Shown here: positions 1 through 64,000 of the stretch, in pieces | Numbering within the stretch: the stretch's first letter is position 1 | How the letters are laid out: each line of letters opens with the position of its first letter | Source of the DNA: an uncultured Parasporobacterium sp. | GTDB lineage: Bacteria > Bacillota > Clostridia > Lachnospirales > Lachnospiraceae | Assembly (NCBI GenBank): GCA_964528825.1 | Contig: CAZGVB010000001.1 | Span: 14,044 to 78,043 of the forward strand | Length of the DNA: 64,000 nucleotides | Direction of reading: 5' to 3' | Notes under the pieces: generated by a model | Databases searched by the model: none | What the model was told of the DNA's origin: nothing | The model's input: the letters and a program-made list of their open reading frames with translations, nothing else | Translations under genes and position numbers: made by a program

Positions 1-1
1 A

Positions 2-298
2 ACCGCGGTCCCGGTCGATCTTTACGGACTGGATGAGAAAACATTATTCATCAATATGCTGGATGAGCTTAACGAAAGTCCGGTAAAGGTGGACGCCGAT
101 ATGCTGACTGACCGAATAGCTACAGCAGCGTGCAAAGCAGCTGTAAAGGGAGAACATGACTTATCCTTCGAAGAGGCGGATGGACTGATCGAGGAACTGC
201 TTTCACTTGATAATCCATACAATTGTCCGCACGGGAGGCCAACAATCATTACAATGTCAAAATATGAAATGGAAAAGAAGTTTAAAAGGATAATTTGA
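2..298 (+). CDS. mutL: DNA mismatch repair protein MutL, C-terminal fragment (5' part lies outside the window)
   Basis: The frame is open from the window edge to TGA at 296-298. The tail ...LSLDNPYNCPHGRPTIITMSKYEMEKKFKRII matches the conserved MutL C-terminal end. mutL-miaA adjacency is the usual arrangement. Confidence 0.85.
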   Translation, partial: TAVPVDLYGLDEKTLFINMLDELNESPVKVDADMLTDRIATAACKAAVKGEHDLSFEEADGLIEELLSLDNPYNCPHGRPTIITMSKYEMEKKFKRII

Positions 299-1251
299 TG
301 ATACAAAAGAAGCCTCTCGTTATAATCGGCGGTGCGACAGGAGTTGGCAAAACCTCACTCTCAATAGAGCTGGCAAAAATGATCAACGGTGAAATAATAA
401 GTGCCGATTCCATGCAGGTATATAAAGGCTTTGATATAGGAACGGCAAAGATCAAAGAGCACGAGAAGCAGGGCATAAGACACTATTTGATCGATATTCT
501 TCCGCCAAATGCCGAATTTAACGTATTTGAATTCAAAAGCAGAGCCGCAGAGGCTATTGAAAATATTTATTCAGACCAAAAGATACCTATAATAGTCGGT
601 GGGACAGGATTTTATATTCAGTCTGTTCTGTATGATATTGATTTTCAGGATGATGATAATGACAAGTCATATAGGAGTTACCTTGAGGGTCTGGCCGAAA
701 AAGAGGGGTTTGAAAGCACATTTAAGCTGCTTGAAGAAGTTGATCCGGATTCTGCGTCTAAGATCCATCCGCATAATGTCAAACGTGTGATACGTGCTCT
801 CGAATATTTCAATAAGACAGGTGAGACTATTTCGTCTCATAATGAGAGAGAAAGCAATAGACTCTCTCCTTATAATTATGCTTATTTTGTATTAAATCGT
901 AAAAGAGAAAAAATATATAAAAATATAAATGAACGTGTTGACAAAATGATCTCTGATGGGCTTGTAAGTGAGGTAGAGACATTACTAAACAGCGGCATTG
1001 ATCCACGGATGCCTGCAATGCAGGGAATAGGATATAAGGAGATAATCCCGTATATAGAAGGTCGTGAAGATATCAACGATGCTATAGACAATATAAAGCT
1101 TGATACAAGACATTTTGCCAAAAGGCAGATAACATGGTTTAAGAGAGAAAAAGAATCTATATGGATCGAATATGAGGATCATAAAGATAACAATGCGATC
1201 CTGAATCATATGATGAATATTTTAAAGAAGAAAGGCATTATTAATGTTTGA
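298..1251 (+). CDS. miaA: tRNA dimethylallyltransferase MiaA
   Basis: It has the P-loop GGATGVGKTS, plus ISADSMQVYKGFDIGTAKI, GGTGFY and KRQITWF motifs typical of IPP transferase. The ATG at 298 overlaps the mutL stop (TGATG). The track ORF starts 3 nt earlier at TTG. Confidence 0.93.
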   Translation: MIQKKPLVIIGGATGVGKTSLSIELAKMINGEIISADSMQVYKGFDIGTAKIKEHEKQGIRHYLIDILPPNAEFNVFEFKSRAAEAIENIYSDQKIPIIVGGTGFYIQSVLYDIDFQDDDNDKSYRSYLEGLAEKEGFESTFKLLEEVDPDSASKIHPHNVKRVIRALEYFNKTGETISSHNERESNRLSPYNYAYFVLNRKREKIYKNINERVDKMISDGLVSEVETLLNSGIDPRMPAMQGIGYKEIIPYIEGREDINDAIDNIKLDTRHFAKRQITWFKREKESIWIEYEDHKDNNAILNHMMNILKKKGIINV

Positions 1252-2500
1252 ATATCCGGATATAGACAGCAAATTATTAGATACTGCAAGAGATGTTGAA
1301 CAAGAGCTTGCGGATATTTACAAGGAGGCAGAAGAGATCTCAGAGGCAAATCAATATAAAGTTCTTAACGCTTTCAGAAATAATAGGGTAGCGCAGCAGC
1401 ATTTTCAATCGGGTTCCGGATACGGATATGCTGAATCCGGCAGAGACCTGCTCGAAAAGATCTATTCTGATATTTTTCATACTGAGGATGCCTTGGTAAG
1501 ACCGCAGATAACATGTGGAACTCATGCTATTTATCTGGCTTTGTCGGCCAATCTTCTCCCCGGTGATGAATTGCTTTATATCACCGGCAGCCCATATGAC
1601 AGTCTGGAGAGTTCGGTCGGTATAAATGACTGCGCCGTTTCGCTCAAAGAATATGGTGTTTCGTTCGACTATGTCGAGCTTATCGATGACACTTATTTTG
1701 ATTTTGATATGATAAAAGAAAAAATAAGATCAAATACAAAGATCGTCGCGATCCAAAGATCAAAGGGATATAGGGTGCGTGCTTCACTCAGTCCCGAGTA
1801 TATCGGTGAAACCGTAAGGTTCATAAGATCAATCAACAAAGATATCATTATTTTTGTTGACAACTGTTATGGTGAATTCGTGGATATAGATGAGCCGACA
1901 GACTATGGAGCGGATATGTGTGCCGGTTCATTGATAAAAAATCCGGGCGGGGGACTTGCAGTTACGGGAGGATATATCGTTGGAAGGACAGAGCTCATCC
2001 GACGCTGCTCTTACAGGCTTACGGCCCCGGGACTTGGAAAAGAGGTCGGCGTAACGGGAGGAATGCTCAGATCCTTCTATCAAGGTTTATCCTTTGCTCC
2101 GAAGATAGTTTGCGAGGCAGTCAAAAATTCCCATTTTCTTGCGGCTTTGTGTGAGCATCTCGGTTACGAATCGTCACCTACATCAAAGGAAAAGAGACAT
2201 TGCATTGTGCAAACGATCAATTTTTTGTCTCCGCAAAAACTTGAAAAATTTTGTCAGTCGATCCAGGCAGCGTCCTATGTAGACAGCTATGTCTGCCCGC
2301 AGGCATGGGATATGCCGGGGTATCAGGATAAAGTCATTATGGCAAGTGGTGCCTTTGTTGACGGTTCATCTATCGAGCTTTCCTGTGACGGGCCTATGAG
2401 ATACCCCTATACAGCATATTTTCAAGGTGGTCTTACGCATGAACATGGCAGATATGCCATCCTATCTGCCTTGCAGGCGGTAAATGCCATATCAAATTAA
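1244..2500 (+). CDS. Methionine gamma-lyase family / aluminium-resistance (YnbB-like) PLP-dependent protein
   Basis: A 418-aa ORF carrying SGSGYGYAESGRDLLEKIYSDIFHTEDALVRPQITCGTHAI and SLIKNPGGGLA patterns characteristic of the YnbB/aluminium-resistance family. That family commonly follows miaA in Firmicutes. Confidence 0.8.
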   Translation: MFEYPDIDSKLLDTARDVEQELADIYKEAEEISEANQYKVLNAFRNNRVAQQHFQSGSGYGYAESGRDLLEKIYSDIFHTEDALVRPQITCGTHAIYLALSANLLPGDELLYITGSPYDSLESSVGINDCAVSLKEYGVSFDYVELIDDTYFDFDMIKEKIRSNTKIVAIQRSKGYRVRASLSPEYIGETVRFIRSINKDIIIFVDNCYGEFVDIDEPTDYGADMCAGSLIKNPGGGLAVTGGYIVGRTELIRRCSYRLTAPGLGKEVGVTGGMLRSFYQGLSFAPKIVCEAVKNSHFLAALCEHLGYESSPTSKEKRHCIVQTINFLSPQKLEKFCQSIQAASYVDSYVCPQAWDMPGYQDKVIMASGAFVDGSSIELSCDGPMRYPYTAYFQGGLTHEHGRYAILSALQAVNAISN

Positions 2501-2605
2501 AACATCAATGGTATTTTTGTGAAATGCTGTTCTTTGTATTTTTGCTGTGATAAAATTGTAAAGATGAATTTGGGATTGTCTTCTAAAGAAAAGGAGACAA
2601 TTTTT

Positions 2606-3298
2606 ATGACGATCAAGCAAATGCCGCAGGAATACAGGCCGGATGAAAAATTCATAAAATTCGGACCGCAAGCACTAACAGGAGCAGAGCTTCTTGCGAT
2701 TATCTTAAGAACAGGAAGCACAGGAATCACATCTGTAGAGCTCACTGAAAACATCCTGCGGAACATAAGCACCGGAAATGAGGATCTTTTGAATATATTT
2801 AAATATGATTTAAAGGATCTCCTGAATTTTCAAGGCGTAGGAGCGGTTAAAGCTGTTCAGATCAAGGCGATCGCTGAATTATCAAAGAGGATATCTGTCA
2901 CAAGATATTCCGATACTGTATTATTTAACGATCCGTCAGTCGTAGCGGCTCACTATATGGAGCAGCTGAGGCACTTGAAAAAAGAAGTGGTTGTGCTCGT
3001 GATGCTGAATTCTGCCTGCAGATTTGTATGTGATAAACACATTTCGCAGGGTACAGTGAACGCTTCACTTTTCTCGCCGAGAGAAATATTTATAGAAGCA
3101 TTAAAACATGAGGCCGTCAACATAATCCTGCTTCATAATCATCCCAGCGGATGCCTTGATCCGAGTGATTGTGATATTGTCAGCACAAAACGCGTATTGA
3201 GATCCGGCAAAATGATCGGAATCAATTTGCTGGATCATATAATCATCGGTGACGGCGAATATATAAGTTTAAAAGAAAAAGGTTTATTGTATGAGTGA
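2606..3298 (+). CDS. radC: RadC-family JAB/MPN domain protein
   Basis: It has an N-terminal HhH-like segment (GPQALTGAELLAIILRTG) and the JAMM motif LLHNHPSG..PS..D. I placed the start at ATG 2606, which follows GGAGA, rather than at the 2519 ORF start. Confidence 0.85.
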   Translation: MTIKQMPQEYRPDEKFIKFGPQALTGAELLAIILRTGSTGITSVELTENILRNISTGNEDLLNIFKYDLKDLLNFQGVGAVKAVQIKAIAELSKRISVTRYSDTVLFNDPSVVAAHYMEQLRHLKKEVVVLVMLNSACRFVCDKHISQGTVNASLFSPREIFIEALKHEAVNIILLHNHPSGCLDPSDCDIVSTKRVLRSGKMIGINLLDHIIIGDGEYISLKEKGLLYE

Positions 3299-4313
3299 TC
3301 TAAGATATGGTTTGGATATCGGAACACAAAATATCAGTATATCTTCTGTTTCGGCAAAAGAGATATTAGTGGAAAAAAATATCATTGCTGTCCGTGACGG
3401 AAAATATGTTATAGGTTATGGCAATGATGCATATGAGATGTTTGAAAAGGCGCCTGAAAATGTTGAGGTTATCTTTCCTGTAAAAATGGGCGTTATTTCA
3501 AATCTCAATAAAATGCAGGCTGTACTTGAGGGCTTGTATAAAAAGCTTAATAGAGGAAAATTGATAAAAGGAAGCGAATTCCTGATCGCTGTTCCCACAG
3601 ACACGACAGAGGTTGAAAAAAGAGCTTTTTATGAATTGGTGGCCGCATCAAATATCAGACCGAAAAATGTTTATGTAGTTGAAAAAAGCATTGCCGACTC
3701 TATTGCATGCGGAATAAGCCCTAAGAGCGTATCCGGAAATATTCTGGTGAATATAGGCGCAGATACGACAGATATAACTGTAATTTCCCACGGCGGTATT
3801 GTCACGCATAAGACCATAAAAATTGCCGGGAATCGATTTAACGAGCTTATAGGCAGCTCTGTCCGTTCTGTTCATGGCGCGCTTATAGGAAATAGGACAG
3901 CGGAATTACTCAAAAAAAAATTAACAGATCTTTCACAGGAACCGCAATACGATGAAATGACTGTTTTCGCAAGACGGATATCTACAGGTCTTCCCGTAAA
4001 GATACCTGTAAGCAGTGAGCTTGTCACAAATTCGATAAGAGAATCTTTAATTACCATTATTGATGATACGAAACGTGTTATCGAAGAAATCCCCCCGGAA
4101 CTTGCGGCTGATATTACCGAGAACGGTATATATATTTTGGGTGGAAGTGCATGCCTTAAAAATATTGATGAATTATTTTATCATGAGACAAAAATGAAAA
4201 TAAATACCGTGGTCGACCCATCTAACAGTACGATCATAGGTGTAACAAAAATATTCGGCAATTCAAGATATGATAATTTGAGATATCTTCCAAAGGAAAA
4301 GGAATATAACTGA
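3291..4313 (+). CDS. mreB: MreB-like actin-family rod-shape protein (divergent nucleotide-binding motifs)
   Basis: It sits directly upstream of mreC/mreD and has the actin-fold layout (GLDIGTQN, VNIGADTTDITVIS, IPPELAADI, LGGSACLKN), collinear with MreB. Several catalytic motifs are substituted (see finding). Confidence 0.8.
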   Translation: MSDLRYGLDIGTQNISISSVSAKEILVEKNIIAVRDGKYVIGYGNDAYEMFEKAPENVEVIFPVKMGVISNLNKMQAVLEGLYKKLNRGKLIKGSEFLIAVPTDTTEVEKRAFYELVAASNIRPKNVYVVEKSIADSIACGISPKSVSGNILVNIGADTTDITVISHGGIVTHKTIKIAGNRFNELIGSSVRSVHGALIGNRTAELLKKKLTDLSQEPQYDEMTVFARRISTGLPVKIPVSSELVTNSIRESLITIIDDTKRVIEEIPPELAADITENGIYILGGSACLKNIDELFYHETKMKINTVVDPSNSTIIGVTKIFGNSRYDNLRYLPKEKEYN

Positions 4314-4315
4314 TA

Positions 4316-5320
4316 ATGGATAAAAAAGCCGATAAGCTTTCAGATACAATTAGATCGGGTAAAGAGAGAGAAGACAAACTTGAAGATATTACTGACGGAC
4401 ATATACCTTCAGACCAAAAGACAAACAGACTGACTGAATTCCTGTCGCGATTTAAGATACACAGATCGGCGGGAAAGAAGAAGCCTATAAAGCTCAACCC
4501 CAAGATACTCTTTGTGATATTGGCGGCTGTATGTCTGTCACTTATAATTCTTTCATCTGTATTTGAACAGGTCGCCAGACCTTTTAAGGCGGCGGCTTCT
4601 TTTGTTGTTTTTCCTGCTCAGGACGGAATAAATACGATTGGTAATTGGTTAGCCGAAAAGGTCGATGATCTAAAAACAATAGAGGAGTTAACCGAAGAAA
4701 ATAAACAACTGAAGCAGGAGATCGAAGAGCTTACAGATACTAATAACATCCTCAGATTGCAAAATTCGGAAATTGATAAATTAAACGAAATACTTGATCT
4801 TAAGTCACAGTATCAGGACTATGAAACCATTGCGGTGAAGATAGTATCGAAGGATGCCTCAAACAGATTTTCAACATTTATCGTCAATAAAGGATCCGCA
4901 GACGGGATAAAGAAAAATATGAATGTTGTGTCAAGCGGCGGCTTGGTTGGCGCCGTTACCGACGTAAGCCTGAACTATTCTACGGTTATGACTATAATCA
5001 ATGACGAAAGCAATATAAGCGCAATGTTCGAAAATGGATCCGATCTGTGCATTGTAGAAGGCGGGCTTTCGGAAATTGATAATGAAAATCTGATGGAATT
5101 TTCAAGCGCCGGTGCAAATGTGAAGATAAATGAAGGAGATGCCTTGGTAACATCTTATGTAAGTTCTTTGTACCTGCCCGGATTGCTTATCGGTTATGTG
5201 TCTGATTATGAGACAGACGGAAACGAGCTCACACAATCGGGACATATTGTTCCTTCTGCTGATTTTGATAAGCTAAGTGAAGTCCTTATCATTACAGAAT
5301 TAAAGGAGACCTCGGATTGA
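4316..5320 (+). CDS. mreC: Rod shape-determining protein MreC
   Basis: It lies between mreB and mreD. It has a single TM, a coiled coil (LKQEIEELTDTNNILRLQNSEIDKL) and a C-terminal beta-rich domain (SSGGLVGAV, LPGLLIGYV). Confidence 0.8.
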   Translation: MDKKADKLSDTIRSGKEREDKLEDITDGHIPSDQKTNRLTEFLSRFKIHRSAGKKKPIKLNPKILFVILAAVCLSLIILSSVFEQVARPFKAAASFVVFPAQDGINTIGNWLAEKVDDLKTIEELTEENKQLKQEIEELTDTNNILRLQNSEIDKLNEILDLKSQYQDYETIAVKIVSKDASNRFSTFIVNKGSADGIKKNMNVVSSGGLVGAVTDVSLNYSTVMTIINDESNISAMFENGSDLCIVEGGLSEIDNENLMEFSSAGANVKINEGDALVTSYVSSLYLPGLLIGYVSDYETDGNELTQSGHIVPSADFDKLSEVLIITELKETSD

Positions 5321-5850
5321 TGCAATATAAGATACGTAATTTTTTTATTATTTTTGCGATCATATTGATATCTTTTTCTGTGGAATATTCAATATTCACG
5401 AGGATACCTCTTTTAGACAGCGCACCGAATCTGATGCTGGCGACGATATTTTTCTTCGGATACGTCAAAGACAGCAATATCGGCATGCTTGTCGGATTCT
5501 TTTCAGGACTGTGTATTGATGTTTTTTACGGACCGGTTATCGGATATAATGCTTTGATATTTGTAATAATAGGTGCTGTATGCGGCAGGTTAAACAAAGT
5601 ATATTATTCTAATTCGGTATTTATACAGATTTTATTGATCTTTCTGCTTGATAACGCATGTACACTGATATATTTTTTCTTTTGGCATATATTGCATGCA
5701 AAATTTGATATCATATATTACTTAACCAGAATAATGATACCGGAATCACTATTCACAATGACTGTGGGAATTGTTCTATTGCGGCCGATGTCGGCTCTTA
5801 TTAGATTTATGTATAGTTACGAAGCTTTAAGCGAGGCGGAAAATATATAA
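5317..5850 (+). CDS. mreD: Rod shape-determining protein MreD
   Basis: A 177-aa polytopic hydrophobic ORF that overlaps the mreC stop and occupies the canonical position in the mreBCD operon. Confidence 0.75.
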   Translation: MMQYKIRNFFIIFAIILISFSVEYSIFTRIPLLDSAPNLMLATIFFFGYVKDSNIGMLVGFFSGLCIDVFYGPVIGYNALIFVIIGAVCGRLNKVYYSNSVFIQILLIFLLDNACTLIYFFFWHILHAKFDIIYYLTRIMIPESLFTMTVGIVLLRPMSALIRFMYSYEALSEAENI

Positions 5851-8741
5851 TGCAAATATTTAAAGCTTTTTCAAAATATCTCTTTTCTTTTTTCAAAAAA
5901 AAGATTTTATATCTTTTTAATGCTGTCAAATATTGCCTTATAAAACTTTTTTCATCAAGGATTGCACTTTTGTTGGCTGTTCTGATCGCAGGATTTTGCG
6001 TCATCGTAGGAAGACTGTTTTATCTTCAAATAGTAAAATCACAATATTATACTCAGAATTTTACTGCTAAAGCAGAAAAAACGATTTCTGTAGATGCGGC
6101 AAGAGGCAATATTTATGACACAAACGGTAATCCTCTTGCATACAATGAGATCGGATATTCTGTAGTCATGACCGACGAGGTACCGAGCGGCGATGATCGC
6201 GGTGATAAGCTTAACGGGATTATTTATAATGCTATCAATATTATTGAATCTAACGGCGACAGTATAATAGATGATTTTAATATTGAACTTGATGATGAAG
6301 GTAATTATGTCTTTAAAGAAGATCCGCAAACAAGACAGATCACTTTCCTTGTAAATATATTCGGTATGACATCCGATGAGATTGCCGAGGAGGGTTATGA
6401 TAAATATACGGCAGATGAGCTGATGGAATACCTTTGCGGTGAGGAAAAATATGATCTGGATGAAAAATATACAAAAGAGGATTGCCTTAAGATTGTTACG
6501 ATCAGATATGCTCTGTCATTAACTGCATATCAAAAATATATGGCCACTACTATTTCATATGATATTAATGACTATACAATGGCTGCTATCCTCGAGAGCA
6601 CGGAGGATCTTACAGGTGTTGAGGTCCAGGAAACATACAAGCGTGTATACAATAATGCAAAATATTTTTCTCATATTTTGGGTTATACAGGTGAGATCTC
6701 AGAGGACGAGCTTAAAGAATACAATCTCGAGAATTTGACAAATATCACATATTCTATCGGTGATAAAGTAGGAAAAAGCGGCATCGAGCAAACATATGAC
6801 GCGTATCTGCAAGGGAAAAAGGGTGAAAAAAAGGTTTTCGTTGACAGCACCGGAAAAATAATAGAAACGATCAGCGAAAAAAAATCAGAGAGTGGTAATG
6901 ACATTTATCTCACTATTGATTCGGAGCTTCAGATCGCTGCTTACGATATTCTTGAGAAGAAGCTGGCTGCATGTCTTATAAATAAAATTGTAAATTATGA
7001 TTATGTTGCAACAGAAAAACAAAATTATGTTTACATACCGATAAAGGATGTCTACTATCAGATCCTGACGAATATTGTAGATTACAATAAGTTTTCAGAT
7101 GATGATGCCTCAGGCCGTGAAAAAAATACTCTCAGCACATTTGAGAAAAAAAGAAAAAATATCATGGATTGGATTAAAAAGGAACTTCTGGGTTCTGAGA
7201 GTACCGCACCGTCTGATCTAAGTGAAGAACAGGGTGAATATATTTATTATATATATGAGGTGCTTACAGACGAGGGAATCTTATCAACGGATCTTATAGA
7301 CACGGAAGATGAGATATATACAGGATGGATAAATGATGAGATTACATTCAGAGAATTCCTGCAGCATGCCATTGCAGAAAATTGGATAGATGTTACGAAG
7401 ATAAACTCAACGGAAAAATATTCAAATTCCGATGAGCTTTATGAAGAAATAGTTAATGCGGCGCTGGAAAAGATACCTGACAATGATGATTTTATCGAAA
7501 AGATCTATTATTATCTTATATACAATGGTGACATTCTACCGTATGATATCTGTATGATGCTTTATGATCAGGAGATTCTGGAAAAGGATGATCTTTACAC
7601 TCAGCTGAGCGAGTATTCTATAGATACTTATACTTTTGTTATTAGCTCTATTGAGAATCTTACGCTTACTCCGGCAATGATCGCTCTTGACCCGTGCTCC
7701 GGTGCATTGTGTATAACCGATAGTGACACAGGCGATGTGCTTGCTCTTGTCTCTTATCCATCATATGACAATAACAAGCTATCGGGTTCTGTAGACAGTG
7801 AGTATTGGTATGAACTGACACGGAACGATTCACAGCCGCTATTTAATTACGCAACCAGTGCTCTTACTGCTCCGGGTTCCACATTCAAATTATGCACCTC
7901 TGTAGCCGGCCTTGCGGAAGATTATATAGATACGGAAACTGCCATCTATGATGCAGTTTATTTTGATAAGATCTCACCATCTCCTAAATGCTATGTGGCA
8001 CCTGCAAGTCACGGTACGGAAACTCTCTCAACCGCACTAAGGGATTCATGTAATTATTTCTATTTTCAAATAGGATATGATATGAGCCTTGACGAATATG
8101 GAGAATACAACAGTGCGCAGGGATTGGATATCATAAGTGATTACGCCGTGCAGCTGGGTCTCGGAGTAAAATCTGGTATTGAAATAACCGAGGCATCGCC
8201 TAGAGTCTCAACCACTGACTCGGTAAGAACAGCAATAGGGCAGGGTACTAACGGATATGCCGTTGTGCATCTGACGCGCTATGTCAATACAGTCGCAAAC
8301 AGCGGTGATAATTATAAGCTTACACTGCTTGATCACATCTCCGATAAAGAAGGATACACGGTTCTTCAGGAATCAGCTGTTATCTCAAACAAGGTAGAGC
8401 TTGAACAAAACGAATGGGATGCTATACATACAGGTATGCGGTTGGTTACTACATCGGGTACCGCATCATCGTTCTTCAATGATCTGGAGACATCAGTCGC
8501 AGGAAAAACTGGTACTGCAGAGGAAAATGCATACAGATCCAATCATGCCGCCTTTGTAGGCTATGCACCATATGAAAAACCTGAGATCTCGTTTGCATGT
8601 CAAATTCGTAATTGTGATTCGACATCATATCCGGGAGGCGTTCTTTCCGAGGTTTTGCAATATTATTTCGGTGAGACAACACTTGAAGAGGTGCTTTCAA
8701 AACCTGTTGAAAACAATATTGAAGGATTCCATTCCGAATGA
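5850..8741 (+). CDS. mrdA: Class B penicillin-binding protein 2 (elongasome transpeptidase) with a long internal insertion
   Basis: It has an N-terminal TM and a PBP dimerisation region, plus the transpeptidase motifs APGSTFK (SxxK), DSCN (SxN) and GKTGTAE (KTG). It sits between mreD and rodA. Confidence 0.85.
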   Translation: MQIFKAFSKYLFSFFKKKILYLFNAVKYCLIKLFSSRIALLLAVLIAGFCVIVGRLFYLQIVKSQYYTQNFTAKAEKTISVDAARGNIYDTNGNPLAYNEIGYSVVMTDEVPSGDDRGDKLNGIIYNAINIIESNGDSIIDDFNIELDDEGNYVFKEDPQTRQITFLVNIFGMTSDEIAEEGYDKYTADELMEYLCGEEKYDLDEKYTKEDCLKIVTIRYALSLTAYQKYMATTISYDINDYTMAAILESTEDLTGVEVQETYKRVYNNAKYFSHILGYTGEISEDELKEYNLENLTNITYSIGDKVGKSGIEQTYDAYLQGKKGEKKVFVDSTGKIIETISEKKSESGNDIYLTIDSELQIAAYDILEKKLAACLINKIVNYDYVATEKQNYVYIPIKDVYYQILTNIVDYNKFSDDDASGREKNTLSTFEKKRKNIMDWIKKELLGSESTAPSDLSEEQGEYIYYIYEVLTDEGILSTDLIDTEDEIYTGWINDEITFREFLQHAIAENWIDVTKINSTEKYSNSDELYEEIVNAALEKIPDNDDFIEKIYYYLIYNGDILPYDICMMLYDQEILEKDDLYTQLSEYSIDTYTFVISSIENLTLTPAMIALDPCSGALCITDSDTGDVLALVSYPSYDNNKLSGSVDSEYWYELTRNDSQPLFNYATSALTAPGSTFKLCTSVAGLAEDYIDTETAIYDAVYFDKISPSPKCYVAPASHGTETLSTALRDSCNYFYFQIGYDMSLDEYGEYNSAQGLDIISDYAVQLGLGVKSGIEITEASPRVSTTDSVRTAIGQGTNGYAVVHLTRYVNTVANSGDNYKLTLLDHISDKEGYTVLQESAVISNKVELEQNEWDAIHTGMRLVTTSGTASSFFNDLETSVAGKTGTAEENAYRSNHAAFVGYAPYEKPEISFACQIRNCDSTSYPGGVLSEVLQYYFGETTLEEVLSKPVENNIEGFHSE

Positions 8742-8759
8742 TACTGTAAGGGTAAACAA

Positions 8760-9917
8760 TTGAACTTTAAACGTATTATTGAAACAATTAAATCTTATGA
8801 CCTCAGAACCATAAATTATAGATTGATAATTTATGTTTTGGCTCTTTCTGTCATAGGCATACTCGCGATATCGTCTGCTACAGACGTAAAAGAAACCTAT
8901 TATAAGCAGATATTAGGTGTGGGAGTCGGATTTGTGGCGATGATGATATTTGCCATGATCAAGTATGATTTTATCGCAAGATATTATTGGCTGCTTTACT
9001 TAGCAACTATAATATTGCTCGTTTTGGTTTTGACTCCTGCCGGCGAATCTCATATGGGAGCACAAAGATGGCTGTCTGTTTTAGGTATCCAGATGCAGCC
9101 GTCTGAATTTGCCAAATTATTTTTAATCATTTTCTTCTCATCTATCATTACGAAGAATCGGCAATCGCTTAACAGCTGGAAATTTGTAATTGTGCTCATT
9201 ATATTAGCAGTCATACCGGTATTTCTTGTATTCAAGGAGCCTGATCTTTCAAGTTCTATTGTTCTTTTTGTGATCATATGTGCTATAATATTTACGTCAG
9301 AATTAAAAGGCAGATTTATACGGATATTGTTGGCTGTGGCTGTGCCTATTGCAGGAATATTGCTTACACTTATCATCATACTTCCTGCAGATAATAATAT
9401 CATTAAAGAGTATCAATATAACAGATTGATCGGTTTTTATGATGAGGATAATGAGGACGCAGAAAAGCTAAGATATCAGCAGGAAAACTCAGTACTTGCT
9501 ATAGCAAACGGATCCTTAACGGGAAAAGGATTGAAAAATAATTCTGTAACAAGTGTTAAGAATGCCGAGTATCTCTCTGAGCCGGAAACCGATTTTATAT
9601 TTACAATAATCGGTGAAGAATTGGGATTTGTCGGTTCATGCGGAACCATCGCACTTTTGCTTCTTATAGTCATTGCATGCTTTAGGATGGGTATGCGTGC
9701 CAGGGAGGGCATTGGCCGCGGGATATGCATAGGCATGGGGACGCTTATCGGCTTTCAATCCTTTGTAAATCTGGGTGTTGCAACGATGGTGCTTCCGAAT
9801 ACAGGCTTGACGCTTCCGTTTGTAAGTGCGGGCTTGAGTTCACTCATAGTATTATATATGAGTATAGGTATAGTATTAAATGTCGGCATTCGCAGAAAGA
9901 TTGCCTTTCAAGTTTAG
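8760..9917 (+). CDS. rodA: SEDS family peptidoglycan polymerase RodA (TTG start)
   Basis: A 385-aa polytopic membrane ORF with FtsW/RodA/SpoVE signatures (QPSEFAKL, EPETDFIFTIIGEELGFVG, PNTGLTLPFVSAGLSS). It is adjacent to PBP2. Confidence 0.85.
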   Translation: MNFKRIIETIKSYDLRTINYRLIIYVLALSVIGILAISSATDVKETYYKQILGVGVGFVAMMIFAMIKYDFIARYYWLLYLATIILLVLVLTPAGESHMGAQRWLSVLGIQMQPSEFAKLFLIIFFSSIITKNRQSLNSWKFVIVLIILAVIPVFLVFKEPDLSSSIVLFVIICAIIFTSELKGRFIRILLAVAVPIAGILLTLIIILPADNNIIKEYQYNRLIGFYDEDNEDAEKLRYQQENSVLAIANGSLTGKGLKNNSVTSVKNAEYLSEPETDFIFTIIGEELGFVGSCGTIALLLLIVIACFRMGMRAREGIGRGICIGMGTLIGFQSFVNLGVATMVLPNTGLTLPFVSAGLSSLIVLYMSIGIVLNVGIRRKIAFQV

Positions 9918-9929
9918 GAGGATGCAAAT

Positions 9930-10325
9930 TTGAATATCGGATTATTGGCCAGCGATTCTAAAAAAGAACTTATGGTAAACTTCTGCATAGCATATCAAAA
10001 TCTGCTTTCCAAGCACGAATTGTTTGCAACGGGCACGACAGGCTCAAAGATAGAGCATAATACCGACCTTCATGTATATAAGTTTTTGCCGGGTCATTTA
10101 GGCGGTGACAGACAGATGGTTGCACAGATCGAATGCAATCAGATCGATGCTATCATTTTTTTGCGTGATGCAATGCTTGCGCCGTCGCATGACATGAGCT
10201 TTGATATGATACTTCAATTATGTGATATGAATAATATACCGGTAGCTACGAATCTTGCTTCAGCAGAGATCCTTGTAATTGCCATTGACAGGGGCGATCT
10301 TGATTGGCGTAACCTGTACAAATAA
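9930..10325 (+). CDS. mgsA: Methylglyoxal synthase-like protein (TTG start, AGGAGG RBS)
   Basis: It is collinear with MgsA (ATGTTG, GGDRQM, FLRD....SHD, NIPVATNLASAE). The AHD motif reads ASD (see finding). Confidence 0.75.
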   Translation: MNIGLLASDSKKELMVNFCIAYQNLLSKHELFATGTTGSKIEHNTDLHVYKFLPGHLGGDRQMVAQIECNQIDAIIFLRDAMLAPSHDMSFDMILQLCDMNNIPVATNLASAEILVIAIDRGDLDWRNLYK

Positions 10326-10342
10326 AACGGAGGTAACTTTTT

Positions 10343-10762
10343 ATGGTAAATTTAGTCTTGGGTTCGAAAGGAAAAGGAAAAACAAAATTCATGCTTGACA
10401 GCGCAAATGCGGAGATCAAGCAATCCAAAGGACTTGTTATTTATATAGATAAAAATTCTGATCATATGTTTCAGCTTGATAGACAGATCAGATTGATCAA
10501 TGTCAAAGAATATCCTGTAAATAGTGTTGAAACATTGTTAGGCTTTGTATCCGGACTTATTGCGGGAAATGGTGATATCGTTTCTGTTTATTTCGACAGC
10601 TTTCTTGTACTTTGCGAAATTGAGAAGGAAGATGCTGCCGAGGCACTCAGAAAGATGAGCGTTTTATCCGACAAGCTCGGAATAACATTTACTATAAGCG
10701 TATCAGCAGACGAAAAAGAAATGCCTGCTTGGATCAATGATATAGTAAAGGTTGTTTTCTAA
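10343..10762 (+). CDS. Hypothetical small P-loop NTPase-like protein
   Basis: A 139-aa ORF preceded by GGAGG. It has Walker A GSKGKGKT at residues 7-14 and a Walker-B-like SVYFDSF, in a RecA/KaiC-like minimal layout. No family was recognised. Confidence 0.6.
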   Translation: MVNLVLGSKGKGKTKFMLDSANAEIKQSKGLVIYIDKNSDHMFQLDRQIRLINVKEYPVNSVETLLGFVSGLIAGNGDIVSVYFDSFLVLCEIEKEDAAEALRKMSVLSDKLGITFTISVSADEKEMPAWINDIVKVVF

Positions 10763-10777
10763 TCGGTTCACGATATT

Positions 10778-12121
10778 ATGCAGACTGAAAAAAAAGTCCA
10801 TTATACACAAAAAAAATCGAATTTGACCGTTTGGATAGCTGTCTGCATATGTATACTTATATATCTGGTCATCCGGTTTATTAATTATGCAGATGATGGA
10901 GAAAATAAGCTTTATGAGGTGACCGCATCTTGGGCAGACAGCTATTCGAATATGCAATATACCGCACTCGCATTAAGAGAGGAAACGGTAGTCAGTTCCA
11001 ACAGCAGCGGTTATGTGAATTTTTTTGCCGCAGATGCGACACCCGTTAGTGTCGGCTCGAAAACATATGTAATAGATAAGAATGGAGAACTGTCATCAAG
11101 GCTTGCCGAAACAGGCACCAACCAAGCATTGCTTAACGAAAATGAGCTTGATGATATTAAAGATATAATTTTTGAAAATGACATTGTCTATGATAGAGAT
11201 TCATATTATGAAACTTATTCATTCAAGAATCAAGTTGAATCTCAGATATTAGATATAATCAACAGCAATGTCTTTGATGCTTTTGAAGGCAGTGATGATA
11301 CAGATTCGTATGACATATATTCATCGGATATTTCAGGTATAATTCTGCATAATGTTGATGGATTTGAACAATATTCGGCAGACAGCATCAGTGCGTCACT
11401 TTTCAGGAGAGAAAATTATAACAAAACTATAATCAAATCAAATGATCAAATTAAATCTGGCGATCCGGTATACAAAATAGTTACTTCTGAAGAATGGAAT
11501 TTGGTCATCCAATTGGATGATATTTCAAAATTCGAGGATTGCACCTATGTAACGATCCGGTTTTTAAAGGATGGAATAACAACTGAGGGTTCTTTTGAAA
11601 CAAAGACTGCTGCAGGAGTTAACTATGGCATAATCACATTGGACAAATATATGATCAGATATCTGTCTGACAGGTATCTGCAGATTCAGATTGATGGTGA
11701 TCAGGTGTCAGGTCTTAAAATACCTCAGACTGCTGTATGTGAAAAATATTTTTATCTTATTCCTGTTGAGTTTGCAACATCAGGCGGCAATTCTACCGGG
11801 ATCGGTTTTTTAAAGAAGAGTGATGATATCTCAGAATATGTCGACTGTGAGATACTTAAGGAAACGGAAAGCTATTATTATGTCGACACGAGCGTTTTTG
11901 ATGATGGAGATATCTTAATAAGGCCCGAGACTAATGATGAGTACAAAATAGGCGCTAAGGACGTGCTGCAGGGCGTATATCTTCTCTCGGGAAATGATTA
12001 TGTATTTGTTCCGATTGACATAATAAGCGAATCGAACGGTTATTATATTATCTCATCCGATGGAATACAGATATATGATCGGATATTGGAAGATGCCTCA
12101 GAAAAAAATGATCAAAGATAA
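10778..12121 (+). CDS. Membrane-anchored protein with HlyD/barrel-sandwich-like extracytoplasmic region (uncharacterised)
   Basis: A 447-aa ORF with one N-terminal TM (LTVWIAVCICILIYLVIRFI). Segments resemble membrane-fusion/lipoyl-like hairpins (ISGIILHNVDG..., IKSGDPVYKIVTSEEWNLVIQLD). The function is unknown. Confidence 0.55.
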   Translation: MQTEKKVHYTQKKSNLTVWIAVCICILIYLVIRFINYADDGENKLYEVTASWADSYSNMQYTALALREETVVSSNSSGYVNFFAADATPVSVGSKTYVIDKNGELSSRLAETGTNQALLNENELDDIKDIIFENDIVYDRDSYYETYSFKNQVESQILDIINSNVFDAFEGSDDTDSYDIYSSDISGIILHNVDGFEQYSADSISASLFRRENYNKTIIKSNDQIKSGDPVYKIVTSEEWNLVIQLDDISKFEDCTYVTIRFLKDGITTEGSFETKTAAGVNYGIITLDKYMIRYLSDRYLQIQIDGDQVSGLKIPQTAVCEKYFYLIPVEFATSGGNSTGIGFLKKSDDISEYVDCEILKETESYYYVDTSVFDDGDILIRPETNDEYKIGAKDVLQGVYLLSGNDYVFVPIDIISESNGYYIISSDGIQIYDRILEDASEKNDQR

Positions 12122-12821
12122 TTTGAATAAGATACAAGAGGATATTGATAAAGCATTAAAGAATAGCAAATATTCTCAAGATGTTACATTAGTAGCCGTA
12201 AGCAAAACACATACCGCAAGTGATATCTTGGCTGCATATGACAGTGGGATAAGGGATTTTGGTGAAAATAAGGTACAAGAACTGTTGAGTAAGGCAGATG
12301 TTCTTCCGCAGGATATACGATGGCATCTTATCGGTCACCTTCAAACAAATAAAGTAAAATCTATTATCGGTAAAGTTTATCTGATTCACTCAGTTGACTC
12401 GATAAAGCTCGCACAAATAATAGAAAATTATGCGGCCAAAGCAAATGTTACCGTAAATATACTTATTCAGGTTAATATTTCTCATGAGGAAAGCAAATTT
12501 GGAATAGATAGATCCGAACTTGCAGATATGCTATGGCAAATCTCGGCAATGCATCATATCAACGTCCTGGGATTGATGACGATCGCGCCGGAAACCGATA
12601 ATGCAGAAAATTGCAGACATGTTTTTCAAGAACTAAAAGAATTATCTATTGACATTGATTCTATGAATATTGATAATATACGTATGCAAATTTTGTCAAT
12701 GGGTATGAGTGGAGATTTTAAAGTAGCCATTGAAGAAGGCTCAACCATGGTCCGCATCGGCACAAGTATTTTCGGTGCCAGACAATATGCTAATAAAAGT
12801 GTTGGGAATAATAAGGAGTAG
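12108..12821 (+). CDS. yggS: YggS/YlmE family pyridoxal-phosphate homeostasis protein
   Basis: It has VTLVAVSKTH (PLP lysine), FGENKVQE, WHLIGHLQTNK, LSMGMSGDF and VRIGTSIFG motifs. I placed the start at ATG 12108, a short overlap with the upstream gene, rather than at 12060. Confidence 0.88.
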   Translation: MIKDNLNKIQEDIDKALKNSKYSQDVTLVAVSKTHTASDILAAYDSGIRDFGENKVQELLSKADVLPQDIRWHLIGHLQTNKVKSIIGKVYLIHSVDSIKLAQIIENYAAKANVTVNILIQVNISHEESKFGIDRSELADMLWQISAMHHINVLGLMTIAPETDNAENCRHVFQELKELSIDIDSMNIDNIRMQILSMGMSGDFKVAIEEGSTMVRIGTSIFGARQYANKSVGNNKE

Positions 12822-12823
12822 AT

Positions 12824-13351
12824 ATGGGCAAGATCAAAGATAAGATCATGAATGCATTCAGTCTTAACGAAGACGATTATGACGATGAATATGATGATGA
12901 ATATGATGAAGAATTTGACGGTGACGACTATAATGAGGAAGAAGAAGTAGAAGAGAAGAGGGGATTGTTTGGCAAGAAGCGTGCATCTGCGCCAAAGGAA
13001 AAGGAACAGCCTCAATTCGCATATGCTCAATCAAATGTAAGACGTCAGCAGCAACAACAGCAGGAAGTTTGCATATTTAAGCCGTCTTCAATCGAAGATT
13101 CACGAGAGATAACCGAGACGCTCCTGCAAGGCAAAGCTGTTGTGATCAATTTCGAAGGTTTGCATGTTGAACTTTCTCAAAGAATTATAGATTTTATTTC
13201 CGGATCTTGCTATGCATTAGATGGCAATCTTCAGAAAATATCAAATTATATCTTTATTGCAACGCCTCATTCGGTTGATATTTCAGGAGATTTTCAGGAT
13301 TTGGTAAATGGCAGTGCTGATATAACAGGTTTCAAATCACCACTTATATAA
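12824..13351 (+). CDS. sepF: Cell division protein SepF
   Basis: The C-terminal SepF core is present (IFKPSSIEDSREITETLLQGKAVVINFEGL...RIIDFISGSCYALDGNLQKIS). The N-terminus is an acidic/poly-Q linker. It follows yggS as in the dcw-distal ylm cluster. Confidence 0.88.
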   Translation: MGKIKDKIMNAFSLNEDDYDDEYDDEYDEEFDGDDYNEEEEVEEKRGLFGKKRASAPKEKEQPQFAYAQSNVRRQQQQQQEVCIFKPSSIEDSREITETLLQGKAVVINFEGLHVELSQRIIDFISGSCYALDGNLQKISNYIFIATPHSVDISGDFQDLVNGSADITGFKSPLI

Positions 13352-13385
13352 GTAGCTGTATGATCACATTTTAGCGAGTTTATAT

Positions 13386-13420
13386 GGCTGTCTTTATTAT
13401 TTTAAAGACAGCCGTTTTTT
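13386..13420 (+). terminator. Rho-independent terminator after sepF
   Basis: GGCTGTCTTTA / TAAAGACAGCC forms an 11-bp stem with a 6-nt loop, followed by a T6 run. Confidence 0.75.
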
Positions 13421-14020
13421 ATGAGAAATATGTTAAAAAAAGAAAAACAAACAATCTGCTTAAATATTATCCTTCAGTCATTGCTTTTTATATTTCTTGT
13501 TTTTGCAGACAGACTAACAAAAAACATTGCAGTATCAAAACTAAAAGGAAATGATCCCACAGTCCTGATAACTGATATTTTAGAGTTTAGATATATCGAA
13601 AATTCAGGTGCTGCTTTTGGTATTTTTCAAAATAGGCAGTGGCTATTTTATATTTTAACTGTATTAATTCTGACAGCTATTATAATTTTATTTATTAGCC
13701 TGAATATCAAATTGGGAAAATATAGTAAATTAATTGTGTCACAAAATAGTGCCTTTAAACAAAAAACATTTACAAGTATTTTGATACTTAATTACATTCT
13801 TGTGACACTTGCTGCAGGGGCTGTGGGCAATCTGATCGACAGAATAAGCCTTAAATATGTGGTAGATTTTATTTATTTTAAGCTTGTTGATTTTCCGGTC
13901 TTTAACTTTGCTGACATATGTGTGACGCTTGCTGCGGCCGCATTGATAATCTTCTTTATAGTATATAAAGAAGATGAAAATTTCAGCATAATATGGTCAA
14001 AAAAAGAAAAGAAAAAATGA
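13421..14020 (+). CDS. lspA: Lipoprotein signal peptidase II
   Basis: A four-TM ORF with the motifs NSGAAFG and VVDFIYF...FPVFNFADICVT (catalytic Asp residues). The start is uncertain because no clear RBS is present and an ATG at 13430 is also possible. Confidence 0.85.
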   Translation: MRNMLKKEKQTICLNIILQSLLFIFLVFADRLTKNIAVSKLKGNDPTVLITDILEFRYIENSGAAFGIFQNRQWLFYILTVLILTAIIILFISLNIKLGKYSKLIVSQNSAFKQKTFTSILILNYILVTLAAGAVGNLIDRISLKYVVDFIYFKLVDFPVFNFADICVTLAAAALIIFFIVYKEDENFSIIWSKKEKKK

Positions 14021-14937
14021 ATCAGATCTTTTTTGATATAAATGATGATTTTGAAGGCTTAAGAGCTGATAAATTTCTTGCCGAACAATGCAATGATATA
14101 TCAAGAAATCATATTCAAAAATTGATATCAGAAGGAAATCTTCTTGTTAATTCATTGCCTGCAAAATCCAGTCTTAAATTAAAATCAGGTGACAATCTTT
14201 GCTTGATCATCCCTGATAATATCATTCCTGAGATTCTTCCCGAAGATATTGATCTTGATATTGTTTATGAAGACCAGGATCTTATAGTAGTAAATAAGCC
14301 TAAGGGAATGGTCGTTCATCCTGCTGCCGGACACTACAGCGGAACATTGGTTAATGCACTGATGTTTCATTGTGATGATCTTTCCGGTATCAATGGCATC
14401 CTTAGACCGGGTATAGTACATCGTATTGACATGGATACCTCGGGACTATTGGTCTGTGCAAAAAATGATTTCGCGCATAATTGTCTTTCCGAACAGCTGA
14501 AAGTCCATTCGATCACACGCAAATATGAGGCAATTGTATGCGGTCTGTTTAAAGAAATTTCCGGAACTATTGATAAACCGATCGGCAGAAATCCAAATGA
14601 AAGAAAATTAATGGCTGTTAATTATAAGAACGGGAAAAATGCTGTAACGCATTATAAAGTTCTGAAACAATTTAAGAAATACAGCCATATAGAATGTTGT
14701 CTGGAAACTGGAAGAACTCATCAGATAAGAGTTCATATGAAAAGCATAAACCATCCGCTTTTAGGTGATACAATTTACGGCGGCAGATTAAGCGAATACA
14801 AATTAGATGGTCAAATGCTGCAGGGGCAAGTCCTGCACGCAAGGACACTGGGCTTTATACATCCGAGAACAAACGAATATATGGAATTTACAAGTGAGCT
14901 GCCGGATTATTTTAAAAGATTGCTTCTGAAGCTTTAA
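14017..14937 (+). CDS. rluD: RluA-family 23S rRNA pseudouridine synthase RluD
   Basis: It has an S4-like N-terminal domain, HRIDMDTSGLLV (catalytic Asp) and GRTHQIRVH. I chose the start at ATG 14017, which overlaps the lspA stop (ATGA). The track ORF begins at 13993. Confidence 0.9.
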   Translation: MNQIFFDINDDFEGLRADKFLAEQCNDISRNHIQKLISEGNLLVNSLPAKSSLKLKSGDNLCLIIPDNIIPEILPEDIDLDIVYEDQDLIVVNKPKGMVVHPAAGHYSGTLVNALMFHCDDLSGINGILRPGIVHRIDMDTSGLLVCAKNDFAHNCLSEQLKVHSITRKYEAIVCGLFKEISGTIDKPIGRNPNERKLMAVNYKNGKNAVTHYKVLKQFKKYSHIECCLETGRTHQIRVHMKSINHPLLGDTIYGGRLSEYKLDGQMLQGQVLHARTLGFIHPRTNEYMEFTSELPDYFKRLLLKL

Positions 14938-15036
14938 TTTCACTGTAACATTTCGTTAAAGCTGACTTTTGCGAATAGTTTTGTATTATTTCAACTCTCT
15001 CTTTTTCATATTCTTTTTTTATTATATAATCTGATC

Positions 15037-16299
15037 ATGAGCACAAAATCTTACCATGAACAATACAAGATTGATACCGAAATAAAGCTCAGGGAAAGAA
15101 TCAAGAGTCTTCCTGCTTTTTCTGCGGATTATTTCAGAGGCATTGAACCTGTAACATCCATACGTACACGTATGGCATATGCTTATGATCTTGGCATTTT
15201 CTTTGATTATTTGAAAAAAGAAACAAAATTATGCGGCCAAAATGACATATGTGATCTTAAGCTTTCGATTCTTGACAAAGTTACTCCGACGATCATCCAA
15301 GATTATCTTGATTATCTAAAGGTATACAATAGTCGTGATAATAATGAAAGATCCAATGGCGAACGCGGCTTGAACAGGAAACTTTCAAGTATTCGTTCTT
15401 TTTATAAATTTTTCTTTAATCTTGAGATGATCAAGACAAATCCGGCTGCGATTGTAAGAATGCCGAAGATACATCAAAAAAATATTATCAGACTGGAACA
15501 TGATGAGATCGGTGAGCTTCTTGATGAGGTTGAAAGCGGAAAGGATCTTACAAAGCATCAATCCGGATTTCACAAAAAAACAAAGGTCCGTGATATGGCT
15601 ATCCTTACTCTACTCCTTGGCACGGGAATAAGAGTTTCCGAATGTGTAGGCCTCGATATAAATGATATAGATCTGAAAAATCACGGTATACGCATCACCA
15701 GAAAAGGCGGCAATCAATCTGTTGTCTATTTCGGAGATGAGGTTGAAAAGGCACTGGTTGAATATTTAGAGGAGCGGAACAGAATTGTGCCCATGGAAGG
15801 CCATGAAAATGCTCTCTTCCTTTCCATTCAAAATCGCAGAATCTGCGTCAGATCTGTTGAAAATCTGGTTAAAAAATATTCCTGCCTTATTGTAAAACTA
15901 AAAAAAATAACGCCGCATAAGCTCAGAAGCACATATGGAACTCAGCTCTATAAGGAAACAGGTGATATTTATCTTGTCGCGGATGTCCTAGGCCATTCTG
16001 ATGTAAATACAACAAAAAAGCATTATGCAGCTATTGAGGATACACGAAGGCGCCTTGCCAGAAATGCCGTAACATTAAGAGATAATGCCGAAATATCGTC
16101 TGATAATACTGAAATATCGACAGGCGGCGCCGAAATATCGACTGATAATACTGAAATATCGACAAACAGTACCAAAACACCAATCTGTGATACTGAAATA
16201 TCGGACAAAAATGGCGAAAAATCAACCGATGATACAGTAAAATCAACCAATCATACTGATATATTGGCTGAAAATGCCGAAAAAAATGAGCAGCCATAA
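15037..16299 (+). CDS. XerC/XerD-like tyrosine recombinase with C-terminal heptad-repeat tail
   Basis: It has an N-terminal SAM-like core-binding domain. The catalytic R..HxxR..H..Y set is present (GTGIRVSE, HKLRSTYGT, LGHSDVNTTKKHY). A tail of about 70 aa made of DNTEIST-type repeats follows. Confidence 0.85.
   Translation: MSTKSYHEQYKIDTEIKLRERIKSLPAFSADYFRGIEPVTSIRTRMAYAYDLGIFFDYLKKETKLCGQNDICDLKLSILDKVTPTIIQDYLDYLKVYNSRDNNERSNGERGLNRKLSSIRSFYKFFFNLEMIKTNPAAIVRMPKIHQKNIIRLEHDEIGELLDEVESGKDLTKHQSGFHKKTKVRDMAILTLLLGTGIRVSECVGLDINDIDLKNHGIRITRKGGNQSVVYFGDEVEKALVEYLEERNRIVPMEGHENALFLSIQNRRICVRSVENLVKKYSCLIVKLKKITPHKLRSTYGTQLYKETGDIYLVADVLGHSDVNTTKKHYAAIEDTRRRLARNAVTLRDNAEISSDNTEISTGGAEISTDNTEISTNSTKTPICDTEISDKNGEKSTDDTVKSTNHTDILAENAEKNEQP
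16081..16290 (+). repeat. In-frame 21-nt (7-aa) tandem repeat array inside the recombinase 3' end
   Basis: GATAATGCCGAAATATCGTCT / GATAATACTGAAATATCGACA / GGCGGCGCCGAAATATCGACT / GATAATACTGAAATATCGACA are followed by progressively degenerate units. Confidence 0.85.
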
Positions 16300-16398
16300 A
16301 TGAAAGCATATACCAACAACGCTTATAAAAAGTGATTATAAGCCTTTATTTGCAATATTTGAAATCAATGCAGCAAAGGTTCACCCGAGAGGGACTTT

Positions 16399-17661
16399 TT
16401 ACTCTGTCATAAAGCTTATTACTGATATTATCTCATCATCACTCATACCGCAGGCTTTAAGATAATCCTTTGCAGCATCTGTATAGTCAGCGGACTTTAA
16501 CACATCAATATCATCGGTGCCATACAGATATTCCATAAAAGCATCAAAGTACAGGCTGACTACAGCCTCATATCGCTCAGGTGTGTTTTCTTTTGTTATT
16601 TTATAGTAATTATCATATGTGGTCATATAATCATTACACATTTCATCATAGTTTGCACCGGCTAAGGCTTCAAGCAGCAAGCATACAAATCCCGTTCTGT
16701 CTTTGCCCTCCATACAATGAATATATACCGGGCCGCCGCATTTGATCATATGCCTTAACCCACTTACCACGCTCTCTTTGTAAGACTGAGCATCATAATT
16801 TGAGCTCATTGAAAGCAATATTGTCTTACCTGATTCGTAAAGAGATCTTGCATAATCCGATTTAAAATCCGTTGATGCGATATATCCTTCCATATCCTCA
16901 GTAGAATCGGCAAGATCTATAATGCAATTGATCCCATTCTCTTTAATAAGCTTATCAGCATACGATGCTCTGTTTCTGCTGTTATCAACAGGTGATGCGC
17001 CCCTGTAAATCAAATCTTTTTTTAGATTTCCGCCCTGCAGAGATCTGAAATTGGCAAATTGTATGTCGCTATCATATTCATTTCTGTCTATAGAATAATC
17101 CTGTCCAAGAGCCTCATATGTGGCCTTATATTTGCCGGCTGTATTTAATGTGATCTCAACCGTGATATCACTGCTCAGTCCGGCCTCTGTCCACATTCCA
17201 CGATTGTTGTTTGTAATAAGAACATATTGATTTTTAGGATAAGCAACTATGACAGGATCTCCGGTCTTTACATAATAGCCGTTGTAATATGGAACATCCG
17301 TTAATGAATAACCATTACTAAAGACAATATCACAGCTGTCGCCAAAGTATATGCCATTCTCATTAAAATCCTCAGCTGTAAGGCTCAAGATAACAGAATC
17401 AAATTTTGTATCTTCAGATATATCAGCGGAAGCGTCAAGATTGTATTCTGTTGAAATATCGGATTTAAGAGTGACCTTATTTTGCGTAAAGCTTCCAAAC
17501 AATGCCGCACCGTCTTCTGTATTGACATCCTCTGTACTATCTTCAGTAGCTTTAGTATCATCAGTATTTTCAGTTTCGTTACCACATGCACTTAGCGATG
17601 ATAAGAGCATACATGCTGTAAGCATAATACTGCCGATTTTTAAGATGTTATTTTTTAACAT
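16399..17661 (-). CDS. Secreted lipoprotein with C-terminal tyrosine/dual-specificity phosphatase domain
   Basis: A signal peptide with lipobox LSSLSAC is present. The CX5R P-loop HCMEGKDRTG matches the Y_phosphatase3-type family. Confidence 0.75.
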   Translation of the reverse strand: MLKNNILKIGSIMLTACMLLSSLSACGNETENTDDTKATEDSTEDVNTEDGAALFGSFTQNKVTLKSDISTEYNLDASADISEDTKFDSVILSLTAEDFNENGIYFGDSCDIVFSNGYSLTDVPYYNGYYVKTGDPVIVAYPKNQYVLITNNNRGMWTEAGLSSDITVEITLNTAGKYKATYEALGQDYSIDRNEYDSDIQFANFRSLQGGNLKKDLIYRGASPVDNSRNRASYADKLIKENGINCIIDLADSTEDMEGYIASTDFKSDYARSLYESGKTILLSMSSNYDAQSYKESVVSGLRHMIKCGGPVYIHCMEGKDRTGFVCLLLEALAGANYDEMCNDYMTTYDNYYKITKENTPERYEAVVSLYFDAFMEYLYGTDDIDVLKSADYTDAAKDYLKACGMSDDEIISVISFMTE

Positions 17662-17890
17662 ATGATCACCTAACCTTATAAGTTTTCAAATTCTTTTCTG
17701 TATTATACAACACTCTGCCAGCTTTTTTCACTATTTAGCAAATTTATGTTACTGCAGGGTCACTGCCAGTGTGCTCACCAAGACGAAAGCCTCGCTATCG
17801 TCCCTTGCAACATATCATCACACGCGCGATGCTATCTGAAATTTCATTTTAACCTATACTGCAAGCATAAAACATGCCTTAAACATAAAT

Positions 17891-17920
17891 AAAAAAGGCC
17901 ATCAATTGATGACCTTTTTT
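17891..17920 (-). terminator. Rho-independent (bidirectional-looking) terminator after the 72-aa gene
   Basis: GGCCATCA / TGATGACC forms an 8-bp stem (one G-U on the minus-strand RNA) with a 2-nt apical gap (AT). It is flanked by A6 and T6 runs. Confidence 0.7.
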
Positions 17921-17938
17921 ACCTGTGTTGCAGAAATA

Positions 17939-18157
17939 TTATCTTGCGAATCTTGCTCTAAGTACTCCTCTGCCCGACCGTCCGGCATTATTTCTTATGA
18001 TCCTTGCCGCATCGATGTCATTTGTATTTTTCCTAAGTCCCATAGCATATGCAAAATCAAGATCGCTTGTCAAATCCTCATTTTCTTTTTCTTCTCTTCT
18101 AAGTCCCATTTTATATGCAAATTCCAGAGCTTCCTTATTTGTATTAGTAGTAAACAT
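17939..18157 (-). CDS. Hypothetical 72-aa protein with internal repeat and Arg-rich tail
   Basis: A strong RBS (AAGGAGG, 7 nt before the ATG) and a terminator immediately downstream support it as real. It has an internal duplication, EFAYKMGLRR / DFAYAMGLRK. Confidence 0.65.
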   Translation of the reverse strand: MFTTNTNKEALEFAYKMGLRREEKENEDLTSDLDFAYAMGLRKNTNDIDAARIIRNNAGRSGRGVLRARFAR

Positions 18158-18208
18158 TTTGAATCCTCCTTATATGATCATTTATTAAATATTTTTATAA
18201 AATTACGT

Positions 18209-18544
18209 TCATGCCTTTGCAGTTAATGCCTGCGTACTTGATTTTACTGTCTGTGATGCCATGATCAACGATGACGATGCCTTGCTATCGAGAGCTGAAT
18301 TTCTTATATAAACCAAAAGATTCAAAAGAACGATTGCAAGGTTAACTAAATATACGATCAATACATAGTTTAAATTTCCTGAAAGTACCTTTGCAGTGAT
18401 ACCGCCGATATATCCGGTTATTATAAGAATGATAAATGCAAGGCTGGTACCCTTCGCTGTCCGTGCCTTATAAGCCTTAATGACATTTATCGGCCATGAT
18501 AACCCGAAACATATCAGCATTATCGTCTCAAAAATTTCGCTCAT
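18209..18544 (-). CDS. PQ-loop / SemiSWEET-like three-TM membrane protein
   Basis: A 111-aa ORF with three hydrophobic helices. It has an N-terminal FGLSWPINVIKAYKARTAKGTS motif resembling the PQ-loop repeat. Confidence 0.6.
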   Translation of the reverse strand: MSEIFETIMLICFGLSWPINVIKAYKARTAKGTSLAFIILIITGYIGGITAKVLSGNLNYVLIVYLVNLAIVLLNLLVYIRNSALDSKASSSLIMASQTVKSSTQALTAKA

Positions 18545-18735
18545 ATTTTGCCTCTTTTCTGTGGAGCTGTTTCTGTTTTCTCCTTACAAGCGTAATGATA
18601 CTCACATTTGAAAAGATGACAATCTTACAAAAATAATGTTCATTTTTTTTTGATTTTCCATTTATTTTACTTTCGAAAGCTATTTTCGAAACTTGAATCT
18701 GTTATTATATATATGGAAATCGGAGGTAACATAAA

Positions 18736-20340
18736 ATGTCAAAAAATACCGATACAACTGCTTCTAAAAAAATTACTGTTCAGAAATATGTATTTATAAG
18801 TCAGATGCTGCTCATTATCGTCCTGGCTGCAGTCATTACATCGGTTGGACTTTTTTATAATATTAGATCTGAAAATTTAAAAAGAGACCAAAATCTTAAA
18901 AATATTGCTTCAGCGATCGCATATTCGAAGATATTTGACCAAAGTTCAGACGAAAAAGATACCTTAACCGCAGATGTTTACTCCGAAAGCAATCAAAATG
19001 ATGGCTCGGATCTTGTAAATTACCTTGATACATTGAAAAATTCACTTGCTGAGGTAGATGTTATATCTGTTGTCAACGCAGAAGGAATCAGACTTTATCA
19101 CTCAAATCATGATCTTATAGGCACAGTTTATGACGGAACAATACCCTCATTTGATACTGAAGACAATTATTATGCCGTAAATGAAACAGGCCCGTCAGGA
19201 TTGCAAAGACGCGCCTATAAGGCCATATATTCCGAAAATAACGAATATATGGGATTTGTAATGGCAATTATGTTAATGCAAAATATTCGCCATGAAACAT
19301 TAAAAATGCTGGCAATATTCGCATCCGTTTCTTTATTTGCAACTCTTATTGAAATTCTTATATCATATAAGATATCAAATATGATCAAAAAAAGACTGAT
19401 GGGATATGAACCCGATAAATTCTCAAATATGTTCAGGATACGTGATGACATATTAGAATCCATTGATGAAGGTATTGTAGCAGTTGACGCATCGGGAAAT
19501 ATTCTGTATACCAATACCGCTGCCGGGCCAATCGTTAAAAATTATGGCGAATCTTTAATAAACACGCTCATGAGCGGAGAAAAGGAATACAATATCGCTG
19601 AAAATGGTATGAATGATGCCAATATAATGGTCGATCGCATTCCGAATAATGAAAACGGAGGCAGCGTAGGCATTATTCATGACAGAACTGAATACAGAAA
19701 ACTCGCAGATGACCTCGCCGGGACAAGGTTTCTTGTAGATTCCATGCGTGCAAACAATCATGAGTTCACAAACAAATTGCATGTGATTCTCGGTTTGATA
19801 GAAATGAAACATTATGATGAGGCAATATCATATATCGAAAATGCAGCATTTATTCAACGTGAGTTGATAAGCAAAATAATGAATAAAATATCAGATCCGT
19901 CTATAGCCGCTCTGCTTATCGGCAAAACAGCAAGATCATCCGAACTTAATGTAAACTTTTTGCTCAATGATGACAGTATATATAACAAATCAGATATTGA
20001 TATACCTTCTCAGGTGATCATAACCATTATCGGTAATCTGATTGACAATGCACTTGATGCCATGAATCAAATGAAAGAAAATGAAAAGCGCAAGGAGCTG
20101 CTCATAGGCATCTTTACTAGGCCCGGTGCCCTATTGATCACTGTCGATGACAACGGTCCCGGTATCAGGGATGATATCAAGAACCATATATTTGAAAAGG
20201 GAATATCTACAAAGGGCGAGGGACGCGGCACAGGTCTTTATGAGGTAAAGAAATTGATTGATAACTTAAATGGGCAGATAACAGTCGAATCTGAACCAGG
20301 CGTAGGGACATCATTTACCGTAAGCATAACCAAAGATTAA
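18736..20340 (+). CDS. DcuS/CitA-family sensor histidine kinase
   Basis: Two TM helices flank an extracytoplasmic sensor domain, followed by a PAS-like segment. The H-box HEFTNKLHVILGLIEM, N-box GNLIDNALDA, G1 DDNGPGI and G2 GRGTGLY are all present. Confidence 0.85.
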   Translation: MSKNTDTTASKKITVQKYVFISQMLLIIVLAAVITSVGLFYNIRSENLKRDQNLKNIASAIAYSKIFDQSSDEKDTLTADVYSESNQNDGSDLVNYLDTLKNSLAEVDVISVVNAEGIRLYHSNHDLIGTVYDGTIPSFDTEDNYYAVNETGPSGLQRRAYKAIYSENNEYMGFVMAIMLMQNIRHETLKMLAIFASVSLFATLIEILISYKISNMIKKRLMGYEPDKFSNMFRIRDDILESIDEGIVAVDASGNILYTNTAAGPIVKNYGESLINTLMSGEKEYNIAENGMNDANIMVDRIPNNENGGSVGIIHDRTEYRKLADDLAGTRFLVDSMRANNHEFTNKLHVILGLIEMKHYDEAISYIENAAFIQRELISKIMNKISDPSIAALLIGKTARSSELNVNFLLNDDSIYNKSDIDIPSQVIITIIGNLIDNALDAMNQMKENEKRKELLIGIFTRPGALLITVDDNGPGIRDDIKNHIFEKGISTKGEGRGTGLYEVKKLIDNLNGQITVESEPGVGTSFTVSITKD

Positions 20341-20350
20341 GGAGAATAAT

Positions 20351-21025
20351 ATGTATAACGTTCTGATAGTTGAAGATGATCCGATGGTTGCAATGATAAA
20401 CGAACAGTATGTCAGCAGGAATAAAGGCTTTCATGTCTCAGGAACATGTCATGACGGAGCATCCGCATTAGATTTTATCGAAAATAATGATGTTGACCTG
20501 ATAATTTTGGATGTATATATGCCAATAATGAATGGAATAGAAATGTTGCGTGAGGCCAGGCGGAGGGAACTCGAGATTGCAGCTATCATGGTGACAGCTG
20601 CAAATGATGCCACCTCGCTTGAAGAATGCATGAAAATGGGTATAATCGATTATCTTGTAAAGCCATTTACCTTTGACAGATTTCAGCAAGCTCTTAATAA
20701 ATTCATTTCACGAATGGAAGCTTTCGAAAATCATGACGGATTGAATCAAAATACAATAGACCGCATAATAGGCAGCACGGCAGATTCTACCGAAAGTATT
20801 CCGCCTAAGGGAATACAAAAAAGAACGGAAGATGCAATACTTGACATCCTCAGGGAAACAAATGGCACATGGCTCAGCGGCGATGATATAGCCGCACGTA
20901 CAGGTCTTTCAAGCGTAACTGTAAGGCGATACATGGCCTATCTTGCTCATTCAGGTGATGTGATCGGAACCATGAATTATGAAACGGGAGGCAGACCATG
21001 TATGCTTTATAAGATCAATAAATGA
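20351..21025 (+). CDS. CitB/DcuR-family response regulator
   Basis: It has a receiver domain (VLIVEDDPMV, DLIILDVYMP, LVKP) and a C-terminal winged-helix/HTH (ARTGLSSVTVRRYMAYL). It lies 10 nt after the kinase gene. Confidence 0.85.
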   Translation: MYNVLIVEDDPMVAMINEQYVSRNKGFHVSGTCHDGASALDFIENNDVDLIILDVYMPIMNGIEMLREARRRELEIAAIMVTAANDATSLEECMKMGIIDYLVKPFTFDRFQQALNKFISRMEAFENHDGLNQNTIDRIIGSTADSTESIPPKGIQKRTEDAILDILRETNGTWLSGDDIAARTGLSSVTVRRYMAYLAHSGDVIGTMNYETGGRPCMLYKINK

Positions 21026-21084
21026 TATTTCCAGGCAAAACAGTCATTGACAGTAAGCGGGAATATATCGATCTTTCAATGTGA

Positions 21085-22482
21085 TCATTTTATTGCATCA
21101 ATTTGCGGACTCCACTCCAATGTCTGGCTGCTGTCATAGAGATATCCGGTTATCATCCATGTAGGGATCAAATATCCGGTTTCCGAAATGAAAGAATAGC
21201 TTTCTTCTACACTTTCCACAACGGCTTTGCCCTGCCAATCACCGCAGCCTACCTCTTGAGCCACATCTATGCTGTCTGCCATGGAAATACATTGCACATC
21301 TTCGACATATTCGCACCAGATTCTGTTGTCGGAAATAGAAATAAGTCTCCCGTCCTTGCCGAGCTCGATCAACACATCCCCGCAAGTCTTAGTCATGCCG
21401 TCATCTGATGTTGCTATAAAATCAAAATAGTAATTGTCAGCGGAATAGTTCTCACTGCTATCGGCAACGTAAGCCACATCGGTATCTGATATCCCGAATT
21501 CGCTCATATAATCCCATGCATTTTGCAGCGCAGCAGATTCGTCGATCTCCTCGGAAACCGTCTTTTCGGTATCACCATACTCGTAATATACACTCCATTT
21601 GTTATATGGAAAGATAAAAATGACTTTGCTGTCACCGTCAAACAACGAATAATATGTTTCGTCTGATTGATTTTCTGTCCATTCGCCATCAAATTTTGTG
21701 ATCGACTGAAGCTTTTCTTCCAGATCACCAAGCGTAGTTTGCTCTGAGTATTGATAAACAGCTCGTTCTTTCTGCGTATCGTCAAGGCTGACCTTTATCT
21801 CTATTTCACTTGGAATCAAATGACCATAATAAAGATTGCCATATTTGGAAGAACCGTCGCAAAATTTCAAAGATATAAATACGGCAGTTATAAGAACAAT
21901 AAGCACAATGCCGACGGAAAGCCTCGGAAGGTACTTTGTAACAACAATGTCCCTACGGCTTATAACGTGTATCAATCCGATAACTATCAAGTACAGAGCG
22001 AAACCGCATAATCCGCCTACTGTATTGGCAATCACATCGTCAATATCAGTTCCTCTGTAAGATATCAGTTGAAGCAGCTCCGTTGCAACCGTGAAAGCTA
22101 AGGATACGATCAGCACACCATGCCAAGACCGCAATCTCTTAAATACGACAGGCAAAAGAAAACCAAGCGGTACAAACATGATGATATTCAGCAGAAATTG
22201 CCATACGCCGCTCGCATTATTTGAACCGTAGCGAAATGCAGTGATAAATTGTCTTAGCGGCGCAAGATTCATTCTGTCACCCATTCCGTTTCCGAAAGAC
22301 ATGACCTGCGTCACATAAATAAACATTACGACCCAACCGACCAACACAAATTCGGCAAGTATTGTTCTCTTGGCGGGCTTTTCTCTTTTCTTTTTAAGTA
22401 AAAAATAAATACCTATATATACAGCTGCAGTGACCACAAGTGCTATCGGTATTACGGGCAATAAACTTAAAATATAATTCAT
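21085..22482 (-). CDS. VanZ-family membrane protein with large extracytoplasmic C-terminal domain
   Basis: The VanZ signature is present (LLNIIMFVPLGFLLP...ELLQL...RGTDIDDVIANTVGG). I chose the start at ATG 22482 (AAGGA RBS). The track ORF extends to 22506. Confidence 0.7.
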   Translation of the reverse strand: MNYILSLLPVIPIALVVTAAVYIGIYFLLKKKREKPAKRTILAEFVLVGWVVMFIYVTQVMSFGNGMGDRMNLAPLRQFITAFRYGSNNASGVWQFLLNIIMFVPLGFLLPVVFKRLRSWHGVLIVSLAFTVATELLQLISYRGTDIDDVIANTVGGLCGFALYLIVIGLIHVISRRDIVVTKYLPRLSVGIVLIVLITAVFISLKFCDGSSKYGNLYYGHLIPSEIEIKVSLDDTQKERAVYQYSEQTTLGDLEEKLQSITKFDGEWTENQSDETYYSLFDGDSKVIFIFPYNKWSVYYEYGDTEKTVSEEIDESAALQNAWDYMSEFGISDTDVAYVADSSENYSADNYYFDFIATSDDGMTKTCGDVLIELGKDGRLISISDNRIWCEYVEDVQCISMADSIDVAQEVGCGDWQGKAVVESVEESYSFISETGYLIPTWMITGYLYDSSQTLEWSPQIDAIK

Positions 22483-22580
22483 AATTTTTTCCTTGTATTT
22501 CAGCAATAGTTATTTTTTTATTGAACCAAGATATTATACTCATTTCATGCTATACAGTCAAAAATTTCAAAATAAATTAA

Positions 22581-22770
22581 TCAGGCCGGAGCTGAATAAG
22601 ATGTCTTTCTGTGCTTTCTATAGTTATAGTAAGCATTAGTACATATATTCATCCTGCGCAGCAAACCATCTGACGCCAAATTCTTTATGATAATTGTCAA
22701 TAAACCGATAAGCCTCTAATTAATCTCCTTTGCAAAGAATGCCGCGTAGGATAAAAACTTGTCAAATGCA
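22581..22770 (-). mobile_element. Degenerate IS3-family transposase fragment (orfA 3' end / orfB 5' end only)
   Basis: The minus strand reads ...DKFLSYAAFFAKEIN*, the classic IS3 OrfA C-terminus. It then reads AYRFIDNYHKEFGVRW and, after a frame change, LLRRMNICTNAYYNYRKHRKTSYS, an OrfB N-terminal HTH-like segment. No catalytic DDE region follows. Confidence 0.6.
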
Positions 22771-22800
22771 TTGAAACAAAGCAAAAAAATGTGATATACT
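22771..22800 (+). promoter_or_regulatory. Putative sigma-A promoter of the 764-aa protein gene
   Basis: TTGAAA (22771-22776), an 18-nt spacer ending in TGTGA, then TATACT (22795-22800). It lies about 85 nt upstream of the ATG. Confidence 0.45.
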
Positions 22801-22883
22801 TTGCTGTTGGTTTTAATCACGCAGATGACGTAATTAAAGATATTGGCATATTTTTAAAAAGCATCAAGAAAAGGGGTAGGATA

Positions 22884-25178
22884 ATGAAATTAAAAAAGCT
22901 TCTCCGCGCTTTGGTCAGTCTTGTTCTGGTGGTCACCCTATTCATGGGCACCTGCACGAACGCATTTGCGGCCACTGCCCGCGGCAACAAGTACATTAAG
23001 GAAGTGATTATCAGCTACGGCAACACCGCTGACGAAGCAAAAAATTGGCTTATCGATAACGGGTATGAAGTGCTTGATTATAACCTGAACGAAGGTGCGG
23101 ACGACACCTTCTCAACCGCAAGAGCCGTTTACCTTGGTTATACAACAACCGATGATGCAGACGAAGCTATCACCGATATGAAGCTCATGAACATGAAGGG
23201 CGGCTATAGTGTTAAAGATTATCAAATGCTGCTCAGCGAGCAAGAGGATAATATTAAAGTATTCTTTGATAACTTCAAGGTTGCTATTAATGAGTACAGA
23301 GCAAACTACAACGCAGGTCAAGAACGTGCCATAGCTGCTCATGATTTACTCAACATGCTGTATGATGATGACACGCAGCAAAACCTGGGCGACCTTTTGT
23401 TAAATAAGGTTAAAGAAGAATATACCGACGAGGAGTTTGCAGCACTTTCCGCAGAAGAGCAGGCCAAGGCTGCCGATATGACAACCATTCTTATGCAGGC
23501 AAATGGCAACGCAATTCTTGTAATGGAGCAGCTCATTGCAATGGCAACCGACGATGGCGATACCCTTTGGACTATAAGATACCAAGAAGCCAAAACCTAC
23601 GACGAAATGCTCGATGAGCTTATGCAAAGCAAAAACCTCACTGTAAGCGAGGCCGAAAAGCAGCTTGCAGCTGAATATGACGAGGACGCAAAGAAAATTG
23701 CGGCAAACTTCGAAAATTATAAATCATATCTTGAAAAATATACAAATTCCGGCATAACAATTGATAACACAGCCGAAGAAATTGAAGCGTACGCAAATGC
23801 AAATGAAGATTTCAGTTATTCGGATTGGTGCGCAATCGGCACTCAATATGAACTTCTTAAGGATTTAGAAAACAATGATATTTCGCTTCTTGATTTGATA
23901 ACAAGTGATGAATATGATGTGGAAAATGATGACAGATATATGCTCTATCCTCTTGTTGCGTCCTTAACAAAGGGTCAAAGGGCTTGCCTTGATTTTCTTT
24001 CTACCTATCAGCTTGTAGCTCTCGGTATAAATGATAACGACACAGTAAAGGCATCAATGGAAGAAATAGGCATAACCTCCATTGAAGGATTGCAAAACGT
24101 TTCAATCTACGAGGGCGTTGACCGTTCCATTTTCGGTGGTGATGTTGCGCTTACAGGCGAAGCATATAGACTTCAAAACTCGTCCGGTAAAAGTGTGTAT
24201 GGAGAAGATGACTCCTCTGTTATTTCAACAACCTCCATTGTTTTATACAGCACTTTTGCCGTTTCCACCGCTATGACAGTCTTTAGTTGGGTATACAGTC
24301 CGCATTTGGATCAACTTTCATTACGCTTTTATGACGAAATGAACAAAGCAAAGTATTATACAAAATTAGTTGGAGAAAATCTTGAAAAACTAAAAACAGA
24401 ACTTAAAAGCTTAACAGATCCGGCAGATATTGCAGACCAGACAGCAAGAATAAATGAAGAGCAGGAGCTGCTTGATAAGGCAATTGCAGAAAGAAAAGAA
24501 GCGATAGCTGCTTATAAATCAACAAGCTATTGGTCAAAGATAATGTTTTATGCAAAAATTGGCATCACCTGCGCCACGATCGTACTTTTTGCTGCTTCAC
24601 TGTGGAGCACATATGAGGATTTGAAAGAATATTACAACGCCGAATTCACCCCTATCCCCTCCAACATGGTAAACCAAGGTGTTAACGAAAATAGCGAAAA
24701 GGTATACACCTATTATTCCGCAGTTAAGTGCAACAGAGTGGCTCAAGGTATGGTAACAGACAGCACAAAGATACTCGGAGATTTCGGTGACCTTAATGGT
24801 GATGTAGGCAGGCAGTGGCTTGCTCTTTATACAACCAAGGATTCCTCCGCAGGAAACCCGATCACAACGGACTTCACGGTTCAATACAATAACACAAATA
24901 TTCCGAACGAGAGCACCGCGCTTTCGATTTTCTGCGAAAGCACTGCTCAGAACTTGACCAATAAAAAAGCCGGTTATACCTATGCCGACTCTAAAGACGG
25001 TATATATCTTTTCTATGGCACAGACAGCAACGCCTTTGCCGGCAGCATATTCTCAAATGGAAAATATATAATGGTTGGCGGTATTTCGGCGCTTGTGGCA
25101 GCCGTAATTGCCTTTGTCGTTGGAGAAATCTTTGGCAATAAGAAATTAAAAAAGAAAAAGAAAGCTGCAACCACTTAA
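22884..25178 (+). CDS. Uncharacterised 764-aa secreted/three-TM membrane protein with duplicated beta-module
   Basis: The start at ATG 22884 follows AAGGGGTAGG. A signal peptide MKLKKLLRALVSLVLVVTLFMGTCTNAFA is present, with three later hydrophobic helices and a lysine-rich C-terminus. Codon usage is visibly richer in G/C than in neighbouring genes. Confidence 0.75.
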   Translation: MKLKKLLRALVSLVLVVTLFMGTCTNAFAATARGNKYIKEVIISYGNTADEAKNWLIDNGYEVLDYNLNEGADDTFSTARAVYLGYTTTDDADEAITDMKLMNMKGGYSVKDYQMLLSEQEDNIKVFFDNFKVAINEYRANYNAGQERAIAAHDLLNMLYDDDTQQNLGDLLLNKVKEEYTDEEFAALSAEEQAKAADMTTILMQANGNAILVMEQLIAMATDDGDTLWTIRYQEAKTYDEMLDELMQSKNLTVSEAEKQLAAEYDEDAKKIAANFENYKSYLEKYTNSGITIDNTAEEIEAYANANEDFSYSDWCAIGTQYELLKDLENNDISLLDLITSDEYDVENDDRYMLYPLVASLTKGQRACLDFLSTYQLVALGINDNDTVKASMEEIGITSIEGLQNVSIYEGVDRSIFGGDVALTGEAYRLQNSSGKSVYGEDDSSVISTTSIVLYSTFAVSTAMTVFSWVYSPHLDQLSLRFYDEMNKAKYYTKLVGENLEKLKTELKSLTDPADIADQTARINEEQELLDKAIAERKEAIAAYKSTSYWSKIMFYAKIGITCATIVLFAASLWSTYEDLKEYYNAEFTPIPSNMVNQGVNENSEKVYTYYSAVKCNRVAQGMVTDSTKILGDFGDLNGDVGRQWLALYTTKDSSAGNPITTDFTVQYNNTNIPNESTALSIFCESTAQNLTNKKAGYTYADSKDGIYLFYGTDSNAFAGSIFSNGKYIMVGGISALVAAVIAFVVGEIFGNKKLKKKKKAATT

Positions 25179-25188
25179 ATATCATAAG

Positions 25189-25220
25189 AAAAGCCGAGGC
25201 TTCATTGCCCCGGCTTTTTA
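25189..25220 (+). terminator. Rho-independent terminator after the 764-aa protein gene
   Basis: AAGCCGAGG / CCCCGGCTT forms a stem (one mismatch) with an 8-nt loop, followed by a T5 run. Confidence 0.7.
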
Positions 25221-25333
25221 TCGAGCCCACATTTGCGCTTCAACTGAGATATATACAACGAGGATATCTTCAAGCTGTTCTGTTCCAGAACATAATCCTT
25301 AATCTGCGCATAGGTCGCCTGACCGCGCTTCTC
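25202..25333 (-). pseudogene. Orphaned in-frame remnant of the RlmD C-terminal extension
   Basis: Directly after the rlmD TAG, in the same frame, the sequence reads EKRGQATYAQIKDYVLEQNSLKISSLYISQLKRKCGLDKKPGQ*. This resembles the conserved tail of Firmicute RlmD-type enzymes. Confidence 0.55.
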
Positions 25334-26806
25334 CTAAAGCATTTCCTCAACATCCACGTCGATGTCGATATGTAGACTATTTCCCCGCACTAAAAGACAT
25401 ACAGTCTCGACATGCACCGTATGCGGAAACATGTCGACGCAGAGAGATTCTTCGAGCACATATCCTGCTTCTTTAAATGACTGCAGATCGCGGGCAAGCG
25501 AGGTCGGCTTGCAGCTTATATAAATGATCTTCTCTACACCGAATCGTAATATAAGGCCAAGGGCCCTCGGATGTATCCCCTCACGCGGTGGATCCAGGAT
25601 TATCATATCGGGTGACGGCAATCCGTATGACTCTCTATCGGTCAAGGCTTTTAAAACATCACCTGCGATAAATGTTACGTTATCTATATTATTTAAATCA
25701 GCATTTTCCTTTGCACTTCTAACAGCATCTTCGACTATTTCAACACCATAGACGCTGTGCGCCGCGGGACTTAAAAGCTGGGCAATAGTCCCTGTCCCAC
25801 TGTAAAGATCGTAAACCACTCCTTTTCCATCACTCGATGCAAACTCTCTGACCTTTTCATAGAGCTTTTCACAGCCTGACGGATTGGTTTGGAAAAAGGA
25901 AAATAATGAGATCTTGAATTTTAATCCCAGAATATCTTCATATATATAATCTCTGCCATATAGAATATCCATTTTGTCGCATCTGACTATGTCTGAGACA
26001 GCATTATTATAGACATGACATATGCCTACAATATTCCCATCCAATTTTTCTGATGCATTTAATGACAATAAGCTCTGTTCGAAGGCATCTATGACAGTAC
26101 GCTCATTTTCTATGGTAAGCTTATCACTCTTATCTGCGGTCGTTGTTATAAGGGCGACAAGCAACTCTTTTTTGCTTTTGCTCCGCCTGATCAGCAAATG
26201 TCTTAAATACCCTCTATGGTCAACATGGTGGTTGAAATCTATTTTTTCATTTGAATAAAGATCAGAAAAGAAGTCCCTTGTATGTGATCTTATTATATTG
26301 AAATCAGAATTTACAATTGAACATGTATCCGTATTGATAATGTCATAAAAGGAGTTTTTCTTATGAAGGCCAAGCGCCAAAGGCCCGCCTTTATATTCAT
26401 CACCAAAGGCATATTCCATTTTGTTTCTGTAAGCATATGTATCCGGACTTGGAATAATGCCCTGAAAATCATGTTCCGGATATATTTTTTTCAGAATTTT
26501 CTCTACTGTATCCGATTTCAGCTTAAGCTGATCTTCATATGAAAGACGTTGGTAAGAACAGCCCCCGCATTCTCCGAAATTGCCGCATGACGGCTCCGCA
26601 CCTTCAATCTGTGAGCGTTTTATAACATTAAGCAGCTTGCCTTCCGATGCTCCGCTCCTCTTTTTTGATATCGAAAAGCTTATATATTGACCGGGGATAG
26701 CATCCTTAACATATACTATATCGTCGTCCAGAGCAATCTTTCCCATATTGGGAAATTTATAATCGCTTACATATCCTTCGTAAATTTGTCCTTTTTTTAA
26801 GCTCAT
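25334..26806 (-). CDS. rlmD: 23S rRNA (uracil-C5)-methyltransferase RlmD/RumA family
   Basis: It has an N-terminal TRAM domain, an Fe-S cysteine cluster (CGNFGECGGCSYQ), the SAM motif DLYSGTGTI, and the catalytic ISCKP and PHTVHVE motifs. It ends at an amber codon. Confidence 0.9.
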   Translation of the reverse strand: MSLKKGQIYEGYVSDYKFPNMGKIALDDDIVYVKDAIPGQYISFSISKKRSGASEGKLLNVIKRSQIEGAEPSCGNFGECGGCSYQRLSYEDQLKLKSDTVEKILKKIYPEHDFQGIIPSPDTYAYRNKMEYAFGDEYKGGPLALGLHKKNSFYDIINTDTCSIVNSDFNIIRSHTRDFFSDLYSNEKIDFNHHVDHRGYLRHLLIRRSKSKKELLVALITTTADKSDKLTIENERTVIDAFEQSLLSLNASEKLDGNIVGICHVYNNAVSDIVRCDKMDILYGRDYIYEDILGLKFKISLFSFFQTNPSGCEKLYEKVREFASSDGKGVVYDLYSGTGTIAQLLSPAAHSVYGVEIVEDAVRSAKENADLNNIDNVTFIAGDVLKALTDRESYGLPSPDMIILDPPREGIHPRALGLILRFGVEKIIYISCKPTSLARDLQSFKEAGYVLEESLCVDMFPHTVHVETVCLLVRGNSLHIDIDVDVEEML

Positions 26807-26822
26807 TTAATACTCCAAAAAT

Positions 26823-26853
26823 AAAAACGGGCACAATGACCTGGCCCGTTTTT
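26823..26853 (-). terminator. Hairpin/terminator between the small membrane-protein gene and rlmD
   Basis: AAAAACGGGC / GCCCGTTTTT forms a 10-bp stem with an 11-nt loop. U-runs are available on both strands. Confidence 0.6.
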
Positions 26854-26909
26854 ATCAATAATCAATTGCACATATTTTATGATGATTTCAAACTACCGGA
26901 TTTAAAGCA

Positions 26910-27224
26910 TCATTCTGCAAAATCTTCGTCATTTGCTTCCTCGGTATCTTTACATTCCGTCTCAGCGCCCTCAGCATCGCCATCGGCTGACTTTTCTTCA
27001 TCATCATAATAATAATCAAGATCATCATACAGATCATCATTGTCATCATATTTATGCATAAGTCTATATAAAACATATGCAGCAGCAGCAAGAACTGTCA
27101 CTGCTCCAACACAAATAAGGATAATCTTAACAGTTTTTTTCACTTTTTCGTCCTCGCTTTTTTCTTTAAAATAAGAATAAATCTTTGAAAGCTGTAATGC
27201 ATCTTCTAATTTTAAATCTGTCAT
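26910..27224 (-). CDS. Hypothetical single-TM protein with highly acidic C-terminal tail
   Basis: A 104-aa ORF with one TM (IILICVGAVTVLAAAAYVLY) followed by a D/E/Y-rich tail. An overlapping 67-aa ORF in another frame was judged spurious. Confidence 0.55.
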   Translation of the reverse strand: MTDLKLEDALQLSKIYSYFKEKSEDEKVKKTVKIILICVGAVTVLAAAAYVLYRLMHKYDDNDDLYDDLDYYYDDEEKSADGDAEGAETECKDTEEANDEDFAE

Positions 27225-27371
27225 AAAAAACCTCCTTAACCGGAATTGTTTTATGAAAAACAGTATCTGGTAAAATCTTAATCAATTATATTTTATGAGA
27301 TACAATTTTTCAAGCAATCCTTAATGATTGTGAGGGACAATTATTAAAAATTTTGTGAACTATAAAAGGTT

Positions 27372-29684
27372 TTATATCTTTTTCAGTTTTGCAAAAGATG
27401 CAAACATTTTTTTGATACCGAATTTATCAAAATCAACGGTGACCTCATAATCTCTTCCCCCTTGATCGATCTTGGTCACTACTCCTTCTCCGAATTTGAT
27501 ATGCTTTACCCTATCACCTTCTGAATAATCAAGCGTTTGCGATGTCTGATTAACTGGGAATTGCTTCTTTTCTTGCATAGCATAAGGCTTGGAGGATAGA
27601 AAAGATGCGGGCTGTGATAAATCGTTTCCTTTGGAATGTACACTTCCGCTTTTTGTACTTCCTGCAGATGAAAAGAATCCCGCATATGGCTTGGCATGAA
27701 ATACATCTGTTCCGGAATACACATCTATCTTCTTAGAAGGAGCAATATATGTATTATCCCTATCATATTCCAATAGTGACTTCGGTATTTCCTTTACATA
27801 TCTTGAAATATCGGAAACTATCGTCTCGCCGCGTACCATTCTGCTCTTTGCTGCAGTTATTATCAGATTTTTTTCTGCCCTTGTTATAGCAACATAAGCC
27901 AATCTTCTCTCTTCTTCAAGATCAGAAGGATCATCAGAGCAGACTGCTGCATTCATTGGAAAGAGGCCGTCCTCCATACCGCACAAAAAAACGGTTGGAA
28001 ATTCGAGACCCTTTGCAGAATGCACAGTGATCAGGGAGACATATTCATCATCTGCATCCCATGAATCGATATCTGCTATAAGGGATATTTCTTCCAGAAA
28101 TCCTCCAAGTGTCGGATTGTCTGTATTTTCATCATATGATGCTGCTTTGTTTACAAACTCGTCAATATTCTCTATCCTGGACTTTGATTCATCTGTGCCT
28201 TCGGCAACAAGCTCATTCATGTATCCGGTTCGGTCGAGAAGTTCATTTATAAGCTCTTTGACTGACATATCTTGTGATGAGACAGCAAGATAATCTATAA
28301 GAGTCATAAAATTGCTGAGTTTTTCAGATGACCTGCCATATATGCCCTCGTCAATACCACTGCACAGAGCTGAGTAAAAATTGATATTTCTGTCATCAGC
28401 AACTGCTTGTATCATATTTACAGCTGTTGCACCTATTCCTCTTTTCGGAACATTTATTATCCTTCTTACTGCTATATCATCTCTTGCATTATTGATCGTT
28501 TTAAGATAAGCGATAATATCTTTTATCTCTTTGCGCTGATAAAAATTAACACCGCCTACTATCTTATATGGTATATTTTGTCTTAAAAAGGATTCCTCAA
28601 GAGCTCTGGACTGCGCATTGGTCCTGTACAGGCATGCAAAATCATTCAGTTTGCTTCCGTCATGCATAAATGTTTTTATGGTTTTGGTGATCTTTTCCGC
28701 CTCAACATATGCATTATCTGCAAAAATGACTCTGATCTTTGAGCCTTCTTCATTTTCTGTCCAAAGTGTCTTTGTCTTGCGTTTTGTATTATTGCTTATC
28801 ACTGCATTGGCAGCGGCAAGTATATTTTTTGTTGATCTGTAATTCTGCTCGAGCCTGATAACTCTTGTACCCGGAAATGTTCTTTCAAAATTCAGGATAT
28901 TTTCGATATTCGCACCTCTGAATTTATATATACTTTGGTCGTCATCTCCGACAACACAGATATTTTTATATTTTGATGCCAACAAAGAGACCAAAACAAA
29001 CTGTGCGGTATTGGTATCCTGATATTCATCAATAGAAATATATTTGAACCTTTCCTGAAATCTTTCCAGAATCTCGGGCTCTTTTTTAAATAGTCTTACG
29101 GTCATGCCGATAAGATCGTCAAAATCAAGAGCATTGTTATTTTTTAATTCCTTTTGATAAGCTGCATAAACAAGGGCAACCTTTCTGTCGTAATAATCAC
29201 CCGAAGAATATTTTTCATAATCCTCGGCAGAAACTAATTCATTTTTTGCAGATGAGATCCTTGATAAGAGTGCTTTTTCCTTGAATTGCTTGGTATCAAT
29301 ATTAAGGTCCTTACATATTTTTTTGATAAGTGATTTTTGGTCGTCAGAATCATATATTGAAAAATTATCATCATATCCGAGCATGTGCCCATACATTCTG
29401 AGAATTCTCACACATGCTGAATGAAATGTGCATATCCATGCCCCTCCCGCAGACATTCCAAGCTGTGCATCAATGCGCTCTCTCATTTCGGCGGCAGCTT
29501 TATTTGTGAAGGTTATTGCAAGTATAGACTTCGGGTCAACACCTACTTCTTGGATCAGGTATCCTATTCTGTTGGTTATGACTCTTGTTTTTCCCGACCC
29601 TGCTCCGGCTAATATAAGCAGCGGCCCGTCAACATGAAGGACAGCCTCGCGCTGTCTTTCATTCAGATTATCGATTGATTTCAA
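27372..29684 (-). CDS. pcrA: ATP-dependent DNA helicase PcrA (UvrD family)
   Basis: Helicase motifs are present throughout: AGAGSGKTRV, ITFTNKAAAEM, DEYQDTN, VGDDDQSIYKFRGA, LEQNYRS, TVHSAKGLEF and YVAITRA. The C-terminus has a Tudor-like GDRVKHIKFGEG segment. Confidence 0.93.
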   Translation of the reverse strand: MKSIDNLNERQREAVLHVDGPLLILAGAGSGKTRVITNRIGYLIQEVGVDPKSILAITFTNKAAAEMRERIDAQLGMSAGGAWICTFHSACVRILRMYGHMLGYDDNFSIYDSDDQKSLIKKICKDLNIDTKQFKEKALLSRISSAKNELVSAEDYEKYSSGDYYDRKVALVYAAYQKELKNNNALDFDDLIGMTVRLFKKEPEILERFQERFKYISIDEYQDTNTAQFVLVSLLASKYKNICVVGDDDQSIYKFRGANIENILNFERTFPGTRVIRLEQNYRSTKNILAAANAVISNNTKRKTKTLWTENEEGSKIRVIFADNAYVEAEKITKTIKTFMHDGSKLNDFACLYRTNAQSRALEESFLRQNIPYKIVGGVNFYQRKEIKDIIAYLKTINNARDDIAVRRIINVPKRGIGATAVNMIQAVADDRNINFYSALCSGIDEGIYGRSSEKLSNFMTLIDYLAVSSQDMSVKELINELLDRTGYMNELVAEGTDESKSRIENIDEFVNKAASYDENTDNPTLGGFLEEISLIADIDSWDADDEYVSLITVHSAKGLEFPTVFLCGMEDGLFPMNAAVCSDDPSDLEEERRLAYVAITRAEKNLIITAAKSRMVRGETIVSDISRYVKEIPKSLLEYDRDNTYIAPSKKIDVYSGTDVFHAKPYAGFFSSAGSTKSGSVHSKGNDLSQPASFLSSKPYAMQEKKQFPVNQTSQTLDYSEGDRVKHIKFGEGVVTKIDQGGRDYEVTVDFDKFGIKKMFASFAKLKKI

Positions 29685-29846
29685 TTTTAATTTGTCCTTT
29701 TTTGTTATTGCAGATAATATCCGAGCGAATCTCTGCTGTCAGAATATAATAAATTTTTATCAATCAGTTCATATGCTGTTGATAAAATGTTCGAAAAAAA
29801 TCCCGGAAATTTTTGATCCTTATGTCGGTATGATACCTTTTTTTTC

Positions 29847-29875
29847 TTGAATTTTCAAGGTTGATAGGATAATAT
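29847..29875 (+). promoter_or_regulatory. Putative sigma-A promoter of mgtE
   Basis: TTGAAT (29847-29852), a 17-nt spacer, then TAATAT (29870-29875). This implies a leader of about 160 nt. Confidence 0.4.
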
Positions 29876-30042
29876 TAAGGCATAATATTTGAACAGGAAA
29901 AAAACAATATAAAGCTGACCGGAATATATTTATCACTTGCTTTGCATTTAATGTATGACGGTCAGTTATATGTTGCTTTAAAATGCTTATAAGATATAAA
30001 GCGATTCAATTAAAAAAATCTAAATAAAAAGGAGGCAGGACA

Positions 30043-31443
30043 ATGGAAGACCGCGTTAATCTTGATTTTGATGAACTGCAGGATAAGATTCTCGACATGC
30101 TCGAAAACAAAAAATATTCTTCCATAAGGAACATTTTCCTTGAAATGAACCCGGCTGATATAGCTGAGCTTATGAATGAGCTGCCTTTGAACAAGCTGCC
30201 TCTGCTCTATCGTATACTTCCAAAAGAATTGGCGGCAGAAACATTCGTTGAAATGGACTCCGACGTCCAAACGCATCTTATTACCAGCTTTTCCGACAGC
30301 GAACTTCGTGATGTTCTTGACGAGATATATCTTGATGATACCGTAGATATTATCGAGGAAATGCCGGCAAATGTTGTGAAGCGTATCTTAGCTAATTCAG
30401 ACGCAGATACAAGAGCAATGATAAATAAGATCCTTCAATATCCTGATGATTCCGCCGGAAGCATCATGACTGTGGAGTATGTCAGCCTGCGGAAAAATAT
30501 GACCGTAGATGAGGCTATAACAAGGATCAGACGTACCGGCGTTGACAAGGAAACAATATATACCTGCTATGTGACAGATTATAATCGTACTCTTCTGGGT
30601 GTAATAACCGCAAAAACGCTTCTCCTATCCGAATCTGACGTATTGATCGGAGACATAATGGAGACAAATGTTATAACAGTGCATACGCATACCGATAAAG
30701 AGGATGTAGCGCAAATGTTCAGCAGATACGACTTTATGGTTATGCCGGTTGTTGATGACGAGGGAAGGCTTGTAGGCATTGTTACCGTAGACGACGCTAT
30801 GGATGTAATGGAAGAAGAGGCAACAGAGGATATCGAAAAGATGGCCGCTATTACTCCCGGCGATAAGCCATATCTCCAGACGGGGGTATTTGAGACATAC
30901 AAGCACCGTATTCCATGGCTTATGCTGTTGATGATATCTGCCACATTTACATCTCTTATAATCACTAAATTCGAAGATGCTCTTTCTGTATCTATAGTTT
31001 TGTCGGCATGCATACCGATGCTGATGGATACAGGCGGCAATTGCGGCGGCCAGGCATCCGTAACCATCATAAGAGCATTGTCACTCGGTGATATAGAATT
31101 TAAAAATATATTCAGGGTTTTATGGAAGGAATTCAGAGTCGGCATAATCTGCGGATTGTCCTTAGCCGCCGTGAATTTTTTAAAGATGTTTTTGTTTGGT
31201 GTATTCGGATGGTCGGATCTGAGTCTTTCACCGACGAATATACTTATAATGTTTGTTGTGTCGATATCGCTTTTCTTCTCGGTCATTGTAGCAAAGTTGA
31301 TCGGATGTATACTTCCGCTGGTTGCTGAAAAAGTCGGATTCGACCCGGCAGTTATGTCTCAGCCCTTTATTACAACGATCGTTGATGCTCTGTCCTTATT
31401 GATATATTCAGGCTTGGCGCTTGCGATACTCAATTTGGCATGA
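30043..31443 (+). CDS. mgtE: Magnesium transporter MgtE
   Basis: It has the MgtE N-domain, tandem CBS domains and a C-terminal five-TM domain with PMLMDTGGNCGGQAS. An AAGGAGG RBS precedes it. Confidence 0.93.
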   Translation: MEDRVNLDFDELQDKILDMLENKKYSSIRNIFLEMNPADIAELMNELPLNKLPLLYRILPKELAAETFVEMDSDVQTHLITSFSDSELRDVLDEIYLDDTVDIIEEMPANVVKRILANSDADTRAMINKILQYPDDSAGSIMTVEYVSLRKNMTVDEAITRIRRTGVDKETIYTCYVTDYNRTLLGVITAKTLLLSESDVLIGDIMETNVITVHTHTDKEDVAQMFSRYDFMVMPVVDDEGRLVGIVTVDDAMDVMEEEATEDIEKMAAITPGDKPYLQTGVFETYKHRIPWLMLLMISATFTSLIITKFEDALSVSIVLSACIPMLMDTGGNCGGQASVTIIRALSLGDIEFKNIFRVLWKEFRVGIICGLSLAAVNFLKMFLFGVFGWSDLSLSPTNILIMFVVSISLFFSVIVAKLIGCILPLVAEKVGFDPAVMSQPFITTIVDALSLLIYSGLALAILNLA

Positions 31444-31493
31444 CATTTTGTCATATACGATAAAACCGAAATATAACGCATTCGGAGAAACCT

Positions 31494-32450
31494 ATGAAAA
31501 AAAAGAAGCTGCTTATTCCGTTATCAATTCTTGCCGGAACTACGGCCTTGGCCGCCGGTTCGGTTGTTGTTCTCGGAGAGACATTTTACAATATCGCACT
31601 TAAAAATCGAAAAAACCGTCCGTCTATGAGCGTACTTGCAAAAGATAAGACCACACCTCTTATCCTACAGGGTGATACTCGAAGAGAATGGTGTGACGAA
31701 GTAGGCGCAAAAGATATTGCGATAAAATCCTTTGACGGATATTGGCTTCATTCATATATAGCGGAAAATCCCGGTCATACAGATAAATTTGCCATAATAT
31801 GTCATGGCTATACGTCCAGAGCAAAGGAAATGGGATTTTATGCCGAAAAATTCTACAAAAAGGGCTTTTCTTGTCTGTTGCCTTCGGCCAGATGTCATGA
31901 TTCATCTGAGGGAAAATTCATCGATATGGGTTGGCTGCAAAGACTTGATCTCTTAAATTGGATAAGTTATCTAAATGAAGAATTCGGCAACCCTCAGATT
32001 GTATTGATGGGCGTATCTATGGGTGCGGCCGCTGTAATGATGGCTTCGGGCGAAAACCTGCCGCCAAATGTAAAATGTGCAATAGAAGATTGCGGCTATT
32101 CCTCTATAAAAGAACAATTCGAGCATACTTTGAAAAATATGGTCCAGATTCCGAAGCAGCCGATCATGTTTTCAGCTGATCTCGTAACATCCTGTAAGAC
32201 AGGAATACACCTAAACAGAGACGGATATTGTACCGAACAATTAAAAAAATGCAAGATACCGATGCTCTTTATTCACGGCACAAATGACAGATATGTGCCC
32301 TTCTGGATGCTTGATAAAAATTATGAAGCCCACCCGGGAATAAAAGAAAAGTTTGTTGTTACCGGAGGTTCTCATGCCTCCAATGCATGGCAAGGCGGAG
32401 ACGCATATTGGGACAAAGTGATGAGCTTCACAGAAAAATTTATAAAATAA
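31494..32450 (+). CDS. Membrane-anchored alpha/beta hydrolase
   Basis: It has an N-terminal TM/signal anchor, the HG oxyanion motif (IICHGY), the nucleophile elbow GVSMGA, and later IHGTNDRYVP and GGSH. Confidence 0.75.
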   Translation: MKKKKLLIPLSILAGTTALAAGSVVVLGETFYNIALKNRKNRPSMSVLAKDKTTPLILQGDTRREWCDEVGAKDIAIKSFDGYWLHSYIAENPGHTDKFAIICHGYTSRAKEMGFYAEKFYKKGFSCLLPSARCHDSSEGKFIDMGWLQRLDLLNWISYLNEEFGNPQIVLMGVSMGAAAVMMASGENLPPNVKCAIEDCGYSSIKEQFEHTLKNMVQIPKQPIMFSADLVTSCKTGIHLNRDGYCTEQLKKCKIPMLFIHGTNDRYVPFWMLDKNYEAHPGIKEKFVVTGGSHASNAWQGGDAYWDKVMSFTEKFIK

Positions 32451-32490
32451 TATGAACCAAATAATGTGATCTTCAGATCATACACACAAA

Positions 32491-32521
32491 AGGAGGCAAG
32501 CGAATATATCGCTTGCCTCCT
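32491..32521 (-). terminator. Rho-independent terminator after tsf
   Basis: AGGAGGCAAGCGA / TCGCTTGCCTCCT forms a perfect 13-bp stem with a 5-nt loop. The minus-strand RNA continues UUUUGUGUG. Confidence 0.8.
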
Positions 32522-32543
32522 GCTTGATTCAATCCATTTTGTC

Positions 32544-33455
32544 TTATTGCATCTGCTTTGCAACTTCTTCGGCAAAATTCTCCTGTTTCTTCTCAATACC
32601 TTCGCCTGTCTCGTAACGAATGAAGGACTTGATCTTGATATCGCCGACGCTCTTTAAATATTGAGCGACGCTCATGCTGGATTCCTTAACATATTCCTGA
32701 TCAAGGAGGCAAACTTCTTTAAGTTCCTTCTTGATACGGCCCTCAATGATCTTTTCTACTATATTGGCAGGCTTGCCCTTCAGAGAATCATCATTTGCAG
32801 CCTGAGTTGTGAGGATCTCTTTCTCATGTGCAAGGAATTCGGGATCAACTGTCTCATCACTTACATAACGAGGATTAAGAGCTGCGATCTGCATTGCAAC
32901 ATTCTTGATAGCCTCAATGTTCTTGTCTGTATCAGCTGCCTCAGCTTCAACAAGTACACCTATACGTCCGCCGCCGTGAATATATGAGATCAAGAGACCA
33001 TTTGATTCAATCTTAGCGAATCTTCTGATGCTGATATTCTCACCTATGGTTGCAACCATATTTACAACAGCCTCACGTACTGTCTTTGATGGATCGGAAA
33101 TCCATTTTTCTTCATTCAATCCTTCAAGATCTGATGCATCTGATGCGATTATCTGTTCTGTAACCTTTTCAACAAAATCGCGGAACTTATCATTCTTTGC
33201 AACGAAGTCTGTCTCTGAATTAACCTCAACTGCTACTCCCTTGCCATCCTTTACGGCAACATTAACAAGTCCCTCTGCTGCAATACGATTTGCCTTCTTA
33301 ACAGCCTGCGCCTCTCCTCTTTCTCTAAGAGCATCGACTGCCTTATCTATATCACCGTCACATTCAACAAGTGCGTTCTTACATGCTAAAACTCCTGCAC
33401 CTGTCAGTTCTCTAAGCTGCTTTACAAGCGCTGCAGTAATCTGTGCCATGGTCAT
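32544..33455 (-). CDS. tsf: Translation elongation factor Ts
   Basis: The N-terminal UBA-like segment ITAALVKQLRELTGAGVLACKNALVE is present and the protein is collinear with EF-Ts throughout. It lies downstream of rpsB. Confidence 0.95.
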   Translation of the reverse strand: MTMAQITAALVKQLRELTGAGVLACKNALVECDGDIDKAVDALRERGEAQAVKKANRIAAEGLVNVAVKDGKGVAVEVNSETDFVAKNDKFRDFVEKVTEQIIASDASDLEGLNEEKWISDPSKTVREAVVNMVATIGENISIRRFAKIESNGLLISYIHGGGRIGVLVEAEAADTDKNIEAIKNVAMQIAALNPRYVSDETVDPEFLAHEKEILTTQAANDDSLKGKPANIVEKIIEGRIKKELKEVCLLDQEYVKESSMSVAQYLKSVGDIKIKSFIRYETGEGIEKKQENFAEEVAKQMQ

Positions 33456-33470
33456 ATTCTCCTTTTATTA

Positions 33471-34235
33471 TTATTCTTCTTCGGATGCTGCTTCTTCGAT
33501 CGCTGCTTCCTCTTCGTTAACTTCCTCTGCAGCCTCTGCTTCCTCGTATGACTCGCCCTGGTTTGCCTCGATAACAGCATCAGCCATCTTACCTACGATA
33601 AGCTTTACTGCACGGATAGCATCATCATTTCCCGGGATAACATAATCAAGCTCATCCGGATCACAGTTTGTATCACATATACCGATAAGCGGAATATGAA
33701 GCTTGTGTGCCTCAGAAACACAGATCTTTTCCTTCTTAGGATCTACGATAAAGATAAGGTCAGGCAGTTTCTTCATTTCTTTGATACCGCCGATATTTTT
33801 CTCAAGCTTATCCCACTCCTTGCGAAGCTCAATGACTTCCTTCTTAGGAAGAACATCGAATGTACCATCCTCTGACATTCTTTCGATCTCTTTGAGTCTG
33901 TTTATTCTGCTCTGAATGGTCTTGAAATTGGTAAGCATACCGCCGAGCCATCTCTCATTAACATAGAACATACCGCATCTCTCTGCCTCTGATTTGATAG
34001 CATCCTGAGCCTGCTTCTTTGTACCTACGAAAAGAATAGTTCCGCCCTGTGCAGCAACATTTGCAACTGCATCAAATGCATCATCGATAAGGCCTACCGT
34101 CTTTTGAAGATCAATGATATAAATACCATTTCTCTCGGTATAAATGTACGGTGCCATTTTTGGACACCATCTTCTTGTCTGATGTCCGAAGTGTACGCCT
34201 GCCTCAAGCAGCTGCTTCATTGAAATAACGCTCAT
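33471..34235 (-). CDS. rpsB: 30S ribosomal protein S2
   Basis: [27 protein letters not shown]... is the canonical S2 N-terminus. The C-terminus is an acidic tail. Confidence 0.95.
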
Positions 34236-34345
34236 TAATTCTGTACCTCCATGGTTTTTTCTTCCGCATATCTTTCTTTTGATGGGACCATATCTCTATG
34301 GCACCTCCGCCAAAATGGACATGCGTGTTTTTTGCGCTGTCTGAT

Positions 34346-34374
34346 ATTATATGAAAACAGAATACGATTATCAA
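34346..34374 (-). promoter_or_regulatory. Putative sigma-A promoter of rpsB-tsf
   Basis: On the minus strand, TTGATA (34369-34374), a 17-nt spacer, then TATAAT (34346-34351). It lies about 110 nt upstream of the rpsB ATG. Confidence 0.55.
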
Positions 34375-34439
34375 GTGTTTTTATCGCATTTTCGTGTGAT
34401 TTCGCGTCATTTTTAAATAATTCTGTGTAAGCGAGACGT

Positions 34440-37241
34440 TTAACGCAGATCCCCTTTATCTACATCATTTAATTCTCCGCTTATCTTAGACAGATCCTCA
34501 CCCATTTTGGCCAATTCTTTACTTAGATTGTCCGGAATATTTTTTTTATTGGGTGTATGTATTTGAATATTCTCCACACTTTGTGCGCTTTCCGTATCAT
34601 TATCCATTGCTTTTGTGCTGTCTGTACACTTTTTGTCCGCACGCTTCTTCTCCGCAGGCTTTTTATCATGGTTTCCTGATGTAACAGCGGGCAGTCCCGA
34701 TCTGCTGTCAATCTTTGATATCCTGCATTTTGCATGCCTGTTCTTCTTGACCTTTTGTCTTCCGGCATATTTCTTTATCAAGCATATCAGTATAAAGATA
34801 ATGATTGATATTATGCTGATAACAATGGCTGCAGCAAATGACGGAGAATGATATTTTAATGTGATATCGTGAACTCCGCCATCAAGCTCTACCGTGATAA
34901 AAGCTCCCTTAAATGATGTATATTCTGTTCTGACTCCATCTACATAAAGCTCCCAGCCGCTGTAATATGGAACAGACGTATACATAAGTCCGCCGTCTCC
35001 CGCATCTATTGTGCCGGAAATATATGTATCCTCCATTATTGTTATATCAAGCATATTGGAGCCAAGTGTATTCATCACTTCATCAAGTACATCATAATCC
35101 ATCACTGCCGGATAAAGTGAAATACTCTCCACCTCTTCATCTTCTGAATTAACTGTTACCGTATCCCCCGTGACAACATCACCTATATATATGATCTGTT
35201 GATTTTCAAGCCCGGAATATGTCTCTTCCGATAATACCGTACCTTCTCTTGATATGACGACCTTGGCCGAATCGAGCTTGTCTTTGATATAAATATATCC
35301 TCTGCCTGTATCCTGAACAGCATAGGTTGTATATATACCGCTTTTCTCACTGTATATTTTAAAAAGGTTTTCGATGCCGACTGCGCTGCTTACGAATCTG
35401 TTCTGCATTGAAAACGGGTTATCCCCGGTTGTAGCGATATCGGATACCGAACTGTCAACCATGAATCCAAGTGAAAGGCTGTATTTGTTTTCATAAAGAT
35501 AATAACCGTTTTGCTGTGCGATGAGCGACATTAACCTATCGTCTACCTCTTCATTTGACAATTCATACTTTACACTTAACAATGCGCTTGTCAAAGGTGT
35601 ATGGCCGTAGTATGAAAAAGAATTTGTAGATGACTGCATTCCGAAAAAATCGTAAAAATCCGAGATACCTTCAAGTGTAGTGGAAGAAAATTCGGACGCT
35701 GATCTGTATCCGAGCCACGCTCCGTCGTTTTTTGTTCTCCTCTTTACTTTTTCTACTCTATAAAATTCATCGTCATTAATTTCTTCAAGCAGGCAAGTAT
35801 AATCATAATTATCTGTCATGTATGCCGTTCTGTCGGTGGTAGAATAGCCGGTGACAGATGTGTTTATCACAGATTCACCTACAATAATTACAAAAAGAGC
35901 TATCACGAGCAATGCCTTCGGTGCTCTTCCGGCTTTTTTCAACATCATCCATATAAAATACAAAGCGATGAAAGCAGCACTTATTGTCACCAATTTGATG
36001 GAATAATCTTCAGAATCAAAAAGAAGCTGAAGCGCATATACCGACATTATACCTACGGCTGATGTTATCGCGATCTCTCTATATGTATATCTTTCAGTCT
36101 CAAGAAGAGCCTCATAGCCCATACTGAGAACAAGAAATATATAGATAAAAGATTGTCTGGCAGATAAGCTGTTTGGAAAATGAAAGCCATGCCAGATATA
36201 TGTAAGAATGTTCATGGCAAAGCTAAACCAGAAAATAATAATAAGTGCAACCTTTCCGGTCTTTACACGCAAGCTGATCTTTTTTGACAGCATATATAGC
36301 GGTACAAGAATGAAAAGAGCCACTGTGCAGTATATATTCGGTATATATCCTTTCAATACGGTCGGCTCAACATTCATAATAGAATGAGATATCATTTCAA
36401 GTATATTGAAATAGAATTTAACCGTCGACGGAAAAGAGATATTGCCGGAGGCTGTCGAGGAAAGATTTACGAATGCCGGAACAATAGTCGCAGACGCCAT
36501 AAGGCCCGCTAAGACCGAATAAAGCGAAAACCTGCCGAGGCACCTGAAAAAATTATTTTTTACTTCTGTTCTCTGTTCACAAAGGATCAGATATATGAAA
36601 TATATCACAAGATATATGCATATCATGATCGCAATATAATAATTGGACAATATCGTTATTGCCAAAGTAACCGTATATAGAATTGTTCTTTTTTTCTTTA
36701 CGAGTCTTTCCAGTCCCAAGATCACAAGCGGAAATAGCACAAGCCCGTCAAGCCACATAAGATTCCAACTGTATGCAGCCATGTAAGATGACATAGCATA
36801 AAATATACCAAATCCCGCGGATAAAAGATTTTTCTTTCGTGTTCGTTCCTGAAGATAATAAGTGAAAAAAGCAGACATAAGACCGGCTTTTAAAATTATA
36901 AGCGCAGACATAAATTCCGGTATGTGATCTGTCGGAATAAGAGCCACAAGCCAATACAGGGGCGTAGCAAGATAGTATGCATATGTCCCGGGCAGATCCG
37001 TCCCGAGTCCTATGTTCCATGTATAAATGAGACTGCCGTCCCCTTTTAATATGCGTTGAAATTCTTTGAGAAATGTTGCATATTGGTGATACATATCGCT
37101 TCTGAGATACATTTCTTCACCGAATGGATAAATGCCTTTGAATGCATAAATACATATCAATGCGGCTATAGGTATGATAAATGCAATTATCACGGATATA
37201 TTTCTTGCAAAAAAATTTTTATTTTTACAGCCTCTGACCAT
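34440..37241 (-). CDS. YfhO-family polytopic membrane protein (glycosyl-transfer associated)
   Basis: A 933-aa ORF with many N-terminal TMs, a large extracytoplasmic domain, a late TM and a basic tail. The architecture and motifs are typical of YfhO. Confidence 0.7.
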   Translation of the reverse strand: MVRGCKNKNFFARNISVIIAFIIPIAALICIYAFKGIYPFGEEMYLRSDMYHQYATFLKEFQRILKGDGSLIYTWNIGLGTDLPGTYAYYLATPLYWLVALIPTDHIPEFMSALIILKAGLMSAFFTYYLQERTRKKNLLSAGFGIFYAMSSYMAAYSWNLMWLDGLVLFPLVILGLERLVKKKRTILYTVTLAITILSNYYIAIMICIYLVIYFIYLILCEQRTEVKNNFFRCLGRFSLYSVLAGLMASATIVPAFVNLSSTASGNISFPSTVKFYFNILEMISHSIMNVEPTVLKGYIPNIYCTVALFILVPLYMLSKKISLRVKTGKVALIIIFWFSFAMNILTYIWHGFHFPNSLSARQSFIYIFLVLSMGYEALLETERYTYREIAITSAVGIMSVYALQLLFDSEDYSIKLVTISAAFIALYFIWMMLKKAGRAPKALLVIALFVIIVGESVINTSVTGYSTTDRTAYMTDNYDYTCLLEEINDDEFYRVEKVKRRTKNDGAWLGYRSASEFSSTTLEGISDFYDFFGMQSSTNSFSYYGHTPLTSALLSVKYELSNEEVDDRLMSLIAQQNGYYLYENKYSLSLGFMVDSSVSDIATTGDNPFSMQNRFVSSAVGIENLFKIYSEKSGIYTTYAVQDTGRGYIYIKDKLDSAKVVISREGTVLSEETYSGLENQQIIYIGDVVTGDTVTVNSEDEEVESISLYPAVMDYDVLDEVMNTLGSNMLDITIMEDTYISGTIDAGDGGLMYTSVPYYSGWELYVDGVRTEYTSFKGAFITVELDGGVHDITLKYHSPSFAAAIVISIISIIIFILICLIKKYAGRQKVKKNRHAKCRISKIDSRSGLPAVTSGNHDKKPAEKKRADKKCTDSTKAMDNDTESAQSVENIQIHTPNKKNIPDNLSKELAKMGEDLSKISGELNDVDKGDLR

Positions 37242-37274
37242 AAAAACAATCCCTCCATGTTGATAAAAAGATCA

Positions 37275-38252
37275 TCAAAGATCCGGCACACTTATCGAAT
37301 CCCATATTTTATCATTAAATCTGAATTCTACTCTTTCGGCGATCTCATTGTAATATTCGTCAAATGCCGCCTGTCTGGCATTTGATAATACCTCATTATT
37401 GTTTGCTACGGATTCAGTGATCATATAATCTTCTATACATTGTATAACATAAATATGATCTGCGTTAACCACAGCCTCACTGAGTTCGCCGTCGACAAGA
37501 GCATATGCAACATTTTCAAACGCGTCCGAAATATCGCCTTTTTTCAGGACCTTATTCATTACTGGTTCCCAACCGAATGAGCTGCATGCTGTCTCAAAGC
37601 TTGTACCGCTCTTGATCTCACTTCTTAGTTCTTCTACTCTGTCAATTGAAACACTTGAAGGTATATCGACATAATTGATCTTTATAACCTTTGTGTCAGC
37701 CTCACTTATTTGCATGTTGATATTCTCAGAAAGTTTGTCATAGACCTTATTATATTGTGCCTCTTTGGTATATAAAGCTATTGCTGTTTCGAGAGTAATA
37801 TCATATTTTTCAAGATCATATTTTTCTTTTAGAGCATCGTATGCATCTGTCGCCTGAGTACGGATCTCGCTTATCTCATCTTCTGTGAGATAAAGCGCCA
37901 TTTCCGTTGATATAAGACTGCTCGCTGTTATCCTGAGTACCTTGTCCTTTGCACTGTCCTTGATATAGTCCTTGAGTGTTATATCTCCGATGCTCCTGTA
38001 CCAGAATATATCATCTTCATCGGCTTTGTAATATTCCTTTACCTGCATAAGATACATAATGGCCTCTGCAACAGAGCATTCCTCATCACCGAGTGTAAGC
38101 AGTGTTGAGGACGACATACTTCCCGCAAGCTTTATTTCCGAGCATCCGCACATGATAACGACCAAAGATATTACAGAAAGAGTCATCACTATTTTTCTTA
38201 AAAATGCTTTTTTATACATATTGAAACTTTTTTTTGAAAAAAATTTATACAT
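37275..38252 (-). CDS. Lipoprotein, PrsA/SurA-like chaperone or parvulin-type PPIase (tentative)
   Basis: It has a signal peptide with lipobox (IMCGC). A SurA-N-like helical region is followed by a parvulin-like segment. The true start may be the ATG at 38219. Confidence 0.5.
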   Translation of the reverse strand: MYKFFSKKSFNMYKKAFLRKIVMTLSVISLVVIMCGCSEIKLAGSMSSSTLLTLGDEECSVAEAIMYLMQVKEYYKADEDDIFWYRSIGDITLKDYIKDSAKDKVLRITASSLISTEMALYLTEDEISEIRTQATDAYDALKEKYDLEKYDITLETAIALYTKEAQYNKVYDKLSENINMQISEADTKVIKINYVDIPSSVSIDRVEELRSEIKSGTSFETACSSFGWEPVMNKVLKKGDISDAFENVAYALVDGELSEAVVNADHIYVIQCIEDYMITESVANNNEVLSNARQAAFDEYYNEIAERVEFRFNDKIWDSISVPDL

Positions 38253-38322
38253 TTCCCGCTTTAACCGTTGCTTTTGATAAAAAATTGTGATAAATTTCTC
38301 TTTGCCTTGTGCAAAGGCAGAT

Positions 38323-38395
38323 GCTACTGTAGCTCAGTTGGTAGAGCGCGTCATTGGTAATGACGAGGTCACCGGTTCAATTCCGGTCAGTAGCT
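38323..38395 (+). tRNA. tRNA-Thr (anticodon GGU)
   Basis: It folds as a cloverleaf: acceptor GCTACTG/CAGTAGC, D stem GCTC/GAGC, anticodon stem CGTCA/TGACG with loop TTGGTAA, and T stem ACCGG/CCGGT with TTCAATT. No CCA is encoded and a T-run follows. Confidence 0.93.
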
Positions 38396-38583
38396 TTTTT
38401 TATTATCATTAAATGTTTCACCTATTATATCAATGAACGAATTGTTTTTTGTAAACGACGCACATATAATGATCACTTGTCTTTAAAAATTGCCTTTTAA
38501 ATAATATCAAAAATGAGCAGCAAATAAAAGACAATGTTGATCTTCATGAATAGACGCTAAAGCATTTTATGGGGGATATAAAG

Positions 38584-39954
38584 ATGACATCAGATATTTC
38601 TTCATTAGTAAAAAATCAACGAAAGTTCTTTTTGACCGGCAATACGCGAAGCTATGAATTTCGGATCGCCGCTTTAAAAAAACTTTATAAACATATAAAG
38701 GAAAATGAGGACAAAATATCTGCCGCAGTAAAAAAGGATCTTAATAAGGATCCTTTTGAAACATACATGTGCGAAACAGGACTCGTACTTGATGAGATCA
38801 GATTTCATATTAAACATCTGAAAAAATGGATGACTCAAAAGAACATCCGCACTCCACTCGCTCAATTTCCATCAAAGAGCTTCATTTCACCCGAACCATA
38901 CGGTGTGGTACTTATAATGAGTCCTTGGAATTATCCCATACAGCTATGTCTCGAACCGCTTATAGGCGCAATCAGTGCCGGAAACTGTGCCATAATAAAG
39001 CCATCGGCATATGCACCTGCATCCGGAAAAATGATTGTCAAGATGATCTCTGATATCTTTCCTGAAGATTATATTGCGGTAGTAGAGGGCGGCAGATCAG
39101 AGAATACTGCTCTGCTGAATGAAAAATTCGATTATATATTTTTTACCGGCTCTGTCGCGGTCGGAAAAACAGTAATGTCCGCTGCATCAAAATATCTTAC
39201 TCCTCTTACACTCGAGCTTGGCGGCAAGAGTCCTGTCATCATCGATGATACAGCCGATATGAAGCTGGCTGCAAGACGACTCGCGTTCGGAAAGGTCTTA
39301 AATGCTGGCCAGACCTGCGTCGGACCGGATTATCTGCTTTTAAAGAATGGCTTATTTGACTCGTTCATAGATAATTTTAAGGTTGCATTAAATGAATTTT
39401 TTCCAAGCAAAGATATGTCCGACATGGTCAATATCATTTCCGAAAAGCATTTTAAAAGGATTGAGCGGCTATTAGACGGTCAGAAAATCGCTATCGGCGG
39501 AAATTGTGACAGAGACAGACTGTTCATCGAACCTACCGTATTAAAAGATGTGGATAAAGACTCACCTATAATGCAGGAAGAGATATTCGGGCCGATACTT
39601 CCCGTCATCACATGGAACAATATTGATGAGGTTACGACTTTTATCAACAGCCGTCCGAAGCCGCTTGCACTTTATCTTTTTACCAAAGATCATAATATGG
39701 AAAAGCACATATTGAATTCCTGCAGCTTCGGAGGCGGATGCATAAATGATACCATCATTCATCTTGCTACATCATATATGGGATTCGGAGGCGTCGGAGA
39801 ATCCGGTATGGGACAATATCACGGCAAAAAGAGTTTTGAGACATTTACGCACTATCGCAGCATCGTGAAAAAGAGCTGTCTCATCGATCTGCCGATACGT
39901 TATTTTCCGTATACTGCCTCAAAGTCCAAGCTGCTTCATAAATTTTTAAGATAA
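38584..39954 (+). CDS. NAD(P)-dependent aldehyde dehydrogenase (class 3-like)
   Basis: Motifs ELGGKSP, NAGQTCVGPDY (catalytic Cys) and EEIFGPILP are present. I chose the start at ATG 38584, which follows GGGGGA. The track ORF starts at 38569. Confidence 0.85.
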   Translation: MTSDISSLVKNQRKFFLTGNTRSYEFRIAALKKLYKHIKENEDKISAAVKKDLNKDPFETYMCETGLVLDEIRFHIKHLKKWMTQKNIRTPLAQFPSKSFISPEPYGVVLIMSPWNYPIQLCLEPLIGAISAGNCAIIKPSAYAPASGKMIVKMISDIFPEDYIAVVEGGRSENTALLNEKFDYIFFTGSVAVGKTVMSAASKYLTPLTLELGGKSPVIIDDTADMKLAARRLAFGKVLNAGQTCVGPDYLLLKNGLFDSFIDNFKVALNEFFPSKDMSDMVNIISEKHFKRIERLLDGQKIAIGGNCDRDRLFIEPTVLKDVDKDSPIMQEEIFGPILPVITWNNIDEVTTFINSRPKPLALYLFTKDHNMEKHILNSCSFGGGCINDTIIHLATSYMGFGGVGESGMGQYHGKKSFETFTHYRSIVKKSCLIDLPIRYFPYTASKSKLLHKFLR

Positions 39955-39981
39955 TTGCAAGAAGCTCCTTTGCGGATAATA

Positions 39982-41337
39982 TCATTCCTCATCATCAAAT
40001 GATGAAATCATTGCAGTGACATCATTTTGATCACTTATCTCAAGTATTTGAACATTTTTCAGCTTTCGGTTTATTGCTCTTGTTCTTGTGCCCAAAAGAT
40101 TGTCAAGATCAGTGCTTGTCTGAGACAGGTGAGTTTTCATTTTATTCAGAGCGGACTCAAATGTCTCAAATTCCGTTTTTACACCGGCAAGCACTTCCCA
40201 GACCTCATTTGATCTCTTTTGAATTGCAAGAGTACGAAATCCCATTTGAAGACTGTTAAGCATGGCTGCCATTGTACTGGGTCCTGCGATATTTACTTGA
40301 AATTTATGCTGCAACTGTTCTACCATGCCCATATTTACAACTTCGCTGTAAAGGCCTTCAAAAGGCAGAAACATTATGGCAAAATTGGTCGTATGCGGCG
40401 GATCGATATATTTATCATGAATATCCTTAGCCTCTTTCTTGATCACATTTTCAAGCTGTTTATAGGCGGCATCAATCTCTTTTTTATCCGCATTTTCCTG
40501 AGCAATCTTCAGTTGTTCATACGAATCTCCCGGAAATTTGGAATCTATAGGAAGATAGACCACAGAATCATCAGACGAACCGGGAAGGCGCACAGCATAT
40601 TCGACTCTTTCGGCCCGCCCAGGGATAGTGGCAACATTTGTATCATATTGATTCGGTGTAAGGATATCCTCAAGTATGGCTCCAAGCTGTATCTCACCGA
40701 GTATTCCCCTGGTTTTTACACCTGACAGCACCTTTTTCAGTCCGCCGACGTCGCTTGCAAGGTTTTGCATCTCACCCAGCCCCTTATATACCTGTTCCAG
40801 CTGAGTGCTGACATTCTTAAAGGATTCTGATATCCTTTTTTCCAGAGTTGTCTGAAGTTTTTCGTCGACTGTTCCTTTTATCTCATTAAGCTTTTTTTCG
40901 GTATCGAGCCGCACTGCATCCATGCCGTCTGTAAGAGCCTGCTTCATCTCTGTCAATTTATCATCTGTTGTCTTTTTCAAATCAGTAATAATCTGAGATG
41001 TGTTGCTCCTAAAGCTTGTCATTTGATCATTGCTTGACTGCTGCAGCTGCATAAATTGTGCGGTATTCGAATTTTGAAATTGACTTATCTGATCGTTCAC
41101 ACTGGACTTGAATTGAGTGATCTGATTCATTGTGCTCATTTGCAGATTGCCAAGCTGAGCCTGAGTGCTTTCTTTAAGCTTGTCCATTTCTCCCTTAACG
41201 GCATCCTTAAATTGATCTTGTCCCTCTTTATATGAAGAGGAAAAGCTGCGAAGCGAGTTTTGCATTATCAAGATATTGATGACAGTGCCTATCGCGACAA
41301 TAATGCCGATTATGATTATGATCAATGCCTTTTCCAA
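39982..41337 (-). CDS. rmuC: DNA recombination protein RmuC
   Basis: It has an N-terminal TM, long coiled coils and a C-terminal RmuC nuclease-like domain (VEYAVRLPG...VYLPIDSKFP...FAIMFLPFEGLY). Confidence 0.85.
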   Translation of the reverse strand: MEKALIIIIIGIIVAIGTVINILIMQNSLRSFSSSYKEGQDQFKDAVKGEMDKLKESTQAQLGNLQMSTMNQITQFKSSVNDQISQFQNSNTAQFMQLQQSSNDQMTSFRSNTSQIITDLKKTTDDKLTEMKQALTDGMDAVRLDTEKKLNEIKGTVDEKLQTTLEKRISESFKNVSTQLEQVYKGLGEMQNLASDVGGLKKVLSGVKTRGILGEIQLGAILEDILTPNQYDTNVATIPGRAERVEYAVRLPGSSDDSVVYLPIDSKFPGDSYEQLKIAQENADKKEIDAAYKQLENVIKKEAKDIHDKYIDPPHTTNFAIMFLPFEGLYSEVVNMGMVEQLQHKFQVNIAGPSTMAAMLNSLQMGFRTLAIQKRSNEVWEVLAGVKTEFETFESALNKMKTHLSQTSTDLDNLLGTRTRAINRKLKNVQILEISDQNDVTAMISSFDDEE

Positions 41338-41362
41338 CTCTTAGGCTCCTTTCGCGGCTGTA

Positions 41363-42469
41363 TCATTCAAAATAAAGCGAATCATACGGACAGAAGGTAA
41401 CATAGCTCTTTCCGCGATTTACAACGAGTTCATCTCCGTTTTCATCATAAAATCTAAGTCTTGAATATTCCCCTGCCTTAGACCAATAGATCTTTTGAAC
41501 CTTGCCCTGGGAAAAGTAATAGCCATAGGCTCCATTTCCGCCTGTCCAATCCAGTCCCTTATGCAATCCGTCTTCTCTTGTCCATACGGATGTTTCAAGT
41601 ACAAAAACATTTGTAAATGAAAGCTGTTTTCCGTTTGATGCGTCAATTTGGGCATCGGAACCGTTATATTTATAATATTTTGCACTTTCAGGATCGTATG
41701 TCATAGACATACTTTGACCGCCGTAATTAACTTCAATATATGAACAGTCATCTCCCGATGGCAGCACGATCTCATCAAAGCGTTCCGTAAAGTTAAATGC
41801 ATTGCTTTGCGTATATTCTTCATATAGATCGGTTCGATAATTATTTGATTCAACATAATCCTTAAACAGGGTTCCGTCGAAATATGATGTATGCTCCAGG
41901 TTGTATCCCTGATTCAATCTTCCCTGATCTCTTCCGAAAAGAACAGAACCATTTATACCGTCGAAAGTATCCCAGTCAAGGGAATAATAATAATCAGAAA
42001 CGGATTCGTCTTTTCCCCAATGAACATAGAAAGCGTCAAATCCGCATGCAATGGGTGCAAAATAGTATCTGAAGCTTCTTACGGATACAATGTACGGTAC
42101 TGCTGTATAATCTCCATACAGACACATAAGTCTTGTTTGCATGCCCTCTACCGGAAGCTCAAAAACAATATCAGCGCTGCTTGTGCCATATTGCGGCATA
42201 GCATCATAAATATTATTCACCATAACGGCCACAGGTCTCTTTCCAACAGCAGCCTGTGAAAAATCATAAATTCCGGTCAAAGGATTCATTATACCTTCAG
42301 GCTCCGGCTCAGTTGTTTCTTCTGTGGTAGTCTCTTCGGTTGTTGTTTCAATCTCTGTGGTCATTACAGCATCAGATGATGCCTCCTCAGATGAACTGCC
42401 CTTGCAGGCGCTCAAAGAAGAAATGCTCAAAAGAGCACAAAGAAGTGCGATAAAGATTTTCCTTTTCAT
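41363..42469 (-). CDS. DUF3048 (YerB-like) lipoprotein
   Basis: A lipobox (LSSLSAC) is present. It has NPLTG...RPVAVMVNN...PQYGTSSADIVFELPVEG..TR, typical of the DUF3048 family. I chose the start at the Met of MKRKIF. Confidence 0.7.
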   Translation of the reverse strand: MKRKIFIALLCALLSISSLSACKGSSSEEASSDAVMTTEIETTTEETTTEETTEPEPEGIMNPLTGIYDFSQAAVGKRPVAVMVNNIYDAMPQYGTSSADIVFELPVEGMQTRLMCLYGDYTAVPYIVSVRSFRYYFAPIACGFDAFYVHWGKDESVSDYYYSLDWDTFDGINGSVLFGRDQGRLNQGYNLEHTSYFDGTLFKDYVESNNYRTDLYEEYTQSNAFNFTERFDEIVLPSGDDCSYIEVNYGGQSMSMTYDPESAKYYKYNGSDAQIDASNGKQLSFTNVFVLETSVWTREDGLHKGLDWTGGNGAYGYYFSQGKVQKIYWSKAGEYSRLRFYDENGDELVVNRGKSYVTFCPYDSLYFE

Positions 42470-42510
42470 GTCTACCCCTCGATAGCATATATTTAACAGC
42501 ATTTATATCT

Positions 42511-42987
42511 TTAATGCTGCTCTGCTCTTATAAGTCTATCACCTGAATAAATACAAGTCATTTCGTCAAAATCCCTGCCTTCAATAAGATATTCCAAAAA
42601 ATATCTGTCCCCTTCCCAGAGATTAAGTGACAGGACATCATGCTTATCTATCCAGCACAACTCGCCCTCATCGCATTCAAATGCATTTTTGTCAGCTGCC
42701 GGATCGTCCCCATCATATTCTGTTGCAGTGAAAAGATACATATCCTCATCATCAAGAACATCAGAGATAAAATGAACGACTCCGTGAAAATGATATTTCT
42801 TTAGCGTAAGTCCTGTCTCTTCATATACTTCTCTCATCAGACAGTCCGTCGAATCCTCTCCCGGCTCGAATTTGCCTCCGACGCCGACCCACTTGCCCTC
42901 ACTCGGATCATTCTTTTTTTTGTTTCTGAAAAGCATGAGAAAACGATCATTCTTTTCTATATAACATAATGTTGTCTTTTTTATCAT
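42511..42987 (-). CDS. Nudix hydrolase (MutT-like)
   Basis: The Nudix box GVGGKFEPGEDSTDCLMREVYEETGL is present. The start overlaps the stop of the upstream alr paralogue (ATGA). Confidence 0.8.
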   Translation of the reverse strand: MIKKTTLCYIEKNDRFLMLFRNKKKNDPSEGKWVGVGGKFEPGEDSTDCLMREVYEETGLTLKKYHFHGVVHFISDVLDDEDMYLFTATEYDGDDPAADKNAFECDEGELCWIDKHDVLSLNLWEGDRYFLEYLIEGRDFDEMTCIYSGDRLIRAEQH

Positions 42988-44195
42988 GAATTTATCTTTT
43001 TTCTTATATCAGGCATCGTATATCTATCATAAAAATATTCTTTAACACCAACGACCTCGCCGTCTTCAACATATATCCTGGGTACACGTTTCCCGATATT
43101 GCATACGATTTCATTTGCGCACGAATCTGCGATAGCCGCCATGTCATAAGCGGTTATCGATTGGGGATCTGCATTGCCTAACAAGATCACCTCATCACCA
43201 TTTTGCACATTTGGAATATCGGTTATATCGATCATCAATTGATCCATACATATTCTGCCTGTGATAGGCGCTTTATATCCTTTTACAAGCACATGTCCTT
43301 TATTTGACATATTTCTCATGTATCCATCAGCATATCCCACCGATACAGTAGCAATAACAGACTCCCTTTTTGTTTCATATGTTCCGCCATATCCTATTTT
43401 AGTGCCGGCGGGAACAGTCTTTATCATCACAATATGGCTGTATAAAGACATTGCGGGTCTGATATCGTACAAAGAGGCAATATCCGGAGAGCATAATCCG
43501 TAAATGATGCCGTCAAATCGAATCATATTTACATTTTTATATGGAAAATGCATCGTCAGATCATGAGCATAGATCTGCTTTATCGTAATATTTATATTGT
43601 TCTCTTCCAGCCGGCCGCATAATCTGTCGAAGCAATCGATTTCGCTGCAGATCGTTTCTTTCTCTGTCATGTCCATACAGGTATGAGGAAGCTCCAGATA
43701 CATTCCCTCAATATGTATATTGGGCATTTTGCTGACAGTGATAATATCACGGATCGTATCGTCGCCTAATTTAAATCCCGTCTGGTCATCATTAATGCAT
43801 ATCTTAATATGGACTAAAGCCGGATCATCAAGGCCCTCGGTTGCCCTGCTTATCATTTCTGCTGAATGAGTATCGCAAATCGTCATCCTTAAATGATTAT
43901 TTACTGCTGCCTTTACATCGTTCTCATCAATTCTTTCAAGTATGAGTACCGGAACTGTTATATTATGATCTATAAGATTGGATGCCTCCCGGGCCGTTGC
44001 TACCGCGATCATATCTATATGATTTTTTAATTTCTTTGCGATAGGTACAGCTCCATGTCCGAAGCCGTCGGCATTTAACATTATGCAGACAAGTACATCA
44101 TCCGGAAGAGTGTTTTTTATATTAGTTATATTTTTAAGTACTATACCCAGATCAACCTCGGCACGTACCCTGTGATAAATATAATTGTTATCCAT
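42984..44195 (-). CDS. Alanine racemase paralogue lacking the PLP-lysine set but retaining the trans-acting Tyr/CMD residues
   Basis: It shows the full-length Alr fold. IMLNADGFGHG replaces VVKANAYGHG, and the DTGMxR, THF and NSAA motifs are degenerate. IGYGGTY, GYADGY and GRICMDQLMIDITD are intact. Confidence 0.8.
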   Translation of the reverse strand: MDNNYIYHRVRAEVDLGIVLKNITNIKNTLPDDVLVCIMLNADGFGHGAVPIAKKLKNHIDMIAVATAREASNLIDHNITVPVLILERIDENDVKAAVNNHLRMTICDTHSAEMISRATEGLDDPALVHIKICINDDQTGFKLGDDTIRDIITVSKMPNIHIEGMYLELPHTCMDMTEKETICSEIDCFDRLCGRLEENNINITIKQIYAHDLTMHFPYKNVNMIRFDGIIYGLCSPDIASLYDIRPAMSLYSHIVMIKTVPAGTKIGYGGTYETKRESVIATVSVGYADGYMRNMSNKGHVLVKGYKAPITGRICMDQLMIDITDIPNVQNGDEVILLGNADPQSITAYDMAAIADSCANEIVCNIGKRVPRIYVEDGEVVGVKEYFYDRYTMPDIRKKINS

Positions 44196-44212
44196 ATGGT
44201 AAAAAATCCTTA

Positions 44213-45427
44213 TTAATGTGCATGAACCATGCCTGCATGCTTATTTATAGGTATATATTTGTCATAAAAATAGTCTTTATGACATACTTCCACGCCATCG
44301 GCATAATATATTCTTGGGACTCTCTTGCTGATATCACAGGCGAATTCATAATTAAATGAGCCAGCAAGCTCTGAAATCTCCTCCATGGTGATATTCTCAT
44401 CATTACTTTTGCCGACCAAAACGACCTCATCACCGACATTAACACCAGGAATATCTGTTATATCGATCATAAAATGGTCCATATCTATATTGCCTATAAT
44501 GTCTGCCCTTTTTCCTTTAACCAAAACATAGCCTTTATTTGAAAGACTTCTCTTATATCCATCCGCATAGCCTGTATCGACTGCCGCAATGCGCATATCG
44601 CCTCTTGCATTATGTCCAGTCGTGCAGCCGGGAATATTTTCAATATTTGTTTGCCTTATGAAGCTTATATGACTGAATAAAGACATTGCACCTTTAAGTG
44701 CAACCTGATGAACACATTCGGATGGATAAAGGCCGTATATCGATATACCTAGCCTCACCATATCCATATTTGCTCTTCTAAAAACCGTTGCTGCTGCACT
44801 GTTGGAGCAGTGCTTGATCTTGAAATGAATATCCTTTGCTTCCAGATCGTCGCAGACCTTTTTAAAAAGTGCAAACTGTCTGTCAAATTCCTCGGTATCT
44901 TCGCAATCCGCCTTGGAAAAATGTGTATATATCCCCTCAACATCTATAAAATCCATATTGCAGATTTTTTCAATATCTCTATAGCTTTCCTGACACGGTG
45001 AAAATCCGATTCTGCTCATACCTGTGTCAATCTTAATATGGACCTTTGCAGGGCCCTCACCCAGGTCCTTAGCAAATTCGTTGATTCTTTTGGCTGTTTC
45101 GACGTCAAATACAGTAAGTCTGAAGCCGTTCCTTACCGAATACATAGTATAATCGGTATGAATATATCCGAGGATAAGTATCGGCTTATTTATATCATGG
45201 TTTCGCAGATTGGATGCTTCATCAAATGTCGCGACCGCAAAGAAATCCACATCATCTTCAATTGTTTTTGCGACCGGCACGGCACCGTGTCCATATGCGT
45301 CTGCTTTGATGACAGCACATACCTTTGTTTTTTTATCTAAATTACTTTTTATATTATTTATATTTTCTTTGATTGCATCAAGATCTATCTTTGCATATGT
45401 CCTGCTGTAAATCGTTTCATCGCTCAT
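44213..45427 (-). CDS. alr: Alanine racemase paralogue retaining the PLP-binding barrel residues but lacking the catalytic Tyr segment
   Basis: VIKADAYGHG, DTGMSRIG, YTHFSKAD, CSNSAA, MVRLGISIYG and FNYE are present. The Tyr265-equivalent segment reads PGCTTGHNARGDMRIAAVDT (no Tyr), and RICMDQ reads NIDMDH. Confidence 0.85.
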   Translation of the reverse strand: MSDETIYSRTYAKIDLDAIKENINNIKSNLDKKTKVCAVIKADAYGHGAVPVAKTIEDDVDFFAVATFDEASNLRNHDINKPILILGYIHTDYTMYSVRNGFRLTVFDVETAKRINEFAKDLGEGPAKVHIKIDTGMSRIGFSPCQESYRDIEKICNMDFIDVEGIYTHFSKADCEDTEEFDRQFALFKKVCDDLEAKDIHFKIKHCSNSAAATVFRRANMDMVRLGISIYGLYPSECVHQVALKGAMSLFSHISFIRQTNIENIPGCTTGHNARGDMRIAAVDTGYADGYKRSLSNKGYVLVKGKRADIIGNIDMDHFMIDITDIPGVNVGDEVVLVGKSNDENITMEEISELAGSFNYEFACDISKRVPRIYYADGVEVCHKDYFYDKYIPINKHAGMVHAH

Positions 45428-45444
45428 ATATTCTGCTTCCCTGT

Positions 45445-46095
45445 TTATATTTGATCTTCCGCACTTCTTTGCCCTATCTCAAATGACAACTCCAGCAATG
45501 AATCCAGCAAATGAACATTTTTTACATTTGCATCGGCAGGCAATTCAAGTTCAGTATGAGCAAAATTCCAAAAGTTCCTTATGCCGCATCTGTAAAGGTC
45601 ACTTGTAAGCTCCTTTGCAACCTCCTTCGGAACAGTAATAACAGCGATATCGACCTCGTTTTCTTTGACATATTGTTTGATATCGTTGTCAGACAATATA
45701 TTCAATCCTGAAATCTTTTTGCCTATGATATTTTCATCTGTATCGAAGGCACTTTTAAATAAAAAGCCATGCTCCGCAAATCCCCTGTAATTTACTAAGG
45801 CCCTTCCCAGATTGCCGGCACCGAGCAAGATCATATTGTGCGGTCTGTCGGCACCCAGGATTCTTCCTATTTCTTTATGAAGATTTTTTACATTATATCC
45901 GTAGCCTTGCTGTCCGAAGCCACCGAAGTTATTCAGATCCTGCCTTATCTGTGATGCAGTAAAATGCATCCGTCTGCTGAGCTCTTCAGATGATACCCGT
46001 TCTGTACCCTCGTCCATGATCTCCTTAAGATACCTGTGATATGCAGGCAGCCTGGAAATAACAGCTTTCGATATTTTCTTTTTACTATCGTCCAT
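45445..46095 (-). CDS. rex: Redox-sensing transcriptional repressor Rex
   Basis: The N-terminal winged helix is present (ISRLPAYHRYL...SSEELS...ASQIRQDLNNFGGFGQQGYGYNV), together with a Rossmann GAGNLG motif. Confidence 0.9.
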   Translation of the reverse strand: MDDSKKKISKAVISRLPAYHRYLKEIMDEGTERVSSEELSRRMHFTASQIRQDLNNFGGFGQQGYGYNVKNLHKEIGRILGADRPHNMILLGAGNLGRALVNYRGFAEHGFLFKSAFDTDENIIGKKISGLNILSDNDIKQYVKENEVDIAVITVPKEVAKELTSDLYRCGIRNFWNFAHTELELPADANVKNVHLLDSLLELSFEIGQRSAEDQI

Positions 46096-46142
46096 ATATG
46101 AGACCTCCCGGTACAGGTATCAAAATATTAAACTATATGTCT

Positions 46143-46171
46143 ATTATAGTTATGTATAAAAATATGTTCAA
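46143..46171 (-). promoter_or_regulatory. Putative sigma-A promoter of the rex-alr-alr operon
   Basis: On the minus strand, TTGAAC (46166-46171), a 17-nt spacer, then TATAAT (46143-46148). It lies about 45 nt upstream of the rex ATG. Confidence 0.55.
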
Positions 46172-46197
46172 GTTATCTTGCTTAGACACTTATGATC

Positions 46198-46791
46198 TTA
46201 ATCTAAAAAAGACTGTAATTCCCTGCTAAGCCTTGCAATAGGCAGACCGACAACTGTATAAAAATCCCCATCGATAGCTTTTACCAAAACAGCTCCTCTT
46301 CCCTGCACACCATAGGCACCCGCCTTATCCATCGGTTCACCGCTCTTTATATAATCATAAAGTGCTTCATCGGTCTGCGGATACATATATACATCCGTAT
46401 GTTCGCAAAATGTTGTTTTTTTATTTTCAAGAGTGTCTATCAAAGTCACTGCGGTATAGACAGTATGTTTGTCTCCCTGCAATTTTTTCAGCATTTTAAA
46501 AGCATCATCCTCATCAACTGGTTTACCGAGGACTCTTCCTTCATGCACAACTATTGTATCCGATCCGATGACTATCGCTCCGATTTTTTCTGTATCTTCA
46601 TGACCGCTGCAAAGTCTTTCGGATACATTTGTGCATTTGATGTCAGATAACATTTTAACCATGTCTTCAGGATCAGTAATATCTGTCTTTTCATCACAGT
46701 CAGGAACAATAATATCAAAATCAAGGCCTATCTGTGAAAGCAATTGTCTTCTTCTTGGAGATGATGATGCAAGTATAATATTTCTTTTCAT
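46198..46791 (-). CDS. maf: Maf-family nucleoside triphosphate pyrophosphatase
   Basis: It reads IILASSSPRRRQLLSQIGLDF...GSDTIV...DKAGAYGVQG. I chose the start at the Met of MKRNIIL. The track ORF extends 13 codons further upstream. Confidence 0.88.
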   Translation of the reverse strand: MKRNIILASSSPRRRQLLSQIGLDFDIIVPDCDEKTDITDPEDMVKMLSDIKCTNVSERLCSGHEDTEKIGAIVIGSDTIVVHEGRVLGKPVDEDDAFKMLKKLQGDKHTVYTAVTLIDTLENKKTTFCEHTDVYMYPQTDEALYDYIKSGEPMDKAGAYGVQGRGAVLVKAIDGDFYTVVGLPIARLSRELQSFLD

Positions 46792-46838
46792 AATGTTAGG
46801 ATTATAACAAATCGTCAAATTGACTATCAACTGTTAAA

Positions 46839-47795
46839 ATGTTAAAATTTCTTGCTATGGATAATTCACTTAGAGAAGAAATAAATGCGAAGCTGCCGGG
46901 ACTCTTAAAGCAGGCACATGCAACAAGAGCGGTCAATAGGATGGTAAAAACCAGAGGCAAGCGCATTGATATTTTGCTAAACGGCAGACATAATGAAGCC
47001 GTTTTATATTGCTGTAATGATCGGAATGCACCTTTGATCATAGGTTTTCACAGCGGCGGATGGCTGTTCGGCGGATGTGCATTAAATGATAATATGTGGT
47101 CCGCAATGACCGAAAATATCAACATCAATATCATTTCCGTAGGCTATCGTATGGCGCCCGAATACAAATGGAGGGATTCATTATCAGACGCTTACGAATC
47201 TGCGATATACTTGACCGCACATGCAGACGAATACAATCTTCATCCGTCTGATATCTCGATCGCGGGTCTGTCCGCAGGCGGAAATATGGCTGCTGCAATA
47301 TGCATCAAAGCATTGTCTGAGAATCTAATGTCATTTAAGTCATTATTTCTCTTCTACCCTCTGCTCGATGTGGCAACTATGCCGAAAATAAAAGGCAGTG
47401 AGCACTATGGCGGTGTATCAGCGTTCATAATGAATGAACAGCATATAGAACCTGAGGATGCACATCTGTCCCTTGCTTCACCGTATTTTGCCGACGATGA
47501 TGAGCTTAAGGGATTTCCGGACACATATGTATTTGCTGCAGAACACGATGTTTTGAAGCATGAGGCGCTGTCATTTGCACAACACATAAACAATACCGGC
47601 GGCTTCGCCGAATATCATGAAATGAAAGATATGTCACATTGCTATTTTGAACTTGGATTTCGAGACAGGCTTACAGATTTTGAAAAAGAATTCATCGGCC
47701 CTCAGGGGATAAAAGCTTTTGAAAATGGATCCATGAAGAAGGCAGCATATGAAAATATAGAATACATGAAAAGAATATATGAAAAGGATATATGA
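46839..47795 (+). CDS. Alpha/beta-fold esterase/lipase (HSL-like)
   Basis: It has an HGGG-type oxyanion motif (GFHSGGW), the nucleophile elbow GLSAGG, and later EHDVL and MSHCYF. The start could instead be the ATG at 46857. Confidence 0.7.
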   Translation: MLKFLAMDNSLREEINAKLPGLLKQAHATRAVNRMVKTRGKRIDILLNGRHNEAVLYCCNDRNAPLIIGFHSGGWLFGGCALNDNMWSAMTENININIISVGYRMAPEYKWRDSLSDAYESAIYLTAHADEYNLHPSDISIAGLSAGGNMAAAICIKALSENLMSFKSLFLFYPLLDVATMPKIKGSEHYGGVSAFIMNEQHIEPEDAHLSLASPYFADDDELKGFPDTYVFAAEHDVLKHEALSFAQHINNTGGFAEYHEMKDMSHCYFELGFRDRLTDFEKEFIGPQGIKAFENGSMKKAAYENIEYMKRIYEKDI

Positions 47796-47798
47796 AAA

Positions 47799-49442
47799 AT
47801 GATAAGTGTTAACAACGTTACCTTGCGTGTAGGTAAAAAGGCATTGTTTGAAGATGTGAATATTAAATTTACAGAAGGCGAATGCTATGGCCTGATTGGC
47901 GCCAACGGCGCCGGAAAAAGTACTTTCCTTAAGATCTTATCCGGAAAATTAGAGCCCACTAACGGAGATGTAGTGATCACTAAAGGGCAAAGATTGTCCG
48001 TACTTGAACAGGACCATTTCAAGTATGATGAACAGGCAGTCCTTGATACTGTCATGCAAGGAAATGCCAGGCTATACGAAATAATAAAAGAAAAAGAGGC
48101 TCTGTATGCCAAGCCTGATTTCAGTGAGGAAGATGGCATTAAGGCCAGTGAACTGGAAATGGAATTTGCTGAAATGAACGGCTGGGAGGCGGAAAGTGAT
48201 GCCGCCAACCTGCTTAACGGTCTCGGCGTAGATACAGAATGTCACTACTCTCTCATGAAAGACCTTCCGGGACCATTGAAGGTAAAAGTACTCCTTGCAC
48301 GTGCCTTATTCGGCAATCCCGATATCCTGCTCCTTGATGAGCCAACCAACCACCTTGACCTTGATGCCATCGAATGGCTTGAAGAATTTCTTATAGATTT
48401 TAAAAATACGGTTATTGTCGTATCTCACGACAGATACTTCTTAAATAAAGTATGTACACAGATAGCCGATATTGATTATGGTAAGATCCAGCTATATGCC
48501 GGAAATTACGATTTTTGGGTTGAATCCAGCGCTCTTATCATCAAGCAGATGAAAGAGGCAAACAAAAAGAAAGAAGAAAAGATCAAGGAACTTCAGGAAT
48601 TTATCCAGAAATTCTCTGCAAACGCCTCAAAGGCCAAACAGGCTACCAGCAGAAAGCGTGCACTTGAAAAGATCGAATTGGACGAGATACGTCCCTCAAG
48701 CCGCAAGTATCCTTTTATTGATTTTAAGCCTGAACGTGTAATAGGCAATGAAGTTCTGCAAGTTGAAGGCCTTTGTAAAACGGTTGACGGGGTTAAGGTG
48801 CTTGACAATATATCATTCACCCTCGGACATGATGATAAGGTTGCATTCGTCGGCGGAAATGAGCTTGCCAAGACAACTCTTTTCAATATATTGATGGGCA
48901 TAGATGAGGCAGACAGCGGTTCATTTAAATGGGGCGTAACCACCTCACAAAGCTATTTTCCAAAAGATTATACTGCCGAATTTGACTCAGATGAAACAAT
49001 AGCAGAATGGCTGACACAATATTCAAAAATAAAAGATGCTACATATGTGCGAGGATTTTTGGGAAGAATGCTTTTTGCAGGTGAAGACGGTGTCAAGCAA
49101 TTACGCGTCCTCTCAGGCGGTGAAAAGGTCAGATGTCTTCTTTCCAAAATGATGATACTTGCCACAAATGTTTTGATACTTGACGAACCGACAAACCATC
49201 TTGATATGGAATCCATAACCGCACTCAATAATGCTCTTATCAAATTCCAGGGAGTTGTCTTATTTGCATGCCATGACCATCAATTTGTTCAAACAACCGC
49301 AAACAGGATAATGGAGATAGTCGACGGCAAACTTATCGACAAGATTACAACATATGATGAATATCTTGCATCTGACATAGCTGCAAGGAAACGTACTGTA
49401 TATACTGTTGCCGAAACTGATGACATTGAACCGGAAGAATAA
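47799..49442 (+). CDS. ABC-F family ATPase (YbiT-like)
   Basis: It has two ABC cassettes and no TM domain: GANGAGKST plus LLLDEPTNHLD, then a charged linker, then LSGGEKVRCLL plus LILDEPTNHLD. Confidence 0.88.
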   Translation: MISVNNVTLRVGKKALFEDVNIKFTEGECYGLIGANGAGKSTFLKILSGKLEPTNGDVVITKGQRLSVLEQDHFKYDEQAVLDTVMQGNARLYEIIKEKEALYAKPDFSEEDGIKASELEMEFAEMNGWEAESDAANLLNGLGVDTECHYSLMKDLPGPLKVKVLLARALFGNPDILLLDEPTNHLDLDAIEWLEEFLIDFKNTVIVVSHDRYFLNKVCTQIADIDYGKIQLYAGNYDFWVESSALIIKQMKEANKKKEEKIKELQEFIQKFSANASKAKQATSRKRALEKIELDEIRPSSRKYPFIDFKPERVIGNEVLQVEGLCKTVDGVKVLDNISFTLGHDDKVAFVGGNELAKTTLFNILMGIDEADSGSFKWGVTTSQSYFPKDYTAEFDSDETIAEWLTQYSKIKDATYVRGFLGRMLFAGEDGVKQLRVLSGGEKVRCLLSKMMILATNVLILDEPTNHLDMESITALNNALIKFQGVVLFACHDHQFVQTTANRIMEIVDGKLIDKITTYDEYLASDIAARKRTVYTVAETDDIEPEE

Positions 49443-50284
49443 TGGACTTTATAGACTTACATATACATACGACTGCATCTGACGGAAGCTTAAGTCCCAA
49501 GGAAGTCGTCCATAAAGCATTGGAAATCGGATTATATGCTATGGCGATAACCGACCATGATACAGTCTCGGCTGTCGCGCCTGCCATGCATGCCGCAGAG
49601 GGCTTGCCGCTGCATGTTATATCTGGAGTCGAGATATCATCACATTGGATGGGAAAAGAGATTCACATACTCGGATACAATTTTGATCATGAAAATGAAT
49701 TTCTGGTAGATACCCTTTCAGACTTGGCAATACTCAGATATGAACGAAACGAAAAAATGTGTGAGCTGCTCAGGCAAAACGGCATTGATATTACAATGCG
49801 TGAATTACAGGAAAAATCGCATTGCTCTGTCATCAATCGTGTTGTTATGGGTCGCCTTATGGTTGAAAAGGGATATGTGCAGGATATTCATGAAGCATTT
49901 TCAAAATATCTCGGAGGCAACTGCCCGTGTTACATTCCCAAGTTCACGATATCTGCCGAAGACGCATATAAGCTGATCACGTACGCTGGAGGCGTTTGCT
50001 CACTTGCACATCCCGTTCAATATAAGCTTACGGACGACGGGTATATTCAGCTTTTTAAATTTATTAAGGATATAGGCTTTAAATGTATTGAGGCATTTCA
50101 TTCAGATAACAAGCCCGGTGATACTGAAAGATTTTCATCCCTTGCATCTTCAGTCGGACTTGGCATAACCGGCGGATCAGATTTTCATGGTCTGTCCAAG
50201 CCTGATATATTTATAGGCACCGGGAAAGGAAACATAATGGTGCCGAAAAATCTTTTGAAAAATATTGGTATTATTGATTTTTGA
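49442..50284 (+). CDS. PHP-domain metal-dependent phosphoesterase (TrpH/YciV-like)
   Basis: DLHIHTTASDGS, AITDHD and GGSDFHG motifs are present. The ATG overlaps the stop of the ABC-F gene. Confidence 0.8.
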   Translation: MDFIDLHIHTTASDGSLSPKEVVHKALEIGLYAMAITDHDTVSAVAPAMHAAEGLPLHVISGVEISSHWMGKEIHILGYNFDHENEFLVDTLSDLAILRYERNEKMCELLRQNGIDITMRELQEKSHCSVINRVVMGRLMVEKGYVQDIHEAFSKYLGGNCPCYIPKFTISAEDAYKLITYAGGVCSLAHPVQYKLTDDGYIQLFKFIKDIGFKCIEAFHSDNKPGDTERFSSLASSVGLGITGGSDFHGLSKPDIFIGTGKGNIMVPKNLLKNIGIIDF

Positions 50285-50298
50285 GCGGAGCTTGATAA

Positions 50299-51171
50299 AT
50301 GTTAAATGTACCGGCACACGTTAAAATATATTTTCCTCAAGGGTCAGGCACTGTAAAAGGTGCCATTCAGATAATACACAGCTTCTTTGAGGATCGCAAA
50401 ACATATGACATGTTTGCAAAATATCTTTCTTCATGCGGATACGCTGTAATAATAAGCGATCTGAGAGGACATGGATCAAACACAAAAAGCTTCTCGGATA
50501 TTGGATATATAGGCGACAATGGAGCACAAAATCTGGTAAGTGATATTCATGATATCACAAAAATGATCACAGAAAGATTCCCTGATAAGCCGTATTTTAT
50601 TATCGGGCAAGGAATCGGAGCACTGATCGCAATATCATATTTAAAAAAATATGATTATTTTGCGGATGGATTCTTTTTAAGCGGCATACCTGCTAAAAGC
50701 CCTTCTCTTTCTATACGTTTAAAATCTTTTATTCTTCAATTGTTTAGAGGAGATTATTACAGATCCGAAAAAATACAAAAAAATCTGTTCGGACGTCAAT
50801 ATATTTCCGAAGATCAATATACGGAACAACACTATACCGGTCTTAAGCTCACAAATGAAAAAATGAATATATATACGCTAAACGCATGCAATACATATAT
50901 ATCACTTTTTGATCAGGCATACAGAGTCGGCAGCTGGATCAAAAAGCAGACTGATATCCCAATAAGGATAATATACGATCGATCAAGCTCAAGCATTAAA
51001 GACAAAAACAGAACCGATAAGGTAACAGACCTGCTCAGAGAGCAAGGCTATGACAACATTCAAGTTAAGCTTGTACAAAACGGATCGGATAATATACTCA
51101 CAGACCCATCATGCCAAAGTATCTGTAAATACATAGTTGAAGAAATGTCTCATGTGGAAAAAAGGATATGA
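50299..51171 (+). CDS. Alpha/beta-hydrolase-fold protein (lysophospholipase-like) with substituted nucleophile
   Basis: The fold pattern is SDLRGHGSN ... FIIGQGIGALIA. The nucleophile elbow reads GQGIG instead of GxSxG. Confidence 0.65.
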   Translation: MLNVPAHVKIYFPQGSGTVKGAIQIIHSFFEDRKTYDMFAKYLSSCGYAVIISDLRGHGSNTKSFSDIGYIGDNGAQNLVSDIHDITKMITERFPDKPYFIIGQGIGALIAISYLKKYDYFADGFFLSGIPAKSPSLSIRLKSFILQLFRGDYYRSEKIQKNLFGRQYISEDQYTEQHYTGLKLTNEKMNIYTLNACNTYISLFDQAYRVGSWIKKQTDIPIRIIYDRSSSSIKDKNRTDKVTDLLREQGYDNIQVKLVQNGSDNILTDPSCQSICKYIVEEMSHVEKRI

Positions 51172-51221
51172 TTCGTGTAAAAATATGCTTTTAAAATCAT
51201 ATAAACAAACTGCCCATAAAT

Positions 51222-53267
51222 TTAATCAAGCAGTCTGTATATATCATAAAGAATAATATTACTTGAAAGATTCACCTCGTTTTCGACCAATAAATTTATC
51301 TTTTCGATATACTCGTCATATTCACCGTCTGCGGCCATACTGCCGTCACTAAGCTTAAAGGTATCTTCTTGCATATCATAATATCCGATATCAGTAAGCC
51401 AGCTATAATCTGCAAATATTACAAGTGGGCATGTATCGTCCGCCAATGCATCACGTCCTGTAAGCATTCTCGAATCGAAATCAACACCGAACAGATTGGA
51501 CAGCGTCGGCAGTATATCCACACTGCTTACGGGTTCTTCAACTGTTATCTTTTCTGACGAATCCTCTAATTCATTGCTCCAAATATATAGTGCATTAAAA
51601 TTTTGTTCTGCCTGGTCCTCGGGTTTATATCCAAAAAGCTCTTCGATCTTATCACCGATAGCATATCTTGTCTTATTGCCGTCCTCATCATATTGTTCTT
51701 TATCAGAAAGGGCATATGGATAATGATCGCCTGTAAGCACTATCACGGTATCATCAAGTGTCCCTGCCTCTTCTAATTGTTCAAATAGATACTCTAACGC
51801 CTTTTCAAGCTCCAGATTGCATGCATAGTAACAAAGCACCGCTTTGGAATAGTTGTAACCATTCTTCTTAGCCCACTTGCAGACCTCGTCGTAATTTTTT
51901 TCGACTACCCAGTTTGTTGTAACATATGAGGAATGCCCGCTCACTGTCATTATATATTCGCAAAAGGGTTCATTATCTTTTGATATGAATTCCGGAGCTA
52001 TAAATTGCATCATTTCAAGATCGCTCTGCGGCCACCCGTCTTTACCGCCGCTAAGCCCGGTCATGCCGTAATTATTTGCATAATACTCATCATAGCCAAA
52101 ATTTTTATGCGTTATGTGCCTGTTGTAATAATTGTATGTTCCGTTATGAAAAGCAACCGTATTATATCCTTTTTCTTTCAATTGATTTGCAATGGTAAAT
52201 CTCATATCATTGCCTATAGTATCTTTCATGCAATAGTATCCGTCGTAAGGCACCAGACCGCTTATGATCTGGAATTCTCCGGTAGTCGTGGAACCGCTCC
52301 ATAATGGCTGATAATATTTTTCAAAAACAATACTGTTTTCTTTTAATCTGTATAGAGCCGGCGTAAGCTCCTCGTCAACTATATACGGCACAAAAGATTC
52401 TGCTGTTATCTGTATAAGATTTTTTCCCTCAAATATACCCGTATATTTATTTTTTTTGCTTGGCACAAGTTGGCTGATATATTCAATAGTTTCTTTAACC
52501 GTTTTGTCGGATGTGAGAGAAAACATTTCATCAAAGTCTATATTTAAGACATTATATTCATCTTCTGAATAATCACTCGTGTTGGCAGCATCTTGTGCAT
52601 AAACATTAAGTGACCCCTTCCAGGGGTTTCCGAAAATAGTATAAATGGTATCTGATTTTATAGCGGTAAGCGAGGAATAATTCTTGACTATGTTATCAAA
52701 TCTGAACTTTTCAGTCACCGCCTCACGTGATTTTTTGGGAACGAACAACATTGCAACTGCACATATCTCGATTAAAGCGGCAAGTATAATACATTTAAGC
52801 AATCCTCTAACCTTTATCTCTTGAAATGTGATAACATCCAGTATTCGCAAAATCACAAGAACAATGATAGGAATATGGAAGATCAGAATGATATGCCAAT
52901 ATCCCGTAATGATCCCTAATATTTCGCTGCCGGCTTCGGAAAAAATACCGCCCAAGCCGCCTAAAATTGTCTTTATTTCTATATATTGCGTATATGTCTT
53001 TTTCAAAAAGTATTCAACACATATATGAAATATTATCAATTCCGCAGATGCAAATGCTATAAATGTATTCAACGCCTTGAACCTGCTTATTGAACTTATA
53101 AAAAATATAAATAAACCGGCTGCTGAACACGAAAATACAGTTATTGCCAGGCTGTATATAGTGTAAGCGCTTTTAACAGACAATACATGCATCATTACAT
53201 CCGCATATATTATGGAGGCCTGCAAAAGAAAAGCAGTGATTAAATCTTTAACGGAAATATATTTCAT
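51222..53267 (-). CDS. LTA synthase / sulfatase-family membrane protein
   Basis: It has an N-terminal multi-TM region and an extracytoplasmic alkaline-phosphatase-superfamily domain (TAESFVP..., VSGHSSY, LTGDHYPY). Confidence 0.7.
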   Translation of the reverse strand: MKYISVKDLITAFLLQASIIYADVMMHVLSVKSAYTIYSLAITVFSCSAAGLFIFFISSISRFKALNTFIAFASAELIIFHICVEYFLKKTYTQYIEIKTILGGLGGIFSEAGSEILGIITGYWHIILIFHIPIIVLVILRILDVITFQEIKVRGLLKCIILAALIEICAVAMLFVPKKSREAVTEKFRFDNIVKNYSSLTAIKSDTIYTIFGNPWKGSLNVYAQDAANTSDYSEDEYNVLNIDFDEMFSLTSDKTVKETIEYISQLVPSKKNKYTGIFEGKNLIQITAESFVPYIVDEELTPALYRLKENSIVFEKYYQPLWSGSTTTGEFQIISGLVPYDGYYCMKDTIGNDMRFTIANQLKEKGYNTVAFHNGTYNYYNRHITHKNFGYDEYYANNYGMTGLSGGKDGWPQSDLEMMQFIAPEFISKDNEPFCEYIMTVSGHSSYVTTNWVVEKNYDEVCKWAKKNGYNYSKAVLCYYACNLELEKALEYLFEQLEEAGTLDDTVIVLTGDHYPYALSDKEQYDEDGNKTRYAIGDKIEELFGYKPEDQAEQNFNALYIWSNELEDSSEKITVEEPVSSVDILPTLSNLFGVDFDSRMLTGRDALADDTCPLVIFADYSWLTDIGYYDMQEDTFKLSDGSMAADGEYDEYIEKINLLVENEVNLSSNIILYDIYRLLD

Positions 53268-53331
53268 TAATTAACGATCCTCGCAAATATACTCATTATC
53301 ATAGCCTGGCTATTCGTTCACAAGAAAAATA

Positions 53332-53360
53332 TTGTTTCATTCAAAACATTGTGCTATAAT
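53332..53360 (+). promoter_or_regulatory. Putative extended -10 sigma-A promoter upstream of the LysR gene
   Basis: TTGTTT (53332-53337), a 17-nt spacer ending in TGC, then TATAAT (53355-53360). Confidence 0.45.
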
Positions 53361-53519
53361 CTTCAATCGGTGGCTGTCGGAAATAGCTGCGGCATACCAA
53401 GTATAAATATAAATGGCATAATCTTAACAGGTCACAGATCAGAAAAATTACAAACTTAAGAGATTATAAACCTAAAAGATTATATAACCAAGAATATATT
53501 ATTTCAAAAGGACAAATAA

Positions 53520-54473
53520 ATGAATTTTCAAAATCTGGAATATTTTCAAACAGTCGCCAGGGAAAATAATATCACAAAAGCTGCCGAACAGCTTGGAATA
53601 ACACAGCAGGCATTATCAAATCAAATTTCGAGAATGGAAGAGGAACTTGGCTGCAGATTATTCAACCGAAAACACGGCTTTCAGCTTACAACGGCCGGCA
53701 AAGAGATGCTGAAATCTGCAAATAAAATATTGGATATATACAACCAGACGCAGCTTATCATGAACGATATCGCAGATAATGTCCGCGGGGAATTAAAAAT
53801 AGGTATCACTCACACCAGAGGGCAGATGATCCTTCCAAGTATCCTGCCTGAATTCATAAAAAAATATCCCAATGTCTCCTTGTTCTTAACCGAAGGATCG
53901 ACCAGATTGTTGGAAGAATCCTTAAATAGGGGTGATATTGATGTATTGATAGGATTCACACCATTTGTCTCTGTTGAGGCAATAACGACCGATCTGATCC
54001 ATGAAAATCTTTATATTGCAGCACCCAAAGAGCTTCTCAAGGACAAATTCGAAGATAACTATGATGAGATTCTTGACAAGTATAAAAAGAAACCTGATCT
54101 GAATATTTTCAAGGATCTTCCATTTGTATTGCTTCAAAAGAACGATCGCATCAGGGTAACTGTAGATGCGGAATTCAAATATGCCGGCATCGAGCCCTTT
54201 GTACGGCTTGAAACACAAAATGTACAGACTGCTTTTGCTCTTGCAGCCGAGGGTGCGGGATTAACTGTTGTTCCCGGGCCATATCTTGACTCCCCATATA
54301 TCGTCTGCGGCAAAAAGTATAACTACCTTCGTGACAAGGTTGAAATATTGCCCTTTACATCTCCGGGCAGCACCATAGCTATAGGTTATAACTCTGCAAG
54401 ATACCAGAGTAAGATCGCAAAGGATTTCATTGATCTTGCCGTAAAAACATTTGCATCAGGACAGCAGGTTTAA
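53520..54473 (+). CDS. LysR-family transcriptional regulator
   Basis: It has the N-terminal HTH MNFQNLEYFQTVARENNITKAAEQLGITQQALSNQISRMEEELG and a C-terminal substrate-binding domain. Confidence 0.88.
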   Translation: MNFQNLEYFQTVARENNITKAAEQLGITQQALSNQISRMEEELGCRLFNRKHGFQLTTAGKEMLKSANKILDIYNQTQLIMNDIADNVRGELKIGITHTRGQMILPSILPEFIKKYPNVSLFLTEGSTRLLEESLNRGDIDVLIGFTPFVSVEAITTDLIHENLYIAAPKELLKDKFEDNYDEILDKYKKKPDLNIFKDLPFVLLQKNDRIRVTVDAEFKYAGIEPFVRLETQNVQTAFALAAEGAGLTVVPGPYLDSPYIVCGKKYNYLRDKVEILPFTSPGSTIAIGYNSARYQSKIAKDFIDLAVKTFASGQQV

Positions 54474-54477
54474 TTGC

Positions 54478-55332
54478 TTATTCTATTTCAAGAAAATTTT
54501 TTAAAGCATCAAGCCGCTCTGTCATCTTATCTACACCATGCAGATAAAAATTATTTATCTTTGTGGTGTCATTATCGAATTTTTTTACGCCCTTTATTGA
54601 GGGACGAATTATAAATACTGTTCCCTTTTTTTCCTGCTCTTCGATATATTCAAGTTCTTTGTTATATTCTTCCATCCTATGCATCAATACATGCTCCATA
54701 CGAGGATAATCTTCATGGAAATTAATGCGCGCGAGCAATGGAAATTTTGAATAATCCGTTGCCTTACTTCCGTCGCTTTTCGTAAGGACAACCACTACCC
54801 TATCACAATTTTTTTCATTTAATGCACGTTTTACCGGTATAGCATCCGTTACGCTGCCGTCAACATATGGAATATTGTTGATCATGACCGGCTTTGTGAT
54901 TATGGGAACCGAGCAGCTCGCCTTCCCGATTTCTATAAGCTTTCTGATGGATTTACGTTCATAAAGATAATCGGCGCATCCGGTAATACAATTAGAGCAG
55001 ACGATCTCAACATCCATTTTTGTATTAAGCATAGCCTCGGCAACACCGTTGTCATCGATTGTCATAAGATCTTTAGCCATATCGTCAATATTCAGGAAGT
55101 AGCCGCTTTTAATAAATTGCTTTATTCCGAAGGACTTATTTTTTTTCATAAGTGAGATAAAGCTTCTTGATACATCGTCACGTTTGCTTATGTAATCGAC
55201 CAGATTTCCGGCACCGGCAGAAACACCGGCTACATAATCAAATTCAATATTATTGGCATTTAAAACACTGATAACACCTGTAGTGAAGATACCCCTGTAT
55301 GCTCCGCCTTCAAGTATAAGTCCTGTCTTCAT
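54478..55332 (-). CDS. Patatin-like phospholipase
   Basis: It has the oxyanion motif GGAYRG, the nucleophile elbow GVSAGA and the catalytic Asp motif VDGSVTD. Confidence 0.8.
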   Translation of the reverse strand: MKTGLILEGGAYRGIFTTGVISVLNANNIEFDYVAGVSAGAGNLVDYISKRDDVSRSFISLMKKNKSFGIKQFIKSGYFLNIDDMAKDLMTIDDNGVAEAMLNTKMDVEIVCSNCITGCADYLYERKSIRKLIEIGKASCSVPIITKPVMINNIPYVDGSVTDAIPVKRALNEKNCDRVVVVLTKSDGSKATDYSKFPLLARINFHEDYPRMEHVLMHRMEEYNKELEYIEEQEKKGTVFIIRPSIKGVKKFDNDTTKINNFYLHGVDKMTERLDALKNFLEIE

Positions 55333-56024
55333 CTGTACTTTTCATCCTTTTCAAGCTGTTCCCGCATTGTTTTAATTATCTCTCTGAATTCCTCAGCATA
55401 GGCTTGCATATCCGACGATTGAAGTGAAAATTTATTCTTGTCAAATGCTATGGGCTTACCTATAAGTATCCGTTTGCGTTCACCGAAAAACCATTTGTAT
55501 TTTCCGACCGTTGCAACAGGGATGATCGGTATATTGTTTGACATGGATGCAAGCAAAAGAAATCCGGGTTTAAAGACATCCATAGGTCCCTGCTTGGTCA
55601 CATGTCCTTCCGGAAAAATATTGATGCTCTTACCTTCTTTAAGCAGTTTTCTGCATTTATGCAGCCACTCAGTACCGGGATTATTACGATTTACAGGAAT
55701 TGTTTTTTCATAAAAAAGCAAAGCTCTGGCCCATTTCTTGTTATACCATTTTTCGGTTATAAGTGAATAGACATCGGCTTTTTTTAAGACTGCCCGCATA
55801 AGTATGCCGTCAAGAAGCGACATATGGTTCGTTATATAAATACCTTGGGGTGGGTTATCCTTTTGGGATCCATCCTCATAATAAACCTTATATCTGAAAG
55901 CAATATGGAGTATGAAAATATAAAGATTTGTAAGTATTGAATTTTTTATCTTCTTTATCATTTGCAAAATATTGGTATTTATATAAGTCGTCTGTATGTC
56001 AATATACGCACTTTTTGTATCCAT
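55329..56024 (-). CDS. plsC: 1-acyl-sn-glycerol-3-phosphate (lysophospholipid) acyltransferase
   Basis: The HX4D motif NHMSLLDG and the FPEG motif (IFPEGHV) are present. The stop overlaps the patatin start (ATGA). Confidence 0.8.
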   Translation of the reverse strand: MDTKSAYIDIQTTYINTNILQMIKKIKNSILTNLYIFILHIAFRYKVYYEDGSQKDNPPQGIYITNHMSLLDGILMRAVLKKADVYSLITEKWYNKKWARALLFYEKTIPVNRNNPGTEWLHKCRKLLKEGKSINIFPEGHVTKQGPMDVFKPGFLLLASMSNNIPIIPVATVGKYKWFFGERKRILIGKPIAFDKNKFSLQSSDMQAYAEEFREIIKTMREQLEKDEKYR

Positions 56025-56065
56025 ATTGATCTGAGATCATCGGATATTTTGCCATGCCTGCGAGA

Positions 56066-56659
56066 TTATTTTAACGAAAAAGAGTTTTTATTTTTATAAA
56101 AATAATCGATCATTGATATGACAGTCAGCAAAAGAGCTATATACATAACGATATTTGCGATAATCGTATATATCGAAGGTATGACCCCCGGCCAACCATA
56201 TTTTTCAGCTAAAAGATCAATATTAAATGACATCATTGAACACATGATCATCTGAAATACCGTCTTGCTCTTTCCTAATTTGCTGGCTGCAAGGACGATC
56301 CCTTTGCCCGCAACAACAAGCCTGAATCCGGATATGGCAAATTCACGTGCCAAGATAATGATGCATACCCAGAAAGGCAACCTGTCTAATGAAACAAAGC
56401 ATACCATGGCAGATACGACCAAGATCTTATCTGCAAGCGGGTCCGCAAATTTCCCGAAATCAGTTATCAATCCGTATTTGCGGGCTATCATTCCATCTAA
56501 CATATCCGTAAATGATGCAAGCAGAAAAAGAATTAGCGCAATGTGACTGAAAAATATCATATCTGATTTTTCATATATGATCGAATCCATCATCAAGAAA
56601 AAAATATAGAATGGAACAAATATCAGTCTTAATATCGTAAGTTTATTCGGTAAATTCAT
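56066..56659 (-). CDS. pgsA: CDP-diacylglycerol--glycerol-3-phosphate 3-phosphatidyltransferase
   Basis: It has the CDP-alcohol phosphotransferase motif DMLDGMIARKYGLITDFGKFADPLADK. The N-terminus NLPNKLTILRL is typical. I chose the start at the second Met. Confidence 0.88.
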   Translation of the reverse strand: MNLPNKLTILRLIFVPFYIFFLMMDSIIYEKSDMIFFSHIALILFLLASFTDMLDGMIARKYGLITDFGKFADPLADKILVVSAMVCFVSLDRLPFWVCIIILAREFAISGFRLVVAGKGIVLAASKLGKSKTVFQMIMCSMMSFNIDLLAEKYGWPGVIPSIYTIIANIVMYIALLLTVISMIDYFYKNKNSFSLK

Positions 56660-56745
56660 GATAAACCTCAAGTATTAAATAATACGGCTATAGATGAAAA
56701 TGCCTTCCATAAAAGGCGGTCGTGCAATATGCAAAGCTCAGATGG

Positions 56746-58047
56746 TTATTCTATTATCTCACCGTAAAGATCGTAATCACTGGCATCAGTACATTTTGCT
56801 GTGATGATGTCTCCCGTCATAAGCTCTCTGCCCGATGCAATATAAAAGAATCCGTCAATATCCGGTGCGTCCATATATGTCCTGCCTACATATATATCGT
56901 CCTCGGGAAGATATCCTTCAACCATTATGTCAAAGACTTTTCCTATCTTCTCCTTAAGCTTTTCGTGCGATATAACATTTTGTACCTTCATGATATCGTC
57001 ATATCGCCTGTCTTTAACGCGTTCGGACACCTGATTTGAAAATGCAGCTGCAGGAGTGCCATCCTCTCTTGAATATTTAAAAACGCCTAAATGATCAAAT
57101 CTGATCTTTTTAATAAAATCAATTACATCATCATGATCCTTGCAAGTCTCACCCGGAAAACCTGTTATCAAAGTCGTTCTTAATGTAATATCCGGTATTA
57201 TCGTCCTTATTAATTCAATCTTTTTTTCAAGTTCGGCCCGGGATGTCCTTCTGCCCATCCTCTTAAGGATCTTATCTGAAGAATGCTGCACCGGAATATC
57301 CAGATAATGAACTATCTTCTTTTCTTCACTTATCGTTCTAAGAAGTTTCTCATCTACATCCTCGGGATATGCATACATAAGCCTGATCCAATTAATGCCT
57401 TCTATTTTGCATAGCTCATGCAGCAGCGATGGCAATCTGTTTTCATGATACAGATCAGTACCATACAAAGTCGTCTCCTGAGCGACCAATATAAGTTCTT
57501 TGACACCTGCTGCTGCCATATTTTCAGCGTCTTTTAAAACTTCTTCATATGCAATACTCTTGTAATGCCCTCTGATATTCGGTATGGCGCAATATGTGCA
57601 TCTCTTGTCACAGCCATCTGCGATCTTTATATATTCGAAATGACCGGGTGTTGTTATGATCCTTTTATAATCAGGTATTTTGTTTTTTTCATCTGTGACA
57701 TGATCCGGATCTGAGGCCTTTATAACATCGGCAAGCTCATTGATTCCAACAATAGCATCAACCTCGGGAAGCTCTTTTAAGATCTCAGTCTTGTATCTTT
57801 CGGCCATGCAGCCGGTCACAACAAGACGCTTGCAGACGCCGTCGTCCTTCATTTTTGCCATTTCAAGAATTGCGTCTATTGATTCTTCTTTGGCAGAATC
57901 AATAAAGCAGCAAGTATTAATGACTATAACATCCGCCTCATGCTCATCATCACAAAAAGAAAACCCGGATGCACCGAGCATACCGAGCATTTTCTCGGAA
58001 TCAACTCTGTTTTTATCGCATCCTAATGAGAGGAAAAAAACTTTCAT
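56746..58047 (-). CDS. rimO: Ribosomal protein S12 methylthiotransferase RimO
   Basis: It has the MTTase N-domain (LGCDKN), the radical-SAM CxxxCxxC motif (CDKRCTYCAIP) and a C-terminal TRAM domain. Confidence 0.92.
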   Translation of the reverse strand: MKVFFLSLGCDKNRVDSEKMLGMLGASGFSFCDDEHEADVIVINTCCFIDSAKEESIDAILEMAKMKDDGVCKRLVVTGCMAERYKTEILKELPEVDAIVGINELADVIKASDPDHVTDEKNKIPDYKRIITTPGHFEYIKIADGCDKRCTYCAIPNIRGHYKSIAYEEVLKDAENMAAAGVKELILVAQETTLYGTDLYHENRLPSLLHELCKIEGINWIRLMYAYPEDVDEKLLRTISEEKKIVHYLDIPVQHSSDKILKRMGRRTSRAELEKKIELIRTIIPDITLRTTLITGFPGETCKDHDDVIDFIKKIRFDHLGVFKYSREDGTPAAAFSNQVSERVKDRRYDDIMKVQNVISHEKLKEKIGKVFDIMVEGYLPEDDIYVGRTYMDAPDIDGFFYIASGRELMTGDIITAKCTDASDYDLYGEIIE

Positions 58048-58286
58048 TATTTCTGATCACTGCCGAGAATTCTGACTTTTTGAGAATAAATCTCATCTAC
58101 GGCTATTGACAAAGGCTTAGATGTTGCATCATGATCTACAAGCGGTTCCGAGCCGTCAACGATCTGTCTTGCTCTCTTTGATGCAGCCATAACGATTGAA
58201 TATCTGCTTTGAACTACAGGTTCATTGCCGTCTTCGGCTCCTGTATTCACGGAATTTATTAAATCTGAATATGAAGGATGAAGCAT
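58047..58286 (-). CDS. rpoZ: RNA polymerase omega subunit (possible independent internal start within the fused ORF)
   Basis: The ATG at 58284-58286 is preceded by AGGAGAG. The 79-aa product begins MLHPSYSDLI... Confidence 0.6.
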   Translation of the reverse strand: MLHPSYSDLINSVNTGAEDGNEPVVQSRYSIVMAASKRARQIVDGSEPLVDHDATSKPLSIAVDEIYSQKVRILGSDQK

Positions 58287-58871
58287 AGTTTTCTCTCCTA
58301 AATTAAGTTTTTTATTGACTAAAACAATATTATGCAATAAATCGGCCGTTTTTTCAACTATATCATTTGTAATAATATAATCATATTGCTCTGCTTTTTT
58401 TATTTCTTCCCGTGCCTTTTCAAGGCGTCTTTCAATAACCTCAGGAGATTCTGTTCCTCTTGACTCAAGGCGATGCTTGAGTTCTTCCATGCTTGGAGCT
58501 TTAATAAATACCAAGATTGCCTCCGGCATTAATTTTTTTATCTGAAAAGCCCCGTTTGTTTCAATCTCAAGTATGATATTTATATTTTTTTTCAGTTTAT
58601 CGATCACCCATTTTTTAGGTGTTCCGTAGGAATGCTCAACATAATCTGCATGCTCAAGCAGATCGCCATTCTTAAGCATTTCTTCAAATTCTTCTTTTGA
58701 TTTGAAAAAATATTCCCTTCCGTCTACTTCGCCCTCTCGCGGGCTGCGTGTTGTTGCCGAGATAGAAAGCGCGTAATCATTTGGATATTTTTCAAGAAGT
58801 TTTTTTACTACGGTGCCCTTTCCGACTCCTGAAGCACCCGATAAAATTATAAGAATACCCGAATTATTCAA
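58047..58871 (-). CDS. gmk: Guanylate kinase fused in frame to RNA polymerase omega subunit
   Basis: Residues 1 to about 190 are Gmk (GASGVGKGT, TTRSPREGEVDGREYFF). The last 79 aa are RpoZ-like (SRYSIVMAASKRARQI). No stop codon lies between the two parts. Confidence 0.85.
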   Translation of the reverse strand: MNNSGILIILSGASGVGKGTVVKKLLEKYPNDYALSISATTRSPREGEVDGREYFFKSKEEFEEMLKNGDLLEHADYVEHSYGTPKKWVIDKLKKNINIILEIETNGAFQIKKLMPEAILVFIKAPSMEELKHRLESRGTESPEVIERRLEKAREEIKKAEQYDYIITNDIVEKTADLLHNIVLVNKKLNLGEKTMLHPSYSDLINSVNTGAEDGNEPVVQSRYSIVMAASKRARQIVDGSEPLVDHDATSKPLSIAVDEIYSQKVRILGSDQK

Positions 58872-59742
58872 TGTTTTGCACCTGCTCTCTTATCTTTTCT
58901 ATACAAGTTTTAAGTGAAATTCCGCAATCGGTTACCTCGATATCATTTGATTTTGAAAGTATAGTATTTGCCTCTCGGTTCATCTCCTGTGCGAGAAAAT
59001 CAAGATTCCTTCCTATATCTTTCTCCTGCTTCAATATTTTTCGCATGTGTTTTATATGAGTGGACAATCTTACAAGTTCCTCGTCGATCGCTATCTTATC
59101 CGCATATATCGTGACTTCAGCTGCGATTCTGCCTTCATCGATCTTTCCGTCATCAATAAATTGAGAAACCTTTTCTTTGAGTTTGTTTTTAAACTCTTCT
59201 ATTATACTCGGCAGCCGTTCCTGGATAAATGCAACATATCCGTCCATTTCATTAAGTTTTTCGGATATATTTAATCCAAGTTCTTCTCCTTCACTTCCTC
59301 TTGACTCAACAAAGGCGGCGAGTGCGCCCTCTAGTGTCGGATGCAGCACAGACCAAAGTGCATTTTCGTCCTCCTCATCCTCTTCAATTGTCAGAACATC
59401 CGGGCTCTTTGCGATCAATGCAATATTAATATCTCCCTGCAGTGTAAGATCCTCCTTAAGACATAGCAGCTTATCATAATATTCTGCAGCAAGCGCTTTG
59501 TTATATTTTACTCTCTCGCTTGAACGATCTGCTCTTTCATACGTTATATAGATATCTACCTTTCCCCTGCTTGCGTATTTTTTAAGGACATTACGTATTT
59601 CAGGTTCAAACGGATTAAATACTCTCGGCATTTTCACTGATGCATCCAGATATTTATGATTTACGGATTTCACTTCTACCGTTATTTTTCCTTTTTCGTT
59701 TGTATTAACACATCGCCCGAAGCCTGTCATACTTTTTATCAT
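58864..59742 (-). CDS. yicC: YicC/YloC-family stress-induced protein
   Basis: It begins MIKSMTGFGR and has the C-terminal DUF1732 pattern (GRNLDFLAQEMNREANTILSKS). It lies upstream of gmk as in many Firmicutes. Confidence 0.85.
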   Translation of the reverse strand: MIKSMTGFGRCVNTNEKGKITVEVKSVNHKYLDASVKMPRVFNPFEPEIRNVLKKYASRGKVDIYITYERADRSSERVKYNKALAAEYYDKLLCLKEDLTLQGDINIALIAKSPDVLTIEEDEEDENALWSVLHPTLEGALAAFVESRGSEGEELGLNISEKLNEMDGYVAFIQERLPSIIEEFKNKLKEKVSQFIDDGKIDEGRIAAEVTIYADKIAIDEELVRLSTHIKHMRKILKQEKDIGRNLDFLAQEMNREANTILSKSNDIEVTDCGISLKTCIEKIREQVQNIE

Positions 59743-59860
59743 TCAATGTTACCTCTGTTTCTTTTTTTTATTTTTTCTTTTATTCTGTTTTTTTTAACTT
59801 AAGTATTTTTTGAATCAACTTAAGCTCATATAGCTAATCTGATGAAAAACATCTTTTTGA

Positions 59861-61318
59861 TCAATATGGAAAATAATGATCAAACACTTGCTTGGCGACC
59901 GAAATACCCGTCATGCCGGCTTCTTGAGTATTTTCGATCATTGCACATACAACTATCGCCCTGCCGTTACTTTCCGCGAATCCCGTAAACCATGAATGAT
60001 CATGATTCTCTGACTTATTGCTCAAGGTTTCGGCCGTCCCTGTCTTTCCGTATGCAAAGTAGTTGCCGTCATAACTCAATACGATACCGGTTCCGTCTGT
60101 TACAACAGCACGCATACAATCCTTCATAAATGACGCCTCATCGGATGACATCAGCTCCAAGTAGAGTTCGTTTTCGAATTCTTTTACCACATTCCCTTCG
60201 CTGTCGGTAATCGCATTTACTAAATGCGGTGTCATAAGTCTTCCTTCATTTGCAACAGCACAGGTAAAAAGAGCTAAATGAAGCGGTGATGTAAGAGTAT
60301 CTCCCTGACCAAATGCAGTTTGTGCTGCCTTAAAGGCTGAATCCGAAGCATCAAGTGAAAAACTGCTTTGATTATATTCTATATCGATGTCAATATCCGA
60401 GTTAAACAGCAAATCGACATTATCGTTATAGAAGCTGTTTATATCAAGGCTTAAACCTATTTCCGAAAACGCACAATTGCAGGAATGAGCAAATGAGCTT
60501 TTAAGATCCATAGTGCCATGTGCGGTACCGTTGGGGCAACCGAATGTCTGCCCGTCTACTGTAATATATCCCGTACAATTATAACTGAAATCGGAAATAT
60601 TGCCTTCATTTTCTCTGTAATATTCAAGCAGCGTAAACATTTTAAATGTCGAACCGGGTGTCGATGTTGCCTGAGTAGCCCTGTTTAACAATATACTGTT
60701 ATCAGAATCGGAAACTATGGTGTCCCATGCTTCTTCTATATAATTCGGATCATAATCCGGCTTGGAGACCATGGCCAGTATATCTCCGGAATAAGGATCC
60801 ATGGCAATAACTGCCCCCTCATTTTCTCCCAATATATCATTTATCTTATTTTGCAGCTCCAGATCCAAGGTTGTAATGATATTGTCACCTTTTACCTTTG
60901 TACCGCCGAATTCACTGTATATCTTTTTTAATATATTTTCATGTGATGACAAAAGATAATAATTATAGGATGATTCAAGTCCCATACCGCCGTTTTGCTC
61001 ATAGCCTACCGCATGGAAAAAGTTCGATCCATAAGGATATACCCTTACCTCATCCCCGTTTTCATCTGTTGTCGTATATGCGAGTATATTACCGTCAGAG
61101 GAGTAAATAGATCCGCGCAAGACCTTCTCCTTTAATACATCGGACCGCCTGTTATATTTATTATTTATAGCCGAGCTTGCATCAAATATCTGATACTTAG
61201 CCAAAAAGAAAATCAACGCAAAGAAAAGCAGTGAAAAGAATATTGAGACCTTAAAGATATCTTGGTTGATCATCTTTTTAATATTGACTTTTTTTTCTTT
61301 ATTATCTTCCTTTTTCAT
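59861..61318 (-). CDS. Class B penicillin-binding protein (PbpA/FtsI-family transpeptidase)
   Basis: It has an N-terminal TM. The motifs are TPGSTFK (SxxK), HSCN (SxN) and GKTGTAE (KTG). Confidence 0.85.
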   Translation of the reverse strand: MKKEDNKEKKVNIKKMINQDIFKVSIFFSLLFFALIFFLAKYQIFDASSAINNKYNRRSDVLKEKVLRGSIYSSDGNILAYTTTDENGDEVRVYPYGSNFFHAVGYEQNGGMGLESSYNYYLLSSHENILKKIYSEFGGTKVKGDNIITTLDLELQNKINDILGENEGAVIAMDPYSGDILAMVSKPDYDPNYIEEAWDTIVSDSDNSILLNRATQATSTPGSTFKMFTLLEYYRENEGNISDFSYNCTGYITVDGQTFGCPNGTAHGTMDLKSSFAHSCNCAFSEIGLSLDINSFYNDNVDLLFNSDIDIDIEYNQSSFSLDASDSAFKAAQTAFGQGDTLTSPLHLALFTCAVANEGRLMTPHLVNAITDSEGNVVKEFENELYLELMSSDEASFMKDCMRAVVTDGTGIVLSYDGNYFAYGKTGTAETLSNKSENHDHSWFTGFAESNGRAIVVCAMIENTQEAGMTGISVAKQVFDHYFPY

Positions 61319-61336
61319 GATCTTCCGTAATCATAA

Positions 61337-62791
61337 TTATTCTGTTCTTTTTCCGTCATCTTCGTCACATATATCTTCTGGATCAACAAGGATTATCCTA
61401 TCCTGTATGTCATTATGATCGTCTGTATCTAATGATATTTCGTCATCTGATATCTCGCTTATGCGATTCTCATTAGCCTCGGATATAACATAAAGTCCTT
61501 GGATAACTGCAACCAGAACCATTGACGCGACAAGAGAGCTTCCTCCGCTTGAGATAAAAGGCAGATTGATCCCTGTAGATGGTATAAATTTGATGGCACC
61601 GCCGATCTCAAGAAATACCTGAAAAGCATATACCGCTCCAAGGCCGAATGCAAGCAGCTTATAAAAAGGCTTTGAAACCTTAAGCGCAACACGAAAGATC
61701 ATTAATGTGAAGCACAAACAAAGCAGTATTAAAAATACAGCAAATACAGAACCCAGTTCCTCGGCAATAGCTGAAAAAACAAAATCATTGGTTACCATCG
61801 GTACATATGTCGGCATGCCTGCATAAAGACCAAGTCCCAGCCACCCGCCTGTGCCTATTGCAAATAGTGATTGCGTTATCTGATATCCCCTATTGTCTAT
61901 ATCCGACCATGGGTTAAGCCATACATCCACCCTTACTCTGACATGGCTGAAGAGCAAATATGCAACAACACATGCAGCGGCAAAGGCTACGATACAGATT
62001 ACAAGATAAAGGATTTTTTTGGTCGCGACAAAAAGCATCATTACATATGCCACGGCAAGAATAAGCGCGGTTCCGAGTTCGGTACATACAACAAGGATCA
62101 AAATATACGATGCCGCGCAAATCGCAGTTATCAAAACATGTTTAAAATCATTGGCCTTATTAAAGGCCGCAGCAGTAAAGAAAACAAATAGTATCTTTGT
62201 AAATTCAAAAGGCTGTACGGACACAAAACCCAGATCTATAGATATCTTTGCGCCATAGCTTAGTTTTGCAAAAATAAATACTATAAGTAAAAGGCAAAGA
62301 CCCATTATGTAGTAAAGCCAGGTCAGCTTGTAAAGAAAAGAAACCTTTTTGCAAAGAAGCGCAGCAATGATATATATAAACGTAGAGACTGTAATAAAGA
62401 TAAAATGTTTCCTGCCTGTCGCAAAGGAAAGCCTTGTCTGTATAACAAAGCCAATAGTTATGAGCATGCACATACAATTATTTATAGCCTTGCTCAGTCT
62501 TACGATATGCGGAAGCACATATATGATAAATATGAGATAAAGCAATTGAAGAGCATATAAAATTGCGACCGATGTTTTACCGATATCACCCGCATTTCCG
62601 GCTGCCGCATTCAAAAATATACAGAAAAAAGAGAAAAAATGAACGGCAATGATAAGAACACCCTGCAGCCGTAACGTTATCTGCTCTTTAGCCTGCACAA
62701 TACTTTTTTGCGTCAAAAAAGAAATACAGGAAAATATTGCAAATAAAAAAATTATGAAATATTTGGCAATCGCAAGTGCTATCTCATACAT
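61337..62791 (-). CDS. FtsW/RodA/SpoVE (SEDS) family protein with N-terminal extra TMs and acidic tail
   Basis: SEDS motifs are present ([42 protein letters not shown]). It pairs with the downstream bPBP gene. Confidence 0.8.
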
Positions 62792-63791
62792 GTTCCAAAC
62801 CCAAATGACTGAAGGCCAGATCTGTAACCACTCTTCCTCTCGGTGTCCTGTTTATAAACCCTTTTTTTACAAGATAAGGCTCATATACATCTTCCAGTGT
62901 GCCGGGATCCTCACCTATAGCAGCCGCTAATGTGTCAAGTCCCACAGGTCCTCCGGCAAATTTATCTATCATTATTCTCAATATCTGTCTGTCTGTCATA
63001 TCCAGACCTTCACTGTCGATATCAAGCAAATTGAGTGCTTCGTCAGTAATATTTTTATCTATATATCCGTCATATCTTACCTGAGCATAGTCTCTCACTC
63101 TTTTAAGCATCCTGTTCGCAATACGAGGCGTTCCGCGGCTTCTTCGTCCAATCTCCAAAGCTCCATCGCTGTCAATCTCCACGCCCAGCTTTTTTGCCGA
63201 ATTTTTTACGATTGTTGCCAGCTCACTTGGCTCATAAAACTGCATCCTGCTCACAACGCCAAAACGATCCCTCAAAGGTGCCGAAAGAAGTCCTGCTCTC
63301 GTGGTGGCACCTATAAGAGTAAAATGTGGAAGCTCGATATGTATAGTATCTGCAGCGCTGCCTTTTCCGGTCACGACATCAATCGCAAAATCCTCCATGG
63401 CAGAATACAGTGTCTCCTCAACCGGTTTATTTAATCTGTGGATCTCATCGATAAAAAGCACATCACCTTCGCCAAGTCGTCTGATGATTGCTGCGATCTC
63501 GCCCGGTATCTCTATAGCCGGCCCTGAAATAACTCTGAGATGAGCATTCATTTCATTGGCAATGATACCCGCAAGTGTCGTTTTACCAAGTCCCGGCGGA
63601 CCATAAAAAAGCAGATGATCCAGCGGATCACCTCTTTTTTTCGCTGCTTCAATATATATCTGCAGTGTTTCTTTGATCTTCTCCTGCCCAATATAATCCT
63701 TTAATTTCTTAGGCCTGAGATTATCCTCGAGCATCACCTCTACAGCATTATTTATAGATGTATTTATCGTATGATTTCTATCTTTTGCCAT
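62784..63791 (-). CDS. ruvB: Holliday junction branch migration helicase RuvB
   Basis: It reads [17 protein letters not shown], Walker [10 protein letters not shown], Walker [10 protein letters not shown] and RTPRGRV. Confidence 0.95.
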
Positions 63792-63801
63792 TGCATTTAT
63801 G

Positions 63802-64000
63802 TCATTCTATGATACTGAGTGCATTTCCAATCAGTTCGGATACAGTCATGTTCTCCGTATTTTCAAGCCTATTGAGTGCGTTCAAGGCAGAGCTCCTTGT
63901 AAATCCGAGAGCCTCGAGTGCATCAATTGCCTCAGAAAATGTCGAACTTGCCTTTTGTATTGTACCTGCCGCAGATTGTGTTCCAGCATGTTGAAGCTTA
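63802..64000 (-). CDS. ruvA: Holliday junction DNA helicase RuvA, C-terminal fragment (5' part lies outside the window)
   Basis: Minus-strand translation gives ...[49 protein letters not shown], which is RuvA domain III. It sits immediately upstream of ruvB. Confidence 0.85.

Follow-up and report, generated by a model that had tools for sequence, protein, structure and literature searches.

Tandem alanine racemase paralogues with reciprocally lost active-site halves point to a heterodimeric enzyme in an uncultured Parasporobacterium

Alanine racemase (Alr, EC 5.1.1.1), which textbooks present as a symmetric homodimer, has long been an antibiotic target (of cycloserine). In a 64-kb window (the whole stretch of DNA that we analyzed) from an uncultured Parasporobacterium sp., a gut-type Clostridia bacterium, we identified two tandem alr genes, here called alrA and alrB, whose products have lost opposite halves of the active site. 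We judge it probable (roughly 70%) that AlrA and AlrB are lineage-specific alr duplicates that have degenerated in complementary fashion and would assemble into a heterodimer in which one pocket is live and the other dead. From the sequence comparisons described below, we infer heterodimer formation, racemase activity, and mutual dependence of the two genes.

Both genes lie on the minus strand within an apparent rex-alrA-alrB-nudix operon (Table 1), with 17 nt separating the rex stop from the alrA start. The initial annotation had described tandem ORFs of 404 and 403 aa located 17 nt apart, with a separate ribosome-binding site for AlrB and rex upstream, and all of this checks out. Within the spacer, the TAAGGA motif sits 11 nt 5' of the AlrB ATG, and we saw no convincing terminator between alrA and alrB. 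Both ORFs are intact in 3 independent assemblies.

Table 1 Features of the rex-alrA-alrB-nudix locus, in positions of the 64-kb window
Feature	Position	Strand	Basis
Sigma-70-like promoter match, TTGAAC-17-TATAAT, 5' of rex (a consensus match only, which says nothing on function)	46143..46171	-	Consensus scan, 10/12 positions
rex, encoding a redox-sensing repressor; leads the apparent operon	45445..46095	-	PF06971 + PF02629
alrA, 404 aa, PLP barrel (cis half) intact, trans half degenerate	44213..45427	-	Domains, TIGR00492, alignment
AlrA Lys41 codon, PLP Schiff-base lysine (K39), kept	45305..45307	-	Alignment
AlrA Cys268 codon TGC at the catalytic Tyr265 position; TAC in nearest relatives	44624..44626	-	Ungapped alignment
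AlrA NIDMDH in place of R(I/V)CMDQ (R309N, C311D, Q314H)	44474..44491	-	Alignment
alrA-alrB spacer, 17 nt, with AAGGA ribosome-binding site	44196..44212	-	Direct sequence reading
alrB, 403 aa, PLP barrel degenerate, trans half intact	42984..44195	-	Domains, TIGR00492, alignment, AF2 model
AlrB Asn41 codon at the PLP lysine (K39) position	44073..44075	-	Alignment
AlrB Tyr269 codon, catalytic Tyr265, kept	43389..43391	-	Alignment
AlrB RICMDQ (R309-Q314), wholly canonical trans motif	43239..43256	-	Alignment
NUDIX hydrolase gene; 4-nt overlap with the alrB stop	42511..42987	-	ORF + domain match

By whole-protein measures, both products are alanine racemases. Each has full-length matches to PF01168 (Ala_racemase_N) and PF00842 (Ala_racemase_C), i.e., a two-domain architecture, and each passes the TIGR00492 equivalog cut-off of 168 bits (AlrA 349, AlrB 269). 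Identity to solved Alr structures is 33-45%, and the AF2 model of AlrB (pLDDT 91) superimposes on structures 4Y2W and 4LUS with TM scores of 0.89-0.92. Against models of related racemases, both proteins fall below the cut-offs for the serine racemase VanT-G (307 and 254 bits for AlrA and AlrB, respectively, vs. 460) and for the PRK13340.1-4 alanine racemase subfamily NF009879 (176 and 165 vs. 434), while the ornithine racemase (Orr/OrnR) model NF040742 gives 29 bits for AlrA (cut-off 480) and no match for AlrB. Neither protein has a signal peptide or membrane N-terminus; their hydrophilic N-termini align to the cytoplasmic Alr start. At the level of catalytic residues, Lys39 and Tyr265 occur together in one polypeptide in 222/222 relatives, and in neither AlrA nor AlrB. 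Automated annotation labels both genes "alanine racemase", and since both pass the equivalog model, it follows that whole-protein HMM cut-offs miss split active sites.

We mapped active-site residues using HMMER alignments to the Alr proteins of C. difficile and G. stearothermophilus together with a MAFFT alignment of 225 sequences in 1L6F numbering, with the cis and trans assignment of residues taken from a structural study (PMC3245724). AlrA has the whole cis set and is substituted at Y265C, T279A, R309N, C311D, and Q314H. AlrB is substituted at K39N, Y43F, D131C, M134D, R136Q, H166E, H200Q, N203A, S204H, G221D, I222G, and Y354N, so that its barrel has lost ten residues besides the PLP lysine, and is unchanged at Y265, Y284, R290, R309, C311, M312, D313, and Q314. 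This mapping verified all of the motifs quoted for the two proteins in the initial annotation, and the HMM-based alignment proposed there as a check placed no Lys at AlrB position 39 and no Tyr at AlrA position 265. One detail had to be corrected, namely the supposed shortening of the AlrA Tyr265 loop by 4-5 residues: the segment corresponding to G. stearothermophilus residues 250-283 is exactly 34 residues long in 222/222 canonical relatives, in AlrA, and in AlrB, so that an ungapped alignment sets AlrA Cys268 at the Tyr265 position as a plain substitution.

We then compared the two proteins with canonical relatives across 54 alignment columns that are at least 97% invariant in these 222 sequences (31 in the N-domain barrel and 23 in the C-domain). 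AlrB breaks 15 of the 31 N-domain columns (K39N, Y43F, R136Q, H166E, and S204H among them) and only 1 of the 23 C-domain columns, which is Y354N, at a phosphate ligand that acts in cis. For AlrA, the counts are 0 of 31 and 4 of 23 (Y265C, T279A, C311D, and Q314H), all on the trans side, and canonical members break a mean of 0.23 columns with a maximum of 3. These counts confirmed that the reciprocal half-site loss is real and beyond chance, and bear out the mirror-image loss that had first been noticed from motifs. Domain-level identity to relatives is similarly skewed, with a C-domain minus N-domain difference of 0.093 +/- 0.025 (range 0.026-0.152) among the 222 canonical proteins, compared with -0.003 for AlrA and +0.218 for AlrB—opposite skews that both lie outside the canonical range—and with the identity of the AlrB barrel down to about 30-35%.

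Selection acting on the pair was estimated as dN/dS between the window strain (L001) and a diverged strain (L085), a comparison of small counts with 12 to 16 non-synonymous changes per gene. Over the whole gene, omega comes to 0.105 in AlrA and 0.28 in AlrB. Within AlrB, the C-domain has an omega of 0.04 (Nd 1, Sd 7), a constraint equal to that of neighbouring housekeeping genes, vs. 0.52 in the barrel (Nd 12, Sd 6), while the AlrA barrel is at 0.08. Non-synonymous changes in AlrA fall mostly in its C-domain (9 of 12), among them R293K, which alters the R290 residue that is invariant elsewhere, and the crossed distribution of such changes over the domains of the two proteins is significant (Fisher p = 0.001). 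Cys268 of AlrA is present in both strains, with variation in the surrounding loop (T270S, A274T). Purifying selection is thus strong on the AlrB C-domain and the AlrA barrel and relaxed on the AlrB barrel, and the split is still evolving.

The genomic neighborhood indicates where the pair came from. The nearest relatives (61% identity, with upstream synteny in common) have a single canonical alr at this locus, and the Maf-Rex-Alr gene order is also found in relative L004. AlrA is the positional orthologue of that single gene, and because it occupies the same position, the pair is best explained by duplication within the lineage. AlrA and AlrB are 39% identical and have in common a clade-specific C-terminal extension, YFYD(R/K)Y. 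A neighbor-joining tree groups AlrB with AlrA at a bootstrap of 42%, the weak support being attributable to the very long AlrB branch.

In the scenario that we favor, the housekeeping alr would have duplicated in this lineage, after which each copy degenerated in the opposite half, with AlrA keeping the barrel half and losing the trans half, and AlrB keeping the trans half and losing the barrel half, with its PLP lysine and its ligands for phosphate and carboxylate. Co-translated from one operon, the two proteins would assemble head-to-tail into a heterodimer. Its first pocket, comprising the AlrA barrel and the AlrB C-domain, would be a complete canonical site with AlrA Lys41 and AlrB Tyr269 as the two bases, whereas the second, comprising the AlrB barrel and the AlrA C-domain, would collect all of the substitutions and should not bind PLP. 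AlrB homodimers are predicted to be inert, and AlrA homodimers are predicted to bind PLP but to lack the L-face base. By residue mapping, a complete cis and trans set in a dimer is available only in the AlrA/AlrB heterodimer, and there in one pocket; since each paralogue is missing the opposite half-site, the two are most likely functional only as a mixed pair. Folding does not require the trans residues, as AlrA itself shows, which implies that AlrB, with a dead barrel of its own, retains them so strictly for the barrel of its partner. Domain skew, inter-strain selection, and syntenic orthology together lend support to the step from reciprocal loss to heterodimer that the initial annotation had proposed, and the arrangement is most simply read as neutral entrenchment after duplication rather than as adaptive design.

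We also considered whether AlrA might work alone, as a homodimeric racemase or other PLP enzyme acting through Cys268 (or the nearby His272), with AlrB in a non-catalytic (e.g., regulatory) role, which we regard as unlikely. The Cys aligns without gaps to the Tyr265 position and is kept in both strains, and the fold-III racemase OrnR, which has no catalytic Tyr and has His166 replaced by Asn, operates with a Cys/Lys pair instead (PMC13397332); given this precedent for a thiol acid/base, an AlrA homodimer may have some activity. Y265A/S variants of Alr retain D-specific transamination and gain aldolase activity (PMC13397332, PMC6411801); an AlrA dimer lacking the Tyr might thus differ in its chemistry. 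The engineered Y265A enzyme (Seebeck and Hilvert 2003), which according to the summary in PMC6411801 largely lost racemization and gained aldolase activity, has an intact barrel without Tyr265, the state predicted for an AlrA homodimer, although it is a laboratory mutant. However, in OrnR the Cys comes from the same subunit, where it lies on a loop of the barrel and aligns with Thr169 of G. stearothermophilus Alr; AlrA has a Lys at this position, with no Cys in its YTHFSKAD motif and with His166 kept. As this is a different loop and a different subunit, and as AlrA falls so far short of the Orr cut-off, we rejected an OrnR-type catalytic Cys as a homology for Cys268, which leaves it as a weak mechanistic rival. 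Furthermore, C311, Q314, R309, and T279 have also been lost from AlrA, along with R290 in the second strain, and the strain-to-strain variation of the Cys268 loop resembles general relaxation rather than a redesigned base. A Cys side chain is also about 4 Å shorter than that of Tyr, by geometry alone. An AlrA acting alone also leaves unexplained why AlrB, despite a dead barrel, maintains its full trans catalytic and entryway set at an omega of 0.04.

We looked for further AlrB-like proteins in 5.8 billion clusters by word-indexed search, in 1.84 billion representatives by exhaustive HMMER search, and in GTDB by a scan of genomes. Among the matches listed, none of about 15 billion proteins outside the same species was AlrB-like, and the best remaining matches were canonical Alr proteins at 36-44% identity. 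Across 86 loci, two Alr ORFs occur only in the two strains of this lineage, with no second tandem pair. The idea that the pair is conserved across Clostridia did not hold, and, since it occurs in a single species-level lineage, represented by two strains, it gives no broad co-evolutionary signal. One further Alr in which the barrel is degenerate and the trans half intact (P0240), adjoining a dlt operon, was rejected as an AlrB-type family, because it is a singleton with canonical relatives and no adjacent partner and hence defines no family.

Such a narrow distribution, and the occurrence of another degenerate-barrel Alr that is likewise a singleton, could suit an explanation in which AlrA and AlrB are redundant debris drifting to loss while D-Ala comes from a third, canonical alr at another genomic site. 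Our Alr census spans the 64-kb window, in which we found AlrA, AlrB, and one YggS-type single-domain protein but no third Alr, and in which ddl, murF, dat, and murI are absent; a third, canonical alr or a Dat/MurI route to D-Ala may lie outside it and make the pair non-essential. Decay of this kind, however, would not spare precisely complementary halves, nor is it easily squared with two ORFs that stay intact in all three assemblies despite the divergence of the AlrB barrel, with the low omega of both genes and the housekeeping-like constraint on the AlrB C-domain, or with AlrA holding the syntenic position of the single alr of relatives, all of which make this explanation improbable in our view. 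It is very improbable that the heterodimer forms as a racemase for something other than alanine, whether broad-spectrum or for another amino acid, which the initial annotation had raised for so unusual an architecture: although some entryway positions differ in AlrA (A172 to Cys, I352 to Phe), Phe352 is the majority state (166/222 relatives) and position 172 is variable, the residues that AlrA (K39, Y43, K129, R136, H166, R219, and Y354) and AlrB (Y265, Y284, R290, R309, C311, M312, and D313) would bring to the live pocket are canonical for alanine, and both proteins pass the alr equivalog, stay below the VanT, NF009879, and Orr cut-offs, and have no signal peptide, leaving the idea without support.

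Several known systems resemble the proposed heterodimer in part. In serine palmitoyltransferase (LCB1/LCB2, SPTLC1/2), a PLP enzyme with interface sites, the lysine-less subunit still adds residues to the site of its partner, and in ornithine decarboxylase (ODC), mixed dimers of the complementary mutants K69A and C360A regain one active site. Serine palmitoyltransferase is a eukaryotic enzyme of fold type I. ODC is of fold type III like Alr, but its heterodimers were made in the laboratory, whereas AlrA and AlrB are a natural pair. AlrA and AlrB also have some attributes of a pseudoenzyme pair, being paralogues of an interface-site homo-oligomer in which one member, AlrB, is catalytically depleted yet under purifying selection. 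Trypanosomatid deoxyhypusine synthase (DHS) requires a dead paralogue (DHSp), with association and a 3000-fold activation shown experimentally (PMC3663545). As with AlrA and AlrB, the gene is duplicated and the active sites are at the interface; a dead paralogue is paired with an impaired one, and the hetero-oligomer is needed for activity, as we predict for our pair. Unlike AlrA and AlrB, DHS is eukaryotic, NAD-dependent, and of unrelated fold (PMC3663545), its hetero-oligomer is experimental where ours is inferred from sequence, and the Alr losses are cleanly divided between a cis and a trans half.

Characterized Alr enzymes are homodimers with two equivalent sites (structural literature retrieved, e.g., PMC3245724). 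AlrA and AlrB have the same two-domain fold as canonical Alr/DadX (TIGR00492; G. stearothermophilus 1SFT/1L6F, C. difficile 4LUS), and their predicted composite pocket likewise has every catalytic, PLP-binding, and entryway residue, but neither protein has both bases, and the two genes would encode one live and one dead pocket. Our literature search found no described heterodimeric or pseudoenzyme Alr, the initial annotation likewise knew of none, and a split-site arrangement is apparently new for this enzyme, in that we could not find one described. If the heterodimer is real, it would be a clean bacterial case of duplication and complementary degeneration turning a homomer into an obligate heteromer, and would fit constructive neutral evolution or subfunctionalization at the level of the interface. 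It would also be a natural half-of-sites Alr, useful for probing site-site communication and the structural role of a PLP-free barrel. Because close relatives keep the ancestral single alr at the same locus, the route to the pair is reconstructable and could be tested by ancestral resurrection.

An extension that we hold to be conceivable but unlikely is that the pair is the sole, obligately heterodimeric Alr of the organism and that, in addition, either its dead pocket has been repurposed or Tyr-less AlrA homodimers perform a second PLP chemistry. The dead pocket would contain a number of Cys/His/Asp/Glu/Asn-type substitutions (C133, D136, Q138, E168, H211, and D228 of AlrB, and C268, D315, and H318 of AlrA), and, if repurposed, could be a regulatory or metal/ligand-binding site. 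Alternatively, AlrA homodimers might carry out aldolase- or transaminase-type chemistry, in which case a single pair of genes would give rise to two enzymes.

With respect to the remaining layout of the operon, the alrA and alrB ORFs are in different reading frames. The NUDIX gene is probably co-transcribed with alrB; strain L085 lacks the overlap between them.

Both copies of the tandem pair, AlrA (PLP barrel intact) and AlrB (trans half intact), have full-length matches to Ala_racemase_N and Ala_racemase_C and score 349 and 269 bits, respectively, against the alr equivalog model TIGR00492 (cut-off 168), with scores below the cut-offs of the VanT, PRK13340 subfamily (NF009879), DadX and Orr models. 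Among solved structures, C. difficile Alr (4LUS/4LUY) and T. tengcongensis Alr (4Y2W) are the nearest to them. An AlphaFold2 model of AlrB built with a 56-sequence alignment (mean pLDDT 91, pTM 0.88) loses confidence only at the degenerate active-site loops (approximately residues 171-180 and 211-220) and superposes on solved Alr structures in Foldseek (TM 0.89-0.92); the model presents AlrB as a folded, full-length Alr-like protein and no remnant. By sequence and fold, the pair are members of the Alr family that fail its defining feature, namely that both bases reside on one polypeptide.

For residue mapping, we reconstructed residues 5-377 of the G. stearothermophilus sequence from a HMMER alignment to 1L6F, aligned AlrA and AlrB with 222 canonical relatives using MAFFT, and numbered the alignment on the rebuilt sequence. 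Residues were assigned to the PLP-bearing subunit (cis) or its partner (trans, primed) as in the structure paper on S. aureus Alr, which places Tyr265', Tyr284' and Arg290' on the second monomer and lists Tyr43, Ser204, Tyr354, Arg219, His166/168 and His200 in cis (PMC3245724). On this basis AlrB carries the substitutions K39N, Y43F, D131C, M134D, R136Q, H166E, H200Q, N203A, S204H, G221D, I222G and Y354N, keeps K129, D171 and R219, and retains every trans residue (Y265, Y284, R290, R309, C311, M312, D313 and Q314). AlrA retains the whole cis set and carries Y265C, T279A, R309N, C311D and Q314H. The alignment bore out all motifs quoted for the two copies in the initial annotation, but not its claim that the Tyr265 loop of AlrA is shortened: Gst250-283 spans exactly 34 residues in AlrA, AlrB and 222/222 relatives, so Cys268 of AlrA replaces Tyr265 without a gap, its TGC codon differing by a single transition from the TAC tyrosine codon of the nearest relatives.

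In the alignment, 54 columns reach 97% invariance or more among the 222 relatives, 31 of them N-terminal and 23 in the C-terminal part. AlrB violates 15/31 N-terminal and 1/23 C-terminal columns—the sole C-terminal violation being Y354, functionally a cis phosphate ligand—and AlrA violates 0/31 and 4/23 (Fisher test on N-domain violations in AlrA vs. AlrB, p = 6e-6); canonical proteins (n = 222) violate a mean of 0.23 columns and a maximum of 3. In a head-to-tail A/B dimer, all substitutions would fall in one pocket, composed of the AlrB barrel and the AlrA C-domain, and the other pocket, composed of the AlrA barrel and the AlrB C-domain, would be canonical at every position examined. Such clustering in one pocket is what a heterodimer predicts, and it is not expected from independent decay of two genes.

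Alr racemises alanine through two bases, one on each face of the PLP-substrate aldimine: Lys39 of the barrel and Tyr265' of the partner subunit, with His166 and Arg219 tuning the tyrosine (PMC6411801; PMC3245724). In the proposed heterodimer, AlrA would contribute PLP, Lys41, Arg139, His169, Arg225 and Tyr360 (own numbering), and AlrB would contribute Tyr269, Tyr288, Arg294, Arg314 and Cys316-Met317-Asp318. AlrB homodimers would be unable to bind PLP; AlrA homodimers would bind PLP and lack the L-face base. Loss of trans residues in AlrA has not destroyed the protein, and their strict retention in AlrB despite its own dead barrel means that they must serve another barrel, for which AlrA is the only candidate in view. 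We infer that AlrA and AlrB would form an active heterodimer whose subunits depend on each other.

Across canonical Alr proteins (n = 222), the C-terminal domain lies above the barrel in fractional identity by 0.093 ± 0.025 (per-sequence range 0.026 to 0.152). The same difference is -0.003 in AlrA, lower than in all 222, and +0.218 in AlrB, higher than in all 222; these outlying values therefore indicate unusually fast evolution of the AlrA C-domain and the AlrB barrel, which together would form the predicted dead pocket. Through a cluster look-up, variants of AlrA and AlrB were located in a second strain, on an ENA contig of 226 kb (locus L085) that has the gene order of the window and differs from the window strain by a dS of about 0.06-0.18; the third assembly, L001, belongs to the window strain itself, with 3 mismatches in 21 kb. 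Between the two strains, non-synonymous changes divide between N- and C-domain as 3/9 in AlrA and 12/1 in AlrB (Fisher p = 0.001 on the crossed distribution). These strain-level rates, from small counts, point the same way as the deep-time pattern. Catalytic-position states of AlrA and AlrB are the same in both strains, and AlrA of the second strain carries R293K, at the R290 entryway position that is invariant in 222/222 relatives.

Nei-Gojobori estimates for the window strain vs. L085 (small substitution counts; two strains of one lineage)
Gene or region	Nd	Sd	omega
AlrA overall	12	27	0.105
AlrA barrel	3	9	0.08
AlrA C-domain	9	16	0.13
AlrB overall	16	15	0.28
AlrB barrel	12	6	0.52
AlrB C-domain	1	7	0.04
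Neighbouring genes			0.01-0.20

AlrA alone might instead use Cys268 as a base. Ornithine racemase, also a fold-III enzyme, does have a thiol base (PMC13397332), but its cysteine sits on a barrel loop in cis, at the position of Thr169 in Alr, where AlrA has a lysine; AlrA scores 29 bits against the 480-bit cut-off of the Orr model; and four or five further trans residues are also lost in AlrA, which resembles relaxation. Y265A/S mutants of Alr lose racemisation, keep D-specific transamination and gain aldolase activity (PMC13397332; PMC6411801), so the AlrA homodimer could have a side activity. A third canonical alr elsewhere in the genome could make the pair dispensable, but would leave the reciprocal constraint on AlrA and AlrB unexplained. 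The changed substrate suggested in the initial annotation finds no support, since the residues of the live pocket are canonical.

At the locus, rex-alrA and alrA-alrB are separated by 17 nt each, the latter spacer holding TAAGGA 11 nt 5' of the alrB ATG, and in the window strain alrB and the NUDIX gene share 4 nt (ATGA, 42984-42987) where the one ends and the other starts, with a DUF3048 lipoprotein gene and rmuC next on the minus strand. Upstream of rex there is a sigma-70-like match, and we found no convincing terminator between the genes. As AlrA and AlrB are encoded in one operon, the two products would be made together. AlrB of the second strain is 400 aa, window-strain alrB ending 3 codons later, and the NUDIX ORF of that strain, as called, is 17 codons shorter and lies 55 nt from alrB (L085:11203-11259). 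Both Alr copies vary most in their C-terminal tails, past YFYD(R/K)Y.

Features of the window
Feature	Position	Strand	Product
YggS/PLPBP-type gene	12060-12821	plus	253 aa
Tyrosine-recombinase region	15037-16299	plus	
Tyrosine-recombinase region	21085-22506	minus	
NUDIX gene	42511-42987	minus	
alrB	42984-44195	minus	403 aa
alrA	44213-45427	minus	404 aa
rex	45445-46095	minus	

The nearest relatives of AlrA (P0002, P0121, P0003 and P0122; 61-62% identity, 403 aa) are fully canonical, and the relatives' loci carry a single alr, then recA, and have in common with the window an upstream neighbourhood of alpha/beta hydrolase, PHP, ABC-F, BD-FAE and Maf genes (and Rex in one, L004). This shared synteny around a single alr makes AlrA the positional orthologue of the relatives' gene. 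The clade-specific C-terminal extension, (K/V)(D/E)YFYD(R/K)Y plus tail, is also present in AlrB, and a neighbour-joining tree (distance method only) pairs AlrB with AlrA as sisters, with an about 2.5-fold longer branch for AlrB and a bootstrap of only 42%, as is usual with a branch of that length. The simplest history is tandem duplication in this lineage, then complementary loss. Synteny with the relatives' loci L002 and L004 (window 42984-46095) breaks exactly at the alr 3' end, past which the relatives have recA and fusA and this lineage has alrB, NUDIX, DUF3048, rmuC, aldehyde dehydrogenase, YfhO, rpsB and tsf; a rearrangement may have accompanied the duplication.

No further AlrB-like protein turned up in the databases covered: beyond the identical protein itself, an indexed search of 5.8 billion clusters yielded canonical Alr of ≤44% identity; an exhaustive HMMER search of 1.84 billion representatives reached 36-38% at best; and a search of one genome per GTDB species gave none above 37% among the matches listed. 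Among 86 fetched loci, only the two strains of this lineage have two Alr ORFs at one locus. Among named relatives, the nearest are MAGs of Lachnospiraceae from animal guts.

The literature searched contained no description of a natural alanine racemase that is heterodimeric or depends on a pseudoenzyme. Serine palmitoyltransferase LCB1/LCB2 is a related case, and the K69A and C360A mutants of ornithine decarboxylase complement each other in the laboratory, by the same principle and in the same fold type as Alr. Of the mechanistic analogues, the nearest one backed by experiment is the deoxyhypusine synthase of trypanosomatids, whose activity a dead paralogue raises 3000-fold (PMC3663545); the Alr heterodimer is a prediction.

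Among the best 150 hits of the exhaustive search, a comparably degenerate barrel occurs only in P0240 (L086:637-1782, Logan SRR28148261 contig _16), a second, unrelated Alr homologue whose heavily degenerate barrel keeps K39 and Y43, with R136, H166, H200, N203, S204, R219, G221 and Y354 replaced and a fully canonical trans set. Its gene lies directly upstream of a hexapeptide acetyltransferase gene and dltA-dltB-dltC-dltD, with no adjacent partner alr at the locus, and its nearest relatives (57% identity) are canonical; P0240 may be an independent half-dead Alr borrowing another Alr's barrel, or a decaying copy. The same search retrieved P0249 (763 aa), in which two Alr-like modules are naturally fused into a single polypeptide. 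Both modules deviate from the canonical residues at H166 and Y265: each half keeps K39, Y43, R219 and Y354 and lacks H166, Y265, C311 and M312, with D313 only in the first. P0249 is a distant double-domain member of the fold-III family.

The window also encodes a YggS/PLPBP-type PLP-homeostasis protein, downstream of an mreB-mreC-PBP2-rodA cell-shape cluster and an HlyD-like gene, which has only the Ala_racemase_N barrel, lacks a C-terminal domain and is no Alr. In the tyrosine-recombinase region, the recombinase gene, of the phage integrase family, precedes a gene of the Y_phosphatase3 family, a sensor kinase with a response regulator, and a VanZ-like protein; the sign of GC skew flips near 16 kb, and this region may mark the boundary of an integrated element.
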